64,000 bases of DNA from Blastocladiella emersonii ATCC 22665. Lineage: Eukaryota > Fungi > Blastocladiomycota. The notes beneath the pieces were generated by a model that worked only from the letters and a program-made list of their open reading frames with translations, was not told the origin of the DNA and made no database searches. Positions 1 to 64,000 of this stretch are shown piece after piece. How positions within the stretch are numbered: the first letter of the stretch is position 1; every line of letters begins with the position of its first letter. The stretch is from contig JANHCV010000001.1 of assembly GCA_025594325.1 (NCBI GenBank), positions 2,108,001-2,172,000 of the forward strand, written 5' to 3'. The position numbers and the translations under genes were made by a program.

Positions 1-30
1 TCGCGGGGTGTGGCTGTGCAGAACTTCAAC

Positions 31-3000
31 CTAGAGCGCCTTGGCGCTCCGGGTCCCGACCGTCACGGTCGCGCTCCCGACACCATCTTGGCGGTCGGGG
101 GTGGTTGGTGGGTGGGCCGGCGCAGGGGCCGCCGGCGACGTGGCGAGGTGCACCACAGCTGGCGATCCGGCAGCGGCGGCGTGGGCAGCAGCTGCAGGGG
201 GCAGCAGCGACAGGTAGGGGGCCGGTGGTGGCGGGCCAGCGCGCGCGTACGTGGACGCAGGCGAGGGCGAGGGTGTCGACAGCTTGATGGCGGCCGGCGA
301 GTAGGCGGGGGTGCGCGAGGATGAGGGCTCCGACAGCCACGCCAGCAGCGACGATGATGACGGTGATGAGGCGGCGCGCTGGGCGGACGCCGACGGCGAT
401 GGCGAGGAGGGCCCATAGATGGCGTTGATCATGAAGGTCCGGTCCATCTTGCCGAAGCCCATGTCCTCGAGCTTCTTGGTCTCGGCCTTGAGCATGGCCG
501 CCTCGGCAGCTGCCCCAGCAGCAATCTTCTTGGCGAGCTTGGCGTGTGTGGCGGCGCGCGCGCTGCACATGTTGGCGAGGGTGCAGGCCTGGCCATCAAA
601 CTGGCCCCCGCAGTCGGCGCAGTCGAGCTGGGCCCCCAGGGCCTGGTAGTCGTCCATGGGCGCGTCCGAGTCGTAGTCGTCCTCAGCGTCGGACGAGTCG
701 CTGTCGGACGGCACGTAGTCGTCGTCGTCGTCCATGAGGTCCTCGTCGCCGAGGGGCCCGTACCCGTGGATGAGGACGTTGTGGAACACGGTCGCCACGT
801 CGGCCTGGATGTCCTTGAACTCCTGCTCCACCTCGGGCGCGATTGAGATGCGGCCGTCCTCCACGCCCGCTGCGAGCGCGTTGAACATGCGCCGGATGTT
901 GCGGCCAAACTCCTCGGACGCGCTGGCGGCGCCTGCCGCGCGCTCGTTGGCGAGGTCGATCTGGTCCACGAGCTTGGTGACCCGCGCCTTCTGGGCCTTG
1001 ATGGTGGCGGCGGCGTCTGCAGCTGCGGAGGCAGCAGCCCTGGCGTCAGCGGCGCCCGCGCGGCGCTTGCCCTTGCGCAGCGTGAGCTCGGCGGCCTTCT
1101 CCTCCTCGGCGAGCTTGTGGTTGGTGGCGGCGAGGGCCTCGGCCTCGGACTTGGCGCGCTCGGCGCGCGAGCGGGCAGCAGCGGCGTGCGACGCCTCGGT
1201 CTTGGCCTCGGCGGCGGCCTGGCGCGCGGCGGCCTCGGCGGCGGCGGCGTTGGCGACCTGGACGCGCGCGTGCGCCTCGGCCTCCTGCGCAGCAGCCTCG
1301 GCGGCGGCGCGCGCGGTCCCGGACAACCTGGGCGGCAGCTGCCGCAATCCCAGCGAGCGCCGCGGCGGCCTCGCCGTCGCTGGCGCTGCCTGCGGGCGGC
1401 GCGGGCGACGCGGCGGTGGCGGACGACGACGCAGCAGCAGCCTCGTCAGTGCTGGGTGCTGTTGCAGTCACGCCCTCCATGGACTCGGCGCCGTCCGCGC
1501 CCTCGGCGGCAGCAGCCGTAGCAGCGGCGGCAGCACGTACCGCGTCAATCGCGTCCTTGGCGGCGGCGTGGGCCGCAGTGCGCTGGGCAATGGCCTCGGC
1601 GGCGGCGCGCTCGGCCGTGGCGAGGTTGATGATGGTGGTCGCGAGCTTGGACGCAGCGGCCGCTTCCGCCGAGACCGCACCCACCTGGCACGCGAGGGTC
1701 TGGAACAGGGCCTTGGCCTCGGCAGAGGCGGGGCCGTCAGGGAGGCAGCCATACCGGCGGCCGAACGCGGCGAGCGGGCCCTCCTCGCGCGCAGCGGCCG
1801 CGGCGAGGTCGAGCGTCATGGGGAGCGTGGCCTTGGCGAGCGACGACGCGAGCGAGACGGCGGCGCTGGCGGCGCGCGCGGGCGCGGGCGTGGGCGCGGG
1901 CGAGGAGGAGGTGACGACCTTGGACCAGGACAAACCTGGACCGGCGCGACCCGCAGGCGAGACAGTCGCCGACGGCGTGACGACCATGCCGTCGCGCTGG
2001 CGCTTGCGCGACGACGTGGACGTGTTGCTGGCGTTGGAGGGTCGCGACGACGGCGGCGACGGCCTGGGCTTGCGCGTGGAGCGGCGGACCGGGTTGGCGG
2101 GGTTCTCGGCGTTGCACAACGCGGACCAGTGCGCGTTGGACCCGCAGCAGTGGCAGCACCGCTCGCCGTCCTTGCGCAGGAAGACGGACGTGCCCTTCAT
2201 GGGGAGGACGCCCATCCTGAGACCGTCCTGGACGTCCTCGGGCAGCGGCATGCGGACGCACGCAGTGCGCGTCAGGCGCTCCTCGCCCGAGCGGAGCGCG
2301 CGGCGCACGCGCACGCCATGCAGCTTGACGCCCATGCTTTCAAAGTAGTCGTACAGCACGCCCTCGGTGGTGCCGGCGGGCAGGCCGTGGAGCCAGAGCG
2401 AGTTGGGCACCGTGTACCCGCGGCGGTCCTTTTGCACGACTGTGGCGTCGAACGAGATGGCGCAGTCGTTGATGACGGAGCAGCGGACGTCGTGGATGAG
2501 CGAGAGCGCGTCGTGGCGGGGCAGGAGGAGCGACGCGGTGCGGGTGCGACCGGGGTCGGGCTTGTCGAGGGAGAGGAGCGCGGCGCGCGTCTCGCTGCCG
2601 ATCGCGTACTGGACCAGCAGCGACATGAGCAGCTCGCCTGACCACGCATCGGGGACGTTGGAGACGATGACCTTGGCGTACATGTGGCCGACGCGGTTCT
2701 CGGTCGCGTCGCGCGGGACCAGGTCCTGGCCGACCCTGCCGCCGGTGGTGGTGCACTTGGTGCCGGGGCCAATGGGCAGCCCGCCGCGCATGACCCACTG
2801 CGCGGACGCGAGCTTGCGGAAGCGGGCGTGGACGTAGTTGCCGTCGGTCCAGTGCACGGTGCGGACCGAGCGGATGCCTTCGCGCAGGCCCATGTGCGAG
2901 AGCTTGTCCGTGATGAGCTCCTCGACGGTGAGGGACGGCTGGCACAGCTCCTTGGCGGGGGTGCCGGCGGGGCGGACGTCGGCGACGCGGAACGCGAGCG

Positions 3001-3361
3001 TGTACTGCTCCGAGGCGGGGAACGGGTCTTGCGCATGGACGAGTTGGTGCGCCGCGGGCGGGTACTCTTCGTTGTAGAAGCCCTCAGCGGGCGAGGGGGG
3101 AGAGGGGGAGAGGGCACTGTGGAGGGTGGCGTCGGGCCGCGCACCAGCCGCAGCAGTGGCTGTGGCGTCGGTTGTTGATGCTGAGGGCGAGGTGGTCGAT
3201 ACATCCTCGTCCATGGGAGCCGGCGACGACGACAACAACGACGACGACGAGGACGACGTCGCCGTGGTGGCGGCCGGGTCAGGGGGCGCAGGGGTGGGGG
3301 CAGCGGGGCCGCCGTCGCGAGCCGCGACGACGACGCCACCACCACCACTTGACGCCTCCAT
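31..3361 (-). CDS. gag/LINE-ORF1-like protein (three RRM-like segments, CCHC zinc knuckle, Ala-rich coiled coil, acidic/Cys-rich C-terminus), interrupted by one frameshift at ~1318-1320
   Basis: The 1046..3547 frame from ATG 3361 (MEASSGG) has RRM-like blocks (YVHARFRKLASAQWVM; KVIVSNVPDAW; SLWLHGLPAGTTEGVLYDYF) and C-H-C-C-G-S-N-A-H-W-S-A-L-C, which is CX2CX4HX4C. Removing one base from the CCC run at 1318-1320 joins it to the 31..1347 frame (…AQVVR|TARAAAEAAAQEAE…). No RT or integrase is seen in the window. Confidence 0.55.
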
Positions 3362-3467
3362 CTCGAGATTTTTGGAGGGGTGTTGATGCGTTGCGTAGAT
3401 TACGTTGCAGGGAGTGGTGGGAAAGACCAAAGGTGGTATGAGGTCAGCCAGCGGAATGGCGAGAGGT

Positions 3468-3549
3468 GATGGCGTGTCCGAGTGGTCTAAGGAGAATGCC
3501 TTGAAAGCATTTAGGCTTGCCTGCGCAGGTTCGAACCCTGCCGCCATCG
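3468..3549 (+). tRNA. tRNA-Ser(UGA), intact, intronless, with long variable arm
   Basis: Acceptor stem GATGGCG/CGCCATC with discriminator G; A-box TGTCCGAGTGG; anticodon arm AATGC-CTTGAAA-GCATT (TGA at 3502-3504); variable arm AGGC-TT-GCCT; T arm GCAGG-TTCGAAC-CCTGC. Confidence 0.95.
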
Positions 3550-3699
3550 TTTTTGCGCTCTCTGAGGTCCCTAATCATCTTTTAGATCATGCTTTTGGCT
3601 CCAGGGAGTCGAGATCAAGTCGAAAACGCGTCCGGGATGGTCGCTGGCGGCCACGGTCGCCGTGGGCTGACCCCATGCGGTGGCTTGCCCCCTTTTGTT
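3498..3699 (+). repeat. Direct repeat copy 1 (tRNA-Ser 3' part plus ~150 bp downstream flank)
   Basis: 3512-3549 is identical to 10313-10350 (38 nt) and 3618-3653 is identical to 10419-10454 (36 nt). Shorter shared blocks: AGATCATG(C)TTTTGGC, GGGCTGAC, GTGGCTTGC, CTTTTGTT. Confidence 0.9.
3550..3554 (+). terminator. Pol III terminator (T5) of tRNA-Ser
   Basis: TTTTT immediately follows the discriminator base. Confidence 0.8.
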
Positions 3700-4161
3700 C
3701 CACCACCTCACGACGACACCGGCTGTTCTGATTCCACTGAACGTATTCGGGCTACAAACCGGCACAGCAGCAGCAGGGGGACTTGGTGGCGGCAGCGGAT
3801 GCGAGTGATATTCCTTGCCGCGGGAGTTGCATCAACCGCTTCAGCTAGCCCTCGCCGCCCTGGCGCCGCACGTTGAATCAGGCGATGTTGAAGCGCATGT
3901 TTGTGGTGCATTGTTCTTTCAACAAACGAGTATAGAAACGTCCGGATGGGGTCGGGGTTAACGTGTCGAAAGTGGTTTGATCAAGCCTGCTCAAGTCACG
4001 TTGTGGCGCAACGCGTCAATTTCGGCTCGCGCGTCGCACGCTCAATTCACTATCGCCCTATCTGTTCAGCTGTTGTGGTGATGATTGCATCAGAAACCAA
4101 TCACTAACATGTTCAGAAACCCCTTGACGCGTATATTCAAAAAAACCGAAAGACGACCTGC

Positions 4162-6744
4162 TCACTCATTGTGGGAACGGCGCGAGCGTTTCTTACTCGG
4201 ACCACTAGTCCCCGTGGGCGAATCGATGGTACCCGCCACATGCACAACCCTTGGCGCCGAGGGCGTGCGAGAGTTCGATCCAGCAGTCAATGCCGCGACT
4301 GCGCTCGACTGATGAATAACCGGCGAGGGAGCGGCCCCAGCCCAGGCCGGAGCTGTCGCCGGCCGGCTGGGCGTCGAACGTCTCGGAGGCTCGATGAGCG
4401 GCCGGGAAGGTGCGGCATGAGCTAGAAGCTGCTTCTCGCCCACAACCTTGATGACGGCCTTGGTGGCAGCCTCAGAAGCAAGCTCCTCGAGCTTGCGCTG
4501 GGAAATGCAGACGAGAGGCTCGCCGTTTTCGTCAACCAAATCCCGTGCCGCCGGGGCACGACCACGGGATTGCCGAGGACCGTTCCCCAAGCGAGCGGGC
4601 GGCTGCGAGATTGCATTAGAACCGGCGTGCACCTTGGCAGGCGTCGCGGGCGTCGAAAGAGTCGATGCGGCCTTAGGTTCAGCCCAGCAGAGCACGTTAC
4701 GGCCATCGAAGATGGGGTAGTCGCTGGCGGTGCCCGCACGCGTGCACGCCACGTACTTCTCCGATTTGAACGCGGGCAAGTGGACCGCGTTCATCGGAAC
4801 CTCGCCCTTCGATTTGGGCTCGCGCGTCGGTTTGAGCCGAAACCCATACGACGTGTCGTGCCACTGAAGCGAACGAAGCGCATTCGACACCTGGTCGTGC
4901 GTGAACATTTGGTCGGCCGGGCAAAGCTCAATTGCAACAGAGCTGGCCAGACGGCCCATTTCCATGGCACGCAGCTGGCCGTCGGACATGGAGAGAAAAG
5001 GGGCAATGGCCCACACGGTCGCGAAGCGGATGATCACGGCCTTCAAACAGCTGTTGGGATCTGCTGCAAGATCGCGGAGAAGTTTCGTCGCGTCAGCAAA
5101 CACGCCGGGCGGCGGACGGGCAAGTCGAGGTGAGACGTCGTTGCGGTCGTCGTATGAAGGCTTGATGTACATGAGGTCCGCCTCGGTAATGGGCTGAGAG
5201 TTTTCGGGAGCGTAAACGTGGTACAGGGACCAAGCAATCTCGACCGTGACAAGCTCTGCACCCTCACTACAAAAAAAAACAAACGATACAGGTAAGCGAT
5301 CGGGTTTCGAGCGAATTAGGAGCGTATCCATAGCGTACTTGGTCTCCAGGGCAAGACCAAGGTCGTCCAAAGTTCGCTGCGTCTGAACCAGTCCCAAGCG
5401 GCAATTGAGAAAGCAATCGCCGCACAAGAGGTTCGGCACGTTGAGATTGACATTCTCGCGCAGAAATGCCATTTTGAGCCGATGCAGCGATTTGAACTCC
5501 TCGAAAGTCATGTTTGGATCGACTTCGAGGTCCTCGATCTGCAAAACGAAAGCGTAAGGTTTGAGAGGATTGTAAGCGTGGGCAGGTTGGTCCATGATTT
5601 GGGGCAGCAACATGCGCCCAAGAATCTCGTCCACAAAGTCGGGAATGGTCAGGCCGCACCTCCAGTCGTAGACGGCGTGCGTAAGCGCGTAGAGCTCGCG
5701 GCCCCACAACGAGGTTTTGAAGTACTGAGCGCCTCGGTCTGGTCGCACTGCAGGATAGCCCGATTTAGACGTGATGGTTGGCTCGGTGTCGGTGAGGTAC
5801 AATAGAGACATCCGACGCATGTCCTTGAGCAGCCCGGTGAACACGTCACGGTCCGGGAAGGTGAGGGGTGATGGAAAATTGCGTAGCGAGTCAAAATCGT
5901 GGCGGGCGACCGAGCGGATCACGACCTTGCCGTCGAGCGGAGAGCAGTCAATTTCGACACGCGGTACATCGGCCCCTGGCATCGAGTAGCTCGCGGCCGC
6001 GGCCGCTGAAGCATTAGCAAGGTCGGCATCTAGATGTAGAGAGGGAGAGCGGTGAGTGAGATGATGACGCGGAATCCAGGGCTTCTCGCGAGCCGTACCC
6101 ATGGATTCCATAAATGTCTGGTGGGCCGGCAGCACCGACAATTTGGAGGCGACCTCGGCCGAGCCGAAGATCGCGGCCGCATCCGTGGGTGGTCGGTCAA
6201 AGAGCAAGAGCAGGAGCGCGGGTTCGAAGGCCTGGTCGATATAGAACGATGAGAATAAATCGCGCCAAAGTCGGCCGTGGGAACCAAAATGAGCACGCTC
6301 GAGATCATGGCGTGCAGCGAAGTTCATCACAAGCGTCGATGCGAGCGGGAGTTGGGTCAGCCGAGCCGCGGCTGCCCAGTCCCGAACGCCAAAGTCGCGC
6401 GCAAACGTGTCGCGAAGCCCGGTCCGAGAGATGGGGAAGCCAATTAGGGTGGCGGCCGAGCACAAAGATGTGAGGTTCGTGAAATTGACATCGATGACTT
6501 TGAGAGCTGGGCGGTGACGAGACGCGCCAGCAGCGGCGGCCGACGCGGCACCGCCCTCGGTCATGTTAGCATCGGAGCTCGAAGCGGATCCCGGTGCGCC
6601 ACCGCCACCGGAGCCGTTGATGTGGATGCGCATCGCGAGAACGGCAGCCGGCAAGGCAGCCGCCTCGTCAAGATCAGCGCGGCGGGCCTCCGGGACCAAG
6701 CTGCATGGGGGTTGAGTCCTGACCTGATTCATGGTTTGCTTCAT
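4162..6744 (-). CDS. 860-aa intronless orphan protein, possibly TE-derived, with weak RRM-like segments and a C-terminal basic NLS-like KKRSRR
   Basis: Long ORF of complex (non-shadow) composition with visibly lower GC and more A/T-ending codons than neighbouring genes. No DDE, tyrosine-recombinase, HUH or RT motif recognised. Confidence 0.7.
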   Translation of the reverse strand: MKQTMNQVRTQPPCSLVPEARRADLDEAAALPAAVLAMRIHINGSGGGGAPGSASSSDANMTEGGAASAAAAGASRHRPALKVIDVNFTNLTSLCSAATLIGFPISRTGLRDTFARDFGVRDWAAAARLTQLPLASTLVMNFAARHDLERAHFGSHGRLWRDLFSSFYIDQAFEPALLLLLFDRPPTDAAAIFGSAEVASKLSVLPAHQTFMESMGTAREKPWIPRHHLTHRSPSLHLDADLANASAAAAASYSMPGADVPRVEIDCSPLDGKVVIRSVARHDFDSLRNFPSPLTFPDRDVFTGLLKDMRRMSLLYLTDTEPTITSKSGYPAVRPDRGAQYFKTSLWGRELYALTHAVYDWRCGLTIPDFVDEILGRMLLPQIMDQPAHAYNPLKPYAFVLQIEDLEVDPNMTFEEFKSLHRLKMAFLRENVNLNVPNLLCGDCFLNCRLGLVQTQRTLDDLGLALETKYAMDTLLIRSKPDRLPVSFVFFCSEGAELVTVEIAWSLYHVYAPENSQPITEADLMYIKPSYDDRNDVSPRLARPPPGVFADATKLLRDLAADPNSCLKAVIIRFATVWAIAPFLSMSDGQLRAMEMGRLASSVAIELCPADQMFTHDQVSNALRSLQWHDTSYGFRLKPTREPKSKGEVPMNAVHLPAFKSEKYVACTRAGTASDYPIFDGRNVLCWAEPKAASTLSTPATPAKVHAGSNAISQPPARLGNGPRQSRGRAPAARDLVDENGEPLVCISQRKLEELASEAATKAVIKVVGEKQLLAHAAPSRPLIEPPRRSTPSRPATAPAWAGAAPSPVIHQSSAVAALTAGSNSRTPSAPRVVHVAGTIDSPTGTSGPSKKRSRRSHNE

Positions 6745-7037
6745 GGTAGCCAGTTCATCAAGTGGAGCAAGCTGATTCGAAGCCCGACGGCAGATGGGGG
6801 TGGGCGAGGGGAGGCCGACGCGCGGCGCGGCGCGCGGGGGAGGCGCGTCGGGCAGCGTGGTGGCTCACGCGCCGCCAACGTGTCGCCAACGCGTGCTCGC
6901 GCGGGCACGCGTTGCTTTCGCCGCTCCTCTCCCCGCATCGGATAAGGCGGGCCGTACGAAAAGCGGCCGCACCCCCACCACCCCGCGCTCTCCCTCCGGC
7001 CCGTGCGACCGCGTCCACCTCCGGCACTCATCCCGCC

Positions 7038-10007
7038 ATGTCGATGCATCCCCGCCCTCTCCCGAAGCCGCCGCCACCGCCGCCGCCGCCACTGCGACCG
7101 ACGTTCGCGCCGGACACGCCGTCCAAGCTGCGCCGCACCATGATGCGCAACTACCGGCGCGACACCAAGCGGTACTACGCCATGTACCCCGACGCGCCGC
7201 GGCGCGGCTCGCCGTGTCACGGCCGACGACGACAACCGCCGCCCACGCTGCCCCGCGAGCTGTTCCCGCCGCGCCCCAACCTGGCCGGGTGCTCCGCGGC
7301 CACCCGCCGCACTCGGATGCGCAAGTGGTACCGCAAGGTCGCCAGGTGGTGCGGTACGCGCAAGCGGTCGCCTTATGTACGTCATCGTGCACGGCGTCGT
7401 GGCCTCGCTCGCATCGACACCCCACGCTGACCGTGGCAACCCTTGTCTCACACCCATAGCCTGTTCCCCGCGACCTGTTCGACGTCGGCACTCGAGTCGA
7501 CGCGACACCCGACGAGAGAATCGCCTCCCTCGTAGCTCGGCGAGCGCGCATGGTGCGTTTTCGACGCGTCGCGATGCGTCCGCGACGGATGACTGATCGT
7601 TGCTGCCTCCCTCCTCGCTCCTCTCCCTCCTCGTTCCTCTCGCTCGACGTTCCTTCAGTGCGAAAACCCCGACCAGTCGCACCTCATGCTCCGCAAGTCC
7701 GTCGGTGATCAAGATGGACCCGCCCGACTGGCTCCTCGACCAGGCGAGCCGACGGGCCCGGACCCCGCGCTCGGGATCGGCCAAGGCCGGTACGCGACCG
7801 TCGTGGTCCCGCTCGACCAGCTCCTCGCCGACGACGTGGCCGAGGAGGGCGGCGTCGAGAAGCTGCGCGTCGGCATCGCCACCCTGCTCCAGATCCACGC
7901 CGAGGGCGAGCTCGTGCTGTCGATGCACCTCGGCGAGCTCGTGCGCCGCGGCATCCCCATCAACGCCGGCCTGTCCCAGGACCACTTCTACCACATCTAC
8001 ATGGGCGTCAGCTGCATCCGCTCCGAAAATGACGACGAGACCGAGATCGTCCCGACCAAGATCACCTCGGACGACATCCTCAACGTGTCGCTCGCCCGCT
8101 ACCACGAAAAGGTGCGCAAGACGGACCTCCCGGTCCCGTCGCGCAAGAAGCTCTCGGTCGCCCTGCACCTGATGTCGCGCGAGCGCTGGACCAGTATTGT
8201 CACGGCGGCGAACCTGCGCCTTCTCGACGGTCGCGCCGCCATGGCCGTGCAGATCCGCGCTCGCTGGACCCGCGCCTACAAGCTGGTCCTCGCTCACGCC
8301 GCAGAGTCGGGCGAGCCCGTGCCGGAGCCGACGACCGCCTACTTCCTCAACCTCGACCTCGCGCAGTTCGCCGACGAGCTCGACCAGCGCTGCTCGCGGG
8401 CCGGTACGCTGTCCACGGCGACGATCGAGGCCATGGACCGCGCCGTGTGGCAGCTCATGGCCAATGTCGGCGCCTACTTGTACGACGAGAACAGCAGCGA
8501 CAAGGAGAAGCCCCTCGCCCTGCTCGACTCGTACATTTGCGCCATCGACCACCTCAAGTCGACGTACCACCTCTCGGCCTCGTTTCTGCGCCCCTCGCTC
8601 ATCCCTCTCGCCGAATCATTCGATCGCTTCATCCGCCTCAACCTGCACGCCCTCACCAACATCCTCAAGCTGTCGTGGTCCGAGTTCAAGGGCACCAAGG
8701 GGCTCGCCAAGGACCCCGCGGTCCTCAAGCGCCTGTGGGACGCCAAGGTCAAGGCCGCCGAGAAGCTCATCAAGCCCAAGTACATCTACTCGTACGACCA
8801 CGCCACCAACTCGTTCACGAACCTGTTCTCGGGCGCCATGTTCGTCGACCGCGAGACGGCGCACCTGGTCATGTACCGCGGCGGCATGCTGCCGAGTAAC
8901 AGCGGCGCAGCGGGAAGCGCCGCCGTCTCGCGGGCGCGCACGCTCCAGGAGCGCGCCCGCGAGCTGCGGCAGGCCAACCGCCCGCCGCCGACGCGAATCC
9001 GCGTCCCCGCGGGCAACCTCATCCTCGCCGCCGACCCGGGTGGGACCAAGATGGAGACGTGCCTCGTCATGACGCCCGAGAAGGCGCTCGAGCTCAAGCA
9101 CATCACCGAGCACTCGATCGACGCGACCCAGCACGCGGCGTCGGCGGGCGCGACGGCCGCGGACATGGCGGCCGCAGTCGATGCGCAGGCGGTGAGTCGC
9201 AGCAGTGTCGGTTACGTGGTGTCGACGCGTGGCGGCGTGCTCGGCGACTTCAAGTTCGTCGACTGGACGCCCGGCGCGTGGCACCAGTACGCCGGCGGCC
9301 GGCTGGCCCAGCAGCTCAAGAAGAAGTGGCTCGACAAGAACGGCCTCGACGAGGCGTACCGCCTGCTCAAGGAGTCGGCTGCCAGCGACCACAACCGGTC
9401 GACGGTGCCCATCGAGGTGCGCTCCCAGAACATGAAGGTGCTCCTCGCGGCGGCGCTCTGCCCGCAGGTCGGGTGGCTGCGCCGCACCAAGATCGACATG
9501 CGCAACCGCCTGCTCGACCTGTTCGCCGTGGCGCTGCGCGGCATCACGGTGCTCTTCGGCCACTGGTACCAGTCGGGCATGTTGCGGCTCAAGTCCAAGG
9601 GCCCCGTCAAGGAGTTCCGCGACGAGATGAAGCGCCGCGGCGTCGACATCCACATCGTGGACGAGGCGTACACGAGCAAGCGATGCGCCGCGTGCTGGTC
9701 GGCGCAGCGCGGCGTCAACGGCGACTCGTTGGCCAAGGACGGCGCCTTCGACCTCAAGAACCGCGAGTACGAGGAGGACGGCGTGATCAAGAAGGAGCAC
9801 CGCGCCGTGTACTGCCGCACGTGCAAGCGCCACTACAACCGCGACCGCAACGGCGCCGCCAACATCTTCTTCAAGACGCTCCACCTGCTCGACTTTGACC
9901 AAGCCGTCGCTCCTGCCCCGCACGACGACGACGACGGCATGGACCTGGACCTGGACCTGTCCGACTTCGACATGGACGACTTCGACATGGACGACGATTT
10001 CGACTAG
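7038..10007 (+). CDS. Fz1: Fanzor (Fanzor1-type eukaryotic TnpB homolog, RNA-guided endonuclease); predicted exons 7038-7376, 7460-7552, 7659-10007 (~926 aa)
   Basis: RuvC-I ILAADPG (D at 9033-9035); LFGHW; RuvC-II IVDEAYTSKRC (E at 9663-9665, just upstream of the zinc finger, the Fanzor-type rearrangement); zinc finger CAAC…CRTC; RuvC-III NRDRNGAANI (D at 9843-9845). Two phase-0 introns (GTACGT…GCTGAC…CATAG; GTGCGT…CTGAT…TTCAG) join the exons in frame. Confidence 0.9.
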
Positions 10008-10089
10008 GTGTCGCTCGACTCGTGTACCTCTCCTCCTCATCGCTCTCCTGTGTGTCGCACTGCTCGTGTACCTCTCCTCCTCGCTCTCC
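10008..10089 (+). repeat. Imperfect ~44-bp tandem duplication directly after the Fanzor stop codon
   Basis: CTCGTGTACCTCTCCTCCTC occurs at 10019-10038 and 10063-10082, each preceded by GTGTCGC and followed by GCTCTCC. Confidence 0.8.
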
Positions 10090-10144
10090 CACTCATAACC
10101 TCCCCTCCCCTCCTCTCGCTACTCTCTCACACCCAAACCCACAA

Positions 10145-10260
10145 GGGTGACAAGTGTGCGGCAGGTGTCTCCGCGCGGGAACCTGGCTTTGCGTGTTCCC
10201 TGATCGGTTCTCTATTAGCAACCGCATGGGTGACATTCAAGACGAACTCTACCCTCAATA
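10145..10260 (+). ncRNA. Candidate Fanzor omegaRNA (scaffold plus guide)
   Basis: Lies 140-250 nt 3' of the Fanzor stop, where omegaRNAs are normally found. Stems: GGGAAC(10177-82)/GTTCCC(10195-200), CGGTT(10205-09)/AACCG(10220-24), alternative CAGGT/ACCTG and GTGCGG/CCGCAT. GGGTGACA occurs twice. Boundaries are inferred. Confidence 0.4.
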
Positions 10261-10287
10261 CATCCTCCATCACCTCCCTCATCAAAC

Positions 10288-10350
10288 TTCGCCTTGAAGC
10301 CTTGAAAGCGAATAGGCTTGCCTGCGCAGGTTCGAACCCTGCCGCCATCG
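10288..10350 (+). pseudogene. 5'-truncated tRNA-Ser(UGA) (anticodon arm to 3' end), followed by TTTT
   Basis: TTCGC-CTTGAA-GC-CTTGAAA-GCGAA, then 38 nt identical to the intact tRNA including B-box GGTTCGAACCC (10329-10339). The acceptor 5' strand, D arm and A-box are absent. An 8-bp tandem duplication GCCTTGAA is present. Confidence 0.85.
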
Positions 10351-10503
10351 TTTTGTGCCCTCCAGGCTTCCTATATCATGTCTCAGATCATGTTTTGGCC
10401 CTCGGGGGAAGGAGATCGAGTCGAAAACGCGTCCGGGATGGTCGCTGGCGGCCAAGGTGAGTGGGGGCTGACTCCCCGGCCGTAGTGGCTTGCTTCTTTT
10501 GTT
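10291..10503 (+). repeat. Direct repeat copy 2 (tRNA-Ser 3' part plus ~150 bp downstream flank)
   Basis: Same blocks as copy 1 at 3498-3699, in the same orientation and ~6.8 kb apart. Confidence 0.9.
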
Positions 10504-10856
10504 ACGCCCATCATCGGCCTGAAACAATCTCGCTTCCTTGCTTTCTCCGCTCGGGTTTGCCTTGGGGGGTTCAGGCTGGATCCAGAGTTCGGGTGGGATT
10601 CTGCGACGGTCGCTGGCCCCGAGCGAGATTCTGCTCAAGTGGGCCAACGTGGGCCTGAGTGCGTGCGGCATCGCGAATCGCATCGTTATCTTTATCGGTC
10701 GGCTGCCGGCTTTGAGGTTTGTGGGGCTTGCTGTTGTTCCCCGCCCCGCCGAGATCGCCGAGCCCCCTCGAGTTCCATCTCCGCTCTCCCTCCCACGACG
10801 ACCGCTGTATCACCCCCTACTCTCGACTCACACGTCCACACGACCCACCACTCTTG

Positions 10857-12571
10857 ATGAACGCTGCCTCTGCCATCCCGCCACCGCCTGCAGCCGCCGG
10901 AGCGGCGGTCGCTGACGCGACCACCGCTACTCTTGTCTCCACCACGATGCCCTCTGCGATGCCGGCCCAGACTCCGATGCCCGCTGCGACGGCCGTGCCG
11001 ACCCAGCTTCCGATGCAGCAGCCCGCCGCGGCGGATGCGCCCGTCTACGCCGCCGGCGGTGCGCGGCAGGCGACCACGTCGTCCCGCCGTGTGCTGCCGC
11101 CGCCCGACCACCCCGTGTCCGGCCGCAACCCGTCGCTGCAGGGGATTCGGTGCATCAACTGCCTGACGTCGACCACGCCGCTCTGGCGCCGCACTCCGGA
11201 TCAGGAGGTGTGCTGCAACGCCTGCGGTACGGTCTCTTCTGCTCCTGTTGTGTCGAGCGGAGGAACGTCCGTTTGCTCACAACCTCGCCTCTCCCTGATT
11301 GATGAACGTTTAGGCCTCTTTTTCCGGCATCACAACCAGCACCGGCCCATCACGCAGGCCGAGCGCGAGGCCAACGTGCGCGCCGCCAATGGTGGCGATG
11401 GTGGTGCCGATTCGGTCCCCGCCGCGGTCCCTCGCAGCCCGTCCCCTTCAGCGCAGGGCAGCAGTGCTGCGGGCGCCGCGACCACCTCGCCGTCGTCGCT
11501 GCCCTCGTCGTCCTCGTCGACGCCCGCCCCGCTCGAGGCGGGTGCCGTGCCGACTGCGCCTGCCGCCGTGCCAGCCAGGTCGTCGCCCCTCGCCAACGCC
11601 TCGGTCGTCGTGCCGCCTGCGGCATCGACGCAGGTCCCGAATCCGAATTCGAATCCGATACAACACGCCGCGGCGGCGGCGGTCTCGCTCCCGCCGCTCC
11701 CGCCCGTGCCGGCGGCGCCTGCTGCTGCCCCCGTCCCGGCAGCCGCTGCTCCGGCGCCTGCCCCCGCTCCGGCTTCAGCCCCGGCGCCCGCGCCCGCGCC
11801 CAAGGCGACCGAGTACCAGGCCGTGTGCAGCAACTGCGGCACCACAACGACGCCGCTGTGGCGGCGCGACACCGAGGGCCGGTGCATCTGCAACGCGTGT
11901 GGCCTGTACTTCAAGCTGCACGGCGTGCACCGCCCGATGCAGCTGAAAAAGTCGGTCATTAAACGACGTAAACGCTTACCGACGTCCAAGGAGCAGACGG
12001 GCGCCAACAAGCGCTCCAACACGGGCTCGGATCGCGCCAGTAGCTCTGGGAGCGGTGGCGGTGCACGACGTAACGGCGGCGGGGACGGCCGCTCGGGCCT
12101 CTCGCCGATCGCCGAGGGCGGTAACGCCGCCGACTCGGCCGCGTCGACCCCGCGCGGGCACGGCGGCGTCGAGGAGGCCCTGCTCTCGCTCGCGTCCGAG
12201 CCACGGCCCGGCCGCACCCCGCCCATGTCGGCCCTGACCGAGGGGTCCGCGTACGGCGGCGGCGCTCCCCAGCAGCAGCACCCGCAGCAGCACTTCCACC
12301 AGCACACGGTCCAGGGCAACTACCACGCCCAGCCGCCGCAGCAGCCTCAGCAGCATCACCACCACCACCACCACGTCCAGGCGTACCAGCACCCGCACGG
12401 CCCACCGGCCCCGCCGCAGCACGCGCAGCAGCACCCGCAGTCCAACGGCGGCGCGTACCACCACCCGGCGTCGGCGCCCAGCGGCCGCCCGTACGGCCAG
12501 GTCCAGTCGCCCCCGCCCGCGCAGCAGCCCACCGGCCCGTCGCCGTACGGCCAGACGCTCCCGCCGCCTCC

Positions 12572-12606
<35 letters not shown>

Positions 12607-13490
12607 CGCAGCAGCTCCAGTATGGCCAGCCGGTGCACCACCAGCAGCAGCAGCAGAGCCATCACGGCCACCACGGCCAGCACATGCACCAGCAGCAACA
12701 GCAGCCGTCTCACCACGCGCACCACCACCACGCCCAGCCGCAGCAACACGCGCAGCAGCACCACGGCGGGCACCACTACCCGCAGCAGCAGCAGCAGGCG
12801 CCGCCCGTGTCGCACCTACACCCGTACCCGCCGGCGCCCGCGAACGCGCCGACGGCCGCGCCGCTGGTCCCGTTCCCGCCCATGACAGTGAACCCGCTCG
12901 GCGGCCGCGGCGGTCGTCCGACGCCCGTGATCCGCACCCTGCCGCCGCCGCCGGGGACCTACCCGTCGACGTTCACGGGCCGCGGCGGCGCGGCCACGCT
13001 GCCGAACGAGCTGCACCGCGGGCTCCTCGTCGCGCACGTCGAGTCGCTCGAGCGCATGCTGCACGAAGCGCGCGAGTCGCTCGCGCGGTGGGACGCGGCG
13101 AACCCGGCCGCCGCGGCGGCGGCAGCAGCGGCGGCAAGCTCGCAGCCGCAGCAGGGCGTCGCCATGCTCCCTGCAGCGGGCCCGTCGACGCTCCCGCCGA
13201 TCCTGCTCCCGCACCCGAACGGCGGTGGGAGCGGGGGTAGTAGTTCTGGGGGATCGGCGCTCGGGCTGCGGCCGCCGTCGGACCCGGTCCCGCGCGCGTC
13301 GCCGCCGACTGCCGCGGTCGAGGGCCAGCAGCAGCAGCAGCAGCAACAGGCTGCGCGGCCGCGGCACCACAGCGGGGCCAAGACGCCGGCCGAGCTCGTG
13401 GGCAACAACGGCGGCTTCTCGAGGCCGGACTCGCCGTCGTCGTCGCAGCAGGGCCAGCAGCAGCAGCTCCCGCGGCACTCGATGATGTGA
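10857..13490 (+). CDS. GATA-type transcription factor with two C4 zinc fingers and a Q/H/P-rich C-terminus; intron 11227-11313
   Basis: [26 protein letters not shown]|LFF and [50 protein letters not shown]. An 87-nt in-frame GT-AG intron splits finger 1. Confidence 0.9.
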
Positions 13491-13590
13491 GCTGAGCGAA
13501 GATGATTTTTGAATAGTAGCAATATTTAGCCAGTAGCGATAAAACCGAGATAAAATGTACTGATCCATCAATGCATCCACGACCAACAAC

Positions 13591-14617
13591 CTAGTTCTTG
13601 GGCGGGCGTGGCTGCGAGTGCTCGCAGGTCATGATGAGGTTGGCGTAGCCGTAGCCGTTCAGACGGGCGACGGCGCGCTGGGCCGAGTCGAAGGTGGCAA
13701 AGTTGACAAAGGCGTAGCCCTTGCACCAGCCCTCGTCGTCCTTGGCGAGGTACGAGCGGACGACGTGGCCAAAGACGCGCGTGAGGTTGCCGAGGTCGTC
13801 GTCGGTCATCTCGGACGGCAGGTTGGCGATGCGGACCGGGTACGAGTCCTCCATGCGGCGTGGCGGCATCATGGTCATGCCGTCGCCGCGCGGGGCGCCG
13901 TCGCCGCCGCGGAGCGAGGGCGGCACGTAGCGGCCGCTCGACGGCGCGCCGCCGTCGGCACCGGCGCCGGCACCGCCGTCGAGCAGACCGGCGGTCGCGT
14001 CCTGCAGCGACTGGATAATGTCCTTGGACGGGCACTCCTTGGTCCAGTGCGGGCCGCCGCACGCGCGGCACTTGATGGAGCTGTCCTTGGTGGCGCGCTT
14101 GGCGGCCTCGACGGCGGTCTCGGGGGCGTCGAGGTCGTCGGGGTTGGTCACCATGCGCAGCGGGAACTCGGTGTCGACACGCGTCACCTCCTCGTCGTTG
14201 CTCATGTGCTTGACGGAGCCGAACTTGGGCCACGCCTAGACGAGCGGAAAATCAGGGGCGCGATCAGTTATGGCGGGTGCCAAGGCGATTTGAGCGCGAG
14301 CACGAAGGCAAGTCAAGACGCACCTTGCGGGCCTCGATGGCGCGCTTGGACGCCTCGAGATCGCGGCCGATGCGCAGGGTGCGCTTCACCTGGACCTTGC
14401 GGCCGGCGGCGTCATGCTTGTAGTAGATGTGCGTGACGATGCCGTTCTTGCCGGCGTGGATCGACGGGAGGGGGAGGTCTATCGGTGGGAGGGATCGCCG
14501 GTTTGTGGGTGTGCGTGGTGAGCACGGTGTGTTCTCCTTCATCGGGGGCTCCATCCATCCGCCGCGGTCGTCGCGGCAAGCCAAGGGGGGGGGACCGACC
14601 TTGCGCCGACGACATGA
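13591..14617 (-). CDS. TIF35: Translation initiation factor eIF3 subunit g; 5' exon boundary uncertain
   Basis: RK|AWPKFG across intron 14237-14323; zinc knuckle CRACGGPHWTKEC; C-terminal RRM (KGYAFVNF, LNGYGYANLIM). Confidence 0.9.
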
Positions 14618-14990
14618 TTGCGTTACGTTGCGTTGCGTTACGTGTTGCAGCGGGTGTGACGTGGTGGGCTGATACGTCGTGCTCGACTCGGCGTCGCTGC
14701 GCGCGGCACGGCGGCGGCGGGCAGCGCGGCGAGGGGAGGGGAGAGAGACGGTTTGGGCGGTCACGCCGCGTCACCTGCCTGGGTGCCGGTCAGGTGCGCG
14801 TAGCCTCCGCAGACGCGTCGCCCCCGTTGCCTCGGTGAGTCGCTCCGTTTCTGCTGACGCAGCCTTCCGCCCGCCACGTCAAGACAGACAAGGAAGGCAA
14901 ACTAGGCTACAAAAACGCGCCCGCACCCTCGGCATCCCGTCGCTGCTCCCGCTCCCACCCCTTGCAACGCATCAACAACAAACCGTAACC

Positions 14991-16286
14991 ATGCGCATCA
15001 CGCTCGCCACCGACGCCGGCGACCTGCACACGGTCGAGGTCGGCCCGTCCATGACCGTGGCCGATCTCGCTGCGCTCGCCGCGTCCTCGTTCCGCACCAT
15101 GCAGGCCGCCGGCACCGCGCGCCTGTTCCTCAACGGCCAGGAGCTCACGGTCCCGACCGCGTCGCTGTCGCAGGCCGGAATCATTGCCGACGAGGTGCTG
15201 GTCGTGCGCCCCGCCGCGGGAGCTGCCATTGCGCGCCCGGCTGCTGGCGGTCGCCCCATGGCGCCGGGCGGGATCCCGACCAACCTGACGCCGGCGCAGA
15301 TGCAGGCGGCCATGGGCCAGTTCCTGGCGCAGATGCAGCAGCAGATGATGGCGGGCAACCCGGACCTGCAGGCGCAGCTCGAGCGGCAGCGCGCCGAGCA
15401 GGACAAGCAACGCAAGATCGACGAGAACCTCGCCCTGGCCATGGAGCACACGCCCGAGGCGTTCGGCCAGGTCATCATGCTGTACATTGACGGCAAGGTC
15501 AACGGCCACCCGCTCAAGCTGTTTGTCGACTCGGGCGCGCAGTCCACCATCATGTCCAAGCCCATGGCCGAGGCGTGCGGGCTCGCCGACCTCATCGACA
15601 CGCGCTTCGCCGGCACCGCGGTGGGTGTCGGGTCAGCCAAGATCCTCGGCCGCGTGCACGCCGCCGAGCTCGTGGTCGGGTCGCCCGACAAGCCCCTGTA
15701 CCTCATGTGCTCGTTCACGGTGCTCGACGGCGACAAGCACTCGGTCGACCTGCTGTTCGGCCTCGACATGCTCAAGCGCCACCAGGCGTGCCTCGACTTC
15801 CGCGCCAACTGCATGCGCATTCAGGGCATCGACATCCCCTTCCTCTCCGAGCACGAGCTGCCCAAGAAGGGAAAGGAATTTGGCGGCGACTTTGCCGAGG
15901 ACAAGGCCGCGGCCGAGGCCGCTGCGGCTTCGGCGGCGGCGTCCCCCGCTGCCGCCGCGGCGAGCGCCGCCGTTGCCGCTGCTGCTTCGCCCGCCGCTGC
16001 CTCGTCTGCTGCTGCCGGTGCCGCGGCCGCTGCTCGTGCCGCCGCGTCCAGTCCCAGAAGCCCACCCGTTGGTGCCGCCGCTCCCGCCCACCCCGCAAGC
16101 CCATCACCTGCCCGCATCGCTGTACCACCAGCAGCCGGTGCTGCTGCGCCGGGTACGCCGACGGCCGTCAACCAGGCGGCGCTCGACCAGCTCGTCGGCA
16201 TGGGCGCGTCGCGCACCGAGGCCATCCACGCGCTCCAGCTCGCCAACGGCGACGTGAACATGGCCGCCTCGTTCCTCTTCTCCTGA
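14991..16286 (+). CDS. DDI1: DNA damage-inducible protein Ddi1 (UBL, retroviral-like aspartic protease, UBA)
   Basis: N-terminal UBL; PEAFGQVIMLYIDGKVNGHPLKLFVDSGAQSTIMS; LLFGLDMLKRHQACLD; C-terminal UBA (ALQLANGDVNMAASFLF). Confidence 0.95.
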   Translation: MRITLATDAGDLHTVEVGPSMTVADLAALAASSFRTMQAAGTARLFLNGQELTVPTASLSQAGIIADEVLVVRPAAGAAIARPAAGGRPMAPGGIPTNLTPAQMQAAMGQFLAQMQQQMMAGNPDLQAQLERQRAEQDKQRKIDENLALAMEHTPEAFGQVIMLYIDGKVNGHPLKLFVDSGAQSTIMSKPMAEACGLADLIDTRFAGTAVGVGSAKILGRVHAAELVVGSPDKPLYLMCSFTVLDGDKHSVDLLFGLDMLKRHQACLDFRANCMRIQGIDIPFLSEHELPKKGKEFGGDFAEDKAAAEAAAASAAASPAAAAASAAVAAAASPAAASSAAAGAAAAARAAASSPRSPPVGAAAPAHPASPSPARIAVPPAAGAAAPGTPTAVNQAALDQLVGMGASRTEAIHALQLANGDVNMAASFLFS

Positions 16287-16954
16287 TCACGCTCTCGCAG
16301 GTGCTCCCGAATATACACGGCGTTACTGGATTAGGTCAATGAGGGCGCCACTCAGGGACGACTCAGCTGCGCTCGACGCGACCGACGACGCGACGCGACA
16401 TGGGACTGCGTCCAGAACGCTGTGCACACGTTTTCTGAGGCCGGATTTAGCGGTGGCGGTGATTGGCCGGGTCGCGGCGCGACGGCGGCGGTGGCGTCGC
16501 GGCGCCGGCCGAGAGTCGGCTTGTTCATCGGCCCCTGCTTGAACGCTGACTTTTCTCCTCCTCCTCCAAGCCTTCGCTGTCCTCTCCCTCTCCCGCTTCA
16601 CATCGTGCACCGACTCGAGGACCCGTTTGGACCGCCTGGCTGCTGCCCAACCGACCCTCGCTCGCTGCCGCGCGCTCCCGACTTCCTCCTCCTTGCACAC
16701 GACTCGCTGCAGCAGCATCGCTCGCCTCCTCCCTCCTACACCACTTGATAGACGACTGCGAGCCGATTCTGTGCTGCGAGTGCCCAGCCCAGCCCACGAC
16801 CGCCGACGACCGCACGCACGCACCCATCTCACTGCGCCACCTCATCGGCCGCTGCGCTCGCTCTCCTCTCCCCTTCCTCTGTCCGTGACGTCGTCGCCGG
16901 CAAGCAACCCGTTGCCCCTCTCCCTCCCTCCGCAACCCAGCCTACCGTCCAAGC

Positions 16955-18367
16955 ATGCCGTCCAACAAGCGCGGGTGCTTCAGCAAAGAGGTCCTGGTCA
17001 CGACGCTGGCGTCGGCCGAGGGCAGCGCGCCGGGCATGGACGCGGCCGGGTGCGAGGCCGTGTGCCTCAACCAGCAGAAGACGCTGGCGCCCGGGTCGAC
17101 GTCGGCCCTCTTCAACTACTTCTCGATTCGCCCGCTCGCCGGCGAGTGCAAGTGCGCCCCCGCCATGGACGCCGGCGTCAAGGAGCTGCCCGAGCTGCAG
17201 TGCACCTCGTCCTCGGGCACGGGTGTCTTCCTGTACGAGCTGCTCCAGGCGGGCTCCTCGTCCTCGTCATCGACTTCATCTGCGTCGCGGTCCGCGACCG
17301 CCACCTCGGGCCTCCCCGCCTCCGCCACCGGGAACGCCGGCCGGTCCGGGTCCACGGTCCCGAGCGGCGGCGCCTCGTCGACATCCCTGCCGTCCACTGG
17401 CGGGTCTCAGACGGCCGACTCGGCATCCTCCGCGGGCGGCACTGTCGGCGAGTCGTCGGCTGGCGCGCCCGTGGCGCTGATTGCGTCGCTCGCTGTGGCC
17501 GCGCTCGTCTTCGTCATCATGGGCACCATGTACATTCGCCAGCGCCGGCGGAACGCGCGCAGCATGGCGGCGACCGCGGCCATGTCTTCGACGTCGCCCG
17601 GTGCCGGCGGCCTCGTCGTCCCGCGCGGGTCCGTGACCAAGGGAGGCCCGCCCGGCCCACCCTCGGGCGTCCTCGCGCCGACCGCCCCGCCCGTCGCCGC
17701 GTACACGAGCGACCGCCGCCCGTCCGCCGCGCAGCCCATCATGCAGCACCAGCAGCAGACGGTCATCGTGCCGTTCGCCGCGCCCACGACCGTGACCGCG
17801 TCGGGCAAGGACCTGGCGTCGCTCCCCGTCGTCCCCGAGGCCGAGGTGCTCGCCAACGGGGTGGTCGCCGACCCGGCGCGCCAGTACCGCGTGCAGCAGG
17901 GGTACCAGCCGACGCTCGACGACGAGCTGGCGCTGGTCGTCGGCGAGCTCGTGGTCGTCCTCGAAATGTACGACGACGGGTGGTGTCTCGGCCGCGTCAC
18001 GGCCGCGCACCGCCAGGGCGCACCCGAGGGCGTGTTCCCGCACGAGGCCCTGCTGCCGTCGCTCGACGACCCCGTCGTCGCCGCCGCCGCGGTCCCGCTC
18101 GACGGACACCAGGCACGGCCCGTGCGTCTCCCGCAGGCCGCCGCACCGAGTAGCGCGAGCCCGCCGGGAGGGTACGGGCCCATGGGCGCCGCGCTGCTCC
18201 AGCAGTCCCACCAGGCGCCGCCAACATGGACCGACCCGCAGCAGCAGCAGCACGGTCTTCATCCTTCGGCCGCGGCGGCCGCGGGCGGGCCCGGGTTCGT
18301 CGCGCTGACGGGCTACCAGGAGCGCCGCAGCAGCAGACTATTCGGCAGCCTGCCGCGGACGCACTAG
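16955..18367 (+). CDS. Single-pass membrane protein: Cys-rich WSC-like ectodomain, Ser/Thr-rich stalk, TM, cytosolic SH3; 5' end may be incomplete
   Basis: GCEAVC…ECKCAP; TM ALIASLAVAALVFVIMGTMYI followed by RQRRR; SH3 YQPTLDDELALVVGELVVVLEMYDDGWCLG…EGVFP. Confidence 0.75.
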   Translation: MPSNKRGCFSKEVLVTTLASAEGSAPGMDAAGCEAVCLNQQKTLAPGSTSALFNYFSIRPLAGECKCAPAMDAGVKELPELQCTSSSGTGVFLYELLQAGSSSSSSTSSASRSATATSGLPASATGNAGRSGSTVPSGGASSTSLPSTGGSQTADSASSAGGTVGESSAGAPVALIASLAVAALVFVIMGTMYIRQRRRNARSMAATAAMSSTSPGAGGLVVPRGSVTKGGPPGPPSGVLAPTAPPVAAYTSDRRPSAAQPIMQHQQQTVIVPFAAPTTVTASGKDLASLPVVPEAEVLANGVVADPARQYRVQQGYQPTLDDELALVVGELVVVLEMYDDGWCLGRVTAAHRQGAPEGVFPHEALLPSLDDPVVAAAAVPLDGHQARPVRLPQAAAPSSASPPGGYGPMGAALLQQSHQAPPTWTDPQQQQHGLHPSAAAAAGGPGFVALTGYQERRSSRLFGSLPRTH

Positions 18368-18459
18368 TAGCGCGCTCGTGTAATCAACCAATCAATCGAC
18401 TTGATTTTGTTCCCTTCTCATACAATACACCACCGACCGATTCTGCTAGCCCTTGCCCA

Positions 18460-21400
18460 CTAGTACTTGGCCACAACGCGCCCGTCGCGGCCGGACCCGA
18501 CCCGCCGCCGTGACGTCCCGCGCGCCCTGCCCTCGCCCGCCTGCTGCTGCTCCGCGGCCACGGCGCCAGCACCGCCGCCCTTGCCCTCGCCGAGGTACAT
18601 GAACCCGCCCGGCCGGCGCACGCGGATGTGAAGGTCGCGCAGGACCTGGCGCCTTGTGTGCCGCCACTTGGCGCGGTCGCGCGCCTCGAGGAACCGCACC
18701 CGCAGCTTGTCGTCGTCCCACGACAGGTACCCGGACAGCGGCAGCGCGTTCTTGATGCGCGTCTGCCCGTCGAAGATGGTCATGCACGCGAGCTCGACGA
18801 GGTCGTCCTCCTGCTGCCCCGCGTCGGCTGGCGACGTGGTTCCGTACAGCGCCACCGCGTCCTTCTCGTCGGCCCACGGCGCGACGCGTGTCCGGCGACG
18901 CACCCGCATCGCGCGCGCGGCGGCGGCGGCCGCGGCGGCTGCGCCGGATGGGCCTGTGGCTGAAGGGTACTCGTCGTCGTCGTCGTCGTACAGCGTGTCG
19001 TCGTCGTCATCCTCGTCCTCGTCGTCGTCGTCCGGGAACCCGACCAGGTCCAGCGTGCTGGTGCTGTTGGCCGCCGACGAGGAGAACGAGTAGGTGCGCG
19101 ACCCGCGCGCACCAAGCCGCGTCCCGCCCGGCGTGTTCGCGGCCGCGGCGAGCAGCGCGTTGATGGCCCGCGGCGTCCGCCGGCCGCCGACTACGCGCGC
19201 TGTGATGCTCGACGGGAACTGCGGGAGGTCGCGTTTCGCGCCGCCACCGGTACTCGTCGAGGACGGTTGGGCCGCGGCCGGCGCGGGGGCAGGTGCGGAG
19301 CTGGATGAGGACGAGGAGCCGCCCATCATGATGGCCTCGAACCGCTGCCGCGCGCCGCGCGCGTCCTCGTTCTTGACGTGCGCCCACCTACACGCGAACG
19401 AGGGTCGTGAGCAACAGATCGAGCTACCGAATGCGCAGCGCGAGAACGTACTTAGAGAGGTAGTCCGACACGCCCCATCGCACGACCCACTCCTCGCCAA
19501 AGTACTCGCCGGGCCCCTTGCGCGCGACGCGCACGCGGACCGTCTTGAGCCGCGGCGGTGGCGCTGCGGGATCCCTTGGCTCCGTCGCCGGCGCGCGGTA
19601 CTCGCCGTCGGGCCCGACCTCCATGACCACGTCGCGGTAAATGTCGACGAACCCGCGCCGGATGAAGAAAAACTCACCGACCGGCTGGCCCTGCCGCAGG
19701 AGCACCTCGCTCGGCAGGCACGTGCGCCAGCGCAGGACCGACGCGATCGCCGACAGGGTCGACGACGAGCCCGAGGTCGTCGCCGTTGCCGCGGCAGCGG
19801 GTGGAGGGGCAGCGCCGCCGGCGCCGTGGACGGAGTGGTTGCTCCCGCCGCCGGGCTTGCCCGACGACGACGACGACGGGACCGCGAGCGTGTTCATGGT
19901 CGCGGCAAAGTTGGGCGTGGTGGGCGGCGCGATCGTGAGGCCAGCGAGCGCGGGGACGCGCGTGAGCAGGGCGATCTTGGCCTGGAGCTCGCGGTGGTGG
20001 ATGGCGCGCGCGATGCGGATGTAGTCGCTCTTCTCGACCGTCAGGAAGATGAGATCGTCGGGCGCCGGCTGCCTTGCCGCCGTGTCGGCGTCGTCCGACG
20101 GCACCAGCGCGCCCTCGGGCAGCACGCAGCACGTCACGGTCGCGGACCGCGGGTTGTTGTTGACCAGCGCCAGCTCGCCGAACCCCTGCCCGAAACTCAG
20201 CGTCGCCACCTTGATGCGCGCCGTCGGTACGCCGATCGGCGCCACGTTGATGTCGACGCGGCCGCGGATCACCACGTACCACCGCGTCCCTGACTCGCCC
20301 TGACGAAACACTTCTTGCCCGGGCCGGAAGTACGCCACCGTCGCCACCTTGCACAGCTGCCGGATCGTGTCGATCCCGGGGCCCGTGCGCCGACGCCGCG
20401 ACGCGCCGGCTGCCGCAGCGAGCGAGCCCGCCGACGCGATGGACGGCCGCGGCGTGCGGCCCTGCGCCGTGCCCCCGCCGCCCGTATCCGCCGCCGCGCC
20501 GTCAGCCCCCGGCGCGTGCAGCTGGACCCCGCTCGACCGCCGCCCCGCGACCTGCTGCTGCTGCTGCTGCTGGCGCTCGTACCGGTTGCGGCCCGTCGAC
20601 ACACGACTGTTGGACGCGGTGGGGGTCCCCGGCCCGATCCCGAGCCCGCCGTTGACGTTGTTCCGCGGATCGTGCTGCGCGAACGGCGCGAACCCGGCCA
20701 TGTTGCGCACCGCCTCGCACAGGACCTCGATATCCTCGGGCGTGCGCTCGATCGGGTGCTTCTGCAGGACCTGCATCGCGGGCCGCGCGATCGTCGCGCC
20801 CCACAGCGCCGCGGCCGCCGCGTCGTACGCGTCTTCGGCGGCGAGGCGGTCGGCGCCCGAGATCGAGATCTTCTTGGATAGCGCGGATTGTAGCGGTTTC
20901 GTGCCGCTGGCGCCGCCGGGGCCGGTCGGGTTGGACGCGGTCGCGGACGACGGGCCCGTCGAGGTGCCGCTGAGCGTGCCGCGGCGCACCATGCTCGCGC
21001 GGCGCGACAGGGCGGGAGACGGGAGCGTGAGCGACGCGCGAGGTCCGTCGACGGGTTTGGTCGGGGTTGTCGTAGGAGCAGCGGCGGGCTTGGCGGGCGA
21101 GGCAGCGGGAGCGACGACGGCGGGGCCGATCACGACGCTGTTGCGGCGCGCTGGCTGCTGCTGTTGGACTGCTGCGGGCGCCGGTGGTACGACCGTCGCG
21201 CGTCCGTTGGCCGTGGTCGCGCCGTCAGCGCCCGCAATCTTGGGCAGCGTCGTCGACGCCGGTTCCGTAGCCGTCGTGGCAAACGAGACCGCGCCGCCGC
21301 CACCCGTCGCGCCCACCACCGCCGCCACGGCCGCCGCCGCGGCGGTATTCGACGGTGCGCCGCCCGTGCTGCGAAACTGGTGCAGGATGCGCTTCGTGAT

Positions 21401-22402
21401 CTCGATATCCTGGGCCTTGACCTCCTCGATATACTTGGACACGTTCGCGAGCACCGTGCCTGCGCGCCATCGGTGCGCGCGGCGCCGCGGCAGCCCGTTG
21501 GCGTCGTACCCGGCGTCGCTGTCGTCGTCGCTCCCGTCCTCGTCCTCGGACTCGCTCGCCGACCCGCCGCGGCGGCGCGGGCTGTGCGTGCGGTGCCGCT
21601 GGCGCCGGGTTGGCGACTTGCCGCCGCCGCGGCCGCGGGGCTCGGCGTCCGGTACGACGCCGCTCGTACGCTGCTGCAGCGCAATGGACGCGCGAATCTG
21701 CGCGGCGGTCGCGGCGTACCGCGCGATGGTGCGGATGGTCCCCTTGGAGTCCATGACGGAGATGGTGGTTTCGTCGACGACGGCCGACTTGCCCGCGTTG
21801 GCGGCCGGGACACTGGCGCGGCGCGCGCGGCCCGACCCCGAGTCGGGGATGAGCGACCCGGCGCCCGGTTTGCCGTGGTAGACGCACGCCTCGACGGCCT
21901 GCATGAACTTGGCGTGGGCCTGGTCGGCGGTCCACACGGGCGCGTCGGCGGCGACGATCGGGAGCGCGACGTTGGACCCGTGGCGGTCGTTGAGCGAGAC
22001 GTGTGAGTTGCGGCGCAGCAGGTCGGCCGCGGGCACGGCGCCGGCCAGCGGCGCGGTCAGGTTGAGCGAGCTCCCACCACCGCCGCCGCCGCCGTGTTGG
22101 TGCGACTGCAGCTGCTGCTCCTGCATCGAGTTGGTCAGGGCGAGGAACCGCGTCGTCAGGTGCATGAGCCGCTCGACGTTGACCTGGGTGTCGGACTCGG
22201 CCGCCGCGCGCTGCGCCTCCTCGAGCCGCGCCTTGAGCTGCGCGCGGAGCTGCCGCGCGCTGTGCGTCTCGGCGCGCGACTGCGACCGCTCGCGGCGGCG
22301 CGGGCGGCCTCGTTCTCGCTCGGTGATGGTCTCGGCGTCCCAGTCTTCATCGCGGGCGGCCGTCGTGTAGCCTGCATCGGCGAGGGCCGGTAGCGGCGTC
22401 AT
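18460..22402 (-). CDS. Cyclic-nucleotide-binding domain protein (two cNMP domains, CNBD2-like); intron near 19390-19480
   Basis: VFRQGESGTRWYVVIRGRVDI…FGELALVNNNPRSATV and LLRQGQPVGEFFFIRRGFVDI…GPGEYFGE; the frame continues in the 18460-19390 exon. Confidence 0.8.
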
Positions 22403-22612
22403 GGTGCATGGATCCCGGTGCGATCAGGGTGCATGGTTGGAGGATCGAAGTGCGCTGCATCAAGTCAAGAATGTGTATTCATTGCGAGAGCGGAGACACG
22501 GGGGAGACGGGAGCGAAGGTGGGGGAGACAGCGCTGCGAGACATGATCGGCGTGGGTCTTCGCCAGCAACGCCCCCTCTCTCGCTCTCGAACCCCATGAA
22601 GCTGATGAAAGA

Positions 22613-24138
22613 ATGACAAACCAAGCCGGGCTTCCCCTCTTTGTCCTCCGCGGGCACGAAGCCGCCGTCGCGTGGTCCAGCTTCTCGCCGAGCGGCAACC
22701 TGCTCGTGTCGTGGTGAGTACGTCGCTCGGGACGGCCACCACAAGCGTAGAGACTGACGCTGTGTCCCGAGGTAGTGACATGAAGGGCGCCGCGATCCTC
22801 TGGAACATGCACACGTTCCTCGCCGTGGCCAAGTGGCAGGCGCACGACGGCCAGGCGCTGTGCTGTCCGTTCCTCACCGACTCGGTGTTCCTGACGTACG
22901 ACCACGCGTCTTCCGTCGCCGATCCGCGCCATCTAACGGTAATTGCTTGACAGAATGGGGCGGAGCGAGTCGATCGTCGTGTGGAACGCAAACCGCGCCG
23001 CCGAGGCAGCAGCATCGCCTCCCGCGGCGCCCGACCCGACCATGGACCCGGCGCTCGCGCCGAAGCAGATTGCGCGCATGGAGGTGCTGAGCATCTCGTT
23101 CTGCCCATGCGAGGTCCTGCAGGGTACGCCCGTCCAAACCGAATGCGAGCCTCAGGCCCTCACGCAAGGACCATGACCGCGTAGTCGAAGACGTCGCAGA
23201 CCAGCTGCAGTTCCTCGTATCGTGTCCGAGCGGCGAGAACCACCACGAGGTACGTCTGTCCGATCTCCGCTTGTCCTCGCACGACGCGCTGACCAAACCC
23301 TCCCAGTTCGACGTGTACCTCCTCACGCTCAACCAAACGGGACCCACAACCGCGTCGTTCGCAACACACTCGCGCCAACTCGGTGCCCAGCGCGACACTC
23401 CCGCGGCCGTGGGTCCGCTCGGTCTGATGCTCCGGCATGCGTGGGTTGTCCAGCCCGGATCCGCGACGCCATACATCATGGCCGGGTACGAGTCGGGCCA
23501 GGTCGTGCAGTGGGGCTGGACTGACGCCGAAGAGGACGGATCCGGGGTCCGTGTCCCGCCGCGGCGGAAACCAACCGTGGTCACGAACGTCAAGCTGCCG
23601 GGCAACCCCGCCGTGACGTGCCTCGTGCCCGACGTCAAAGCCAAGGTCGGTGTCGCGGGGACCGCCGCCCACGGGACGTTTGTGTTCGAGCTGTGGCCCA
23701 GCGTACGTCATTGACGCGTGAGACTCGGACGATGCGCGGGGTACTGACACCCGCGGCGGTGTAGGATCCGGATGCGCCCGTCATCCACCCGCTGGACCTC
23801 GGCGTCGACTTTGCGAGCCTGTCCGAGACCGAGGCGGCCGCGCACAGCGTGCACGCGGTCGCGTTCCGCGGCGATAACAAGCGGATCGCGTGCGGCATGC
23901 GCGACGGGAGGTGCGCGCTCACTAACCTGTCCAGCGCGAGTCCGACAAACTCACCTGAAAGCTGTGTAGCACGCACGTCTTTGCGCGGAGCGGGAAACCG
24001 CTCGCCCGGCTCGCGGGCCACTCGAGCGGGGCCGCGGAACACGTCGTGTTCGGGCCCGGTCCCAGCGGCAGCGGTGACAACTGGCGCGTGGCCGTGTCGG
24101 GACAGGACTCGAAGATCTCGGTGTGGGCGTGTCCGTAA
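22613..24138 (+). CDS. WD40 protein, ASA1/GNB1L-like; multiple introns
   Basis: LFVLRGHEAAVAWSSFSPSGNLLVS|GDMKGAAILWN…KWQAH; AGYESGQVVQW; terminal SGQDSKISVW. Confidence 0.6.
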
Positions 24139-24194
24139 AAGACCTGGTGGTGGTATATTTTTGATACTGTACACTCGAGCGCAACAACGACACG

Positions 24195-25388
24195 TCAGTC
24201 CGCGGCCAGCGCGGTCCCCGTCATCACCGCCGGCGGCTCCTCCTGGTCGCCGACCCGCGCGTGCGCCTTGGCCATCTCGGCGTCCGTGTCCGTAACGACA
24301 ATGGTCGCAGGCGAGTGCACCGGCGCGACTCCGCGGCGCGGCGTGTCGCCCGACTCGTGCTCGTCGTCAGCATCATGATGGTGGTGGTGGTGGTGCGCGA
24401 CGGGCGGCTCGGTCCACTGCGCGGCGGGCTCGAAGCGGGCCATGAGTGAGAGCGGCTCACTGGTGGCGCCGCCGCGGCTTGGCGAGGACGACATTGCCGA
24501 GACCGTGTGCCGGCGGTGGCGGGGCACGCGCTGGCGCGGGTGCGGGTACGTCTCGTCGGCGTTGGCGGCGGTGGTAGCGAGCGCGGCAGCGAGCTCCTTG
24601 CCGCGGCCGCGGCCAATGACACGCGCGCGTTCGGCGCGGCGGCGCGACGCCTCGGCCTCGGTCAGCGGCGACCCGTACCCGCTGTACAGGCGGCGCTGCT
24701 CGGCGTCGGTCAGGTCGTGCACGCTCGTCGCGGTGATCTTGCTCGGCAGCGTGCTCGCGCGCGACCGGCGCGCGTCCGCGATGGCGGTGGTGGCGGGATC
24801 ACGCGCGGTATCAGCGTCTGCGGCGGCATCCGTGTCGCGCGGCGGCGTCGCGAGCGGGGTCACGACGGCGGGCCGCGGGGCGACGAGCACGGAGGTGTGG
24901 TGGCCCTTGGCCCACGACGCGTTCTGAAGCAGCGGCTCGGGCTCGGCGGCGCGTGCAGCCGCGTCCTGCGCGTCGCCCGCGAACGGTGGTGGCGGCGGCT
25001 GCGGCGGTCCGTTCGCGGCGTCGCGGAACCAGCGGAGGACCGGTTCAGCGACGGCCATGATCGGTGCGCGCACGATAGGCCACATGGGGGCGACGAGCCA
25101 GCGCAGCGGCCACGGGACGAGCCGTCGGAGCAGCCAGTCAGCGATCACGGGCGCCATCACGGCGCGCGCGCGGTCGAGGGCGCCGTGGACGCCGTGCGTG
25201 ACGAGGTCGTGCGCGAGGGCGAGCCCCGTCGACAGGTACACGGGCCCGACGGCGAAGACGAGGCCGAGGACGGCGAGCGGGGTCGCTATCAGCGCGCCCG
25301 TCCCGATGGCGAGCACGGCGGCGGTGCCCCAGATGGGCGCCGTGGCGGCGACGATGGCGAGCGTGCGCCAGCTTGCGAGGGCGGGCAT
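24195..25388 (-). CDS. Hypothetical protein with a long N-terminal hydrophobic hairpin
   Basis: About 45 uncharged residues (LAIVAATAPIWGTAAVLAIGTGALIATPLAVLGLVFAVGPVYLSTGL) followed by a low-complexity tail. Confidence 0.65.
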   Translation of the reverse strand: MPALASWRTLAIVAATAPIWGTAAVLAIGTGALIATPLAVLGLVFAVGPVYLSTGLALAHDLVTHGVHGALDRARAVMAPVIADWLLRRLVPWPLRWLVAPMWPIVRAPIMAVAEPVLRWFRDAANGPPQPPPPPFAGDAQDAAARAAEPEPLLQNASWAKGHHTSVLVAPRPAVVTPLATPPRDTDAAADADTARDPATTAIADARRSRASTLPSKITATSVHDLTDAEQRRLYSGYGSPLTEAEASRRRAERARVIGRGRGKELAAALATTAANADETYPHPRQRVPRHRRHTVSAMSSSPSRGGATSEPLSLMARFEPAAQWTEPPVAHHHHHHHDADDEHESGDTPRRGVAPVHSPATIVVTDTDAEMAKAHARVGDQEEPPAVMTGTALAAD

Positions 25389-26050
25389 GGTGAGTGTTGT
25401 GGGGATGGCGGTGGTTTACGTTGATTGCGTGTGATGCATGGGGCTGAGGGGGAGGGGGAGAGAGCGCGGATTCGACACGGCCGGCCGCTTGGCTGGCCAG
25501 GGAAGGGAACCCGCCCGCGTTGCTCACCCCCCACCTCGAACGCGCACGAACCGGGTGGTCCGCGTGGCCAGTCGTTCGCCCGCATAAATTATCGCCGTTG
25601 CGGATTCCCACGTTTCCGCAAAGCGACCGACGCGGAGCAAAAACGTTCGCCCGCGAGCACGAGGACGACCGTGAAGCGAAAAGAGGGACCGCGAGACGCG
25701 GTCATGTGAGCGACGGGCCGCCGTGTCAGGAGGGCTGCGAGACGCGTTGCGCCACGCGCCGCCGCGCAGCCGAGCCGAGCCGACCGCCCCGCGCCGTGCC
25801 GCTGGTCCACCGCTGCAGCCAAGGTTTCCGGGAAGGGTGAGACGTGCGATGCCTCTCGCAAGGGGTCTCTCCCTTTATCTACGCTACAACTCATGTATTT
25901 CGGCCGTGTGCGCCGGCTGTGAGCCCCATCCGAGTCGGCCGCCTCCCCTTCGAGACGACGCGTCACACACGCACGGGATTGCCGGGCTCGGCCTCATCTC
26001 CACCCGCCGCCGCTCCTCCACTCTCCCGAACATCCATCACATCCGACACC

Positions 26051-28413
26051 ATGCAACGATACAAGCTGCTCCATGAAATCGGCGACGGCGGCTTCGGCAC
26101 CGTGTCGCTCGCCATCCACACGCCGTCCGGCGACCGCGTCGCCATCAAGCGCATGAAGAAGAAGTTTGTCTCGTGGGAGGAGTGCGTCAACCTGCGCGAG
26201 GTCAAGGTCCGTTGTCGCCTCGTGCGCACACACCGACGAGTGGGGTGCTGAACCTGCGCGCGCGCGCTCGCTCCGTAGTCGCTCAAAAAGCTCGTGCACC
26301 CGAACATTGTCCGGCTGCGCGAGGTCATCCGCGAGGGCGACCGCCTGTTCTTCGTGTTCGAGTACCTCGAGGAGAACCTGTTCCAGGTCATGCGCAACCG
26401 CAAGGCCGCCGGCGGCCAGTTCTCTGAAACTGAGATACGATGGATCATGTACGTTCGCTCCCTACGCACTCTCGCTCCCGTTCCTCCGCTGACCACATGC
26501 AGCGGGCCCCGCGGCAAAGGTACCAGCTGCTGCTCGGCCTCGCCTACATGCACAAGCACGGCTACTTTCACCGCGACCTCAAGCCCGAGAACCTGCTCCT
26601 CACCGGCCCCTCGAGCCTCTCGCCCGACGCTGCGTCTCCAACATCGTCAACGGCGAGCCCGAGCGGCACGCTCGCAACACCCGCGCCATCGCCCGCGCCG
26701 GGCATGCCCGCGGCCCCGCTCACGACCAAGATCGCCGATTTCGGTCTCGCGCGCGAGCTGCGGTCGCGGCCGCCATACACCGAGTACATCAGCACGCGGT
26801 GGTACCGCGCGCCCGAGATTGTCCTGCGCAGCACCACGTACTCGTCGCCCATCGACATGTGGGCCGTCGGGTGCATGATGGCCGAGCTGTACAACCTCGC
26901 CCCGCTGTTCCCGGGCTCGAGCGAGATTGACCAGCTGTTCCGCATCGCCGGCGTTTGCGGCACACCGACACCCGAACGGTGGCGCGAGGGCGCCCGCCTC
27001 ATCGCCGCCATGAACGTGCGGCTGCCGGCACTGAGCCCCGTCTCGCTCGCGTCGCTCATCCCGCGCGCGTCGCCCGACGCGATCGGCCTCATCTCGGCGT
27101 GCCTCCAGTACGACCCCATCAAGCGGCCGACTGCCGCGTCCGCGCTCAACCACCCGTTCTTTGCCGCGTCGCCCGACTTTAAGGCGTTCCGCGTCGACCC
27201 CGACTATAACATCACGTTCGGCCAGCTGTCTGCGAGCGGGACCTGTACGTCGCGCTCTCACTCGCTGCTGACCATGACCGTGAAGCTGACCCGGTGAGCG
27301 GTGTAGGGATCAACGTCGCGCACACGGCCAGCGACACGGCGGGCGCCACGAGCATCCACAGTCTCGGCTCCAAGACGAGCCTGATCGCGCACTCGGGCGG
27401 CGCCGGTGGCATCGTGCAGGCGCCTCCACAACCGCAGCAGCAGCAGCAGCAGTCGCCAGCGCAAGGGCACCCGCCACGACCGACGGTCCCGCTGCCCGCG
27501 CTGCAGGGCATCTCGGCCCCGTTGCACGACCGCTCGTCTGTGCCGGCCCTCGCACCCTCTCCCGCCGCGGCAGGGTCGGGTACCTCATCGACCACGACGG
27601 GCCTCACCACCTCGCTGAGCCACAGCAACCTCGACGAGCTGCTCGCCGACCTCGACGGTCTGACGCGCGTCGTGCCGCAGTACCTGCCCGCTCTCCCGCC
27701 ACCCGCGCCCATGCGCGGCACCGGCGGCGCGGGCGGCGGCGCGCTGTCGCCGCGCAAGTCGCCGCTCCCTGTGGTCCTCGAGTCGTCGGCGCTCGGATAC
27801 GCGTCGTCGATGCGCCGACCAGGTCCGGATGCCCCGTCGCCGTCCGCCAACTCGGCGTCGATGCCCGGATTCACCTCCACGTCAGCTGCAGCGGCGGCCG
27901 CGGCCGGGATGCGCCGCACGTCCATGTCCACGACGACGCTGCCCGGCCCGCAGCCGCCACCACTCCCTGCCGCCGCGAGCAGCGGGCCCGTGCACAATGC
28001 CGAGTTCTGGCGCGCGTCGAACGCGGCGGCCGCGGCGGTCGCTCCGCCCGCGCACCACCACCACACGCACCTCCCGCCGCTGCATATCCCGCCGCCTTCG
28101 TACCTCGGCGGCGGGGCGGGCGGCGCCGCGGGACCGGCCGCGGGGCTCAGTCTCTCGGCACCCGCGGCGTCGACGGGGCAGAAGTACGGGCTGTGGGGGA
28201 AGCCCGCGGGGCCAGGGCCTGGATCCGCGTCGGTCGCGGGGATGGGACAGCAAACGCAGCACCAGCAACAGCAGCAAGCATTTCAGCAGTCGAGCGGACA
28301 GCAGGCGGTGAGCGGAGGTGGTGGCCACGGCCATGGCCATGGAGTGGGCGCGGTGGCCGCGGCCGTGTCAGGGATCCGGAGGTTCTGGAGCAGGACAACG
28401 CCCGTGAATCCAT
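26051..28413 (+). CDS. MAK/ICK/Ime2-family Ser/Thr kinase with a low-complexity tail; about three introns
   Basis: [19 protein letters not shown]…[26 protein letters not shown], activation loop [15 protein letters not shown]. Confidence 0.92.
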
Positions 28414-28623
28414 GATACAATCGCATTACATACCGAACATGTCGATGAGAGGGGAGCGTGATGAGGTGCGCGCAAGGATAGATGGCCATCGCTCGCGCTC
28501 GCTCAAGGTCCCTGTCGCGCGCATCGATGCGATGTTCAACATTCGTGTATTCTCTTCCCGGTGCAAGCGTGGGACTCGGAGGGTGGGTGGGAGGGAGGGA
28601 GGGAGCGGCGGAAACACGCCGGC

Positions 28624-29364
28624 TTAGGCCTTGATGGCCGCCTCGTAGCGGCGGGCGGCCTCGGCCCAGTTGATGACACCCCACACGTTCTTGAGGTACG
28701 CGGGACGGTCGTTAACGTACTGCAAATAAAAAGCGTGCTCCCACGCATCGACTGCTACGATCGGGGTACTGCCAGTCGTGGCCTCGAGGGGATCCTGGTT
28801 GGGAGTGGTGGTGATGATCAGGCGCTTGAGCTCCTTGTTGTAGGCGAGCCAGCCCCAGCCAGAGCCCTGGAGAGTGCCGGTCTGGGCGTTGAACTTGGCG
28901 ATGAGCTGGTCGAGCGAGCCGTAGTCGCGGTTGATGGCCGCGGCGAGCTCGCCCTGGGGCAGGTCAAAGTCCTTGGGCGAGCACAGGTTGGTCCAGAAGA
29001 GCGAGTGGTTGATGTGGCCGCCACCGTTGAACTTGAGGGCGCCCTGGAGCGCGATCTGGGCGCTCACGTCGTTCTTGGCCTGGGCCTCGGCGAGCTTCTC
29101 CTCGGCGATGTTGAGGTTGTTGACGTAGGCCTGGTGGTGCTTGGTGTGGTGCAGGGTCATGATCTTGTTCGAGATGACGGGCTCGAGGGCGTTGTAGTCG
29201 TAGGCTACACATGGTGTCGAAGATCAGCCGTCGTCGATGGCCGGTCCACGATGACGAGGCGGCGTACGGAGGTCGGGCAGCGTGTGCTTGGCGCGAGCAG
29301 CGGCGGCGCCGGCGAAGGCGCGGGCGGCCGCGGGTCGGACGGCGGCGGTGGTGGTGGCGAGCAT
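28624..29364 (-). CDS. SOD2: Mitochondrial Mn-superoxide dismutase; one intron at ~29207-29272
   Basis: Arg/Ala-rich presequence, [48 protein letters not shown]. Confidence 0.97.
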
Positions 29365-29638
29365 GGTGTTGATACGTTGCTTGTAGCGGGCGAGCGCACA
29401 AGGGGAGCCGGAACGCGATCGGGTCGCCTCGCGTTGGAAGAGCGGGATCCGCGCGGCGAGGTTGGGCAGGGACGCCGCGTGACCGCCACGCGTGCTCATG
29501 TCAGCGCTGAAACCACGTGCGGAAAACCCGCCGGTTTCAGAACGCGTCGGCGCGAGTCGGCCATCACGTAACCTTCGAGCAGTGGCGGCTCGCTCTCTCC
29601 CCAACGGCTCACCCGCTGTATATGAAGCGCTCGTCCCC

Positions 29639-31018
29639 ATGATCCGGACGGCCCTGCCTGCTCTCAACTTGATCTCAGCCGCTCGCCTGCCCACCGCCTC
29701 GGCCTCGCTCGCCCGTCGCACCATCGCCAGTCTCTCTGCTCGACGCATCAACACCCCCTCGCTCCGCACCATGTCGACCGAGGCCACCCCCGCTGTCGGC
29801 ACGCCCGCCGCGCAGCCCGCCGCGCAGCCCGCCGCGCAGCCCGCCGCGCAGCCCGCCGCGCAGCCCGCCGCCGCCGACGGCAAGGGCATCTTCAACTGGG
29901 CGTCCAAGGACGGCGAGTTCCGCCGCCAGGTGTCGTCGTTCCGCGACTGCATCTCGTCGGACCCGGGCGCGCGCTTCACGCCCGAGGCCGGCCGCTACCA
30001 CCTCTACGTGTCGCTGGCGTGCCCGTGGGCGCACCGCGTGCTGATCGTGCGCCAGCTCAAGGGCTTGCAGGATGCTATCACCGTCTCCACGGTCCACTAC
30101 CTGCTCGGCGAGAACGGCTGGGAGTTCCCCGAGTCCGAGGACGACTGCCCCGGCGCTACGTCCGACCACCTCTACGGCCTCCGCTTCCTCAAGGACCTGT
30201 ACTTCAAGGCCGAGCCCAACTACTCGGGCCGCTACACGGTGCCCGTGCTCTGGGACAAGAAGAACCAGACCATTGGTACCGCTGAGCTGCTGTCTCCGCA
30301 GTGTGTGGGGCGTGGCTAACCCTGTGAACTCCCGTGTAGTCAACAACGAGTCGTCCGAGATCATCCGCATGCTCAACACGACCTTTGACGCCTACGCCAA
30401 GCGCCCGGGCATCACCTTCTACCCCGACTCGCTCAAGACCGAGATCGACTCGGTGAACGACTGGATCTACTCGGACATCAACAACGGTCTGCTTGCTTGA
30501 CCAGTTCCGTGGCACTGGCGGTCCGGAAACTAACTCGTTCGTGCATAGGCGTGTACCGTTCGGGCTTCGCCACCTCGCAGGAGGCCTACGACCGCGCCGT
30601 GATCCCGCTGTTCGCGGCGCTGGACCGCGTCGAGGCCATGCTCGCCAAGAAGCACAAGGACGGCCCGTGGCTGCTGGGCAAGGAGTTCACCGAGGCCGAC
30701 ATCCGCCTCTTCACCACCATCGTCCGCTTCGACGCCGTCTACCACACCCACTTCAAGTGCAACCTGAAAACCATTGAGCACGGCTACCCGCACATTCAAC
30801 GCTGGGCCGCCAAGGTCTACGCGCTGCCCGGCGTCGCCAGCACCTGCGACTTTGACCACATCCGCCGCCACTACTACATGTCGCACATCCAGATCAACCC
30901 CTACCGGATCGTGCCCGTGGTACGCTCGCTCGGTTCGGGTCCTGGGTCACGTTTGGACACTGATTCTGACTTCTCGCGATTGTAGGCAAGCGGCCCCGAC
31001 TGGGCCAAGTACCTCTGA
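29639..31018 (+). CDS. Omega-class GST / glutathionyl-hydroquinone reductase (Ecm4/YqjG family); three introns
   Basis: GEFRRQVSSFRD, RYHLYVSLACPWAHR, YTVPVLWDKK, VNNESSEIIRM, NN|GVYRSGFATSQEAY, TEADIRLFTTIVRFD. Confidence 0.93.
29804..29863 (+). repeat. Coding minisatellite (CCCGCCGCGCAG)x5 encoding (PAAQ)5
   Basis: Five perfect 12-bp units in the GST N-terminal linker. Confidence 0.95.
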
Positions 31019-31070
31019 GCATCTCGAGCTCGTGTTCGTGTCGACGCGACAGAGAAGGTATAAATGTCAG

Positions 31071-34000
31071 TTACATTGTGTGTCCATCGTCATCTCGCCA
31101 CTGAGAGCAGCACGACTCCACGCCGGGCCACGACGGCTCCTGGCGAGTCGCGATGCCTCGCCCGCAGTATTGGCGGCGCTGGAACGGCATCACGCGAGAC
31201 GCTGAGCAGCGGGACTGCCTTGGCCACCGTCCTCGGTGGGGCTGACCTTGGCGGGTACGGGACGGCGATGCGCGGGTGCAGTTTGCGGTGCTTATCTTGA
31301 GCGGCGCGATCCTACCATGGCAAGGCGTCAGACTATGCGCGCTGAGCGAGACGGATGAGCGACGTACCCGGTCCTTGACAAAGTCCTCAAACGATGGACT
31401 ATGCTTGAGCTTAGCCGGCCGGTCGCCATCGTCGTCCTTCCTGACGTGTTTCCGCCGCTTCTTGCGCGAGGACCGCTTCTTCTCCTCCGCGTCGTGCACC
31501 TCGGCCGTGATCTCGCCCACGGACACGCCCGGCGCGAGTGCGGGTGCCTGATCTGCTGGAGCGGGAAGCGGCGGCGGCGGCGGTGCGGCCTGGACCACGA
31601 CGAGTTGCCGGAGATCCGACGACAGCCGCGCCATAGCGTCGACGAGCGTCTCAACCATGGCCTGCGACTGACTCGGCGCCGCTGGTGGTACAGGCGGCGA
31701 TTCCAACTCGTCGTCACCATGGCCCGCGTCGGACGCGAACGAAACGGTGCGCTGAAGCGAGCCCGATGACCCGTTGCGCTGCACCGACCGGCCGCTGAGC
31801 GAGCGCAGCGACGAGTGTCGCGACGACGTGTGCGCGGATTCGTCGCGGATCGACTCGAGGATGCTGCCCTCGCCGTCACCGTCGTCGTCGGGCGCGTTGA
31901 AGCTCGCGGAACGGTGCAGCTGGTCCGGGTCGACCTCTTCGAGCACATCGCCCTCGTCGCTGGCCGCGGCGAGCGACCTCGTCGATCCGCGAACACTCGT
32001 TGCCGCCGACGACTGAGTCCGCGACGAGATGGACCGGTGGCTCGACGACATGAGCGACCGCGACCCGCCTGCCCTTGCGCTTCGCGGACGCGGCGCAGGC
32101 GGGAACGGGTCCTCGTCGTCCTCGTCGTCCTCGAACGGCTCTCCCTCGGCCGCGAGTGACGCGCTAGCCGAACCTGTCTCGGCGTCGACGGGCGGGTACG
32201 GGACGTTGAACGGCTCACGCACCGGAAAGCTGGAGCACCACGACGCCGACGCGCCGCAGTCGTCTTGGCTCGGCGCCTCGACTTCGATCTCGGCCGTCAC
32301 CACCTGCTGCTGCTCCTCATCCCCGCCGAACGTCTCGGGCGGACCCCAGTCCATGACCTTGGCGGGGAGGAGCGACGGAAACCGCGGCTGCCAGTACGCG
32401 CGTGCGCGCTCAAACACGCTCGTCGTCGGGTCACCCGCGGCCGCGGGGACCGCGAGAACGTGGTCGTGGAGGACGGGCAGGACCTCGTCGCAGAACACGC
32501 GGAACCGTGGGTCGTCGAGCAGCGCGGCGACGCGGTCGACGCCGGCGGGTGCGGGGACGGGACCGTCGGGTGTCTGTGGCGACTGCGGGTCGTCGAAGCC
32601 CGATGGGTTCCACGCCATCCACGAGTGCGCAGCACTGGCCATGGTCGGTGCGAGTCCGCCGGTCCATGCGACGCCGTCAAGCGGCGCGGTCACGGTCTCG
32701 GCGACGATCATGCTCGTGACGCGCGGGTTGAGCAGCGCGCCGAGGCCGTCGAGGACCGCGAGGACTGATTCGCGCGACACGTCGTCTCTCTCATCATCAT
32801 CCTCGTCGTCGCTCGGGCGCCGGCGGCGCCGACCCCGCCGACCCGAGAGCACCGCGCGCAGCGCGGTCGCCGCGAGCCGGACCACGGCGGCCTCGCCAAA
32901 CACGTCGTCAAAGTGCGCGAGCAGGAGGACGTGCTCGACCCAGGTGACGGACGTGGGCGCGAGTCCCGCGGCGTCGCCGCCGTGGAGCCGGAGCGGCGCG
33001 ACGACCTGGTTGCGCAGCTCGATCGCATAGAGCACGCGGAGGACGCGGAACAGGCCGCCGCCGGGCACACTCGAGCGCGCTGCGGCCGCGAGCTGTACCG
33101 CGCACCGCAGCCAGTCGATGAGCGGGACCAGCGCATACGCCACGTCGGCGGGCCACCGCTCGTGCTCGTTTTCGAAGATGGTCTGCTGCAGCAGGTATGC
33201 GACGGTCGGGTACGTGTGCAGCACGGGACCCCAGTCGGCGCTCGTCGCGGCGGTGCCGGCGCTCGAGCTCGCGGTGCGGCGCGACGACTTGGATCCGCGG
33301 CGCGGGGGAGCAGCGGGAGGGGCATTGGCAATCGCTGATGCGGCCGTCTCCTTGGCCTTAGACGCGCCGGCGCCAAACGAGGCGGACGGCGGCAGCTCGG
33401 CACGCACGACGCGCGCGATGTGGTCCATGACGCGCTCGAAAAAGTGTCCGTGGACCGCGCCGAGGAGCGCCGCGAGATCGCCCGTCGTGTCAGCCATGGT
33501 CATCTGCACCACGAACCGCGCCGCGTCCACGTCACCGCCCGCGAGGAGCCACGAGAGCAGGTCGTCGACGACGGTCGCCGTCTGGAGCGCGACATCATCA
33601 TCGTTCTCGTTGGACTGCCCCGCGTGCTGCGCGGCCGAGAGCGCACACACGAGGACGTTGGGCCACGTTGACGCCCACGCGGCCATGGCGCCCGCATCGG
33701 CGACGGTCGCGAGCACCTTGTTGAGCAGCAGCGCATCGCGCGCCTGCATCGCGGCGGCGAGGGCGGCCGACGGGTCGAACAGGTCGGCGCGCTCGCGCGC
33801 GAACGCGAGGAGCGACGGTGTGTTGGCGGGGATCCAGCGGTCGGGGTCGAACGGTGACGGGACCGTGATGGCAACCGGCACTCCGCCACCCTCGCGCTGC
33901 AGCGCCTGGACGACCTGGACGACGAGCCGGATCCACCCCATGCGCACGCAGTTGACCGTGTCCGCGGCCTCGTCGTCGCCGCCGAGCGCCTCCCACGCGC

Positions 34001-36778
34001 CAGGCGCGAGCGTCAACTGGAACTGGCGGTGCGCCGTGGCCCAGTCGCCGTTCATGAGCGAGTACAGGAACCGCATCTTGACGTCGAACGCGGTCTGCGG
34101 CGAGCCCTCGTCGGTGAGCAGCGCAAAGTGGCCCTCCTCGATGAACGTGATGGCGACCTCGGTCACGCCGTCCGCCCGCATCGCGTCAAACGCGTCCGCG
34201 TCGGGCAGACAGTTGCGCGACTCGGCCATGGCCAGCATCCGCACGCACTCGAGAAGCACGGTGCGGCCCTGTGACGGCGTCGCCGACGCGGCCGTGACGT
34301 ACAGCTGCTCCTCGAGGTGCCGCCAGCCCATGGACCACGCGAACATGGCGCCGCTGCCGGACGCGTCGTCGTGCTGAAGCTGCGCAGCGAGCCACCGCCG
34401 CGTGTGCTGCGCGACGTGCAGCGCCGCGTAATCGACACCAGTCCACGCCGTCTGGATGAGAAGCCGCTCCATGAGCCGCGCGGCAATCGAGACGCCGAGG
34501 AGTAGCCGCGGACCGCGGCACGGTAACCACAGCTGGTCGAGGCACTGCAGCAGCGTCGAGACGGCGACCGTGCTGAGGGACGCGAGGTTCCCCGTGCCGC
34601 TCGTGCCCGAACGCAGGAAGCCCGAGCGGGCGCTTGGCCGACGCGACCCGCTACTACCGTTAACGCTCGTGGCGTGGCCGCTCGAGTCGAGCTGCAACAT
34701 CTGCGTCTCCTGCGCCGCATCGAGTGCTGCGGCGAGAACGCGGTCGAGCGTGGCGAGAAAGCGCGCGTCCTGGACCTCGGGCGCGACGTCGAGCGACTGC
34801 AGCGGGATCGGGCCCGTCACGACCGCGTCCTCCTCCTCGGTCGACAGCGGGTCGAGCACCCACGGCTGCTGGCCGAGATCCACCGCGTCGGTCCACACGC
34901 GCAGACGGCGGATCGCGGTGAGGTGCAGCGGGACGAGCGTGCCGCGTGCGTGCGCAAAGAACGGGACGCGCAGCTGTTCGGCCGAGAGCAGGTCCGGGAG
35001 CGCGGCGGTGGCGAACGGCGGGCGCAGGGCGACGACGCCCTGGCCGTCCGTCGCCAGCACCCAGTACTCGACCTGGCGCGGCGACTTGGCCCCGTCCGTC
35101 TGCCGGCCGCTGGTCGGGACCTCGACGGCCGCCGAGACGAGGCAGTGCCGGGTCCACGCGGCCGAGGGCGTCTTGGGCGCGCGCGATGGGAGAGCCGTCG
35201 GGATGGTCTGCAGCGGCTTTGCGCTCGCGGTCCCGGCGGCCCGCGACGCTGATGGCCGGCGCAGCGTGAGCTTCGACTGGCTGATATCGCCGCCGCGCAT
35301 GAACCGCGCATTCAAGTCGTCGACGATCTCGGGCGCCTGCGAGACGCGGCCGGACGGCGTGACCCAGACCAGCCGGCCGGACCGCGACAGGAGCGCGAGG
35401 AGTGGGAGGTCGGGCTGCGCGAGCCATGTCATGGACACGACGGGGTCGAGCATCCCGGTCGCGACGCTGGAATTTGCGCCGAACGCGGATGCCGGCGCGG
35501 CGTCGAGGCTCGCCGACGACTGGCCGGTCGTAGCGGCGTTCGAGTCGAAGAAGCGCGTCGGCGTGAGGACAATGGCCGATGGACTCGCCGTTCCGACGCC
35601 GTCGAGGAGCAGGATGCGCTGGCCCTGCATCCGCGGCCCCCACGCCGCCGTGCTGGGACTCTGCGGGTCCGCGGGACCGGAGCCAGCCGTAGCGCCGCGC
35701 GACGTGGACCCGTGGATGAGGAGCGCGATCCTCCCCGTCGGCGCGTGGACCGCGAGCTCGACGGCCATGTCGCCAAGGATCCGCGACTCGCGGACAGGTG
35801 CGGCGCGCAGAAACCCGCCGGGCGACCACGAGTCTGGCGTGTCGACGAGAAAGCGGTGCTGCAGGCAGTGGAGCACGCTCGACTTGTGCCGCTGCGCGGT
35901 GACGGCGACGAGGTGCACGGCGACGGGCACGCGGCCGTCGCCATCGGCGCCTTGGCTCTGCGCGAGACAGCCAATGTAGCGGACGAGGACCTGGTCCCCG
36001 GACCACGCGACGTGGACCGTAACGGCGGGCTGCGTTGCGACGACGGGGCACGCGAGCTGCGTCCACACGCCGGTCGGCGGGGGCGGTTTCTCGTCGGTGC
36101 CGCGCCGTTTGGAGGGAGTCGGTGGTGCCGATCCGCTTCCGCTCACCGCGGATTTACGCAGGCCAGCGATCGTGGCGCGCACGTCGAGCGTAAAGACGGC
36201 GTTGAACTCGGACACGATGGCGACGGAGCCGCCGTCGTCCGAGACGAAGACGGACTTGACGCGGTGCGAGAAGAGCGGAGGGAGGCCGACCTGGCAGCCC
36301 CAGTCCGGCGTCGCGCCTGCTGCTGTAGATGCGCGCAGGGAGGCGGGGTCGACGGTCATGACGCGGTACATGGCCTCGAGATCGACGTGGACGAGGCACG
36401 GTCCGGGAACGAGGGAGACAAAGTGGCGGCCTACGTGCCGATGAGTGTGAGCTGTCACGTCGGCGAGTTGACCGCGGTTTGTGGTACCATTTGGAGACGA
36501 GAACGACTGGGTTGCAAAGTTGAGGTCAGGAAACGTAGCGACGAGCTGGTTGAGTGCACGCGGCGTCTTGTGGCCGGGGCTCCACAGCAGCGTGTCGCCG
36601 AGGTGCGCAAACTGCTTGTGCTTCTTCTTGTCGAGCTACGCAACCCTCGCAGCGTCAGTCGACTGAAAGACGAGAAGCAAAGAGGAGAACTCACCCATGT
36701 CGTCAATGGAGCCCCGAGGCCGACGGCGGCAACGTTGGTGAAGGGGTGCGCGGCGAGGAATCCGCCATCGAGTGCCAT
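31071..36778 (-). CDS. Large (~1,800-aa) protein with a beta-propeller-like N-terminus, CPLANE1 (C5orf42/JBTS17)-like; small 5' exons at ~36470-36640 and ~36700-36778
   Basis: 1795-aa ORF. Motifs FVSDDGGSVAIVS, AVHAPTGRIALLI, VVSMTWLAQPDLPLLALLSRSGRLVWVTPSG and VLATDGQGVVALR occur in the order I recall for CPLANE1 N-terminal blocks. Not verified by search. Confidence 0.5.
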
Positions 36779-37110
36779 GGTTGCAGTGGGTGCTCTAGCT
36801 GTCGTGTTTCATGGAGTGTACATGGATGTGTGCGTCTATGCGTTTCTAGGCGCCGAGAGGAAAAAAGCGTCACAGAGCGCAGGAGTACGAGGGGGGAGAC
36901 ACACGCGACGCGATCAGCGCGACGCGTCTCCAATGTGGCGATGACATCGCGTGACGCCCTTCCCCGACCAAGTCGCTCCGCCGCGCACGCGTAACTCACT
37001 CGGCGCGACGCGTTCTCGGCGATCCCGCTTGCTGCAACGCACGCACCACGGCCCCTCTTGCAACGTAACTGCGCGCACTTGCGACCCGACCGCCACCTGT
37101 CATCGCCACC

Positions 37111-37853
37111 ATGGGAGCTCTGGGCTATGCATCGAGCCCAGCGGCCTACGCCGTGTACACGGTCGCCGCCACCATCGTCATCGGCCTCTACCTCACGCTG
37201 ACGGGCTACGGCGAGTCGTTCGACGTCGGCTCGTACCTCCTCGCCATCTCGCCCTACATGTGGGCGTCGACGGGCATCGCGCTCGCCATTGGCCTGTCGG
37301 TCGTGGGCGCCGCCTGGTACGCGCAAGCGCGCAACCGCGTGGGCTCGTTCGAGTGATAGCTCACCCGGATCGGCGCGCGGTGTAGGGGTATCTTCGCCGT
37401 CGGCGCGAGTATCCTCGGTGCCGGTGTCAAGGCGCCGCGGATCACGACCAAGAACCTCGTCAGGTACGCTCGCGTGTCGCGCTCGCACACGGCAACCACC
37501 ATCGTCTCACCCCCTCACCCCGTAGCATCATCTTCTGCGAGGCCGTGGCCATCTACGGCATCATCGTCGCCATCGTGTTCTCGGCCAAGCTCGGCGCCGT
37601 GAGCACGTACACGGCGGCTTCGTACTTTACGGGCTACGCCATCTTCTGGTCGGGCGTGACGGTCGGCCTGTGCAACGTGGCGTGCGGCGTCGCCGTGGGC
37701 CTGACGGGCTCCTCGACAGCGCTCGCCGACGCCCACGACTCGCAGCTCTTCGTCAAGGTGCTCGTCATCGGCATCTTCGGCTCCGTCATCGGCATGTTCG
37801 GCCTTATCGTCGCCCTGCTGCAGACGGGCAAGGCACCCGACTTCAAGGTCTGA
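37111..37853 (+). CDS. VMA16: V-ATPase proteolipid subunit c''; two introns
   Basis: [23 protein letters not shown]|GIF…[11 protein letters not shown]|[12 protein letters not shown]…[22 protein letters not shown]. Confidence 0.95.
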
Positions 37854-37946
37854 TCGGGATCGCTGTCCCGCGCTCCTGTCCCATCGCCCCTCTCCCTCCA
37901 CAATACCAAGCATCTCAGTTGAATTTGATGTATTTCCCCCTCGATT

Positions 37947-40545
37947 TCACGGCGGCGGCAGGTCCCCGCGACACGTCGGGCACGACAGCCGGTGCTCGAG
38001 CGCCAGCGCCAGGCACTCGTGGTGGTAAAAGTGCCCGCACGGCGTCCGCGCGATCCGCGTCCGCCCGACCTCTTCACGTCGGTCCACCAGCGGCGCCATG
38101 CACACGGCGCACAGCGGGAGCTCGTGAGCCGGCGCCGCAACGAGCGCGTGGGACGCGGGCCGCATCAGCGCACGGCGATGGTCGTCGCCGTCGTCGCGTT
38201 CCCGCGAGTCCTCGACCTCGTCGTCGCTGCTGTCGATCGCGACCGCCTCGAACCGCGGCCGCAGCGGCGACGTTGGGGACGCGGGGCGCGACGCGGGACG
38301 AGATGACGCGGTCGCCGGGAAGCAGTGCGCGAGGACCTCGTCGGTGCTCGCCGTGTAGTCGTAGTACGCGACGCGGAACCGGCGCGGCATCCACCACGAC
38401 GGCCACAGGACGCGCTGCGACACCAGGAACGTGCTTTGGACCGTGACCCAGATCAGCGTGCCGAGCATCCACGCGCGGTACGGCTCGCCGTACTGGCCCA
38501 TGGTCATGAGGTTGTCCGGGCACAGCGTCAGGTACGCCGGGAACAGCAGCCGCACCGCGAGGCCGGCGAGGGTCCACAGGACCGAGCCCGGCGGGACGCT
38601 GCCGTGTTTCGCGGACCGCACGATCTGCGGCAGCGGGTAGCTGAAGAGTAGGACGAGCGGGACGCCGAAGATGAACGGGAAACGTGCCTCGTCGAACATG
38701 GTCAACTGGAACATGTTGAACCCGAAGACCACGATGTCTACCGCGTTGACGACAACGTCAGTAGCCCGGAATGCGGTGGCGGGGAGCGTCATAACGTACA
38801 GAAGATCACGAACTTGGCCGTGGACGGCTGCAGGATGCTGGGCTGGAAGCGGTGCGCGGCCATGACCTTGGAGAGGAACCGCCACGAGAAGAACAGGACG
38901 TGGGTCACCTCGAAGAACGAGCACGCCATGTACACGGTAACGAGGTCATCTATACGTGCAGCCGCTCGGGTCAGCATTGGTGCGCGAGATTTTGACATCA
39001 GCCGGCGGACCTCGTGAGATCGTCATGTACACGTAGAACACGGAGTAGTACGAGTCGATGATCAGCGTCCCGGCGAGGGAGAACAGGCTCCACTTGAACG
39101 TGTCCTGTGCAGCGACCGCGTGAGCGAGCGTGGATAAGCGGAGCCGGGAACGAGCGTACCGAGGGCGATCCGCACGCCTCGATCTGCCGCACCGCGATGA
39201 ACAGCTTGATCGCCGCCTGCGCAAGGAAAGCGAGCGCGAGGTGCGCGTCGCGCTGGTCCGTAGCCATGAAGCTGGTTCCGCGGAACGGCGCGGCGGGGGC
39301 CGTCACGAGCGTGATGTTGCAGTTGGCCGACTCGAGGACCCAGTGTGAGTCGAGCGGCGGGAGTTTGGGAACAAAGAGCCCCGTTGGGTTCTGGTACTCG
39401 TCGTACGTCCGCGCCAGCATCGCGGCCGTCATGTTGAGCGGCCGCGTCTGCGCGTAGACGAACCAGGTGCACGCGGACGCGACGAGGTCTGGGTCGGACC
39501 GCGGCTCGCGCTCGGCGCCGCTCAGCCACCGCTCCACGAGGGACCGGTACGTGTCAAGGTCCTGCTTGAGCGGGTCGATGGCGGCGGTCCGGTTCACGTC
39601 GGGCGGGAGCGTGCCGAGGATGTCGGTGGCGTTGGCTTTTGTCCTACCTCGGTCCGTGGTCAGTGTTGCGAGAATGGGTAACGATCACCGTGACAACGTA
39701 CCGCGCATTGGCGTGGCCGAAGAGCGACCCCTGCGGCGTGATGACCGCGGTCCCGAAAAAGTAGTACCGCGGCGGGCCGAGGTCGGTCGCGTTTTTGAAG
39801 CTAATGCGGAACTGCGCGACCGTGGTGCGGTTCTCGCCCGGCCCACTGGCGCCGCGCGGGAGGCGGTTGTTCATGGTGACGAAGGCGGAGATGTCAGTCG
39901 TCAAGCTCATATTGGACTTGCGCGGGATCGCGAGGCGGCCGAGCGAGGTGAGACTTCCTGGACGCTCCAATCGACGAGTCAGCACGACGAGCACATCGTC
40001 GGGCGGGCTGAGGACGGCGCACCGTGATAGTATCCGGAATGGTTTGTGTGATGCGTCGTATTTGGCGGGAGCGGGCCGAGTGTCGTGCGCCAGCGCTCGA
40101 CCTCGTGCCTGGCGGGCGCCGTGAGGTTCTACAGCGACCCGAGCGTCACAATCCCGCCCAACAAATGCGCTCGCGCGCTCCACCGTACCCCGTAGATGTT
40201 CGGTATCGCCAATGTCGAGTTTGGGTACGCCTCGAGCCCGGCGTACTGCTCATTCAACCGGTCGAGCAGCCGCTGCAGCGCGGTGCGCGCGCTGTCGTCG
40301 CTGGTGAAGTAGTTCCAGATCAGGACGGCGGCGTAGATGATGCCCACGTAGAGCAGCCACTCGCGGAGCCACGCCCACGCGCTCCTCCGCGGCGGCTCTG
40401 CGGGCGGTGTTGCCGCGGGCGCCGGGAGCCCATCGTCTGCGCCTGCTGCCGCCGCGGTTGGTGGTGGCGGTGCTGGCGCTGGCGCGGGCGGCGGCGCGAC
40501 CGTGGTCGGGAGCAGCGGCTCGGTTTGATTGGATGTTGATGACAT
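37947..40545 (-). CDS. TUL1: Tul1-like multi-pass membrane RING-H2 E3 ligase (Dsc complex); several introns
   Basis: N-terminal TM and lumenal domain, multi-TM region, PQIVRS…RLLFPAYLTLCPDN, C-terminal CAVCM…TPCGHFYHHECL…CPTCRGDLPP. Confidence 0.85.
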
Positions 40546-40784
40546 TTGCAGGAGGTTACATGGAAGCGTGGTGCATGGCAGTTGCGAGCGGAGTGCAGGT
40601 CGGAGGTGCGAGGTTAGGTCGGTGGCCAGCGGTCGCGGCGCGCCGACCTGCATCCAACAGCGCGCCGATCTTCCTTCTCTCTCCCTCCTCTCATGGACTC
40701 AACCACGCTGATGAACTCGAATGAACTTGGCTGCCTGTAGCCTCTGATCCAGCAACCTTCGTAATCCACGAGAAACCCACCACT

Positions 40785-42384
40785 ATGTCAGCTGAGGACG
40801 CCGAGATTCAGTCGCTGCTCAAGCACCTCTGTGCGTCTTGCGACCCGAGACTCGTTGATAGCAACCAGGGCTCTGATGCTCTACGTCCTCGTTAGACGGC
40901 GATCGCGGCCCAGGAAAGCGGCGCGTGAAGCCAAACCAGGCGCAGGCGCTGCAGCTCGCGGCGCTGGCTCGGTCCAGCTCACCCAACGGGCCGGGCGGCG
41001 GCGGCGGCAACGGCGACGACGGGCACGAGACCGAGGCGAGCGACCACGACTTTGAAGCGCCGGGCTCTGACGCCGACGACGCGTCGGAGGGAAGCGCGCT
41101 AGACGATGACGAGGCCGGTGGCGACGCAGTTCCACCACAACCCCTCGCGAGCCCGGCCGCGCGAAATCGCACCGTCCTCACGAGACGCGTCCACCGCGCC
41201 GTCCCGGACCCGGACACGTGCTGCGTGTGCATGTCGGCGCTGTCGCACGAGGACGTCGTGCTGCTGTTCTGCGAGGGCGAGGCGTGCTCGGTCACGGTGC
41301 ACCCGGGATGCTACGGGCTGTCGAGCGTGCCCGAGGGCGAGTGGAAGTGCGACGCGTGTAGCTTCGGGAGCTGGCCCGCGGTACGCTACCCTCACGCGCT
41401 GTCATGAGGTTCCGCGTACGCTGACCGTGGCAACGTAGCACTGCATCCTGTGCCCGGTCCGCTACGGCGCAATGAAACGCCTCGCGTCGGGGCAAGGCTG
41501 GGCGCACGTCGTGTGCACGACGTGGATCCGCGACGCGCACTTTCTCGATGCCGAGCGGCTGGCCGACATCAGCGTCGCGAGGATCCCGCCGCGCGACTGG
41601 CTACGACCGTGCGCCATCTGCGGGCTCGTCGAGGGCGTCACGGTACCGTGCGACGCGGGCCGGTGTCCGCGGCGCGTCCACGTCTCGTGCTGCGCGGAAC
41701 ACGACCTGGTCGAGGAGGTCCGCGACGAGCCCGGGCTCGCGAACCCGATGTTCCTCGTCTGCCCGCAGCATGGCGCTGAGCGGGACGCGAGCCGGGTCAA
41801 GGTACGCGGATCGACTTGCTTCCCGCCCAGAGCGATGGCTGACACTCATCGTGTAGCTGAACAAGTGGGGCCGCTGGGCACGCGCCCACGCCCTGCCCTC
41901 CTCCGCGAGCGCGGTCGCCGACCTCGCGCCCGACGCGCAGGCCGCGGCGCTCGCCGAGTCGGCCGAGACGATGCGCCTGCAGTCGCAGCTCGCGTTCCTG
42001 ACGAGCATCGAGTCGGTCCTCCCGAAGCGCGGGCAGCGGCTCGCCAAGCGCGCCGTGGCCGCCTTTGCCAGCGTGCCCGCGGCCGAGCTCGAGCACGAGG
42101 ACAGCGACGAGCTTGATCCGCCGATGCCGCTGGACCCGCGAGCGGGGCCGAGTGCGGCGTGCGCCGAGTCGGCTGACGACGACCTCTCGGACCTCTCCGA
42201 CCCTGACGAGGAGCCAGCGCCAGCGCCCGTGTCTGCACCGAGGCGAGCGCCGCGGCCGACCGCGCGATCCAAGGCCGCTGCCGCCAAGAAACCGCCAGTT
42301 AAGCGGCGGCGAGCGCCCGCTGCTGCAGCGGAGCCGGCGGCGGTGCGGCCACCGCGACCCGAGAAGCGGACGCGTCGTTCATAA
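40785..42384 (+). CDS. PZP-domain (PHD, zinc knuckle, ePHD) chromatin reader, Nto1/BRPF/JADE/PHF14-like; introns
   Basis: CCVC…LLFCEGEACSVTVHPGCYG…WKCDAC; CILCP…GAMK…WAHVVC…CAIC…CDAGRCPRRVHVSC…CPQH. Confidence 0.85.
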
Positions 42385-42516
42385 GCGGGTGGGCGGAGAA
42401 TACAGCGAAGCTCGTGCCCACAAGCTCCACAAGCTTTGTCAGCGCCTTGAAAATCGCGCAGTCGACTCGGCGCTCGTCCCCTCTCCCTCTCCTCAAACAA
42501 AACGAATCGAATGAAC

Positions 42517-43301
42517 ATGACGCTAGTCACCGAGTTTGCCGTCAACATGACGTGCGCGTCGTGCGAGCAGTCGGTGCGGTCGGCGCTCGCGGGCGTCGCC
42601 GGGATCGAGACCGTCGACGTGAGCATCCCCGAGAAGCGCGTTGTCGTCAAGGGCAACGGTACTTGGTCGCTCCGCCGTATCCGCCCTACCAGCGACTAAC
42701 CAGTGTGATGCATGTAGTCCCGGCATCCACGCTGTTCACCGTGCTCCGCGATACTGGCCTCGCGACCGTGGTCCGCGGACAGGGCCGCGCGGGGCACAAC
42801 CACGCAGCCGTCGCGGTCCTCGACGCGAGCAACATCGTGCACGACCCGACCCGTCCCTTCGGCGTGGTGCGCATGGCGCAGCTGCGCGCGGACGCGCCGG
42901 GGGTCCTGGTCGACGCGACGGCGACGGGGCTCGTGCCGGGCGAGGTCTACGACGTTGCCGTGACCGAGGCGGGCGATCTTTCGGCGGGCGGGCTCGCGGG
43001 GCTCGGCAAGGACGTGGTGCTGGTGGCGTCGGGCACCGCGGACGCGAGCGGGCGGCTCGAGGCCGTCGGGCAGCCGCCCGCGTGGCTGTGGGAGTGGATC
43101 GGGCACGGCGTCGCGGTGCGCGCGCGGACGCTGCGGGCGACGGGCGAGGGTGTGCACTCGCTCGGCGGGATCGTGGCGCGGTCGGCCGGCGCGTTCGAGA
43201 ACGACAAGGTGGTGTGCGCGTGCAGCGGGCGCACGCTGTGGGAGGAGAAGCTCGGGTGGATCCCGTCGGCCGAGTCGGCGGCCGCCGCGGCAAAGGTGTA
43301 G
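42517..43301 (+). CDS. CCS1: Copper chaperone for SOD1; one intron
   Basis: HMA domain TEFAVNMTCASC; SOD-like domain (WEWIGHG, GIVARSAGAFENDK); C-terminal CAC in VCACSGRTLWEE. Confidence 0.95.
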
Positions 43302-43363
43302 TGTAGATTGGAAACGGGTTTTTGGATGCATGGTAATCATTTTTGTACAATGCGTCGGTCGGC

Positions 43364-44593
43364 TTAGACTTTGCGCACCTGTGCGACCCACACGCGGCGC
43401 AGGGAGCGCAGGAAGCGGAACATGTCGCCGGTGCGCGCGAGATGGGCGAGGAGCGCGTTGAGGGTCGCGGCGGGGACGGGCGGGAAGCACTCGGTGCACG
43501 CGACCTTGGCCGCGTCGACGGACTCGAGGTCGGACTTGGCCGCACCGGTGTCCGTACCGTGGCGCAGCGTGACGCGGGCGTCGTGTGGGAGCCCCTCGAT
43601 GGTGAAGGAGAAGGAGGCGCCGCGGTGGACGGGCGTGATGGCGAGGCCGAGCAGGGCACGGAACTGCTCGCACTCGAGGCGGGCGGCGGCGACGTGGCGG
43701 GCCTGGACGGCGGCGCGCTCCTCGAGCTGTGCCTTGACCTTGTCGATCTCGGCGCGCAGCGCGGCCACCGAGTCCTCGGTGTGGTCGCGGATCCGCTTGG
43801 CGCGCATCACCGCGTCGTGCGCGGCCGCGTGCTTGGCGTCGATCTCGGCGAGCTCCTGGGCCTGCTGCTGGCGCAGCGCGGCAAAGGCTTTGATCTGGCG
43901 GCGGATGTCGGCGACCTTGTTCTGGTTGGTCAAAATAACGTCTAGACACCGGGGGTGAGGCCGTGGTTAGCGGGTGGCGGGGTCAGGAATCACTGTGCGC
44001 ATGCGCGTACCCCGTTCCTGGGCCACATGATTCTCGTGCTCCCGCACGGCGGCCTTGACGTTGGCTCTGCAGTTGGCCTCGGCTTCATCGAGGCGCTCCT
44101 TGAAGGCCTCGATCTTGGCCAGCGTCAGGGAAAATTGCGGGTAGCGGCCGGACGGCATGCGGGTCGCCTGGTTGTCGTCGACCGGATTGCGCAGCGCGCT
44201 CCCCGTGCGCGCGCCCAGCGGGGTCGCGGCGAGCATCGACAGGGACGACGGGGCGAGCGAGGCGCGGCGCATCGCGGACGGCGGGCCCATGCGCCCCGAG
44301 CCCGCGGCGGAAGCGGACCCGAACGGCGAAAGCAGCTGCATGGACGACAGCGACAGCGAGGCGCGCGTCGAGGCGCTCCCGACCAGCGGCGAGAACATGT
44401 CGTTGCTCCCGCCTTGGGGACGCGGGCGCATAAAGCCGGGCGCGAGCGATAGGCGCGAGGACGACGGCGCGAGCGACAGGCGCGACGAGGACGAGGTCGA
44501 GGACGACGATGATCCGCCCGCGCCCGGCTCGGTATCGCGGCCGGGCCCGCGGAGGCCGAGGCGTTTCGTGGAGCTTGGTGCTAGCATTGTCAT
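43364..44593 (-). CDS. SPC25: Kinetochore Ndc80-complex subunit Spc25-like; one intron at ~43945-44005
   Basis: Coiled coil followed by an RWD-type C-terminus (FRALLGLAI…FSFT…CFPPV…LARTGDMFRFLRSLRRVW). Confidence 0.7.
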
Positions 44594-44890
44594 AGAGTCG
44601 GAGCTAGGTGGACGACTGCTGCATTGCACGGAGCAGAGGAGGAAGGGAGCGACGGGGGGCAGCCGGCGCGGGCAGCGACGTGCGACGGAGTCCGCCAAAA
44701 AGCATCACGTGCGCGTCTCGAACACGCTACGCGTTGCCGCTGCTCTCTCGGGTCGGCGCCCTCCCCCTCTCCCCCTCGGCCTGCTCGCCATCTGCCGTGT
44801 GGACCGCTGCAACGCCTGTCTACCTGCAACCGCCCGCACAAGCCGCGTCCTGCCGCGCACACGCATCCAAACCGAACCTCTTGCTTGACC

Positions 44891-45474
44891 ATGGTATCGC
44901 GCCTCTCGTCTCGGCTGGCGGCAGGCCGAACCCGTCGCTGATCCCCTCTTCTTTGTCGGATGCGCGTAGGCTGCCCAGAACTCGGCCGGGATCCAGACCC
45001 TCCTCGAGGCGGAGAAGGAGGCCGGCAAGATTGTCCAGCGCGCGCGCCAGTGTACTATCCTAAATCACTGTTAGGTGTCGATCGCCGCCGATCCGCTGAC
45101 ACTCGCGACCCGCCACGCGTCACAGACCGCGTCGAGCGCCTCAAGGAGGCCCGCAAGGAGGCCGAGAAGGAGATCCAGGCCCTCAAGCAGCAGAAGGTGG
45201 CCGAGTACGGCAAGTTTGAGAAGGAGGTGCGTGCTTCCCTTACTTCTCGCTAGTTGCCCTGAACTAACCCCTTTTTTTTCGTTTACAGAACGCCGGCACC
45301 AAGGACGCGTTCGCCGCCAAGGTGGACGCCGACACCGAGGCGCGCCTGGTCCAGACCGCCCAGGACTTTGAAAAGGGCCGCGACGCCGTCATCGACAAGC
45401 TCGTCGCCGCCGTGACCCGCGTCAAGCCGACGCTCCACGTCAACGCCGTCAAGGGCAAGGTGCCCTCGTACTGA
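44891..45474 (+). CDS. VMA10: V-ATPase subunit G; ATG-only first exon plus further introns
   Basis: ATG|gt…ag|AAQNSAGIQTLLEAEKEAGKIVQRARQ…RVERLKEARKEAEKEI. Confidence 0.95.
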
Positions 45475-45599
45475 GTCTGCTCGCTGTCTCCTTTCTCTCC
45501 CCGCTCCGTCCCCCGTGAATACCATGCCGCCCGTTTGTGAACAACAAAACTGCGTGTACTCTGAGGGCTCTCCACGAGCCCGCACTCTTCCACAATCTC

Positions 45600-47881
45600 T
45601 CAAGCAGCAGCGTCCTGCTTGGCCGGCACAATGCGCGCCATGACGGCGCCCGCCTCGACCACGGCGCCCTCGCGCACCCGCACCTCGACCGTGCCCGCCA
45701 CCTTGGCCACGATGCGCGTCTCCATCTTCATGCTCTCCACCACCAGCAGCGTGTCGCCGCGAGCCACGGCCTGCCCGTGCTGCACCGCCACCTTGAGCAC
45801 GCGGCACGGCATCACGGCCTTGGCCGTCGTATCTACACCACACCGCCGATCAGGCCAGTTCCGAGCGGAGCGTAATGAGGAGAGAATCAGTACCGTTATT
45901 CTCGTCGCTGGCCGCGCGCACCTTGAGCTTGGGCGCTTTGGCCAGGACCACAGCCTCAGGTAGATGCCGCGCGTGGACGTGCACTTTGACGCCGTCGAGC
46001 CCCGCACGCGGGAGCCGCGGGCCCGCGGGCTCCTCGACCGCAAGCGTGTACGTTGCGGCCACGCCGTCCATGGCCACGACCGCCGTGACGATCCCCGCCG
46101 CCTCCTCGGTCCACGAGAGCACCTCGACAAGCACCTCGCGGCCCGCGGGCGTCGTGACCGTCAGGGCCGGGATCTCACCGCTCTCGTCCGCGACGCGGTC
46201 GTGGCCCGCGTTCGCCGGCGCGTACGTCACGCGCACCGCGGCGCCGCCGGAGACGTCCCACTGCACGCTCGGGGCGGGCCCCGGCATGTTGCGCCACCCG
46301 GCGGGGACGTGGCCCCACGGCCGCCGGCGCGGGTCCGCGAGCGCGCGCGCGTACCACGCCGTCGCGACGCACAGGGCCGCGTCGTCACCGCCGCCACGCT
46401 CGGCCGCGGGACCAGCGGCGAGGATCTGCGCAATGGTCCCCGTCGAGTGCGTGTGCTGAGCGAACGCGGGGTCAGCGAGCAGGCGCAGGAGGAACCCGCG
46501 GTTGGTGCGGACGCCGAGACACGTCAGGTCGCGGACGGCAGCGGCGAGCTTGGCGATGGCGGCGGCGCGCGTCGGCGCCGTGGCGATCAGCTTGCACACC
46601 ATGGCGTCGTACCACACGGTGACCGTCGACCCCGTGCGCACCGTGGGCTCGACGCGGATATCGCGCGCGGCGGACGGCGCGCGCCACAGAAGAATGCGGC
46701 CGGTGCTCGGCGCGAAATCGGCCGACGGGTCCTCGGCGTAGACGCGGACCTCGACCGAGTGCAGCGTTGGGGTGAAGGAGCGGTTGAGGAACGCGCGCGG
46801 CAGGAGGTCGGCGAGCGGGCGGCCCTCAGCGACGGCGAGCTGCAGCGCGACGAGGTCGAGCCCCGTGGTCTCCTCGGTGACGGGGTGCTCGACCTGCAGC
46901 CGCGTGTTGACCTCGAGAAAGTAGAACCTGCGCGTGGCGAGGTCCACGAGAAACTCGACGGTCCCGACGCCCGTGTACCCGATCAGCTCGCCGATGCGCA
47001 CCGCGCACGCCTCCATGTCGATGGCGCAGTCGCCGTTCCCGTTGGTCAACTCGTGTGGCGCGGGGGCCTCCTCGACGACCTTCTGGTGGCGGCGCTGCAT
47101 CGAGCACTCGCGGGTACCGAGCGACACGACCTTGCCGTGGGCGTCGCCGAGGATCTGGACCTCGACGTGCTTGATGTGGTCAAAGTACCGCTCGAGCAGG
47201 AGCTCGGCCGACGCAAACGACCGCAGCCCTTCGCCGCGCGCCTCCGCGAGGTCTGCCGCCAGCGTCGCCGGGTCGCGCACCACGCGCATCCCCTTGCCGC
47301 CGCCGCCCGCGGCCGCCTTGAGCAGGAGCGGGAAACCGACCTTGTGCGCTTCCGCCACGAGCCGCGCGTCGTCCTGCGCCTCGCCGTGGTACCCCGGGAC
47401 GAGCGGGACCTCGGGCGCGCGCGCCTGCAGCAGCGCCTTGGCCCGCCGCTTGTCGCCGATCGCGATGATGGACTCGGGCCGTGGGCCGATCCACGTCAGG
47501 CCCGCGTCCTGCACGGCCTGCGCAAACGCGGCGTTCTCCGAGAGGAAGCCGTAGCCTAGACTGGTCGTCAGTACAGAAGCGTCTCGCCTCTTGCAGCCCA
47601 CAGGGCGTACCAGGATGAATGGCGTCAGCGCCCGCCTTGGCCGCGGCGGCGAGGACGGCGGGGATGGACAGGTACGACTCGGTGGCGGACGCGGGGCCCA
47701 GGCGCACGGCGACGTCGGCCTCGCCGACAAACGGCAGCTCGCGGTCCGCGTCCGAGTACACGGCGACCGCGGCGCGCCCCGTCGCTCGCACCGTGCGGAA
47801 GATGCGCGACGCAATCTCGCCGCGGTTCGCGACCAGGACGCGCGAGATGGGCCGCGCGGGTGGGTGCGTGGGTTTGGTCAT
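45600..47881 (-). CDS. Biotin-dependent acyl-CoA carboxylase alpha subunit (biotin carboxylase plus biotinyl domain; methylcrotonyl/propionyl-CoA carboxylase-like); two introns
   Basis: VLVANRGEIA, HPG|YGFLSEN, KAAAGGGGKGMR, RECSMQRRHQKVVEE, FLEVNTRLQVEHPVTE; biotinylation motif ESMKME. Confidence 0.93.
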
Positions 47882-48079
47882 TCGTTACGTTGTGCGGTAT
47901 GTGCGCAGAGCGGAGAGGGAGGGAGGAGGATCGGCGGCGGGAAGAAGGGGAACGCGTCGCACGGGTCACAGGCCGGCCGGCGCCACGACCACGCGGGCGG
48001 CCCTACCTTTCCTCCCGCTTCACTTCCCCTCCGCTCCTGCGCTCTCACGCCAACTATCATTTAAACGTAACCGCATGCA

Positions 48080-50124
48080 ATGTCGCGCGAGGAGATGAGC
48101 GAGCCCATGGAGGTCGACCCGCGGCCACACGCCGACGACGAGCCAATGGACGAGGACGACGACGGCGGCCGGCCGGCGTCCCCGACCGCCGCCGCCGCTG
48201 CCGCTGCATTGCCCAAGACTCCTGCTCCTGCGCAGGCCGATGCCGTCGAGATCATCGTCGAGGACCGCCGGGTTCCCGCCCTGGATCCGTCCGAGGGCGC
48301 CGACGCGATCGTCAACGAGGCCAGCGAGTACGTCGCTGGCGGGGGTGCATACTGCGATGCATGGGTGCTCACCGCCGACCGACCGACCGTGTTTAGGAGG
48401 GCGCAGGAGACGGAGCGCGTGCTGACCGACCTGACCGAGGGCAGCCCCGACGAGGGCCTGTTCATCGCGCAGCTGGTACATGAGCTGCGCCGGCGGCTCG
48501 GCGAGTCGCCGCCGCGCCCCGACGACCTCACCTGCCTCGAGTACCTGATGCACGAGCTCACCGCCTTCGACAGCGACCCCGAGACGATTGAAGGCGACCG
48601 CGCCGAGCTGCTGCGCATCTACGACGAGGTCGCCGCCCACTTCCAGGCCACCTACACTCGCTTCCAGGTTATCCAGGGGGCTTCCAGCGACGAGCCCATT
48701 TACACGGAGCAGGACCGGATTGCAAAGTTGGGTGCGTCGTCGCGCTGGAATCGCTTGCTCGTAGTCTCGTATGCTAATCTGACTGCCCGTTCGCGCGTGT
48801 ATAGAGGAAGAAAAGGAGGCGCTCAAGGTCGACTGCGTCCTGTACGAGGACGCCGTGCACAGCGTCATGGCCGCCATCGAGGTCCACCTCGAGGCCATTG
48901 ACGACCGTACGTTACATTCCGCCGCTGTCCGCCCGACACCATTCACTAACACATCTCCCCCACTCTCACTGCAGGCCAAAAGTCGCTCGCCAGCAAGCTC
49001 AAGCAAGTCGACGACCTTCTCCAACAGTACGACGCGCAAGAAGCGCAGGGCTCGCGCTTCTCCGCCGCCGAGCTCGCCGACCTGGCCGCCACCATGGCGC
49101 GGCTCGACCAGGAGCTCCGCCGTCTCGAGGACGAGCTCGCCGAGCACGAGGCCGAGAAGGCCGCGCTCGAGGCCGAGATCGACGCGCTCCTGGCCGCGAG
49201 CAGCGAGGCCGACCGCGACGCCGCCGCCATCGCGCGCCGGGAAGCCGAGCGCACCGCGCTCGCGCAGGAGGCCGAGAACCTCAACCGCAACCAGGACCGC
49301 CGCATCGCGCGCGCCGTCAACGCCCGCGACTGCCGCATCCGCGAGCTCGGCCAGCTCGCCGGCGTCGAGGAGCTCCTGCGCGCTATTCCCGAGCCCGCCA
49401 CCGACGCACTGCACGGCGGAGCCGACCCCGAGTTCGTCGTCCGCTTCCACACTCGCGCCGACTCGGTCTTCACCCTCGCCGTCGACCGCGCCGGCGCCGT
49501 CACCGTGCTCGGCGACGCCGACGGAAACGTGCACCAGTTCATCGACGGGCCAGCGACGCTCTCTGCCCCCGCCGCGCACGCGGCTGTCGACGCGATGGCG
49601 GATCTCGCTCAGCTCGGGTTTGGCGCGCCACCAGCGACTGATACACGGTCATCGGCCGCCCCGTCGCTCCTCCACCACCTCGAGGACCGCATCGAGACCA
49701 CGGCGTTTCTCGCCGCGCAGCTCGCGCGCCTGCGCGACGAGCGCGGGTGGATTGTGCACGTCGTCGTGGACGCCGCCGGGGCCGGCCGGCCCGCGGCGAC
49801 GCAGCTGCAGATCTCGGGGTTCGTGCCCGACGACTTCGACCACCGCAAGGAGCACGACGACGACGGTCCGCCGACCCTCGCCGTCACGCTCGACGCGCAA
49901 GCGAGGCCGGCCAAGTTCAGCCTTCACTGGATCTACCTCGCCAAGGTGCGTACGGATCACGATGGCGGAGGCGTATTGATGCTCACTTTCGCCGCGATGA
50001 CGTGTAGGACGTGCAGGACAAGCTCGCGGAAACAGCAGGCCGCGCGCGCTCGGTCGAGGAGCTGGTCGACACGGTGCTCACGGTCATGACCATCGAGCAG
50101 CGCGACCAGCAGCTGCAGTCCTAG
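48080..50124 (+). CDS. Hypothetical coiled-coil protein with a possible C-terminal RWD-like fold; several introns
   Basis: Spliced ORFs 48080-48730, ~48805-48907, ~48975-49944 and ~50008-50124 with GT/AG boundaries and a long heptad-rich central region. Confidence 0.65.
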
Positions 50125-50281
50125 CGCCGACCGAGTGGAGTCTGAACGAACCCGTTTATCCTGTCACCCGCTAGTCACTTGTATCAAGACATTTTATGGA
50201 TCAACAGAGGAGGAGAGGGATCGCAAACAGAAGAGGGAGGGAGACAGGTCGGGCGGCCGCGGCCGCCGCACGGGCGCAGGG

Positions 50282-51535
50282 CTACCCGGCAATCACGTCG
50301 GCGGCGAACATGCGCAGGTGCTCCGAGTCGAGGGTCCACTCGCTGAGGTAGTCGCCGCACTCCTTGACGACGTCGGCGACCTCGGTCAGGTGCTTGACAA
50401 ACGCCTCGAACTTGTTGCCGCGGTGGTAGTCGGTGCGGTTGTCGGTGAAGCACTCGCGGGCCTCGTCGGCGCGGTCGAGCTTGACGGCGAGGTACATGTG
50501 CAGGTCGTGGCACAGGTGGAACACGTCCGTCGGCACGCCCATGCCGTCCACCTTCTTGCGCATCGCCGGGCTCGCCGTCGGGTGGATCTTGCCCAGCCCG
50601 CCCACGCGCGGCGACCCCTTGGCCATGGCCGGCGAGTGCGGCGCCGGCGCCAGGTGCCCGCCCGCCGACAGCGACATGCTGGCGACAGTCTTGCGGTGCG
50701 CGGACCCGGGCCCGCCGCCGCCCATGACCGGTGTGCGCGCCACGCCCGCGACGGCCGGCGCGGGGCTCGCCGACGCGCTGAGCGACGTGCCCGCGAGCGA
50801 CGACGACACGGCGCCGATCTCGTGGAGTGCGCGCTCCTGGGTCGCGCGGCGCTGCAGCGTGGTGAGCGCGTCCTGCAGATTGCCCTGGCGCATCTGGGTC
50901 AGCGTCTTGAGCAGGGCGACGACCGCGTACGTGTGCTCGTCGAGGACGAGCTTGTGGGCGGTCATCTGCGACAGCTGGCGGAGGCACTCGTCGGGGGCCT
51001 CGTTGGCGATGAACGACGCCCGCGCCGTCAGCAGCAGGTACACGTCGTACAGCCGCGCGATGCGGTCCTCCTCGCGGCGGTCCAGGTGCGTGCACGTCGA
51101 CCGGACCGCGGCCCACGCGCGCGCGAGCGCGCGGTTCGCCGCGTCCCACCGGCGGTCCTCGCTGTGCAGCACCACGAGCTGCAGGCCCGCCACGGCGAAC
51201 GCGTACTCGTTGGACATGAGCGCGCCGCGCGACGCCGACGAGCCCGCGCTGAGCACGCCGCGGTGCACGATGTACTCGAGGATCGCCTCGGCGATGGCGC
51301 GCTCGCGGTGCACCAGGTGCAACCCGATGGCCGACAGCAGGTCGGCGCCGCCCTGCTGCCCCGTCGCGTCGTAGTCGGCCAGCACGGGGCGCGACTTGTC
51401 GACGACGCTCGCGTGCACGTCCTCGGGCGTGCACCCGCCCGTCGCGAGCACCACGTTGGCCTCCTTGACGAACCGCTTGATCTCCTTGAGCAGCTCCTTT
51501 TCCCGCGGACCGATGGGTGGGCCGTTGTTGGACAT
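50282..51535 (-). CDS. Hypothetical alpha-helical (TPR-like) protein
   Basis: 417-aa ORF with host-like codon usage and amphipathic helical repeats. Confidence 0.7.
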   Translation of the reverse strand: MSNNGPPIGPREKELLKEIKRFVKEANVVLATGGCTPEDVHASVVDKSRPVLADYDATGQQGGADLLSAIGLHLVHRERAIAEAILEYIVHRGVLSAGSSASRGALMSNEYAFAVAGLQLVVLHSEDRRWDAANRALARAWAAVRSTCTHLDRREEDRIARLYDVYLLLTARASFIANEAPDECLRQLSQMTAHKLVLDEHTYAVVALLKTLTQMRQGNLQDALTTLQRRATQERALHEIGAVSSSLAGTSLSASASPAPAVAGVARTPVMGGGGPGSAHRKTVASMSLSAGGHLAPAPHSPAMAKGSPRVGGLGKIHPTASPAMRKKVDGMGVPTDVFHLCHDLHMYLAVKLDRADEARECFTDNRTDYHRGNKFEAFVKHLTEVADVVKECGDYLSEWTLDSEHLRMFAADVIAG

Positions 51536-52081
51536 GGTTGCTGCTGGAGACGGGTGGCGAGGGTGGATGGTTGGTGGGGTTGTAGACTAGTGGGATGGGG
51601 ACGTCAGCAAGCCTGCATTGCATCACCGCGGCAGCAAGATACATCGATGCGAACATGGGTAGTGCGGGTCGGTGTTGCGTCGAGCACGAATGCCGGATCA
51701 GGTGGTGGAAGAACGCTGAATGGTGAGCGACTGCTGGATCAGTTCGCGAGGTGCAGAGCGGAGAGCTGACCGCCTCAATCGCGATCGGATTCCCGCGAGT
51801 GGGCGTGCGATGGTGGTCGGATAGAAAGACGCTGCGTTGCGCCGAGTGTGCGACGGTCGTGCACATTTCTGGGGAGAGCGCCCGCGCGTGTCTCGCACCG
51901 CGCGCGGGGACGCGTCTCCCGGGTCCGTCACGCCCACGCGTTTGTCACGCGCCGCGGGCAGGTGATCTCCCGGGCAAAGGCGTCGCGTGTGCTCGCTCGC
52001 GCTCGGCCGATCCGCTCGTCCACCTCCGCCGTCGAAAGCGACCCAGCGAAGCCTCCAACGGACACGCCACTTAGTGCAAAG

Positions 52082-53378
52082 ATGGTAAGACCATGCTATG
52101 AATCGCTATGGATGGACAGCACAGATGAATAACGCCCCGTTTCCGCTCCTGCCAGTACACTGCCATTGGCGCTGTAGAGAACGGTGCGTGGATGGCACAA
52201 GTACTCGCCAGAAACCAGTCGTGCTGACTCTCATCGTCGGTCTTAGCCCACGAGGACGGCGTCTGGAGCGTCGCGTGGACCGGCAACAACCGCCTCGTCA
52301 CGGGCTCCGTTGACAACACGGTCAAGTCCTGGTGCGTCCACCCGCACGGCAGTATTGTCTCCGATATCGTCTCATCGTGGGTCTCGATCGCACTTGTAGG
52401 AGCACCGAGAACGGCCTCGACTCGCTGCACACGCTGCGCGGCCACGAGCTCGGCGTCATCTCCGTCTCCTCGGAGAGCAACGGCCGCTGTACGCCTAGCG
52501 TGTTTGCCGCCGACCCCCGCATCCTCTGACAACCCGCGCGATCGTGTAGACGTGGCCTCGAGCTCGCTCGACAGCCGGATCAAGGTCTGGAACATGGCCG
52601 ACCACTCTCTCATGAAGACCATCGAGGGCGGCCCCGTCGAGGTGTGGACCGTGGCGTGCGACCCGCACGGCCCCCGGATCGCCACGGGCACCCACTCGGG
52701 CAACATCAACGTGTTCGACATTGAGACGGGCGAGAAGCAGCAGACGTTCGAGACCAAGGGCAAGTTCATCATGTCGATTGCCTACGTGCGTACTTTTCGC
52801 GATTTGGCTATGGCCGAGTTGACTGACGTTCCGTTTTGCCCTCGCGTAGTCTCCGCAGGGCAACTACATTGCGTCGGGCAGTGAAAACGGCGCGATCCAC
52901 GTCTTTGACTCGCAGACCGGCCGTCTTGTGTCCACTCTCAGCGGTACGCGTCTCCGACTGGTTTCCACGAAGCATTCGACTGCTAACGGAAACCTCGCCC
53001 TGTCTAGGCCACGCCATGTCGGTCCGCTCGCTCGCCTTCTCCGCGGACGGCCGCTTCCTCGTCTCGGCGTCCGATGACAAGCGCGTGCACATGTACGACG
53101 TGCAGCACGGGTCCCTTGTCGCTGCGCTCGCCGGCCACGGCTCGTGGGTCCTCAGCGTCGCGTGGTCCCCCGCGAGCACGGGCTCGGGCAGCGTCGACCA
53201 CATCGCGTCGGGCTCGTCCGACAAGAAGGTCAAGGTGTGGGATATCCGCGGCCGCCAGTGCCTCCACACGCTCGACCACCACGTCGACCAAGTCTGGGGC
53301 GTCGCCTACAACGAGTCGGGCACCCGGCTGGCAACAGTCTCGGACGACAAGTCGCTGCGCGTCTACGCGTGCCAGTAG
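52082..53378 (+). CDS. SKI8: WD40 protein Ski8/WDR61/Rec14; many short exons
   Basis: AHEDGVWSVAW…LVTGSVDNTVKSW; HTLRGHELGVISV; SSSLDSRIKVW; GHAMSVRSLAFSADGRFLVSASDD; GHGSWVLSV; HVDQVWGVAY. Confidence 0.9.
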
Positions 53379-53711
53379 GCGCGGGAAGGTCGGTGGCCGG
53401 GTGAGGCGCGCACGGTGGCATCGATTCGGAGGTTGAACATGGATTGCATTGGATTTTTGGTCGTCGTCAACTTTTTCAGTGAGCTCTGCGAATCATCTAT
53501 AATCGTCCGCTTTCGGTTCGGGTCGGCGGCGATTGCTGGCCGCGTTCAATCCGACCACGGCCATCGCGGCCGTGATGCAGTTCCTCGCGACCTTAGCGCG
53601 TTCCTCGGGAAGCCGACTTCACAGCGGAGCCAGTGAACTCTGGAGCGACGAACTAAGAACTTTCAATGTAGTACGGCGCAGACACATACACGAAGGGTTT
53701 ACACGCGGGGG

Positions 53712-56700
53712 TCACTTCTCCTTGGGCTCGAGCTCCAAGCTGAGCTCCTTGAGCTTCTTGAGCTCGCGCTCTGTTGGTGGCTTCTTGAGGTAGTTCTGGA
53801 CCTGGGCCACGGTCGCCACGTCGTACCGCGTGCCGCGGCTGAGCACAATCTCCTGCACGCGCCGCGACATCATGTGCAGCTTGTCGACGTTGAGCATCCC
53901 GCGCACCATCGAGTCGTTGCCGTCGTTGAGGAACGTGAGGTCCTTGAGGTATATTGCTAGAGGCCGGCGAGCGAGCGAGAGTCAGTACCGTGGCAGCGCG
54001 GTAGTAAGGAGCACAGCAGAACGTACGCAGGAAGGGGACCATGGGCGGCTTGGCCTCGGCGAGCCGGTCGCGGTAGTTCTTCATGTTCCGGCTCGCGTCG
54101 CAGAACTTGGACACCTCCTCGAACTTGGACTGCGTGTCGGGCGTGAGCAGCTTCCACGTCTTCTTGAGCCGCTCGACGGGACCCATGTTGAGGCCGAAGA
54201 AGATGGAGAAGGTCGTGAAGAAGTTGTTCATGTCGAGGCAGTGCTACGCGGTCAAGAGAAGTCATGGTCAGCGTGGCCGTGCGCGCGGGGTCATGGCCAT
54301 GGCCGTACCTTGGCGATCTCGATGAACTGCGTCAGGACCGCTGCCCGCTTCTTCATGTCCTTGACCATGCACACCTCGGTCGCGACCCAGTAGCTTTCCT
54401 ACACACGATGGACCGCGCAGGCGTCAGTCAGGGCCGCCAAAGTTGATAGTCACGGCCGCGGAAACGCACCACGTCGAACCGCGAGATGAAGTAGTCGAGA
54501 CTCGGCGACATGCTGTCCTCGTCGCGGTTCTTGACCCAGATTTGGTTCAGATACTCGATCGGGTGGATGTTGCGGAACAGGCGCCAGTTGTAGACGCACA
54601 GCTGCTGCGCGACCTGCAGCGGCGTGTACGCCATGATCATGGACTCCATGGTCTTGGACTTTTGCGACGCCAGCTTGTACTCGCCAATCACCCGCTCGTA
54701 CTCTTCCGTCTACAAATACGCGCAGCACGGAGTAAGTGATCCTGCGCCGCAAGCGGGAGCGAGGTGAGGACGTACCTTGCGCTCGATAATGTCCTGGATG
54801 GCCAGCGACAGCTCGCGGAACTGGCCAAACTGGCACAGCTCGGCGAGGAACGACTCGAGGTCGTTCTTGAGGTCGCTCCGCAGGGCAAAGTCGTTCCAGT
54901 AGTGGTCGACCCAGATGCCCAGCGCCTGGACGGACCGGATCTGCGTCGGGATCTTGTTCCGCTCAAAGAACTCGACGTCTTCGGGCGTCGCGTCCTCGGG
55001 CGCCTCGGCGTTGAACTGCGCTACGACCCGGTCGAACAGCTCGGTCGGCTTCATGAACGACCGGTACGTCATGAGGAACGTGTCGAGCAGCTCGTAGTCG
55101 TAGTCGGACTCGATGTCGGACGTCAGCGCCGCGAGCGTCATGGAGCCCATGGACGGCGACCGCGTCGACGGCGTGCCCGTCGCGCCTGCGCTCGAGGGCG
55201 CCACCTGGCTCCAGTGCGCGACCGACGACAGCGTGTTGGCCATGCCCATGGCCGAGACGGGTGGTTTCGGCGGCTTCGGGATCCCGACCAGCTCGTGCAG
55301 GTCCGTGTTGAGCGTCAGCAGCTCGATCAGCTTCTCCTGCGTCGCGGCCATGACCTTGAGGCTACACGCGGTATCGAAATGTGAGTGACACGGTCCCGAT
55401 GTCCGTCGCGTGAGGCAACACCGCCGTACCGGCCCTCGGTGCTCTTGAGGACGAGAACCTCGGTGCCGTTCTCGGACACACAGATCGACATGTAGCTCTT
55501 GGCCTTGTTGACGACGTTGAAGGCGTTGGACTTTTCCTTGTCGACGTAGTGCTTGACGGGGCGGTCGAGCTCGAGGATCGCGTTCGAGCACACGATCTCG
55601 AGGCTGTACTGCGCGAACGCGAGCTTCTGCGTCTTGCAGATGTGCGCGAGCAGCGACTCGAGGCGGACGGCCTCGCTGACCTTGAACCGCAGCGTGAGCA
55701 TGTTGGGCAGCGTCACGGACACAGACACGAGGTCGGCCGGCGCGTCGCTCGGTAGTGGTGGCGACGCCGGCCCGCTCTCGTAGATGTGCTCGCGCGGCAT
55801 GATCAGCGGCGGCGGGACCGTCGACGTCGGCGACACGGGGTCCGCGTCGGCGTGCTCGGGCGCGGGCGACCCGCCGTCAAAGTGCGCGGCGCGGCTCGGG
55901 CTCGATGTCGGCGTGCGGCGCAGCGTCACGTACTTGTTCGAGTTGGACGTGCGCGGGCGTGACGTGCGCGCGAGCGTGACTGTGAGCGGCGACGGCGCGT
56001 TGGACGCCGCCGCCGACGACGACGCCGCGGGCACGTCGCTCGAGAAGGACCCGGTCGCCTCGCGCGACGCCTGGAACAGCGCGCGCTTGGTCATGACGCG
56101 GATGTCCTCCGAGTCGCACTTGCGCATCACCTCCTCGCGCGCCGTCGAGATGCTGACGGCGTCCGACTTCTCGAGCGTGTGGCGGCTGCTCGACTTGTGG
56201 CTCGCCGAGTCGCCCGTCGGCGACATGGGCTCGGGCACGCCGTCCATGTTCATGATCACGCCCATGCGCTGCGGCGAGTGCCGCTCCGAGAAGCTGAGCC
56301 GGTCGCGGTTGCTGCCGCCCGACGGCGGCGTCGTTGTCGACGGTGAGAGCTCGTCGGACGAGGTCTGGCCCGAGGCGCCGGGGGCCGTGGTGTCGGGTCC
56401 GCGGCGCATGAGGAGCATGGTCGAGATGGCCTTCATGGCCGACTTCTTGGAGATGGTGCCGGTCGTGCCGGCCGCCGCCTCGGCGGGGTGGCCCGCCGTC
56501 GTGCCCATGGCGAAGCCCTTGGCGGCGCGCTCCATGCGGGCCTCGATCTCGGCCGCATCGCTCACGGTGCGCGGGAACTCCTCGGCGTCCATGCGGACCG
56601 AGATCTGCTTGGAGGTCGGTGCGTTGATCACGGATCGCCGCCGCACTACACATCATGAGCGAGTTAGCGATGGCCGTGGCCGAGGGTGAAGAGGGAATCC

Positions 56701-57214
56701 CAATGTACCACTTGCCCGCTCCCCGAGCGGACTCGCGCCGGTTCCCGAGATGGAGAGGTTGGTGGTAGACTGGGCGAGGAAGTAGTCGGGGCTCGACGGG
56801 TCGGCCTCCTTGGTCGAGTGCACGACGAAGAGCTTCCAGTCCGAGTACTCGCTGAGGCGGCGGTCGGGCTCGGCGGCCATCTCGGATCCGTCGTCAAACT
56901 GGATGAGGAGCACATGGCACGAGATGTCGAGCGACCGCTTGTCGCAGATGACCTGCAGGATCTCGCGCATGGTGCGCGCAAAGTCGACCTGGATCACCGT
57001 GGTCTGGCCGAGCGGGAGCTGCACCCGGATGCGGCACTGCTTGGGCTCCTCCCATGGCGAGATCAGGTTCTGTACCGGTCTAGAGAAGGCGGGGGTGAAC
57101 GTGTGAGCACGGCGGCGATGGCCACGGCGAGGTGCGGGGCGGATGGCCGTACCCAGCAGAGTACAGCTGACTCGTCGAGATGGAGCTCGATTTGGATGCA
57201 TCGTTGAGTGACAT
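53712..57214 (-). CDS. Ras guanine-nucleotide exchange factor (REM and CDC25 domains) with two N-terminal Raf-type RBD/ubiquitin-like domains; many introns
   Basis: RIRVQLPLGQTTVIQV…ILQVICDKRSL; VSVTLPNMLTLRFKV…LLAHICKTQKL; REM LLDTFLMTYRSF; CDC25 VAQQLCVYNWRLFRNIHPIE…NNFFTTFSIFFGLNMGPVERLKKTW…PMVPFL. Confidence 0.9.
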
Positions 57215-58057
57215 GGTTTGGTGTAGATGTGCGCGACCCCCGTGCAGAGTCGCGGGGTGTGAGGAAGCCCGCGAGAATCGAGCGAGCGAGCAGCCAGCCG
57301 CGACACGAGCGTAGCGGACGAGCTCAGTGGTGCCGCAGGCGAGCGAGCGCAGTCGGGTGCCGGAGCAGGGTATCTATCAGCGTGGAGGATGCCCGCAGGA
57401 GACGCCGGATCGAGGGATGTTCGGGCGAAAGCTTCGTGGGGGCGGCGGTGATCGCGCGCGGAGCAGCGACTGGCTGCACCTGGGGAATGCGGGCGGTAGA
57501 CTCGGGCTCGGGTTACGGGCGGGACGCGGTGGGCGAAGTTGATGCCATGGAGCGTTGCGGGACGCGGCGTATCCGCGAGAGAGGCGGCGAATGCGGCCAT
57601 GTCCCGCGTGCGAGACACGGCGTGAACAACGGGCGAAAGCGCCGGCGGACGCGTTGCGACGCGTGGTCACATGATTGTTCGACACGTCGTCTCTCACCCT
57701 CGCCGGCGCGGGTCGCGCTTTCTTCAGTTGGTGGGCGCGCTGGCATGGGCCCGCTGCGAGGTGCTTGACGTTGTCATCGTGTCTTACAAGCAGCACCAAA
57801 GCTCGCAGCACTACGCCTGCGACGACGGCCGCATCATCGCGCGGGAGGGCCACCGAGGCCGACTCGTTCCCTCCGTGTGTTGTCACGCATGATCTTCTTG
57901 TGGAGGAGTTCCACAAACCCTCAGGACACCAGGCCACCTTGTGGCGACGGCCGGGTCCCAGCGGCTCTCTCTCTCTGCCATCGCCGCGTCCATGAATCAT
58001 TTCCTGTCCTGAGCGACCAACCTCGAGAGAAACTTGCTGCAATCCGAGTCTCGAGCC

Positions 58058-59159
58058 ATGGGCAACACGAACTCGACGCCAAATCTGAGCAAGTACGAGA
58101 TTGAACATCTCGCCAAGACCACGGGCTGTACGTCGGCTCTCCGTCGGCACTGCAGTTGTGGCGGAACGCTAACCCCGGCATCCAGTCTCCGAAAGCGAGG
58201 TCAAGCGGCAGTACAAGCTGTTTGCACGAGCATGCCCCTCGGTCCACCCGTACGCGCAGGCCACAGCCGACGAGCCGACCGAGGGCGCCTCCACCATGGC
58301 GCCGACACGCGTCCAGCAGCCGAAACCGACCATGGACCGCGCGGCGATGCGCAAGCTGTACACTCGCTTCTTCCCGTTCGGCGACGCCACCGCCTTCGCC
58401 GACCGTGTCTTTGACGTGCTCGACACCGACCGCGACGGGGAGGTCGGCTTCGAGGAGTTCCTCGGCGCGCTCGCGACCGCGACGCGGACCGACGAAAAGG
58501 GCTCGTCGGAGCGCCTCGTGTGGGCGTTCTGCCTCTACGATATCGACCGCGACGGGTTCATCTCCAAGGACGAGGTTCTCACCGTCGCCCGCGCGCTCGA
58601 CCAGATGGTCGGCCCGCTCGCGTCGACCGTCAACTACGGCGCCGGCGCGCCGATCGCGGGCGGGTCTGCGCCACCCTCGCCGTACCCATCGCTGCCGCGC
58701 CGCCCGTCTTCTATCGCCGTCATGACGCGCCCAGGCGCCACCGCCGCCGCCCCGCCATCGACAGCCCCGCTCGCGCCGCCCGTAACCCCGTCGTCGCCCA
58801 GCCCGTCCAGCAACACGCTCGCCGTCCCCGGGACCTCTGCAGCAGACGGACCAACCGCCAGCCTGCAGCCGCGCAACCCGACTGCGCAGCGGACTCTGTC
58901 CGAGTCCCTGCTTGGCTGGTTGACGCGGTCCGGCTCCACGTCGGGCTCGGCACACGTCGCGCCGGGCATCGTGCTTCCCGCTCCGACCGTGCAGCCCGCG
59001 CCGGTGCGGCAGTCCGAGATCGCGTCGCGCGTCGAGCACCTCTTCAACTTGCTCGATCGCAACCACGATGGGAAAATCCCCTTCGCCGAGTTCAACCACG
59101 CCGTCAAGCAGGACCCGGCCGTGTCACGAGCGCTAAACCTGTTCCAGGGCTTGTATTAA
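58058..59159 (+). CDS. Neuronal calcium sensor/frequenin-family EF-hand protein with large insertions; one intron at ~58128-58184
   Basis: Myristoylation start MGNTNS; LAKTTG|FSESEV; FFPFGDATAFADRVFDVLDTDRDGEVGFEEF; WAFCLYDIDRDGFISKDE; LDRNHDGKIPFAEF…DPAVSRALNLFQGLY. Confidence 0.9.
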
Positions 59160-59313
59160 TTCTACAGTTTCGCGATGTCTCCCATGCGTGTCTCACATCA
59201 CATGATTGTTGAACGCGACGCGTCGCGCTGCGCTCGCGGATTCTTCCCCCCTCCGCGTTGGTTGCTAGTCCCCGTCACAGAAGGAAGAAGTGAATGAAAG
59301 AGTCAATGCAACC

Positions 59314-60249
59314 ATGAGCTCAAGCGCGGGAATGGATCACAGCAGCAAGAAGACGCCCATCGACCGGGTCGTCGACCTCCTGTGGTCGGGCTACGCCCGC
59401 AGCAACTCGATCGTCGACAAGTACTTTCCGCCCATCAAGTTCTTCCTGTTCATGTCCACGGTCCTCATCGTACGCCCACCTCCTGCTCCGCGCAACACGC
59501 GTGAGGTCGTCGGCTGACACGCGCTGCCCGACCACTGCTGCTAGGCGTACTCGATCGGCTGCGCGTGCTTCTTCCTCACGCCGACGCGCGACAGCCTCGA
59601 CCTCGCGACGGCGTTCTCGGGCACGACGACCCCGCACACGGACAGCAGCTGGTTCTTTGCCATGCAGTCGGCGGCGAGCATCCTCTGCACCCTCGTCTGC
59701 GGCATCGTTTACTTCCACAAGCCGACGTGGGAGAAGCCGCAGGGCCGGCGCGTGTTCATGGCCAGCGGCGCTCTGGTACGCTCCATCCGCCGGCGCTCTC
59801 GGGGTCAGATCGGGAACTAACGGACGCTACAGCTCTGCCTCGTGTGCACCATCTCCCTGTTCGCGACGTCCGTCTCGCTGATCGCGACCGACAACCTGCT
59901 CGTTGCGCTCGGCGACCCGTGCAGCAACCCTAGCGCGGCGCCCGCGGCTGCGATCCTGGCCACGCTGCCCGCGGGCACCGGATGCCGCGGCGCGCAGACC
60001 GTGGCCATCAAGAAGACGCTGCTGTACGTCAGCTTCCTGTTCCTCGCATGGACCATGCACGTCGCCGTGACGGCCATCACGCTCCTGCAGCGCCGCGAGT
60101 ACGACCTGGTCCCGGCGACGCCCAACAACGCGACGGCGGCAGTGTCCGTGGCCACGGACCAGGTCACCACATCCAAGGGGCTCGACGGGCTCGGGCTCAA
60201 CGGTGCCGCCGCGTCGGCGGTGCAGGTCGAGAAGTCGGCGGGACTTTGA
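59314..60249 (+). CDS. Hypothetical four-TM (MARVEL/tetraspan-like) membrane protein; two introns
   Basis: Four hydrophobic segments across three exons, with a Cys pair in the second external loop. Confidence 0.6.
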
Positions 60250-60313
60250 TGAGATTGGGCAGCTGAAGCATTGCTATTATAGAACATGTTCTAGATCTCT
60301 GCGACGGTGGCCG

Positions 60314-61855
60314 TCACAACCGAATCCGGATCCCGTAGTAGAAGAGCACGAGGCTGAGCCCGAGCAGCACGCCCATGTACGCAGCGAGGATCGCCAGCGC
60401 CTCGGCCGTCGACGCGCGGATCGTGTCGACGGAGAAGTTGACGGCGCCCGTGAGCAGGTTGGCGACGAGAAACATGACCATGCCGTTAGCGTTCACCGCC
60501 TCGGGGAGCTGGAACGCGGACGTGGCCGTGTCGGTGAACACCCACGAGTCGATGAAGATGAGCAGGCCGAGCATGCCGGCGTTGAACGCGCCCATCCACA
60601 CGACGAACCCGGCGTTGGCCATGCGCCGGCTCACGGCGAGCGGTGACGCGGCAAACTGCAGCGTCATGGCGCCGAGCAGGCCGTGGAACATGAGCCCGAG
60701 CGCGGCCTTGCGCCACCCGCCGACCGACGCCCGCGGGACCGCGAGCCCCGTGCCCGTGTACCGCGCGTAGAGGTAAATGGCCGTGTACCCGAACAGCGAG
60801 AAGAGGCCCTCGCGGTTGGCGGCGATGAAGTTGACGTGGCGCGGCGCGTGCAGGATAAAGTCTTGCACGCCGGCCCACTTGAGCAGGATCTCGTAGTCTA
60901 AGGGTTCCGTCAGTTGTGCGCGCGGGGCTGAAGCAGCGAGGTCGTACCGAACACGATGACCAGGGCGAGGAAAAAGTCGTTCCAGGGGACCCACTTGGTC
61001 GCAATGTTGACCATGGGCCCGAGCGCGGCGAGGGTGAAGAAAAAGTTCCAGTGCACGCCGTACTCGGTGACCACCTCCTGGTAGTCGAGCTGCTTGACGG
61101 ACGCGAGCCGCACGAATCCGAGGATCCATAGCGGAAGCGAGCGGCGCAGTGACGCGGCAAACGAGGTCCTGCGCTTGGCCTCGCCGCGCAGGCCGGCGAC
61201 GAGACCCTGCGAGAACACGGCGACACCGACGCCCACATCCATCTACAAGTGCACGTTAGTGTCCAGTCGCCGGTCAAGCAACGAAACCGCGTACCAGTGA
61301 GGTCCCAAACGTCTCCGTCTTGGCGAGGCAGCGCGGAAACACGGCAAAGTCGACGGCGAGAATCGAGAACCAGGTCAGGATCATGGTCCAGGTTCGGTAC
61401 ATGGTCACGGCCTGCTTCTCCTTGTTGTCGTTGAGCTGGCGCGTCCACTCGGCTGGCGGCACTCCCGCGGACGACTCCCGCTGGCCGCGCGCCGGCATCG
61501 CGAGGGTCAAGAACAGACTGGCGACCAGCGTGAGGAGCATCGGGTCCGCCAAGGGGTCGGGGAAGCAGATGGCGAGGCAGGGGATCGCCACGAGCACCGT
61601 CGCCTCGAGCGCGATACGTGCCCAGCGCGGAATGTCGCGCATGTACCGCATGCCCTTGCCGCGGCGGCTCGCGAACACCTTGAGGCCAAAGTAGCTCACC
61701 TAGAGACGGCGATTACTCTGTGTCAGCTGCGTGTGCCGTGGCAGCGAGCAGACACCGAGGCATACGATCGACACGAGGATGATCCGGTTGAGCTCGTTGA
61801 CGGTGGTCCCGGTCGAGCCCGACACGAAGGCCTCTTTCTCAGCTTTCGTCGACAT
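60314..61855 (-). CDS. GWT1: GPI inositol acyltransferase Gwt1/PIG-W; about four introns
   Basis: KEAFVSGSTGTT; YRTWTMILTWFSILAVDFAVFPRCLAKTETFGTSL|MDVGVG; YQEVVTEYGVHWNFFFTL; ANREGLFSLFGY; VSRRMANAGFV. Confidence 0.95.
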
Positions 61856-62108
61856 GTTGCATCAAGTGAGTTGCATGGGGGGGGGGCGTTGCTGCACCGT
61901 CACGGGCGGTGCGAGCGGCGGATCGACGCGTCGCTCATCCCGCGCCGCACGCCGCCGGCCTGTCCACCGACCACCTCGTGGCCAACTCGCAAGTGGACGC
62001 CGGTCGGATACGGTGGCGCTTGCCTCTTCGCGTGGACGAGAGAGGAGTATAAGAGGCGGTGAGCCCATGGGCGCCGGCCTCGCTCTCCCCAATCGAGGCC
62101 GTCAAACC

Positions 62109-63905
62109 ATGTATCGCCCGCCGTCCAGCAACAACTACCGCGGCCGCGGCGCTCGCGGCGGCTACCACGGCTATCACTCGTCCTCGTCGCGCCCGGACTG
62201 GGAGTCGCCGCCGTTCATGGGCTCGCTCGCGGGGCGCCTGATCGGGCCCAGGGCCGCGCATGTCCGCGCGGTGCAGGACAAGTTCCCGGGTGTACACATC
62301 ATGATCGAGCCGCTTCCCGGACCGTCCGTGATCAAGGGCGACAGTGGCGCCGACATCGAGCACCCGCACGTCGTGCGCATCTATGCTCGGCCGGCCGCGC
62401 TCGGGTCCGTGGACCGCGCCAAGCGCATCTTTGAGGCCTTCCTCAACCAGGTCAACACGGCGTTCCCGCCCAAGATGCGCGTCTTCCTGGCGGTGCCCAG
62501 CGGCAAGTCCGAGCTGCAGTGGGACCTGATCCACGACAGCGACCACATTGTCGGCGCCATCGACACGCCGCCGCCGTACTACCGCGCCGTGCCCGCCGAC
62601 CCGCACTGCCTCCCGCTGGCGACAGTCCCCATTTCGGACGTCGACCAGCTCGCCTTTGGGATGGCCAACCTGTCGACGCACCGCTTCGCTCGCCACCACC
62701 AGCCCATCGTCGTGCTCGACGACGGCACGCGCCGCAGCATCGCCACCACGCTGGCCAAGCGGCGGTCCGAGCTCCTCGCGTGGGCCGCGGCTCGTGTCCC
62801 GGCGGACTGCCCGACCGAGACGGTCGTCAAGCTCAAGGCGTCGCTCGGCGACCTCGTTTTCTCGCGTGTGCGCATGCTGGGCCGGATGCGGGTCGCGGCA
62901 CCCGACCCGCTCGCTCCACTGGGCGGGCCGGCGTACAAGTTCTCGGTCACCGAGCTGTCCGAGGCGCTCGAGGAGAAGAAGGTCAAGTCGGCGTTCAACG
63001 TCGACATGCCCGCCGCCGCCACGGCGGCCGTGTCGAGCGTGCTCAAGCGCCCCTCGCTCGGCTTCGACTGCACGTCGGACGGCAAGGTCAAGCTGATCGC
63101 CAAGTTCCGCCTGCTCAGCGGCGACGCGAACGAGCTGTCGGCGGTGCCTGAACCGTACGCCGTGCAGCGCGAGTACCGCGCCGGGTACCTGTATGAGCCC
63201 GCGACGGACGCGCACCCGGCGCGCATCGTCGTGGATGGCGTGCGGCTCGAGCTGTTGCCCGTCGACAAGTACTCGGTGGTGACGCCCGGCGAGATCGGGT
63301 TCCGCGTGCGCCAGACGGTCCAGGTGTGGGACTCGTCGACGGCTGACGGCAGCGTGCACCCGGACGCGCTCGTGGTCGCACGCCGCGTCCGCGAGTACCT
63401 GACCGACAACATGGCCGTGATTGCCCAGCTCGCCGACCAGGCGCGCGGCGACGCGGGCACCTGTGCGGCCGCGACCAAGGCGACGGCCAAGGCGATGGCG
63501 GACCTGACGTTCCCCGCGCTCGACGAGGCACTCATGGCGAGCTGCTTCTCCATGGCAATCCGCCTCAAGGTCGTCTCGCGCTACATCCGCGGCGCGACGG
63601 CGGTCTCGGTGACGCGCGTGACGACGGCCGTGTCGCAGTACCACCGCAAGTGCCCCGCGCACCTCCAGCAGACGCGCACCGAGGTCAAGGATGGCACCGG
63701 CCGCTTCCTGCTGCACCACAAGCCGCCGCCCGTCAACACGCAGATCACGGCGCGCCATCTCGGGTACCACGACCTGCCCAGTGCCGGGACCAACACGTCC
63801 GACGCCGAGGACGCGATCGCCGGATTCATGCGCTTCCTCGAGCTTCTGGCCGCGCAGGCGACCAAGGCTATGGCCGCGGACGGGTCGTTCTACCCCGCTG
63901 CTTGA
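62109..63905 (+). CDS. Orphan protein with an RGG-like N-terminus, a KH-like domain and an unknown C-terminal domain
   Basis: YRGRGARGGY; LAGRLIGPRAAHVRAVQDKFPGVHIMI…VVRIY (KH-like, GxxG variant); intronless ~598-aa ORF. Confidence 0.65.
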   Translation: MYRPPSSNNYRGRGARGGYHGYHSSSSRPDWESPPFMGSLAGRLIGPRAAHVRAVQDKFPGVHIMIEPLPGPSVIKGDSGADIEHPHVVRIYARPAALGSVDRAKRIFEAFLNQVNTAFPPKMRVFLAVPSGKSELQWDLIHDSDHIVGAIDTPPPYYRAVPADPHCLPLATVPISDVDQLAFGMANLSTHRFARHHQPIVVLDDGTRRSIATTLAKRRSELLAWAAARVPADCPTETVVKLKASLGDLVFSRVRMLGRMRVAAPDPLAPLGGPAYKFSVTELSEALEEKKVKSAFNVDMPAAATAAVSSVLKRPSLGFDCTSDGKVKLIAKFRLLSGDANELSAVPEPYAVQREYRAGYLYEPATDAHPARIVVDGVRLELLPVDKYSVVTPGEIGFRVRQTVQVWDSSTADGSVHPDALVVARRVREYLTDNMAVIAQLADQARGDAGTCAAATKATAKAMADLTFPALDEALMASCFSMAIRLKVVSRYIRGATAVSVTRVTTAVSQYHRKCPAHLQQTRTEVKDGTGRFLLHHKPPPVNTQITARHLGYHDLPSAGTNTSDAEDAIAGFMRFLELLAAQATKAMAADGSFYPAA

Positions 63906-64000
63906 TTTTGTTTCATTGCATACACGTCTGTATTCGTCGATCACTCGCACACAGAGAGGGAGAGGGAGTGAAGCGAGGCCCCAGCGGTCGGGCGAGCGGC

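Follow-up and report, generated by a model that had tools for sequence, protein, structure and literature searches.

Two tRNA-Ser repeats lying 6.8 kb apart in the same orientation in the genome of the water fungus Blastocladiella emersonii bracket a Fanzor gene and an orphan gene. With about even confidence, we regard these repeats as old paralogous host copies, each derived from a tRNA-Ser(UGA) gene, a conserved block, and the 5' part of a GATA factor gene, and not as the junctions of a site-specific integration. The evidence favours an ordinary history in which a segment comprising the tRNA and its flank was duplicated, the superfluous copies decayed, and a break occurred later. Citing the locus as an example of a Fanzor element that targets tRNA genes is therefore not warranted. 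The features of the locus are listed below; coordinates are those of the window, i.e. the whole 64-kb stretch of DNA that was analysed.

3467–3550, + strand: intact tRNA-Ser(UGA), left copy (L), identified by ARAGORN, Rfam RF00005, and sequence
3551–3705, + strand: left 3' flank copy, from alignment to the right copy
3828–3888, + strand: decayed remnant of GATA zinc finger 1 (CINRFS*PSPPWRR), 75% identity over 61 nt to 11151–11211
3889–4161, no strand: spacer from the GATA remnant to the end of the orphan ORF, ~52% GC, no homology to the right copy
4162–6744, − strand: orphan ORF of 860 aa, not annotated by NCBI, single copy, GC3 0.67
6745–7037, no strand: GC-rich (~75%) spacer between the divergent orphan ORF and Fanzor gene
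7038–10007, + strand: Fanzor1-like gene H9P43_000783, 926 aa, three exons, identified by Pfam and annotation
10008–10287, + strand: pyrimidine-rich 3' non-coding tail of the Fanzor gene, analysed by folding z-scores and Rfam
10288–10350, + strand: 5'-truncated tRNA-Ser(UGA) fragment, right copy (R), from sequence comparison with L
10351–10503, + strand: right 3' flank copy, from alignment to the left copy
10959–13490, + strand: SreA/URBS1-type GATA factor gene of the host, with two fingers (finger 1 at 11151–11211) and an annotated length of 814 aa

Integrity of the locus and content of the interval

By BLASTN, positions 3498–3699 align to 10299–10503 with 81% identity over 208 nt (E = 2e-45), and no tRNA-plus-flank copy other than this pair was found in the window. 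A 6705-nt Logan contig, assembled from DNA reads of the same sample, matches 3624–10328 with zero differences and covers both junctions, and its depth over this region is that of the neighbouring DNA. The locus is thus real, and the concern raised in the initial annotation that the duplication might be an assembly artefact is answered by this independent contig. According to contig depth, the interval between the repeats is single-copy, with the flank at the same depth as the interval; no empty allele, circle, or joint skipping the interval was seen in the contig depths (one sample, windows of up to 6 kb).

No terminal direct or inverted repeats of the interval were found, nor was a partner transposase, a target-site duplication, or a second copy of the orphan–Fanzor interval. 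Searches against Pfam and PHROG detected no recombinase or transposase domain in it, the TNB domain of Fanzor being the sole domain found. The 860-codon minus-strand ORF at 4162–6744 is present; no homolog and no Pfam or PHROG domain were detected for its product, and the AF2 model of the protein has a pLDDT of 33. Its GC3 contrasts with values of 0.84–0.94 in neighbouring genes.

The two tRNA-Ser copies

ARAGORN calls a single tRNA in the 64-kb window, a tRNA-Ser(UGA) at 3467–3550 on the + strand, and Rfam RF00005 places it at 3468–3549 (57 bits), in agreement with the initial annotation of an intact gene at the latter positions. Its anticodon stem is AATGC/GCATT, and a T5 run directly follows the tRNA. 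The right copy, which is not called as a tRNA by ARAGORN or Rfam, begins with TTCGC at 10288 and corresponds to tRNA positions ~27 to the end, with the anticodon stem TTCGC/GCGAA and a T4 run after the fragment. BLASTN and direct inspection of the sequence confirm that this 3' part and a homologous flank of ~150 nt lie in the same orientation as the left copy, as had been described. An exact 8-nt tandem duplication (GCCTTGAA twice) occupies 10291–10306 within the fragment. When this duplication is removed, 55 nt remain, with six differences from 3495–3549 that form three compensatory base pairs, all in the anticodon stem. The earlier observation that both stems are self-complementary yet different therefore holds, and it fits two tRNA paralogs that were functional for a long time. 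Outside the stem, the fragment shows no change at any of 45 positions (P = 3e-6 at 25% divergence).

The right tRNA is broken at position 26/27, and the break carries no duplication of the tRNA 5' end of the kind seen at retroelement insertions. A search for the displaced 5' half across the 64-kb window found none. A contig elsewhere in the reads joins a complete tRNA 5' half to a TTC-type stem, and a full-length tRNA-Ser gene with the TTCGC-type stem is probably present elsewhere in the genome, as judged from the reads.

The flanks and their small family

Conservation of the flanks is strongly uneven. A block of 47 nt (3611–3657 versus 10412–10458) is identical at 45 of 47 positions (P = 2e-4), compared with 36/56 before the block and 30/48 after it. 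In the right copy, the block ends in ATGGTCGCTGGCGGCCAAG and is followed by GTGAGT; a test of the block for RNA structure was negative. This unevenness suggests that selection maintained both the tRNA body and the 47-nt block in L and R alike, whereas the neutral parts drifted by ~25–35%.

The flank belongs to a family with three copies of at least 80% identity in the whole read set, and its depth equals exactly that of three contigs (135.6 + 172.3 + 117.4 = 425.3). The third tRNA-plus-flank copy (T), which has the depth of a single copy, is found at another place in the genome. Identity is 80% between L and R, 85% between R and T, and 75% between L and T, the longest branch being that of L. 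The abundant dispersed SINE considered in the initial annotation is refuted by the reads, in which no more than three copies reach 80% identity. A tRNA-derived SINE was likewise rejected as a candidate because there are three copies only and the left tRNA is canonical, with the T-run directly after it.

The GATA finger 1 remnant

Collinear with the left flank is a remnant of the first zinc finger of the GATA gene, and the homology to the right copy ends with it at 3888. Its local score of 47 lies above a null from real sequence (26 ± 3.8, maximum 40, 300 controls), and the match is specific to finger 1, with none to finger 2. The 15 mismatches in 61 nt are spread over codon positions as 7/5/3 and a stop codon lies inside the remnant, so that it represents neutral decay of ~25%. 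No homology is detectable between 3701–3827 and 10504–11150; flank and finger are therefore tied together by their collinearity and by a single match of 61 nt.

Origin of the repeats

Homology between the two sides runs collinearly from tRNA position ~27 through the 150-nt flank to GATA finger 1, and each feature is intact in one copy only, the tRNA in L and GATA in R. These repeats may have arisen by an old partial tandem duplication of the tRNA–flank–GATA 5' region, the redundancy of which would have been resolved in a complementary fashion, the left copy keeping its tRNA while its GATA part decayed and the right copy keeping GATA. Much later, the right tRNA would have lost its first 26 nt by break-and-rejoin, probably through end joining; the 8-nt templated duplication, located 3 nt from the breakpoint, resembles an end-joining scar. 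Such an event would have put the tail of the Fanzor gene beside tRNA position 27. The Fanzor gene would be a long-resident, host-adapted gene and the orphan gene probably the later arrival, and the 6.4-kb interval may either have entered at the duplication junction or have replaced older sequence. The initial annotation had proposed, as one option, a tandem unit of minus-strand ORF, tRNA, and flank, the second tRNA being truncated at Fanzor. The tandem duplication is retained here, but the unit consists of the tRNA, flank, and GATA 5' part, and the orphan ORF shows no similarity to the upstream minus-strand ORF.

Two points can be raised against this scheme. The 6.4-kb interval and the junction of the duplication fall at the same place, for which a single duplication-plus-insertion event would be a more economical explanation than two events. 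In addition, the right fragment and the left block could owe their good preservation not to selection but to gene conversion with other tRNA-Ser loci.

Campbell-type single-crossover integration, known from integrative plasmids in fungal transformation, would need one event only. A circle carrying the orphan gene, the Fanzor gene, and a captured host segment (tRNA position ~27 to GATA finger 1) would have entered by one homologous crossover, so that the left side would end up with the complete tRNA plus a shortened piece of GATA, and the right side with a shortened tRNA plus the complete GATA gene. The topology of the locus is exactly that of a single crossover, in that a direct duplication with reciprocally truncated copies (3'-truncated on the left, 5'-truncated on the right) surrounds unique DNA, and the two different self-complementary stems would be explained if the exchange took place on the 3' side of the anticodon stem. 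However, decay of ~25%, as in the finger remnant, would be expected in the tRNA fragment and the block and is absent in both. The copies are only ~80% identical, between which recombination is inefficient, and their conservation indicates long separate function and not a shared recent origin. The orphan and Fanzor genes also differ greatly in GC3, and the contig depths, which place the interval at one copy, give no hint of circles or empty alleles. This route is thus considered unlikely.

It is also quite unlikely that L and R belong to a dispersed tRNA-Ser-plus-block family of three and lie 6.8 kb apart by mere chance, the GATA match being coincidental or unrelated. The third member, located elsewhere and as similar to R as L is, and the lack of detectable homology between flank and finger would accord with such dispersal. 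The finger match, however, exceeds all 300 real-sequence controls, concerns specifically finger 1 of the very gene that follows R, and keeps the same order and orientation.

The Fanzor gene and its relationship to the tRNA fragment

The identification of the 926-aa protein as a Fanzor, made earlier from the translation, is borne out by the C-terminal Fanzor TNB/zinc-ribbon domain PF07282 (E = 3e-10; 40 bits against a Pfam cut-off of 26.3). The CxxC...CxxC zinc ribbon is invariant in the family alignment, and the D-E-D residues of the split RuvC, in the motifs DPG, VDEAYTSK, and NRDRNGAANI, align with invariant or nearly invariant columns of 11 family members. The gene is single-copy, has a GC3 of 0.94, and is very divergent, with no close paralog for a covariation analysis of its guide region, its best non-self match among 1.8 billion proteins having E = 3e-18. 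From its sequence, it looks catalytically intact and is a candidate domesticated or long-resident nuclease. The difference in GC3 between it and the orphan gene suggests that the two probably did not arrive together recently. The 3' tail of the gene, the expected place of a guide-RNA scaffold, folds unremarkably (z-scores of 0.06 and −0.25), has no Rfam match, and shows no similarity to the tails of the paralogs. At seven other Fanzor loci of this genome, there is no tRNA within 5–6 kb, no flank, and no orphan gene, so that the co-occurrence of Fanzor and tRNA copies, a check proposed by the initial annotation, is seen at 0/7 of them.

The encoded nuclease could itself have been guided to the TTCGC-type tRNA-Ser, in which case the truncation and the 8-nt scar would result from its own cleavage or homing, and the B box and T-run of the fragment might express or terminate a guide RNA. 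The guides of OMEGA/Fanzor systems are encoded beyond the right end (review PMC13565253), and the tRNA fragment begins on the same strand, 280 nt past the stop codon, where guides are encoded. The conserved catalytic D-E-D positions and zinc ribbon, together with a preservation of the fragment far above that of neutral DNA, are also consistent with this possibility. It is nevertheless very unlikely, given the ordinary folding of the 3' tail and its dissimilarity to those of the paralogs, the presence of only one copy of this Fanzor, the persistence of an apparently intact TTCGC-type tRNA, and the distance of every other Fanzor locus from a tRNA. It is likewise very unlikely that the Fanzor draws on the tRNA-Ser fragment for its guide RNA, whether for the guide portion or for the Pol III B-box and terminator. 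If true, the protein would be an RNA-guided nuclease of a eukaryote with tRNA-Ser genes as its target, and the preservation of the fragment, the 26/27 break, and the 8-nt scar would be its traces.

Fanzor1-bearing eukaryotic transposons (Bao and Jurka 2013, PMC3627910) share with this locus a TnpB-like protein that has a TNB/zinc-ribbon domain and in which the RuvC triad is conserved, as well as a non-coding tail after the gene where a guide would be encoded. They differ from it in that no transposase partner, terminal repeats, target-site duplication, or second copy is found here, and in that this Fanzor gene has introns and extreme host-like codon usage. Arrangements consisting of a Fanzor gene plus the right end only, without a transposase, have been described for a Chlamydomonas giant virus (bioRxiv 10.1101/2024.09.03.611062).

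In bacteria, by comparison, genomic islands and prophages in tRNA genes are bounded by attL and attR, with an intact tRNA and a displaced 3' fragment. The present locus resembles them in that the tRNA is intact on one side and represented by a directly oriented 3' fragment on the other, with compositionally odd DNA and an orphan gene in between. It differs in lacking an integrase, in having old, unevenly conserved repeats that reach far into the flank and the next gene, in the single-copy state and mixed composition of its interval, and in being a eukaryotic nuclear locus. An analogous element that integrated site-specifically, rebuilding the tRNA at one end and leaving the 3' fragment at the other, was the first of the two options in the initial annotation and would have represented a notable new kind of mobile element, a eukaryotic Fanzor element entering tRNA genes. 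Although this genome demonstrably has insertion hot spots at tRNA-Ser genes, the proposal is extremely improbable: homology is not confined to a short att-like core within the tRNA but reaches 150 nt or more beyond it and into GATA, no recombinase or transposase domain and no terminal repeats were found in the single-copy interval, the repeats are old, with a mutual similarity no greater than that to the third copy, and seven of seven other Fanzor loci are without a tRNA. The locus is still useful as a source of a very divergent, single-copy, intron-bearing Fanzor and of a tRNA-linked 47-nt block conserved in three copies.

Retroelement insertions upstream of the left tRNA

Close to the left tRNA, on its 5' side, are two tandem retroelement insertions on the minus strand, to which the orphan–Fanzor interval shows no similarity. 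Each element is bracketed by a copy of the first 14–15 nt of the tRNA, and tRNA-Ser genes are therefore insertion targets in this genome. Retroelements that target tRNA genes include the TRE elements of Dictyostelium and Ty3 of yeast, and the upstream elements resemble these in having a tRNA gene, here tRNA-Ser, as their target. In contrast to the break in the right copy, at 26/27, the upstream insertions are located at tRNA position 14/15 and regenerate the tRNA gene, providing a clear case of repeated retroelement insertion at the 5' end of a tRNA-Ser gene.

Structure of the tRNA-Ser pair

The initial annotation described an intact tRNA-Ser followed, in the same orientation, by a 3' fragment with a homologous flank, and this arrangement was borne out by ARAGORN, Rfam, and BLASTN. 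The tRNA-Ser(UGA) gene at 3467–3550 (plus strand) is the only tRNA identified by ARAGORN in the 64 kb. Rfam agrees, and returned nothing besides the tRNA in 3000–11000 at a permissive threshold. Segments 3498–3699 and 10299–10503 share 81% identity over 208 nt in BLASTN, which found no further copy of the tRNA-plus-flank repeat within the window. The features of the locus are as follows.

3467–3550, plus: intact tRNA-Ser(UGA) of the left copy (L), with its 3' flank extending to 3705
3828–3888: decayed copy of GATA finger 1 (finger remnant)
4162–6744, minus: orphan ORF, 860 aa, GC3 0.67, unannotated at NCBI
7038–10007, plus: Fanzor gene, three exons, TNB domain
10288–10350: 5'-truncated tRNA-Ser(UGA) fragment of the right copy (R), with its 3' flank at 10351–10503
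10959–13490, plus: annotated, ordinary host gene for a two-finger GATA factor of the SreA/URBS1 type

The first bases of R, from 10288 onwards, are TTCGC and form one strand (5') of an anticodon stem; R also contains an exact 8-nt tandem duplication (10291–10306). Minus this duplication, the fragment comprises 55 nt with only six differences from 3495–3549. These six represent a compensatory exchange of three anticodon-stem base pairs; the two stems thus differ and are each self-complementary, as previously described, which would fit two long-functional paralogs. The displaced 5' half (tRNA positions 1–26) was not found elsewhere in the window. One read contig carries an entire 5' half (GATGGCGTGTCCGAGTGGTCTAAGGAG) joined to TTC-GCCTTGAA, making it probable that the genome has a full-length tRNA-Ser gene of the TTCGC type at another site. 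The contig-end strings of this TTCGC-type locus, and those of the third flank-containing locus described below, were absent from all examined loci.

An assembly artefact, which had also been considered, is contradicted by a Logan contig of 6705 nt, built from DNA reads of this sample, which spans 3624–10328 with zero differences, so both junctions are real. In addition, repeats that are only 80% identical could not mislead an assembler.

Extent and uneven conservation of the duplication

A collinear 61-nt match (75% identity) was detected between 3828–3888 and 11151–11211, the latter coding for zinc finger 1 of the GATA gene that follows R; the left counterpart reads CINRFS*PSPPWRR. The match score was 47, compared with 26 ± 3.8 (maximum, 40) for 300 real-sequence controls. 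The match covers finger 1 only, with no extension to finger 2, and no homology was found upstream of the two tRNA copies or between the flank and the finger. The duplicated segment thus runs from about position 27 of the tRNA to GATA finger 1, with some 520 bp lost from the interior of the left copy. Truncation affects the 3' end of the left repeat (3888) and the 5' end of the right repeat (10288), and the 6.4 kb of unique sequence fills precisely the space between these two points. A search for GATA paralogs that might lead to the third locus returned only orthologs from other fungi.

The finger remnant contains 15 mismatches in 61 nt (7, 5, and 3 at the three codon positions) and a stop codon, and has thus drifted neutrally by about 25%. 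This drift was used as the yardstick for the other segments, whose identities between L and R were as follows.

Right tRNA fragment outside the stem: 45/45 (P = 3e-6 at 25% neutral drift)
Flank before the block: 36/56
47-nt block (3611–3657 and 10412–10458): 45/47 (P = 2e-4 at 25% neutral drift)
Flank after the block: 30/48

On the simplest reading of these identities, purifying selection would have maintained both the tRNA body and the block in L and in R through most of the period after the duplication, and the right tRNA would have been truncated only recently. The alternative, repeated gene conversion from other tRNA-Ser genes, would require two separate short conversion tracts.

The three-member flank family and the 47-nt block

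Contigs of four DNA runs with at least 80% likeness were placed on 4551–10550. The depth over the flank is accounted for by exactly three contigs (R, 117; L, 136; third locus, 172; sum, 425), indicating a three-member family and not the abundant dispersed SINE that had been envisaged. The flank of the third copy (T) was reconstructed from difference tables. Pairwise identities were 80% (L–R), 85% (R–T), and 75% (L–T), with the longest branch on L and the shortest on R; these branch lengths are as expected if constraint was relaxed on L but has persisted on R, the copy located upstream of the live GATA gene. The placement of R as the sister of T was withdrawn, since three sequences yield only an unrooted star with unequal branches.

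The 30-nt core of the block (10425–10454) is invariant in all three copies, whereas the surrounding flank is 62–65% identical. The block has neither an Rfam match nor significant RNA structure. RNAalifold predicted helices with compensatory changes in the flank, yet column-shuffle z values were −0.55 and −0.51, and −0.08 when the reconstructed third copy was included. A structured RNA in the flank was accordingly dropped as a candidate. At 10438–10462, the R copy of the block closes with ATGGTCGCTGGCGGCCAAG and then GTGAGT, resembling a start codon and a consensus 5' splice site, and the GATA gene may thus have a first exon here that the annotation misses; the L copy lacks this splice site. 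A 44-nt match (7 differences) between the third-locus contig and 5111–5154 of the orphan ORF is probably a GC-rich chance similarity and was given no weight.

The Fanzor gene, the orphan ORF, and other Fanzor loci

The annotated protein H9P43_000783 matches the Fanzor ORF exactly. Aligned with ten relatives, it retains the conserved split-RuvC residues (D, E, and D) and both CxxC pairs. It is extremely divergent: only 37 of 1.8 billion proteins match at E < 1e-3, the best non-self match (E = 3e-18) is not a close paralog suitable for flank comparison, and a PDB search gave only a marginal match, to SpuFz1. Its GC3 is 0.94, compared with 0.84–0.91 for host genes.

OMEGA and Fanzor guides are encoded just past the right end (PMC13565253). 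An improbable reading of the locus is that the tRNA fragment might act as guide or expression signal for the Fanzor. A literature search found no report of a Fanzor–tRNA association, and omega-RNA-like folding of the 280-nt Fanzor tail was unremarkable (z = 0.06 and −0.25). The tail opens with two 31-nt direct repeats (10008–10038 and 10052–10082; 90% identical), the core of which (CTCGTGTAC) could pair with the stretch encoding the VDEAYTS motif (9656–9678), a complementarity no greater than expected by chance. A 371-nt contig at about 2.4x single-copy depth matches 9636–9695 (60 nt, coding for the RuvC-II/zinc-ribbon region) with 8 differences, showing that the genome holds a further Fanzor family, present in multiple copies, with this motif conserved in its DNA sequence.

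No match to the orphan ORF was obtained in Pfam, PHROGs, a word-indexed homolog search, the ESM Atlas, viral contigs, or an exact look-up, and its single-sequence AF2 model (pLDDT 33) was unusable. Given the difference in GC3 between the two genes, the orphan ORF and the Fanzor gene do not look like one recent joint acquisition. Neither the ends of the interval nor those of its two halves carry terminal direct or inverted repeats. The read-contig depth of the two genes (135) equals that of their surroundings, and the right flank is no deeper than the interval, giving no sign of an empty allele or extra copies.

Seven further Fanzor-family loci from the same genome (L002–L008) were compared. 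None of the seven contains a tRNA within 5–6 kb, a tRNA-Ser fragment, the flank, or an orphan homolog, and the proposed co-occurrence of Fanzors with tRNAs was thus not seen. At L003:2296–7602, a Fanzor paralog (470 aa) and an 894-aa gene lacking any Pfam domain are arranged head-to-head, as are the orphan ORF and the Fanzor gene; the 894-aa gene is dissimilar in sequence to the orphan. A gene with a weak match to Plavaka (an EnSpm-like transposase) was found at L006:1301–2527, 2.5 kb upstream of another Fanzor paralog.

Origin of the locus

We favour, at roughly even odds, a three-step history. An old partial tandem duplication of the tRNA-flank-GATA 5' region would have been followed by complementary loss, with the tRNA kept in the left copy and GATA in the right, and later by a break within the right tRNA that was repaired by end joining. 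End-joining repair leaves scars such as templated duplications near the breakpoint, and the 8-nt templated duplication, which sits 3 nt from the R breakpoint, may be a scar of this kind. The topology of the locus also fits integration, through one homologous crossover, of a circle that bore the host segment, but this leaves unexplained how a supposedly passive tRNA fragment and the block escaped the decay of the finger remnant. The tRNA-targeting, Fanzor-carrying integrative element proposed in the initial annotation is not supported: the locus has no recombinase and no signs of mobility, the repeats are old, extensive, and conserved unevenly, and the Fanzors of this genome are not tRNA-associated. 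A tandem unit of minus-strand ORF, tRNA, and flank, truncated by Fanzor insertion, is contradicted by the lack of any similarity between the orphan and the upstream ORF.

Insertions upstream of the left tRNA

The first 14–15 nt of the tRNA recur twice upstream, at L001:193 and L001:2829 (L001 coordinates are window coordinates plus 2963), and homologous element ends follow each of these copies. Bracketed by the copies are two tandem minus-strand elements at L001:193–6447 (window about −2770 to 3484), namely an RNase H gene and a 1099-aa gene ending at window position 3361, which have in common the end AGAACAA...GAGCTCATCGAAC...GGAGGGACAACAGTATGCGGACACACGCGCT. Bracketing by tRNA copies identifies tRNA-Ser genes as real insertion targets in this genome, and the sequence pattern indicates repeated insertion by an element that would be specific for the tRNA-Ser 5' end and regenerate the tRNA. 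These insertions lie at position 14/15, with the tRNA gene regenerated, whereas R is broken at position 26/27.

Follow-up and report, generated by a model that had tools for sequence, protein, structure and literature searches.

Fanzors, to our knowledge the sole RNA-guided DNA endonucleases of eukaryotes, are under development as compact genome editors. The described system closest to the locus analysed here is SpuFz1, a Fanzor1 from the zoosporic fungus Spizellomyces punctatus (PDB 8GKH and 9CEU-9CEZ), which is found at 42 loci with proteins roughly 82% identical, 30-nt inverted repeats (IRs) and a mapped 3' omegaRNA. Other reference systems are the Fanzor1 proteins PpFz of Parasitella parasitica (9CF0-3) and GtFz1 of Guillardia theta (9CER-T), the latter lacking IRs and an associated transposase (PMC10432273); Fanzor2 of Acanthamoeba polyphaga mimivirus (9B0L), a protein with a minimal REC region from a group linked to viruses and IS607; and prokaryotic TnpB (ISDra2; 8EXA, 8H1J), which is ~400 aa long, carries its RuvC-II glutamate at the canonical site and is associated with TnpA in IS200/IS605 elements. 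In the rearranged active site of Fanzors the canonical RuvC-II glutamate is replaced by Gly or Pro and an alternative glutamate lies downstream (PMC10530073). Domesticated TnpB regulators are also known, the TldRs, and these have lost catalytic residues.

The window, a stretch of 64,000 nt from Blastocladiella emersonii ATCC 22665, holds at 7038-10007 the gene H9P43_000783, annotated as three exons encoding 926 aa. The gene is genuine and intact, and its product is a Fanzor1-like protein, of the eukaryotic TnpB type, that is assigned to Fanzor1 by its predicted fold and motifs. The gene model consists of the following parts:

7038..7376, + strand: exon 1, aa 1-113, from mapping the protein to the DNA
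7377..7459, + strand: predicted intron 1 (GTACGT...CATAG), from the gap between tblastn pieces of the protein and the splice sites read there
7460..7552, + strand: exon 2, aa 114-144, from tblastn and splice-site reading
7553..7658, + strand: predicted intron 2 (GTGCGT...TTCAG), from a tblastn gap and splice-site reading
7659..10007, + strand: exon 3, aa 145-926 and stop, from the ORF list, the AF2 model and the structural match to SpuFz1

Both predicted introns are canonical (GT..AG), and they and the first 153 codons are based on the annotation; the terminal open frame (7686-10007, + strand, 773 aa) is 100% identical to the database protein H9P43_000783. The preliminary description had reported a protein of ~926 aa with no stops and with host-like codon usage. 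The length matches the annotated protein and the frame is indeed open in the spliced model and in the 773-aa frame, but the raw sequence of 7038-10007 does carry in-frame stops, which lie within the predicted introns. As for codon usage, GC1/2/3 of the gene is 0.65/0.43/0.94, values usual for coding DNA of the host, with the GC3 being the maximum of the neighbourhood; the in-frame values of exon 1 are 0.64/0.69/0.88. Contigs built from short reads, in three sequencing runs on the same sample, reproduced 4700-10328 with 0 differences and at single-copy depth. An antisense ORF of 609 aa is also present, and long open frames come easily in such GC-rich DNA.

All the motifs that had been listed from the sequence alone (ADPG, DEAYTSKRC, CxxC…CxxC and NRDRNGAANI) were present on direct reading, together with the three acidic catalytic positions. 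Their locations are:

9033..9035, + strand: RuvC-I aspartate D603 (AADPG), a nearly invariant alignment column
9558..9560, + strand: G778 at the canonical RuvC-II position (FGHW), nearly invariant, a Gly substitution typical of Fanzors
9627..9866, + strand: TNB zinc-ribbon domain with C820/C823 and C863/C866 (Pfam PF07282), its four cysteines invariant
9663..9665, + strand: relocated RuvC-II glutamate E813 (VDEAYTSKRC), a conserved column 35 residues after G778
9843..9845, + strand: RuvC-III aspartate D873 (NRDRNGAANI), a conserved column

D603, E813, D873 and all four cysteines were conserved when 24-37 relatives were aligned. The Pfam family PF07282 (Cas12f1-like TNB) matched with an E value of 3.3e-10 and 40.4 bits against a cut-off of 26.3, and the NCBIfam model guided_TnpB gave 8e-7 and 28.7 bits, below its cut-off of 100. 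The protein has the rearranged split RuvC expected of a Fanzor1, with D603, G778, E813 and D873 in conserved columns, and its TNB zinc ribbon lies between RuvC-II and RuvC-III, as in that family. A nuclease-dead, TldR-like derivative was rejected as a candidate because D603, E813 and D873 are all present.

The same residues bear on the possibility that the gene is an inactive relic, that is, a dead-end Fanzor copy with a frame kept open just by high GC and a recent loss of function, which we regard as quite unlikely. None of the seven catalytic and zinc residues is lost, the score of the TNB domain remains over the Pfam threshold, and across the 773 codons GC2 (0.43) is far under GC3 (0.94), which shows that the coding pattern is maintained. 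On the other side, the WED motif is degenerate, reading FVDRETAHLVMY in place of the TDGY.ARV of the family.

The AF2 model was confident across aa 590-890 and of low confidence in the N-terminal half, with a mean pLDDT of 61.6. The product of exon 1 is Pro/Arg-rich and predicted to be disordered, with basic NLS-like stretches and a pLDDT below 50 across most of its length. Exon 3 is predicted to encode a helical REC-like region (~aa 196-446), WED strands (~aa 521-549) and RuvC with the TNB zinc ribbon (aa 591-890), followed by an acidic tail (aa 896-926). The structure search against SpuFz1 that had been proposed as a check found a SpuFz1-like WED, an enlarged helical REC and RuvC in the model, the N-terminal half being of low to moderate confidence. 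In Foldseek searches of the PDB the Fanzor1 structures came first (SpuFz1, the top match, at E 1.1e-10, PpFz at 1e-7 and GtFz at 2e-5), followed by Cas12f (5e-4), TnpB (1.4e-2) and Fanzor2 (1.8e-2). VIA-align likewise placed SpuFz1 best, with Z 14.0 over 314 aligned residues (model 222-890 against chain 51-623), while the global TM-scores to SpuFz1 were low (0.21-0.32). A search of the AFDB clusters returned eukaryotic TNB-domain proteins as top matches. The Pfam TNB match, the motifs and the predicted fold together support the assignment of a Fanzor1-type protein made in the preliminary description.

SpuFz1 is thus the best structural match, and it shares with the model of H9P43_000783 the order of domains (helical REC, WED strands, then split RuvC with the TNB zinc ribbon), the rearrangement of RuvC-II, with Gly at the canonical site and Glu in a DE..TSK motif, and a host that is likewise a zoosporic fungus. 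In contrast, the identity between them is just ~13-18% (direct phmmer E 0.49), H9P43_000783 is ~290 aa longer, with the disordered Pro/Arg-rich N-terminus and the acidic tail, and it is single-copy, with no IRs and no omegaRNA detected. PpFz and GtFz1 were the second and third best structural matches, although sequence similarity to them is confined to the region from RuvC-II to RuvC-III and the N-terminal region cannot be aligned. Fanzor2 shares the superfamily core and the rearranged RuvC-II site but ranked well below the Fanzor1 structures, with Z 10.4 at rmsd 16 in addition to its weaker Foldseek E value. Prokaryotic TnpB and Cas12f share the core fold of RuvC and TNB (Z 8-9) and the RDxNAAxNI and CxxC motifs. 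Compared with TnpB, however, H9P43_000783 has 926 aa, a relocated glutamate, predicted introns and no TnpA, and an assignment to prokaryotic TnpB (IS200/IS605, IS607) was rejected on account of the Gly at the canonical site, the length, the predicted introns and the lack of TnpA, HUH or serine recombinase.

If the protein works as its family does, it would most likely be an RNA-guided nuclease. The basic N-terminus would serve nuclear entry, the protein would bind an omegaRNA transcribed from the 3' region of its own gene and recognise a short TAM beside a sequence complementary to the guide, and the single RuvC site (D603, E813, D873), supported by the CxxC...CxxC zinc ribbon, would then cut dsDNA.

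The nearest sequence relatives of H9P43_000783 are paralogs from B. emersonii itself (E 3e-18 to 1e-4), with identities of 27-41% restricted to the C-terminal 110-260 aa. In a tree built without TnpB or Fanzor2 outgroups it belongs to a clade with 12 or more highly divergent members from B. emersonii (support 98/94), in which it forms the deepest branch, sister to 11 other paralogs (H9P43_003300, H9P43_004398, H9P43_006016, H9P43_003608, H9P43_007593, H9P43_004874, H9P43_002944, H9P43_004653, H9P43_002832, H9P43_002144 and H9P43_003446). This position, together with the ~350 N-terminal residues that have no detectable relative and are unique within the clade, agrees with the earlier suggestion of a distinct lineage. 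The paralogs are solo genes amid housekeeping genes, with GC3 of 0.81-0.94, and all three catalytic residues are kept in 10 of the 11 that were aligned. RuvC-I and RuvC-III are lost in at least one (P0024), a point in favour of an inactive relic, as is the very long branch of H9P43_000783 (1.34 substitutions per site).

All sequence matches other than the paralogs were Fanzor1-like, and a profile that included them reached SpuFz1 at 2.7e-74. A profile of the paralogs alone did not reach SpuFz1 by sequence, and in profile-profile comparison with Fanzor1 proteins its match spanned just 129 C-terminal columns. When the 773-aa ORF, the paralog profile and a neighbouring reading frame, ORF860, were used as queries in word-indexed homolog searches, the query alone or nothing was returned. 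The copy-number check that had been called for gave single-copy read depth, and neither homology searches nor read depth revealed a near-identical copy of the gene.

Fanzor1 omegaRNAs are expected in the 3' flank of the gene:

10008..10298, + strand: CT-rich 3' flank, the expected site of a Fanzor1 omegaRNA

This flank contains a 31-nt direct repeat (10008-10038 and 10052-10082). In three folding tests the 3' region was no more stable than shuffled sequence (z +1.03, -0.26 and -0.03), an Rfam scan for omegaRNA had a tRNA as its sole match, and a blastn comparison of the flanks with the paralog loci gave no similarity, leaving no homologous flanks for covariation. As had been claimed, neither TIRs nor a recognisable transposase were detected: the inverted-repeat scores at the locus were within the range of shuffles, there was no Pfam transposase match within ~10 kb of the gene, and no TnpA, HUH or serine recombinase was recognised near it. 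The transposon context that is frequent, though not obligatory, in Fanzor1 (TIR, TSD, transposase) was not recognised here. This does not make the locus unusual, because several Fanzor loci are already reported to lack a transposase or IRs (PMC10432273). The lack of a detected omegaRNA, of TIRs and of a partner would also suit an inactive relic.

The explanation that we hold to be the probable one is that the gene encodes a highly divergent TnpB-type RuvC protein of the Fanzor1 family, long resident in the Blastocladiella lineage and now single-copy and immobile ('solo'), its present immobility being presumed.

Alternatively, the gene could have been domesticated, its Fanzor-derived protein having taken on a task for the host, perhaps that of a regulator, a programmed nuclease or a DNA binder guided by RNA. 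The N-terminal region specific to the lineage and the C-terminal tail, acidic and hydrophobic, would then be functional modules that it has acquired. This we judge unlikely, although several features would fit it: a single copy free of transposon hallmarks, the highest GC3 of the neighbourhood, predicted spliceosomal introns, the ~350 unique N-terminal residues, the placement of the paralogs amid housekeeping genes, and a C-terminal tail, DLDLDLSDFDMDDFDMDDDFD, that presumably resembles acidic activation domains. However, the catalytic triad is intact, whereas TldRs have lost theirs; homolog searches found no ortholog in other species that would reveal conserved synteny or purifying selection; and introns, NLSs and missing transposases occur in ordinary Fanzors too (PMC10432273, PMC10530073). 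A narrower form, in which a host-serving RNA-guided nuclease or regulator has kept its active site and gained the N-terminal module and the activation-domain-like tail, is in our estimation very unlikely; as a variant, the guide of the Fanzor may reach into the neighbouring fragment of tRNA-Ser described below.

The surroundings of the gene include a duplicated segment of host DNA and an orphan reading frame:

3467..3550, + strand: intact tRNA-Ser(UGA) (ARAGORN; Rfam 57.1 bits)
3498..3888, + strand: left copy of the duplicated host segment, starting inside the tRNA and comprising the tRNA 3' half, a spacer and a degenerate GATA-finger fragment (3828-3888)
4162..6744, - strand: ORF860, an unannotated orphan ORF of 860 aa, divergent to the Fanzor gene, with no gene called by NCBI
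10299..11211, + strand: right copy of the duplicated host segment, with a 5'-truncated tRNA-Ser (10299-10351), the spacer and the start of an intact GATA-factor gene

The two copies are similar over 208 bp at 80.8% (E 6e-44), and the similarity extends beyond the tRNA. The GATA piece of the left copy scores 47 against 21 +/- 2.4 for shuffles, and the GATA gene on the right has a Pfam match. Read depth is ~2x across 10216-10412, and the sequence upstream of the truncated tRNA showed no homology. The locus had been called tRNA-bounded, which holds insofar as an intact tRNA-Ser(UGA) lies on the left and a 5'-truncated copy on the right; the flanks are nevertheless a duplication of host DNA and not two tRNA genes. 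A dispersed SINE-like repeat following the tRNA was considered and rejected, because the depth is just ~2x and the copies are limited to the two in the window. The idea that Fanzors of this clade target tRNA genes was dropped because none of the five paralog loci scanned (L001-L005) holds a tRNA.

ORF860 has a GC3 of 0.675 against 0.83-0.94 in its neighbours, a foreign codon usage, and is transcribed divergently from the Fanzor gene out of a 293-bp spacer. It had no Pfam match, no Atlas neighbour above 0.59 and no IMG/VR relative, tblastn found nothing like it in eight paralog loci, it did not resemble the 782-aa ORF that lies upstream of the paralog P0003, and its single-sequence AF2 model was uninformative (pLDDT 32.7). 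Among the loci of the clade, the tRNA duplication and ORF860 adjoin H9P43_000783 alone (five paralog loci scanned for tRNA, eight searched by tblastn for ORF860). An eIF3g gene is a neighbour in this region.

These features raise the possibility of a composite mobile island (~3889-10298), with ORF860 as an unrecognised recombinase or transposase, which would have entered the tRNA-Ser/GATA locus either as a circular molecule that contained a fragment of host origin or via a staggered break, duplicating the target, and in which the guide of the Fanzor may reach into the truncated tRNA-Ser. The architecture is of the form A-H-X-H-R, the left H having a complete tRNA and a truncated GATA and the right H the reverse, and such reciprocal truncations are what integration by a single crossover would be expected to leave. 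The 8-bp tandem at the truncation point, GCCTTGAA, the shared 293-bp spacer from which ORF860 and the Fanzor gene diverge, and the existence of tRNA-targeting DNA transposons (Dada) point the same way. We nonetheless consider an island of this kind highly improbable: ORF860 has no detectable homolog, domain or usable model and is missing from the eight paralog loci, the contrast in GC3 between ORF860 (0.675) and the Fanzor gene (0.94) argues for separate histories, the five scanned paralog loci are without tRNA, there are no TIRs, and the duplicated copies are ~20% diverged, so any such event would be old. A Dada-like or other tRNA-integrating element was rejected as a candidate in its own right, with no TIRs, no detectable domain in ORF860, a duplication of at least 200 bp reaching to the GATA fragment as opposed to a TSD of 6-8 bp, and five paralog loci without tRNA.

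H9P43_000783 adds a divergent member to a known family and no new principle. Were it a domesticated Fanzor, eukaryotes would have a first parallel to the domestications that led from TnpB to Cas12 or to TldR. The solo Fanzor1-like genes of Blastocladiella form a clade of their own, one that has diverged deeply; they retain their active sites and show no visible transposon machinery. As the most divergent of this clade, H9P43_000783 is suited to asking whether Fanzors survive as selfish remnants or have come to serve their hosts, and whether omegaRNA and TAM are different at such a distance from SpuFz1.

H9P43_000783, the Fanzor1-like gene studied here, carries the database name hypothetical protein, Blastocladiella emersonii ATCC 22665, and its annotation agrees with the extent (7038-10007) and length (about 926 aa) given in the preliminary description. 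That description had also reported no stops, which holds for a 773-aa open frame (7686-10007) identical (100%) to the C-terminal 773 of the 926 residues; 7038-10007 is not a single ORF, however, and contains in-frame stops within the predicted introns. Both introns have canonical GT...AG ends, and they and the first 153 codons are predicted from the annotation and codon-position composition, with a GC3 of 0.88 in exon 1. The host-like codon usage proposed for the gene was borne out, and the sequence from 4700 to 10328 was reproduced with 0 differences, at single-copy depth, in independently assembled contigs from three DNA runs of the same sample. The features discussed are:

3467-3550, tRNA-Ser(UGA), identified by ARAGORN and Rfam, the sole tRNA found
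4162-6744, minus strand, ORF860, an orphan frame of 860 aa inside the island, pointing away from the Fanzor gene, with 293 bp between the two
7038-7376, 7460-7552 and 7659-10007, plus strand, exons of H9P43_000783, from the protein mapped back onto the window
10001-12903 of fetched locus L009, the B. emersonii paralog P0024

A Pfam Cas12f1-like TNB domain was found above threshold in H9P43_000783 (E 3.3e-10), and the NCBIfam guided_TnpB model matched the same region with a score under its cut-off. Searched exhaustively with phmmer, 1.84 billion representatives yielded only 37 proteins with E < 1e-3, all of them matching within the C-terminal 110-260 residues. In alignments of these proteins the motifs and three acidic positions noted earlier, D603 (AADPG), E813 (VDEAYTSKRC) and D873 (NRDRNGAANI), fall in columns that are invariant or nearly so, as do the zinc cysteines C820, C823, C863 and C866. 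The canonical RuvC-II position is occupied by G778, the glutamate of the DE..TSK motif follows 35 residues later, and a glycine with a downstream glutamate is the 'rearranged' catalytic site reported for Fanzors and TnpB2 (PMC10530073). The WED motif W...N.F.G...TDG, present in SpuFz1 (the structurally solved Spizellomyces punctatus Fanzor1) and its relatives and recognisable in the paralogs, is degenerate in H9P43_000783. Direct comparison with SpuFz1 gave negligible sequence similarity (E 0.49), a profile built solely from Blastocladiella paralogs did not reach it, and the profile-profile match to Fanzor1 proteins covered 129 C-terminal columns only.

The AlphaFold model, computed from the 37-sequence alignment, had a mean pLDDT of 61.6 and was confident at residues 590-890; residues 1 to ~190 were predicted to be disordered, and 196-446 helical and REC-like. 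Foldseek against the PDB ranked SpuFz1 first (E 1.1e-10), followed by the Fanzor1 proteins PpFz (1e-7) and GtFz (2e-5), and then by Cas12f (5e-4), TnpB (1.4e-2) and the mimivirus Fanzor2 (1.8e-2), while the AFDB cluster matches were eukaryotic TNB-domain proteins. VIA-align with SpuFz1 gave Z 14.0 over 314 aligned residues (model 222-890, chain 51-623). The profile and structure searches suggested in the preliminary description upheld its assignment, and from several agreeing lines of sequence and predicted structure, qualified by the three limits on sequence similarity to Fanzor1 proteins given above, we conclude that H9P43_000783 is a member of the Fanzor1 structural and sequence family.

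Its best phmmer matches were eleven other B. emersonii proteins, with 27-41% identity to the seven best in the C-terminal part only; residues 1 to ~497 had no detectable relative, the paralog loci included. The RuvC region was used for a maximum-likelihood tree lacking TnpB and Fanzor2 outgroups. In it the twelve B. emersonii proteins all fall on one side of a branch (support 98/94), with H9P43_000783 sister to the other eleven on a long branch of 1.34 substitutions per site. All eight fetched paralog loci are solo genes flanked by ordinary housekeeping genes, and host-like GC3 (0.81-0.94) was seen in every paralog. None of the eight has a transposase Pfam match, save a weak Plavaka-like (CACTA-like transposase) one near P0006, in a gene 2.5 kb upstream (L008 6301-7527); a second Fanzor-like fragment lies on the opposite strand ~7 kb downstream (L008 18565-18921, minus strand). 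An N-terminal Cys-rich segment is common to P0002 and P0015, the other paralogs lacking it. Within the literature library searched, Fanzor and Blastocladiella appear together in no paper.

As first proposed, no recognisable transposase lies beside the gene, and inverted-repeat scores, for its upstream against downstream flanks and for the island edges, stayed within the shuffle range, arguing against TIRs. No similarity to the paralog loci was seen in the introns or the non-coding flanks, and neither phmmer nor read depth revealed a near-identical copy. These absences are not exceptional, since the GtFz1, NlovFz2 and MmeFz2 loci also lack IRs or transposase association and Spu-1 elements contain no transposase (Saito et al., PMC10432273). 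The alternative that H9P43_000783 is a domesticated gene seems to us unlikely.

The island (~3889-10298) had been called tRNA-bounded. An intact tRNA-Ser does stand on its left and a truncated copy on its right, but there is one tRNA gene only, and the flanks are a duplication of host DNA. This direct repeat, with a spacing of 6801 bp, begins within the tRNA anticodon stem: 3498-3699 matches 10299-10503 at 80.8% (E 6e-44; the tRNA portion alone is 95% identical), and 3828-3888 matches 11151-11211 at 75% (score 47 versus 21 ± 2.4 for shuffles). The latter corresponds to the first of the GATA zinc fingers encoded by the GATA-factor gene downstream; this finger is degenerate in the left copy, and the left copy (3498-3888) carries ~520 bp of deletions relative to the right (10299-11211). 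No homology was found upstream of the truncated tRNA. Read depth over the repeat is only ~2x, indicating a local duplication and ruling out a dispersed repeat.

The resulting layout, 5' tRNA half, H, X, H and the rest of GATA (X is ~6.4 kb, and H, of host origin, is at least 0.4-0.9 kb long), is what single-crossover insertion of an H-bearing circle, or insertion at a widely staggered break, would leave; it does not match an att-type or TSD-type junction. The ~20% divergence of the spacer copies points to an old event. A tandem 8-bp GCCTTGAA GCCTTGAA (10291-10306), exactly at the start of the truncated copy in the anticodon loop, may be junction microhomology or a footprint. Linkage to a tRNA is not a trait of the family, as none occurs at any of the five paralog loci checked for tRNAs (L001-L005). 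Left of the tRNA-Ser gene, a 1099-aa gene lacking Pfam domains (31-3361, minus strand) ends ~106 bp away, and the next gene beyond, left of the window (L006 464-2821), has an RNase H domain; the two might conceivably be a retroelement sitting beside a Pol III gene.

ORF860 is not called as a gene in the NCBI annotation, is absent from the paralog loci, and returned no Pfam domain, homolog, Atlas neighbour or viral relative in our searches. A frame of this length is very unlikely to arise by chance in 60%-GC DNA, as estimated from stop-codon frequency, and its C-terminus is a basic KKRSRR tail. Its GC3 is 0.675 versus 0.83-0.94 in every neighbouring gene, a difference in composition that argues for separate histories of ORF860 and the Fanzor gene. 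Because its fold is not predictable (the model is uninformative, pLDDT 32.7), ORF860 is still the only remaining candidate partner or mobility gene; that the two genes form parts of one composite island is very improbable in our estimate.

The omegaRNA of a Fanzor1 locus is encoded at the gene's 3' end or immediately beyond it. The 3' region of H9P43_000783 gave an omegaRNA fold signal no better than shuffled sequence (z +1.03, -0.26 and -0.03). Directly after the stop codon stands a 31-nt direct repeat (90%; 10008-10038 and 10052-10082), whose core is complementary over 23 nt (83%) to the part of the gene that encodes the RuvC-II motif VDEAYTSK (9656-9678). The protein ends (9921-10004) in an acidic-hydrophobic tail, DLDLDLSDFDMDDFDMDDDFD, reminiscent of acidic transcription-activation domains, and a looser acidic stretch occurs in the C-terminal region of the paralog P0003.

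With the fold result for the 3' region on one side and the conserved catalytic columns on the other, we consider it improbable that the gene is an inactive relic. The evidence supports a gene of Fanzor1 type whose active site is intact and whose codons are host-like, without recognisable transposase or TIRs, and we favour reading it as a long-resident, now immobile and probably still functional Fanzor1-family nuclease using a putative omegaRNA. H9P43_000783 is an unusually divergent addition to the known Fanzor1 family.
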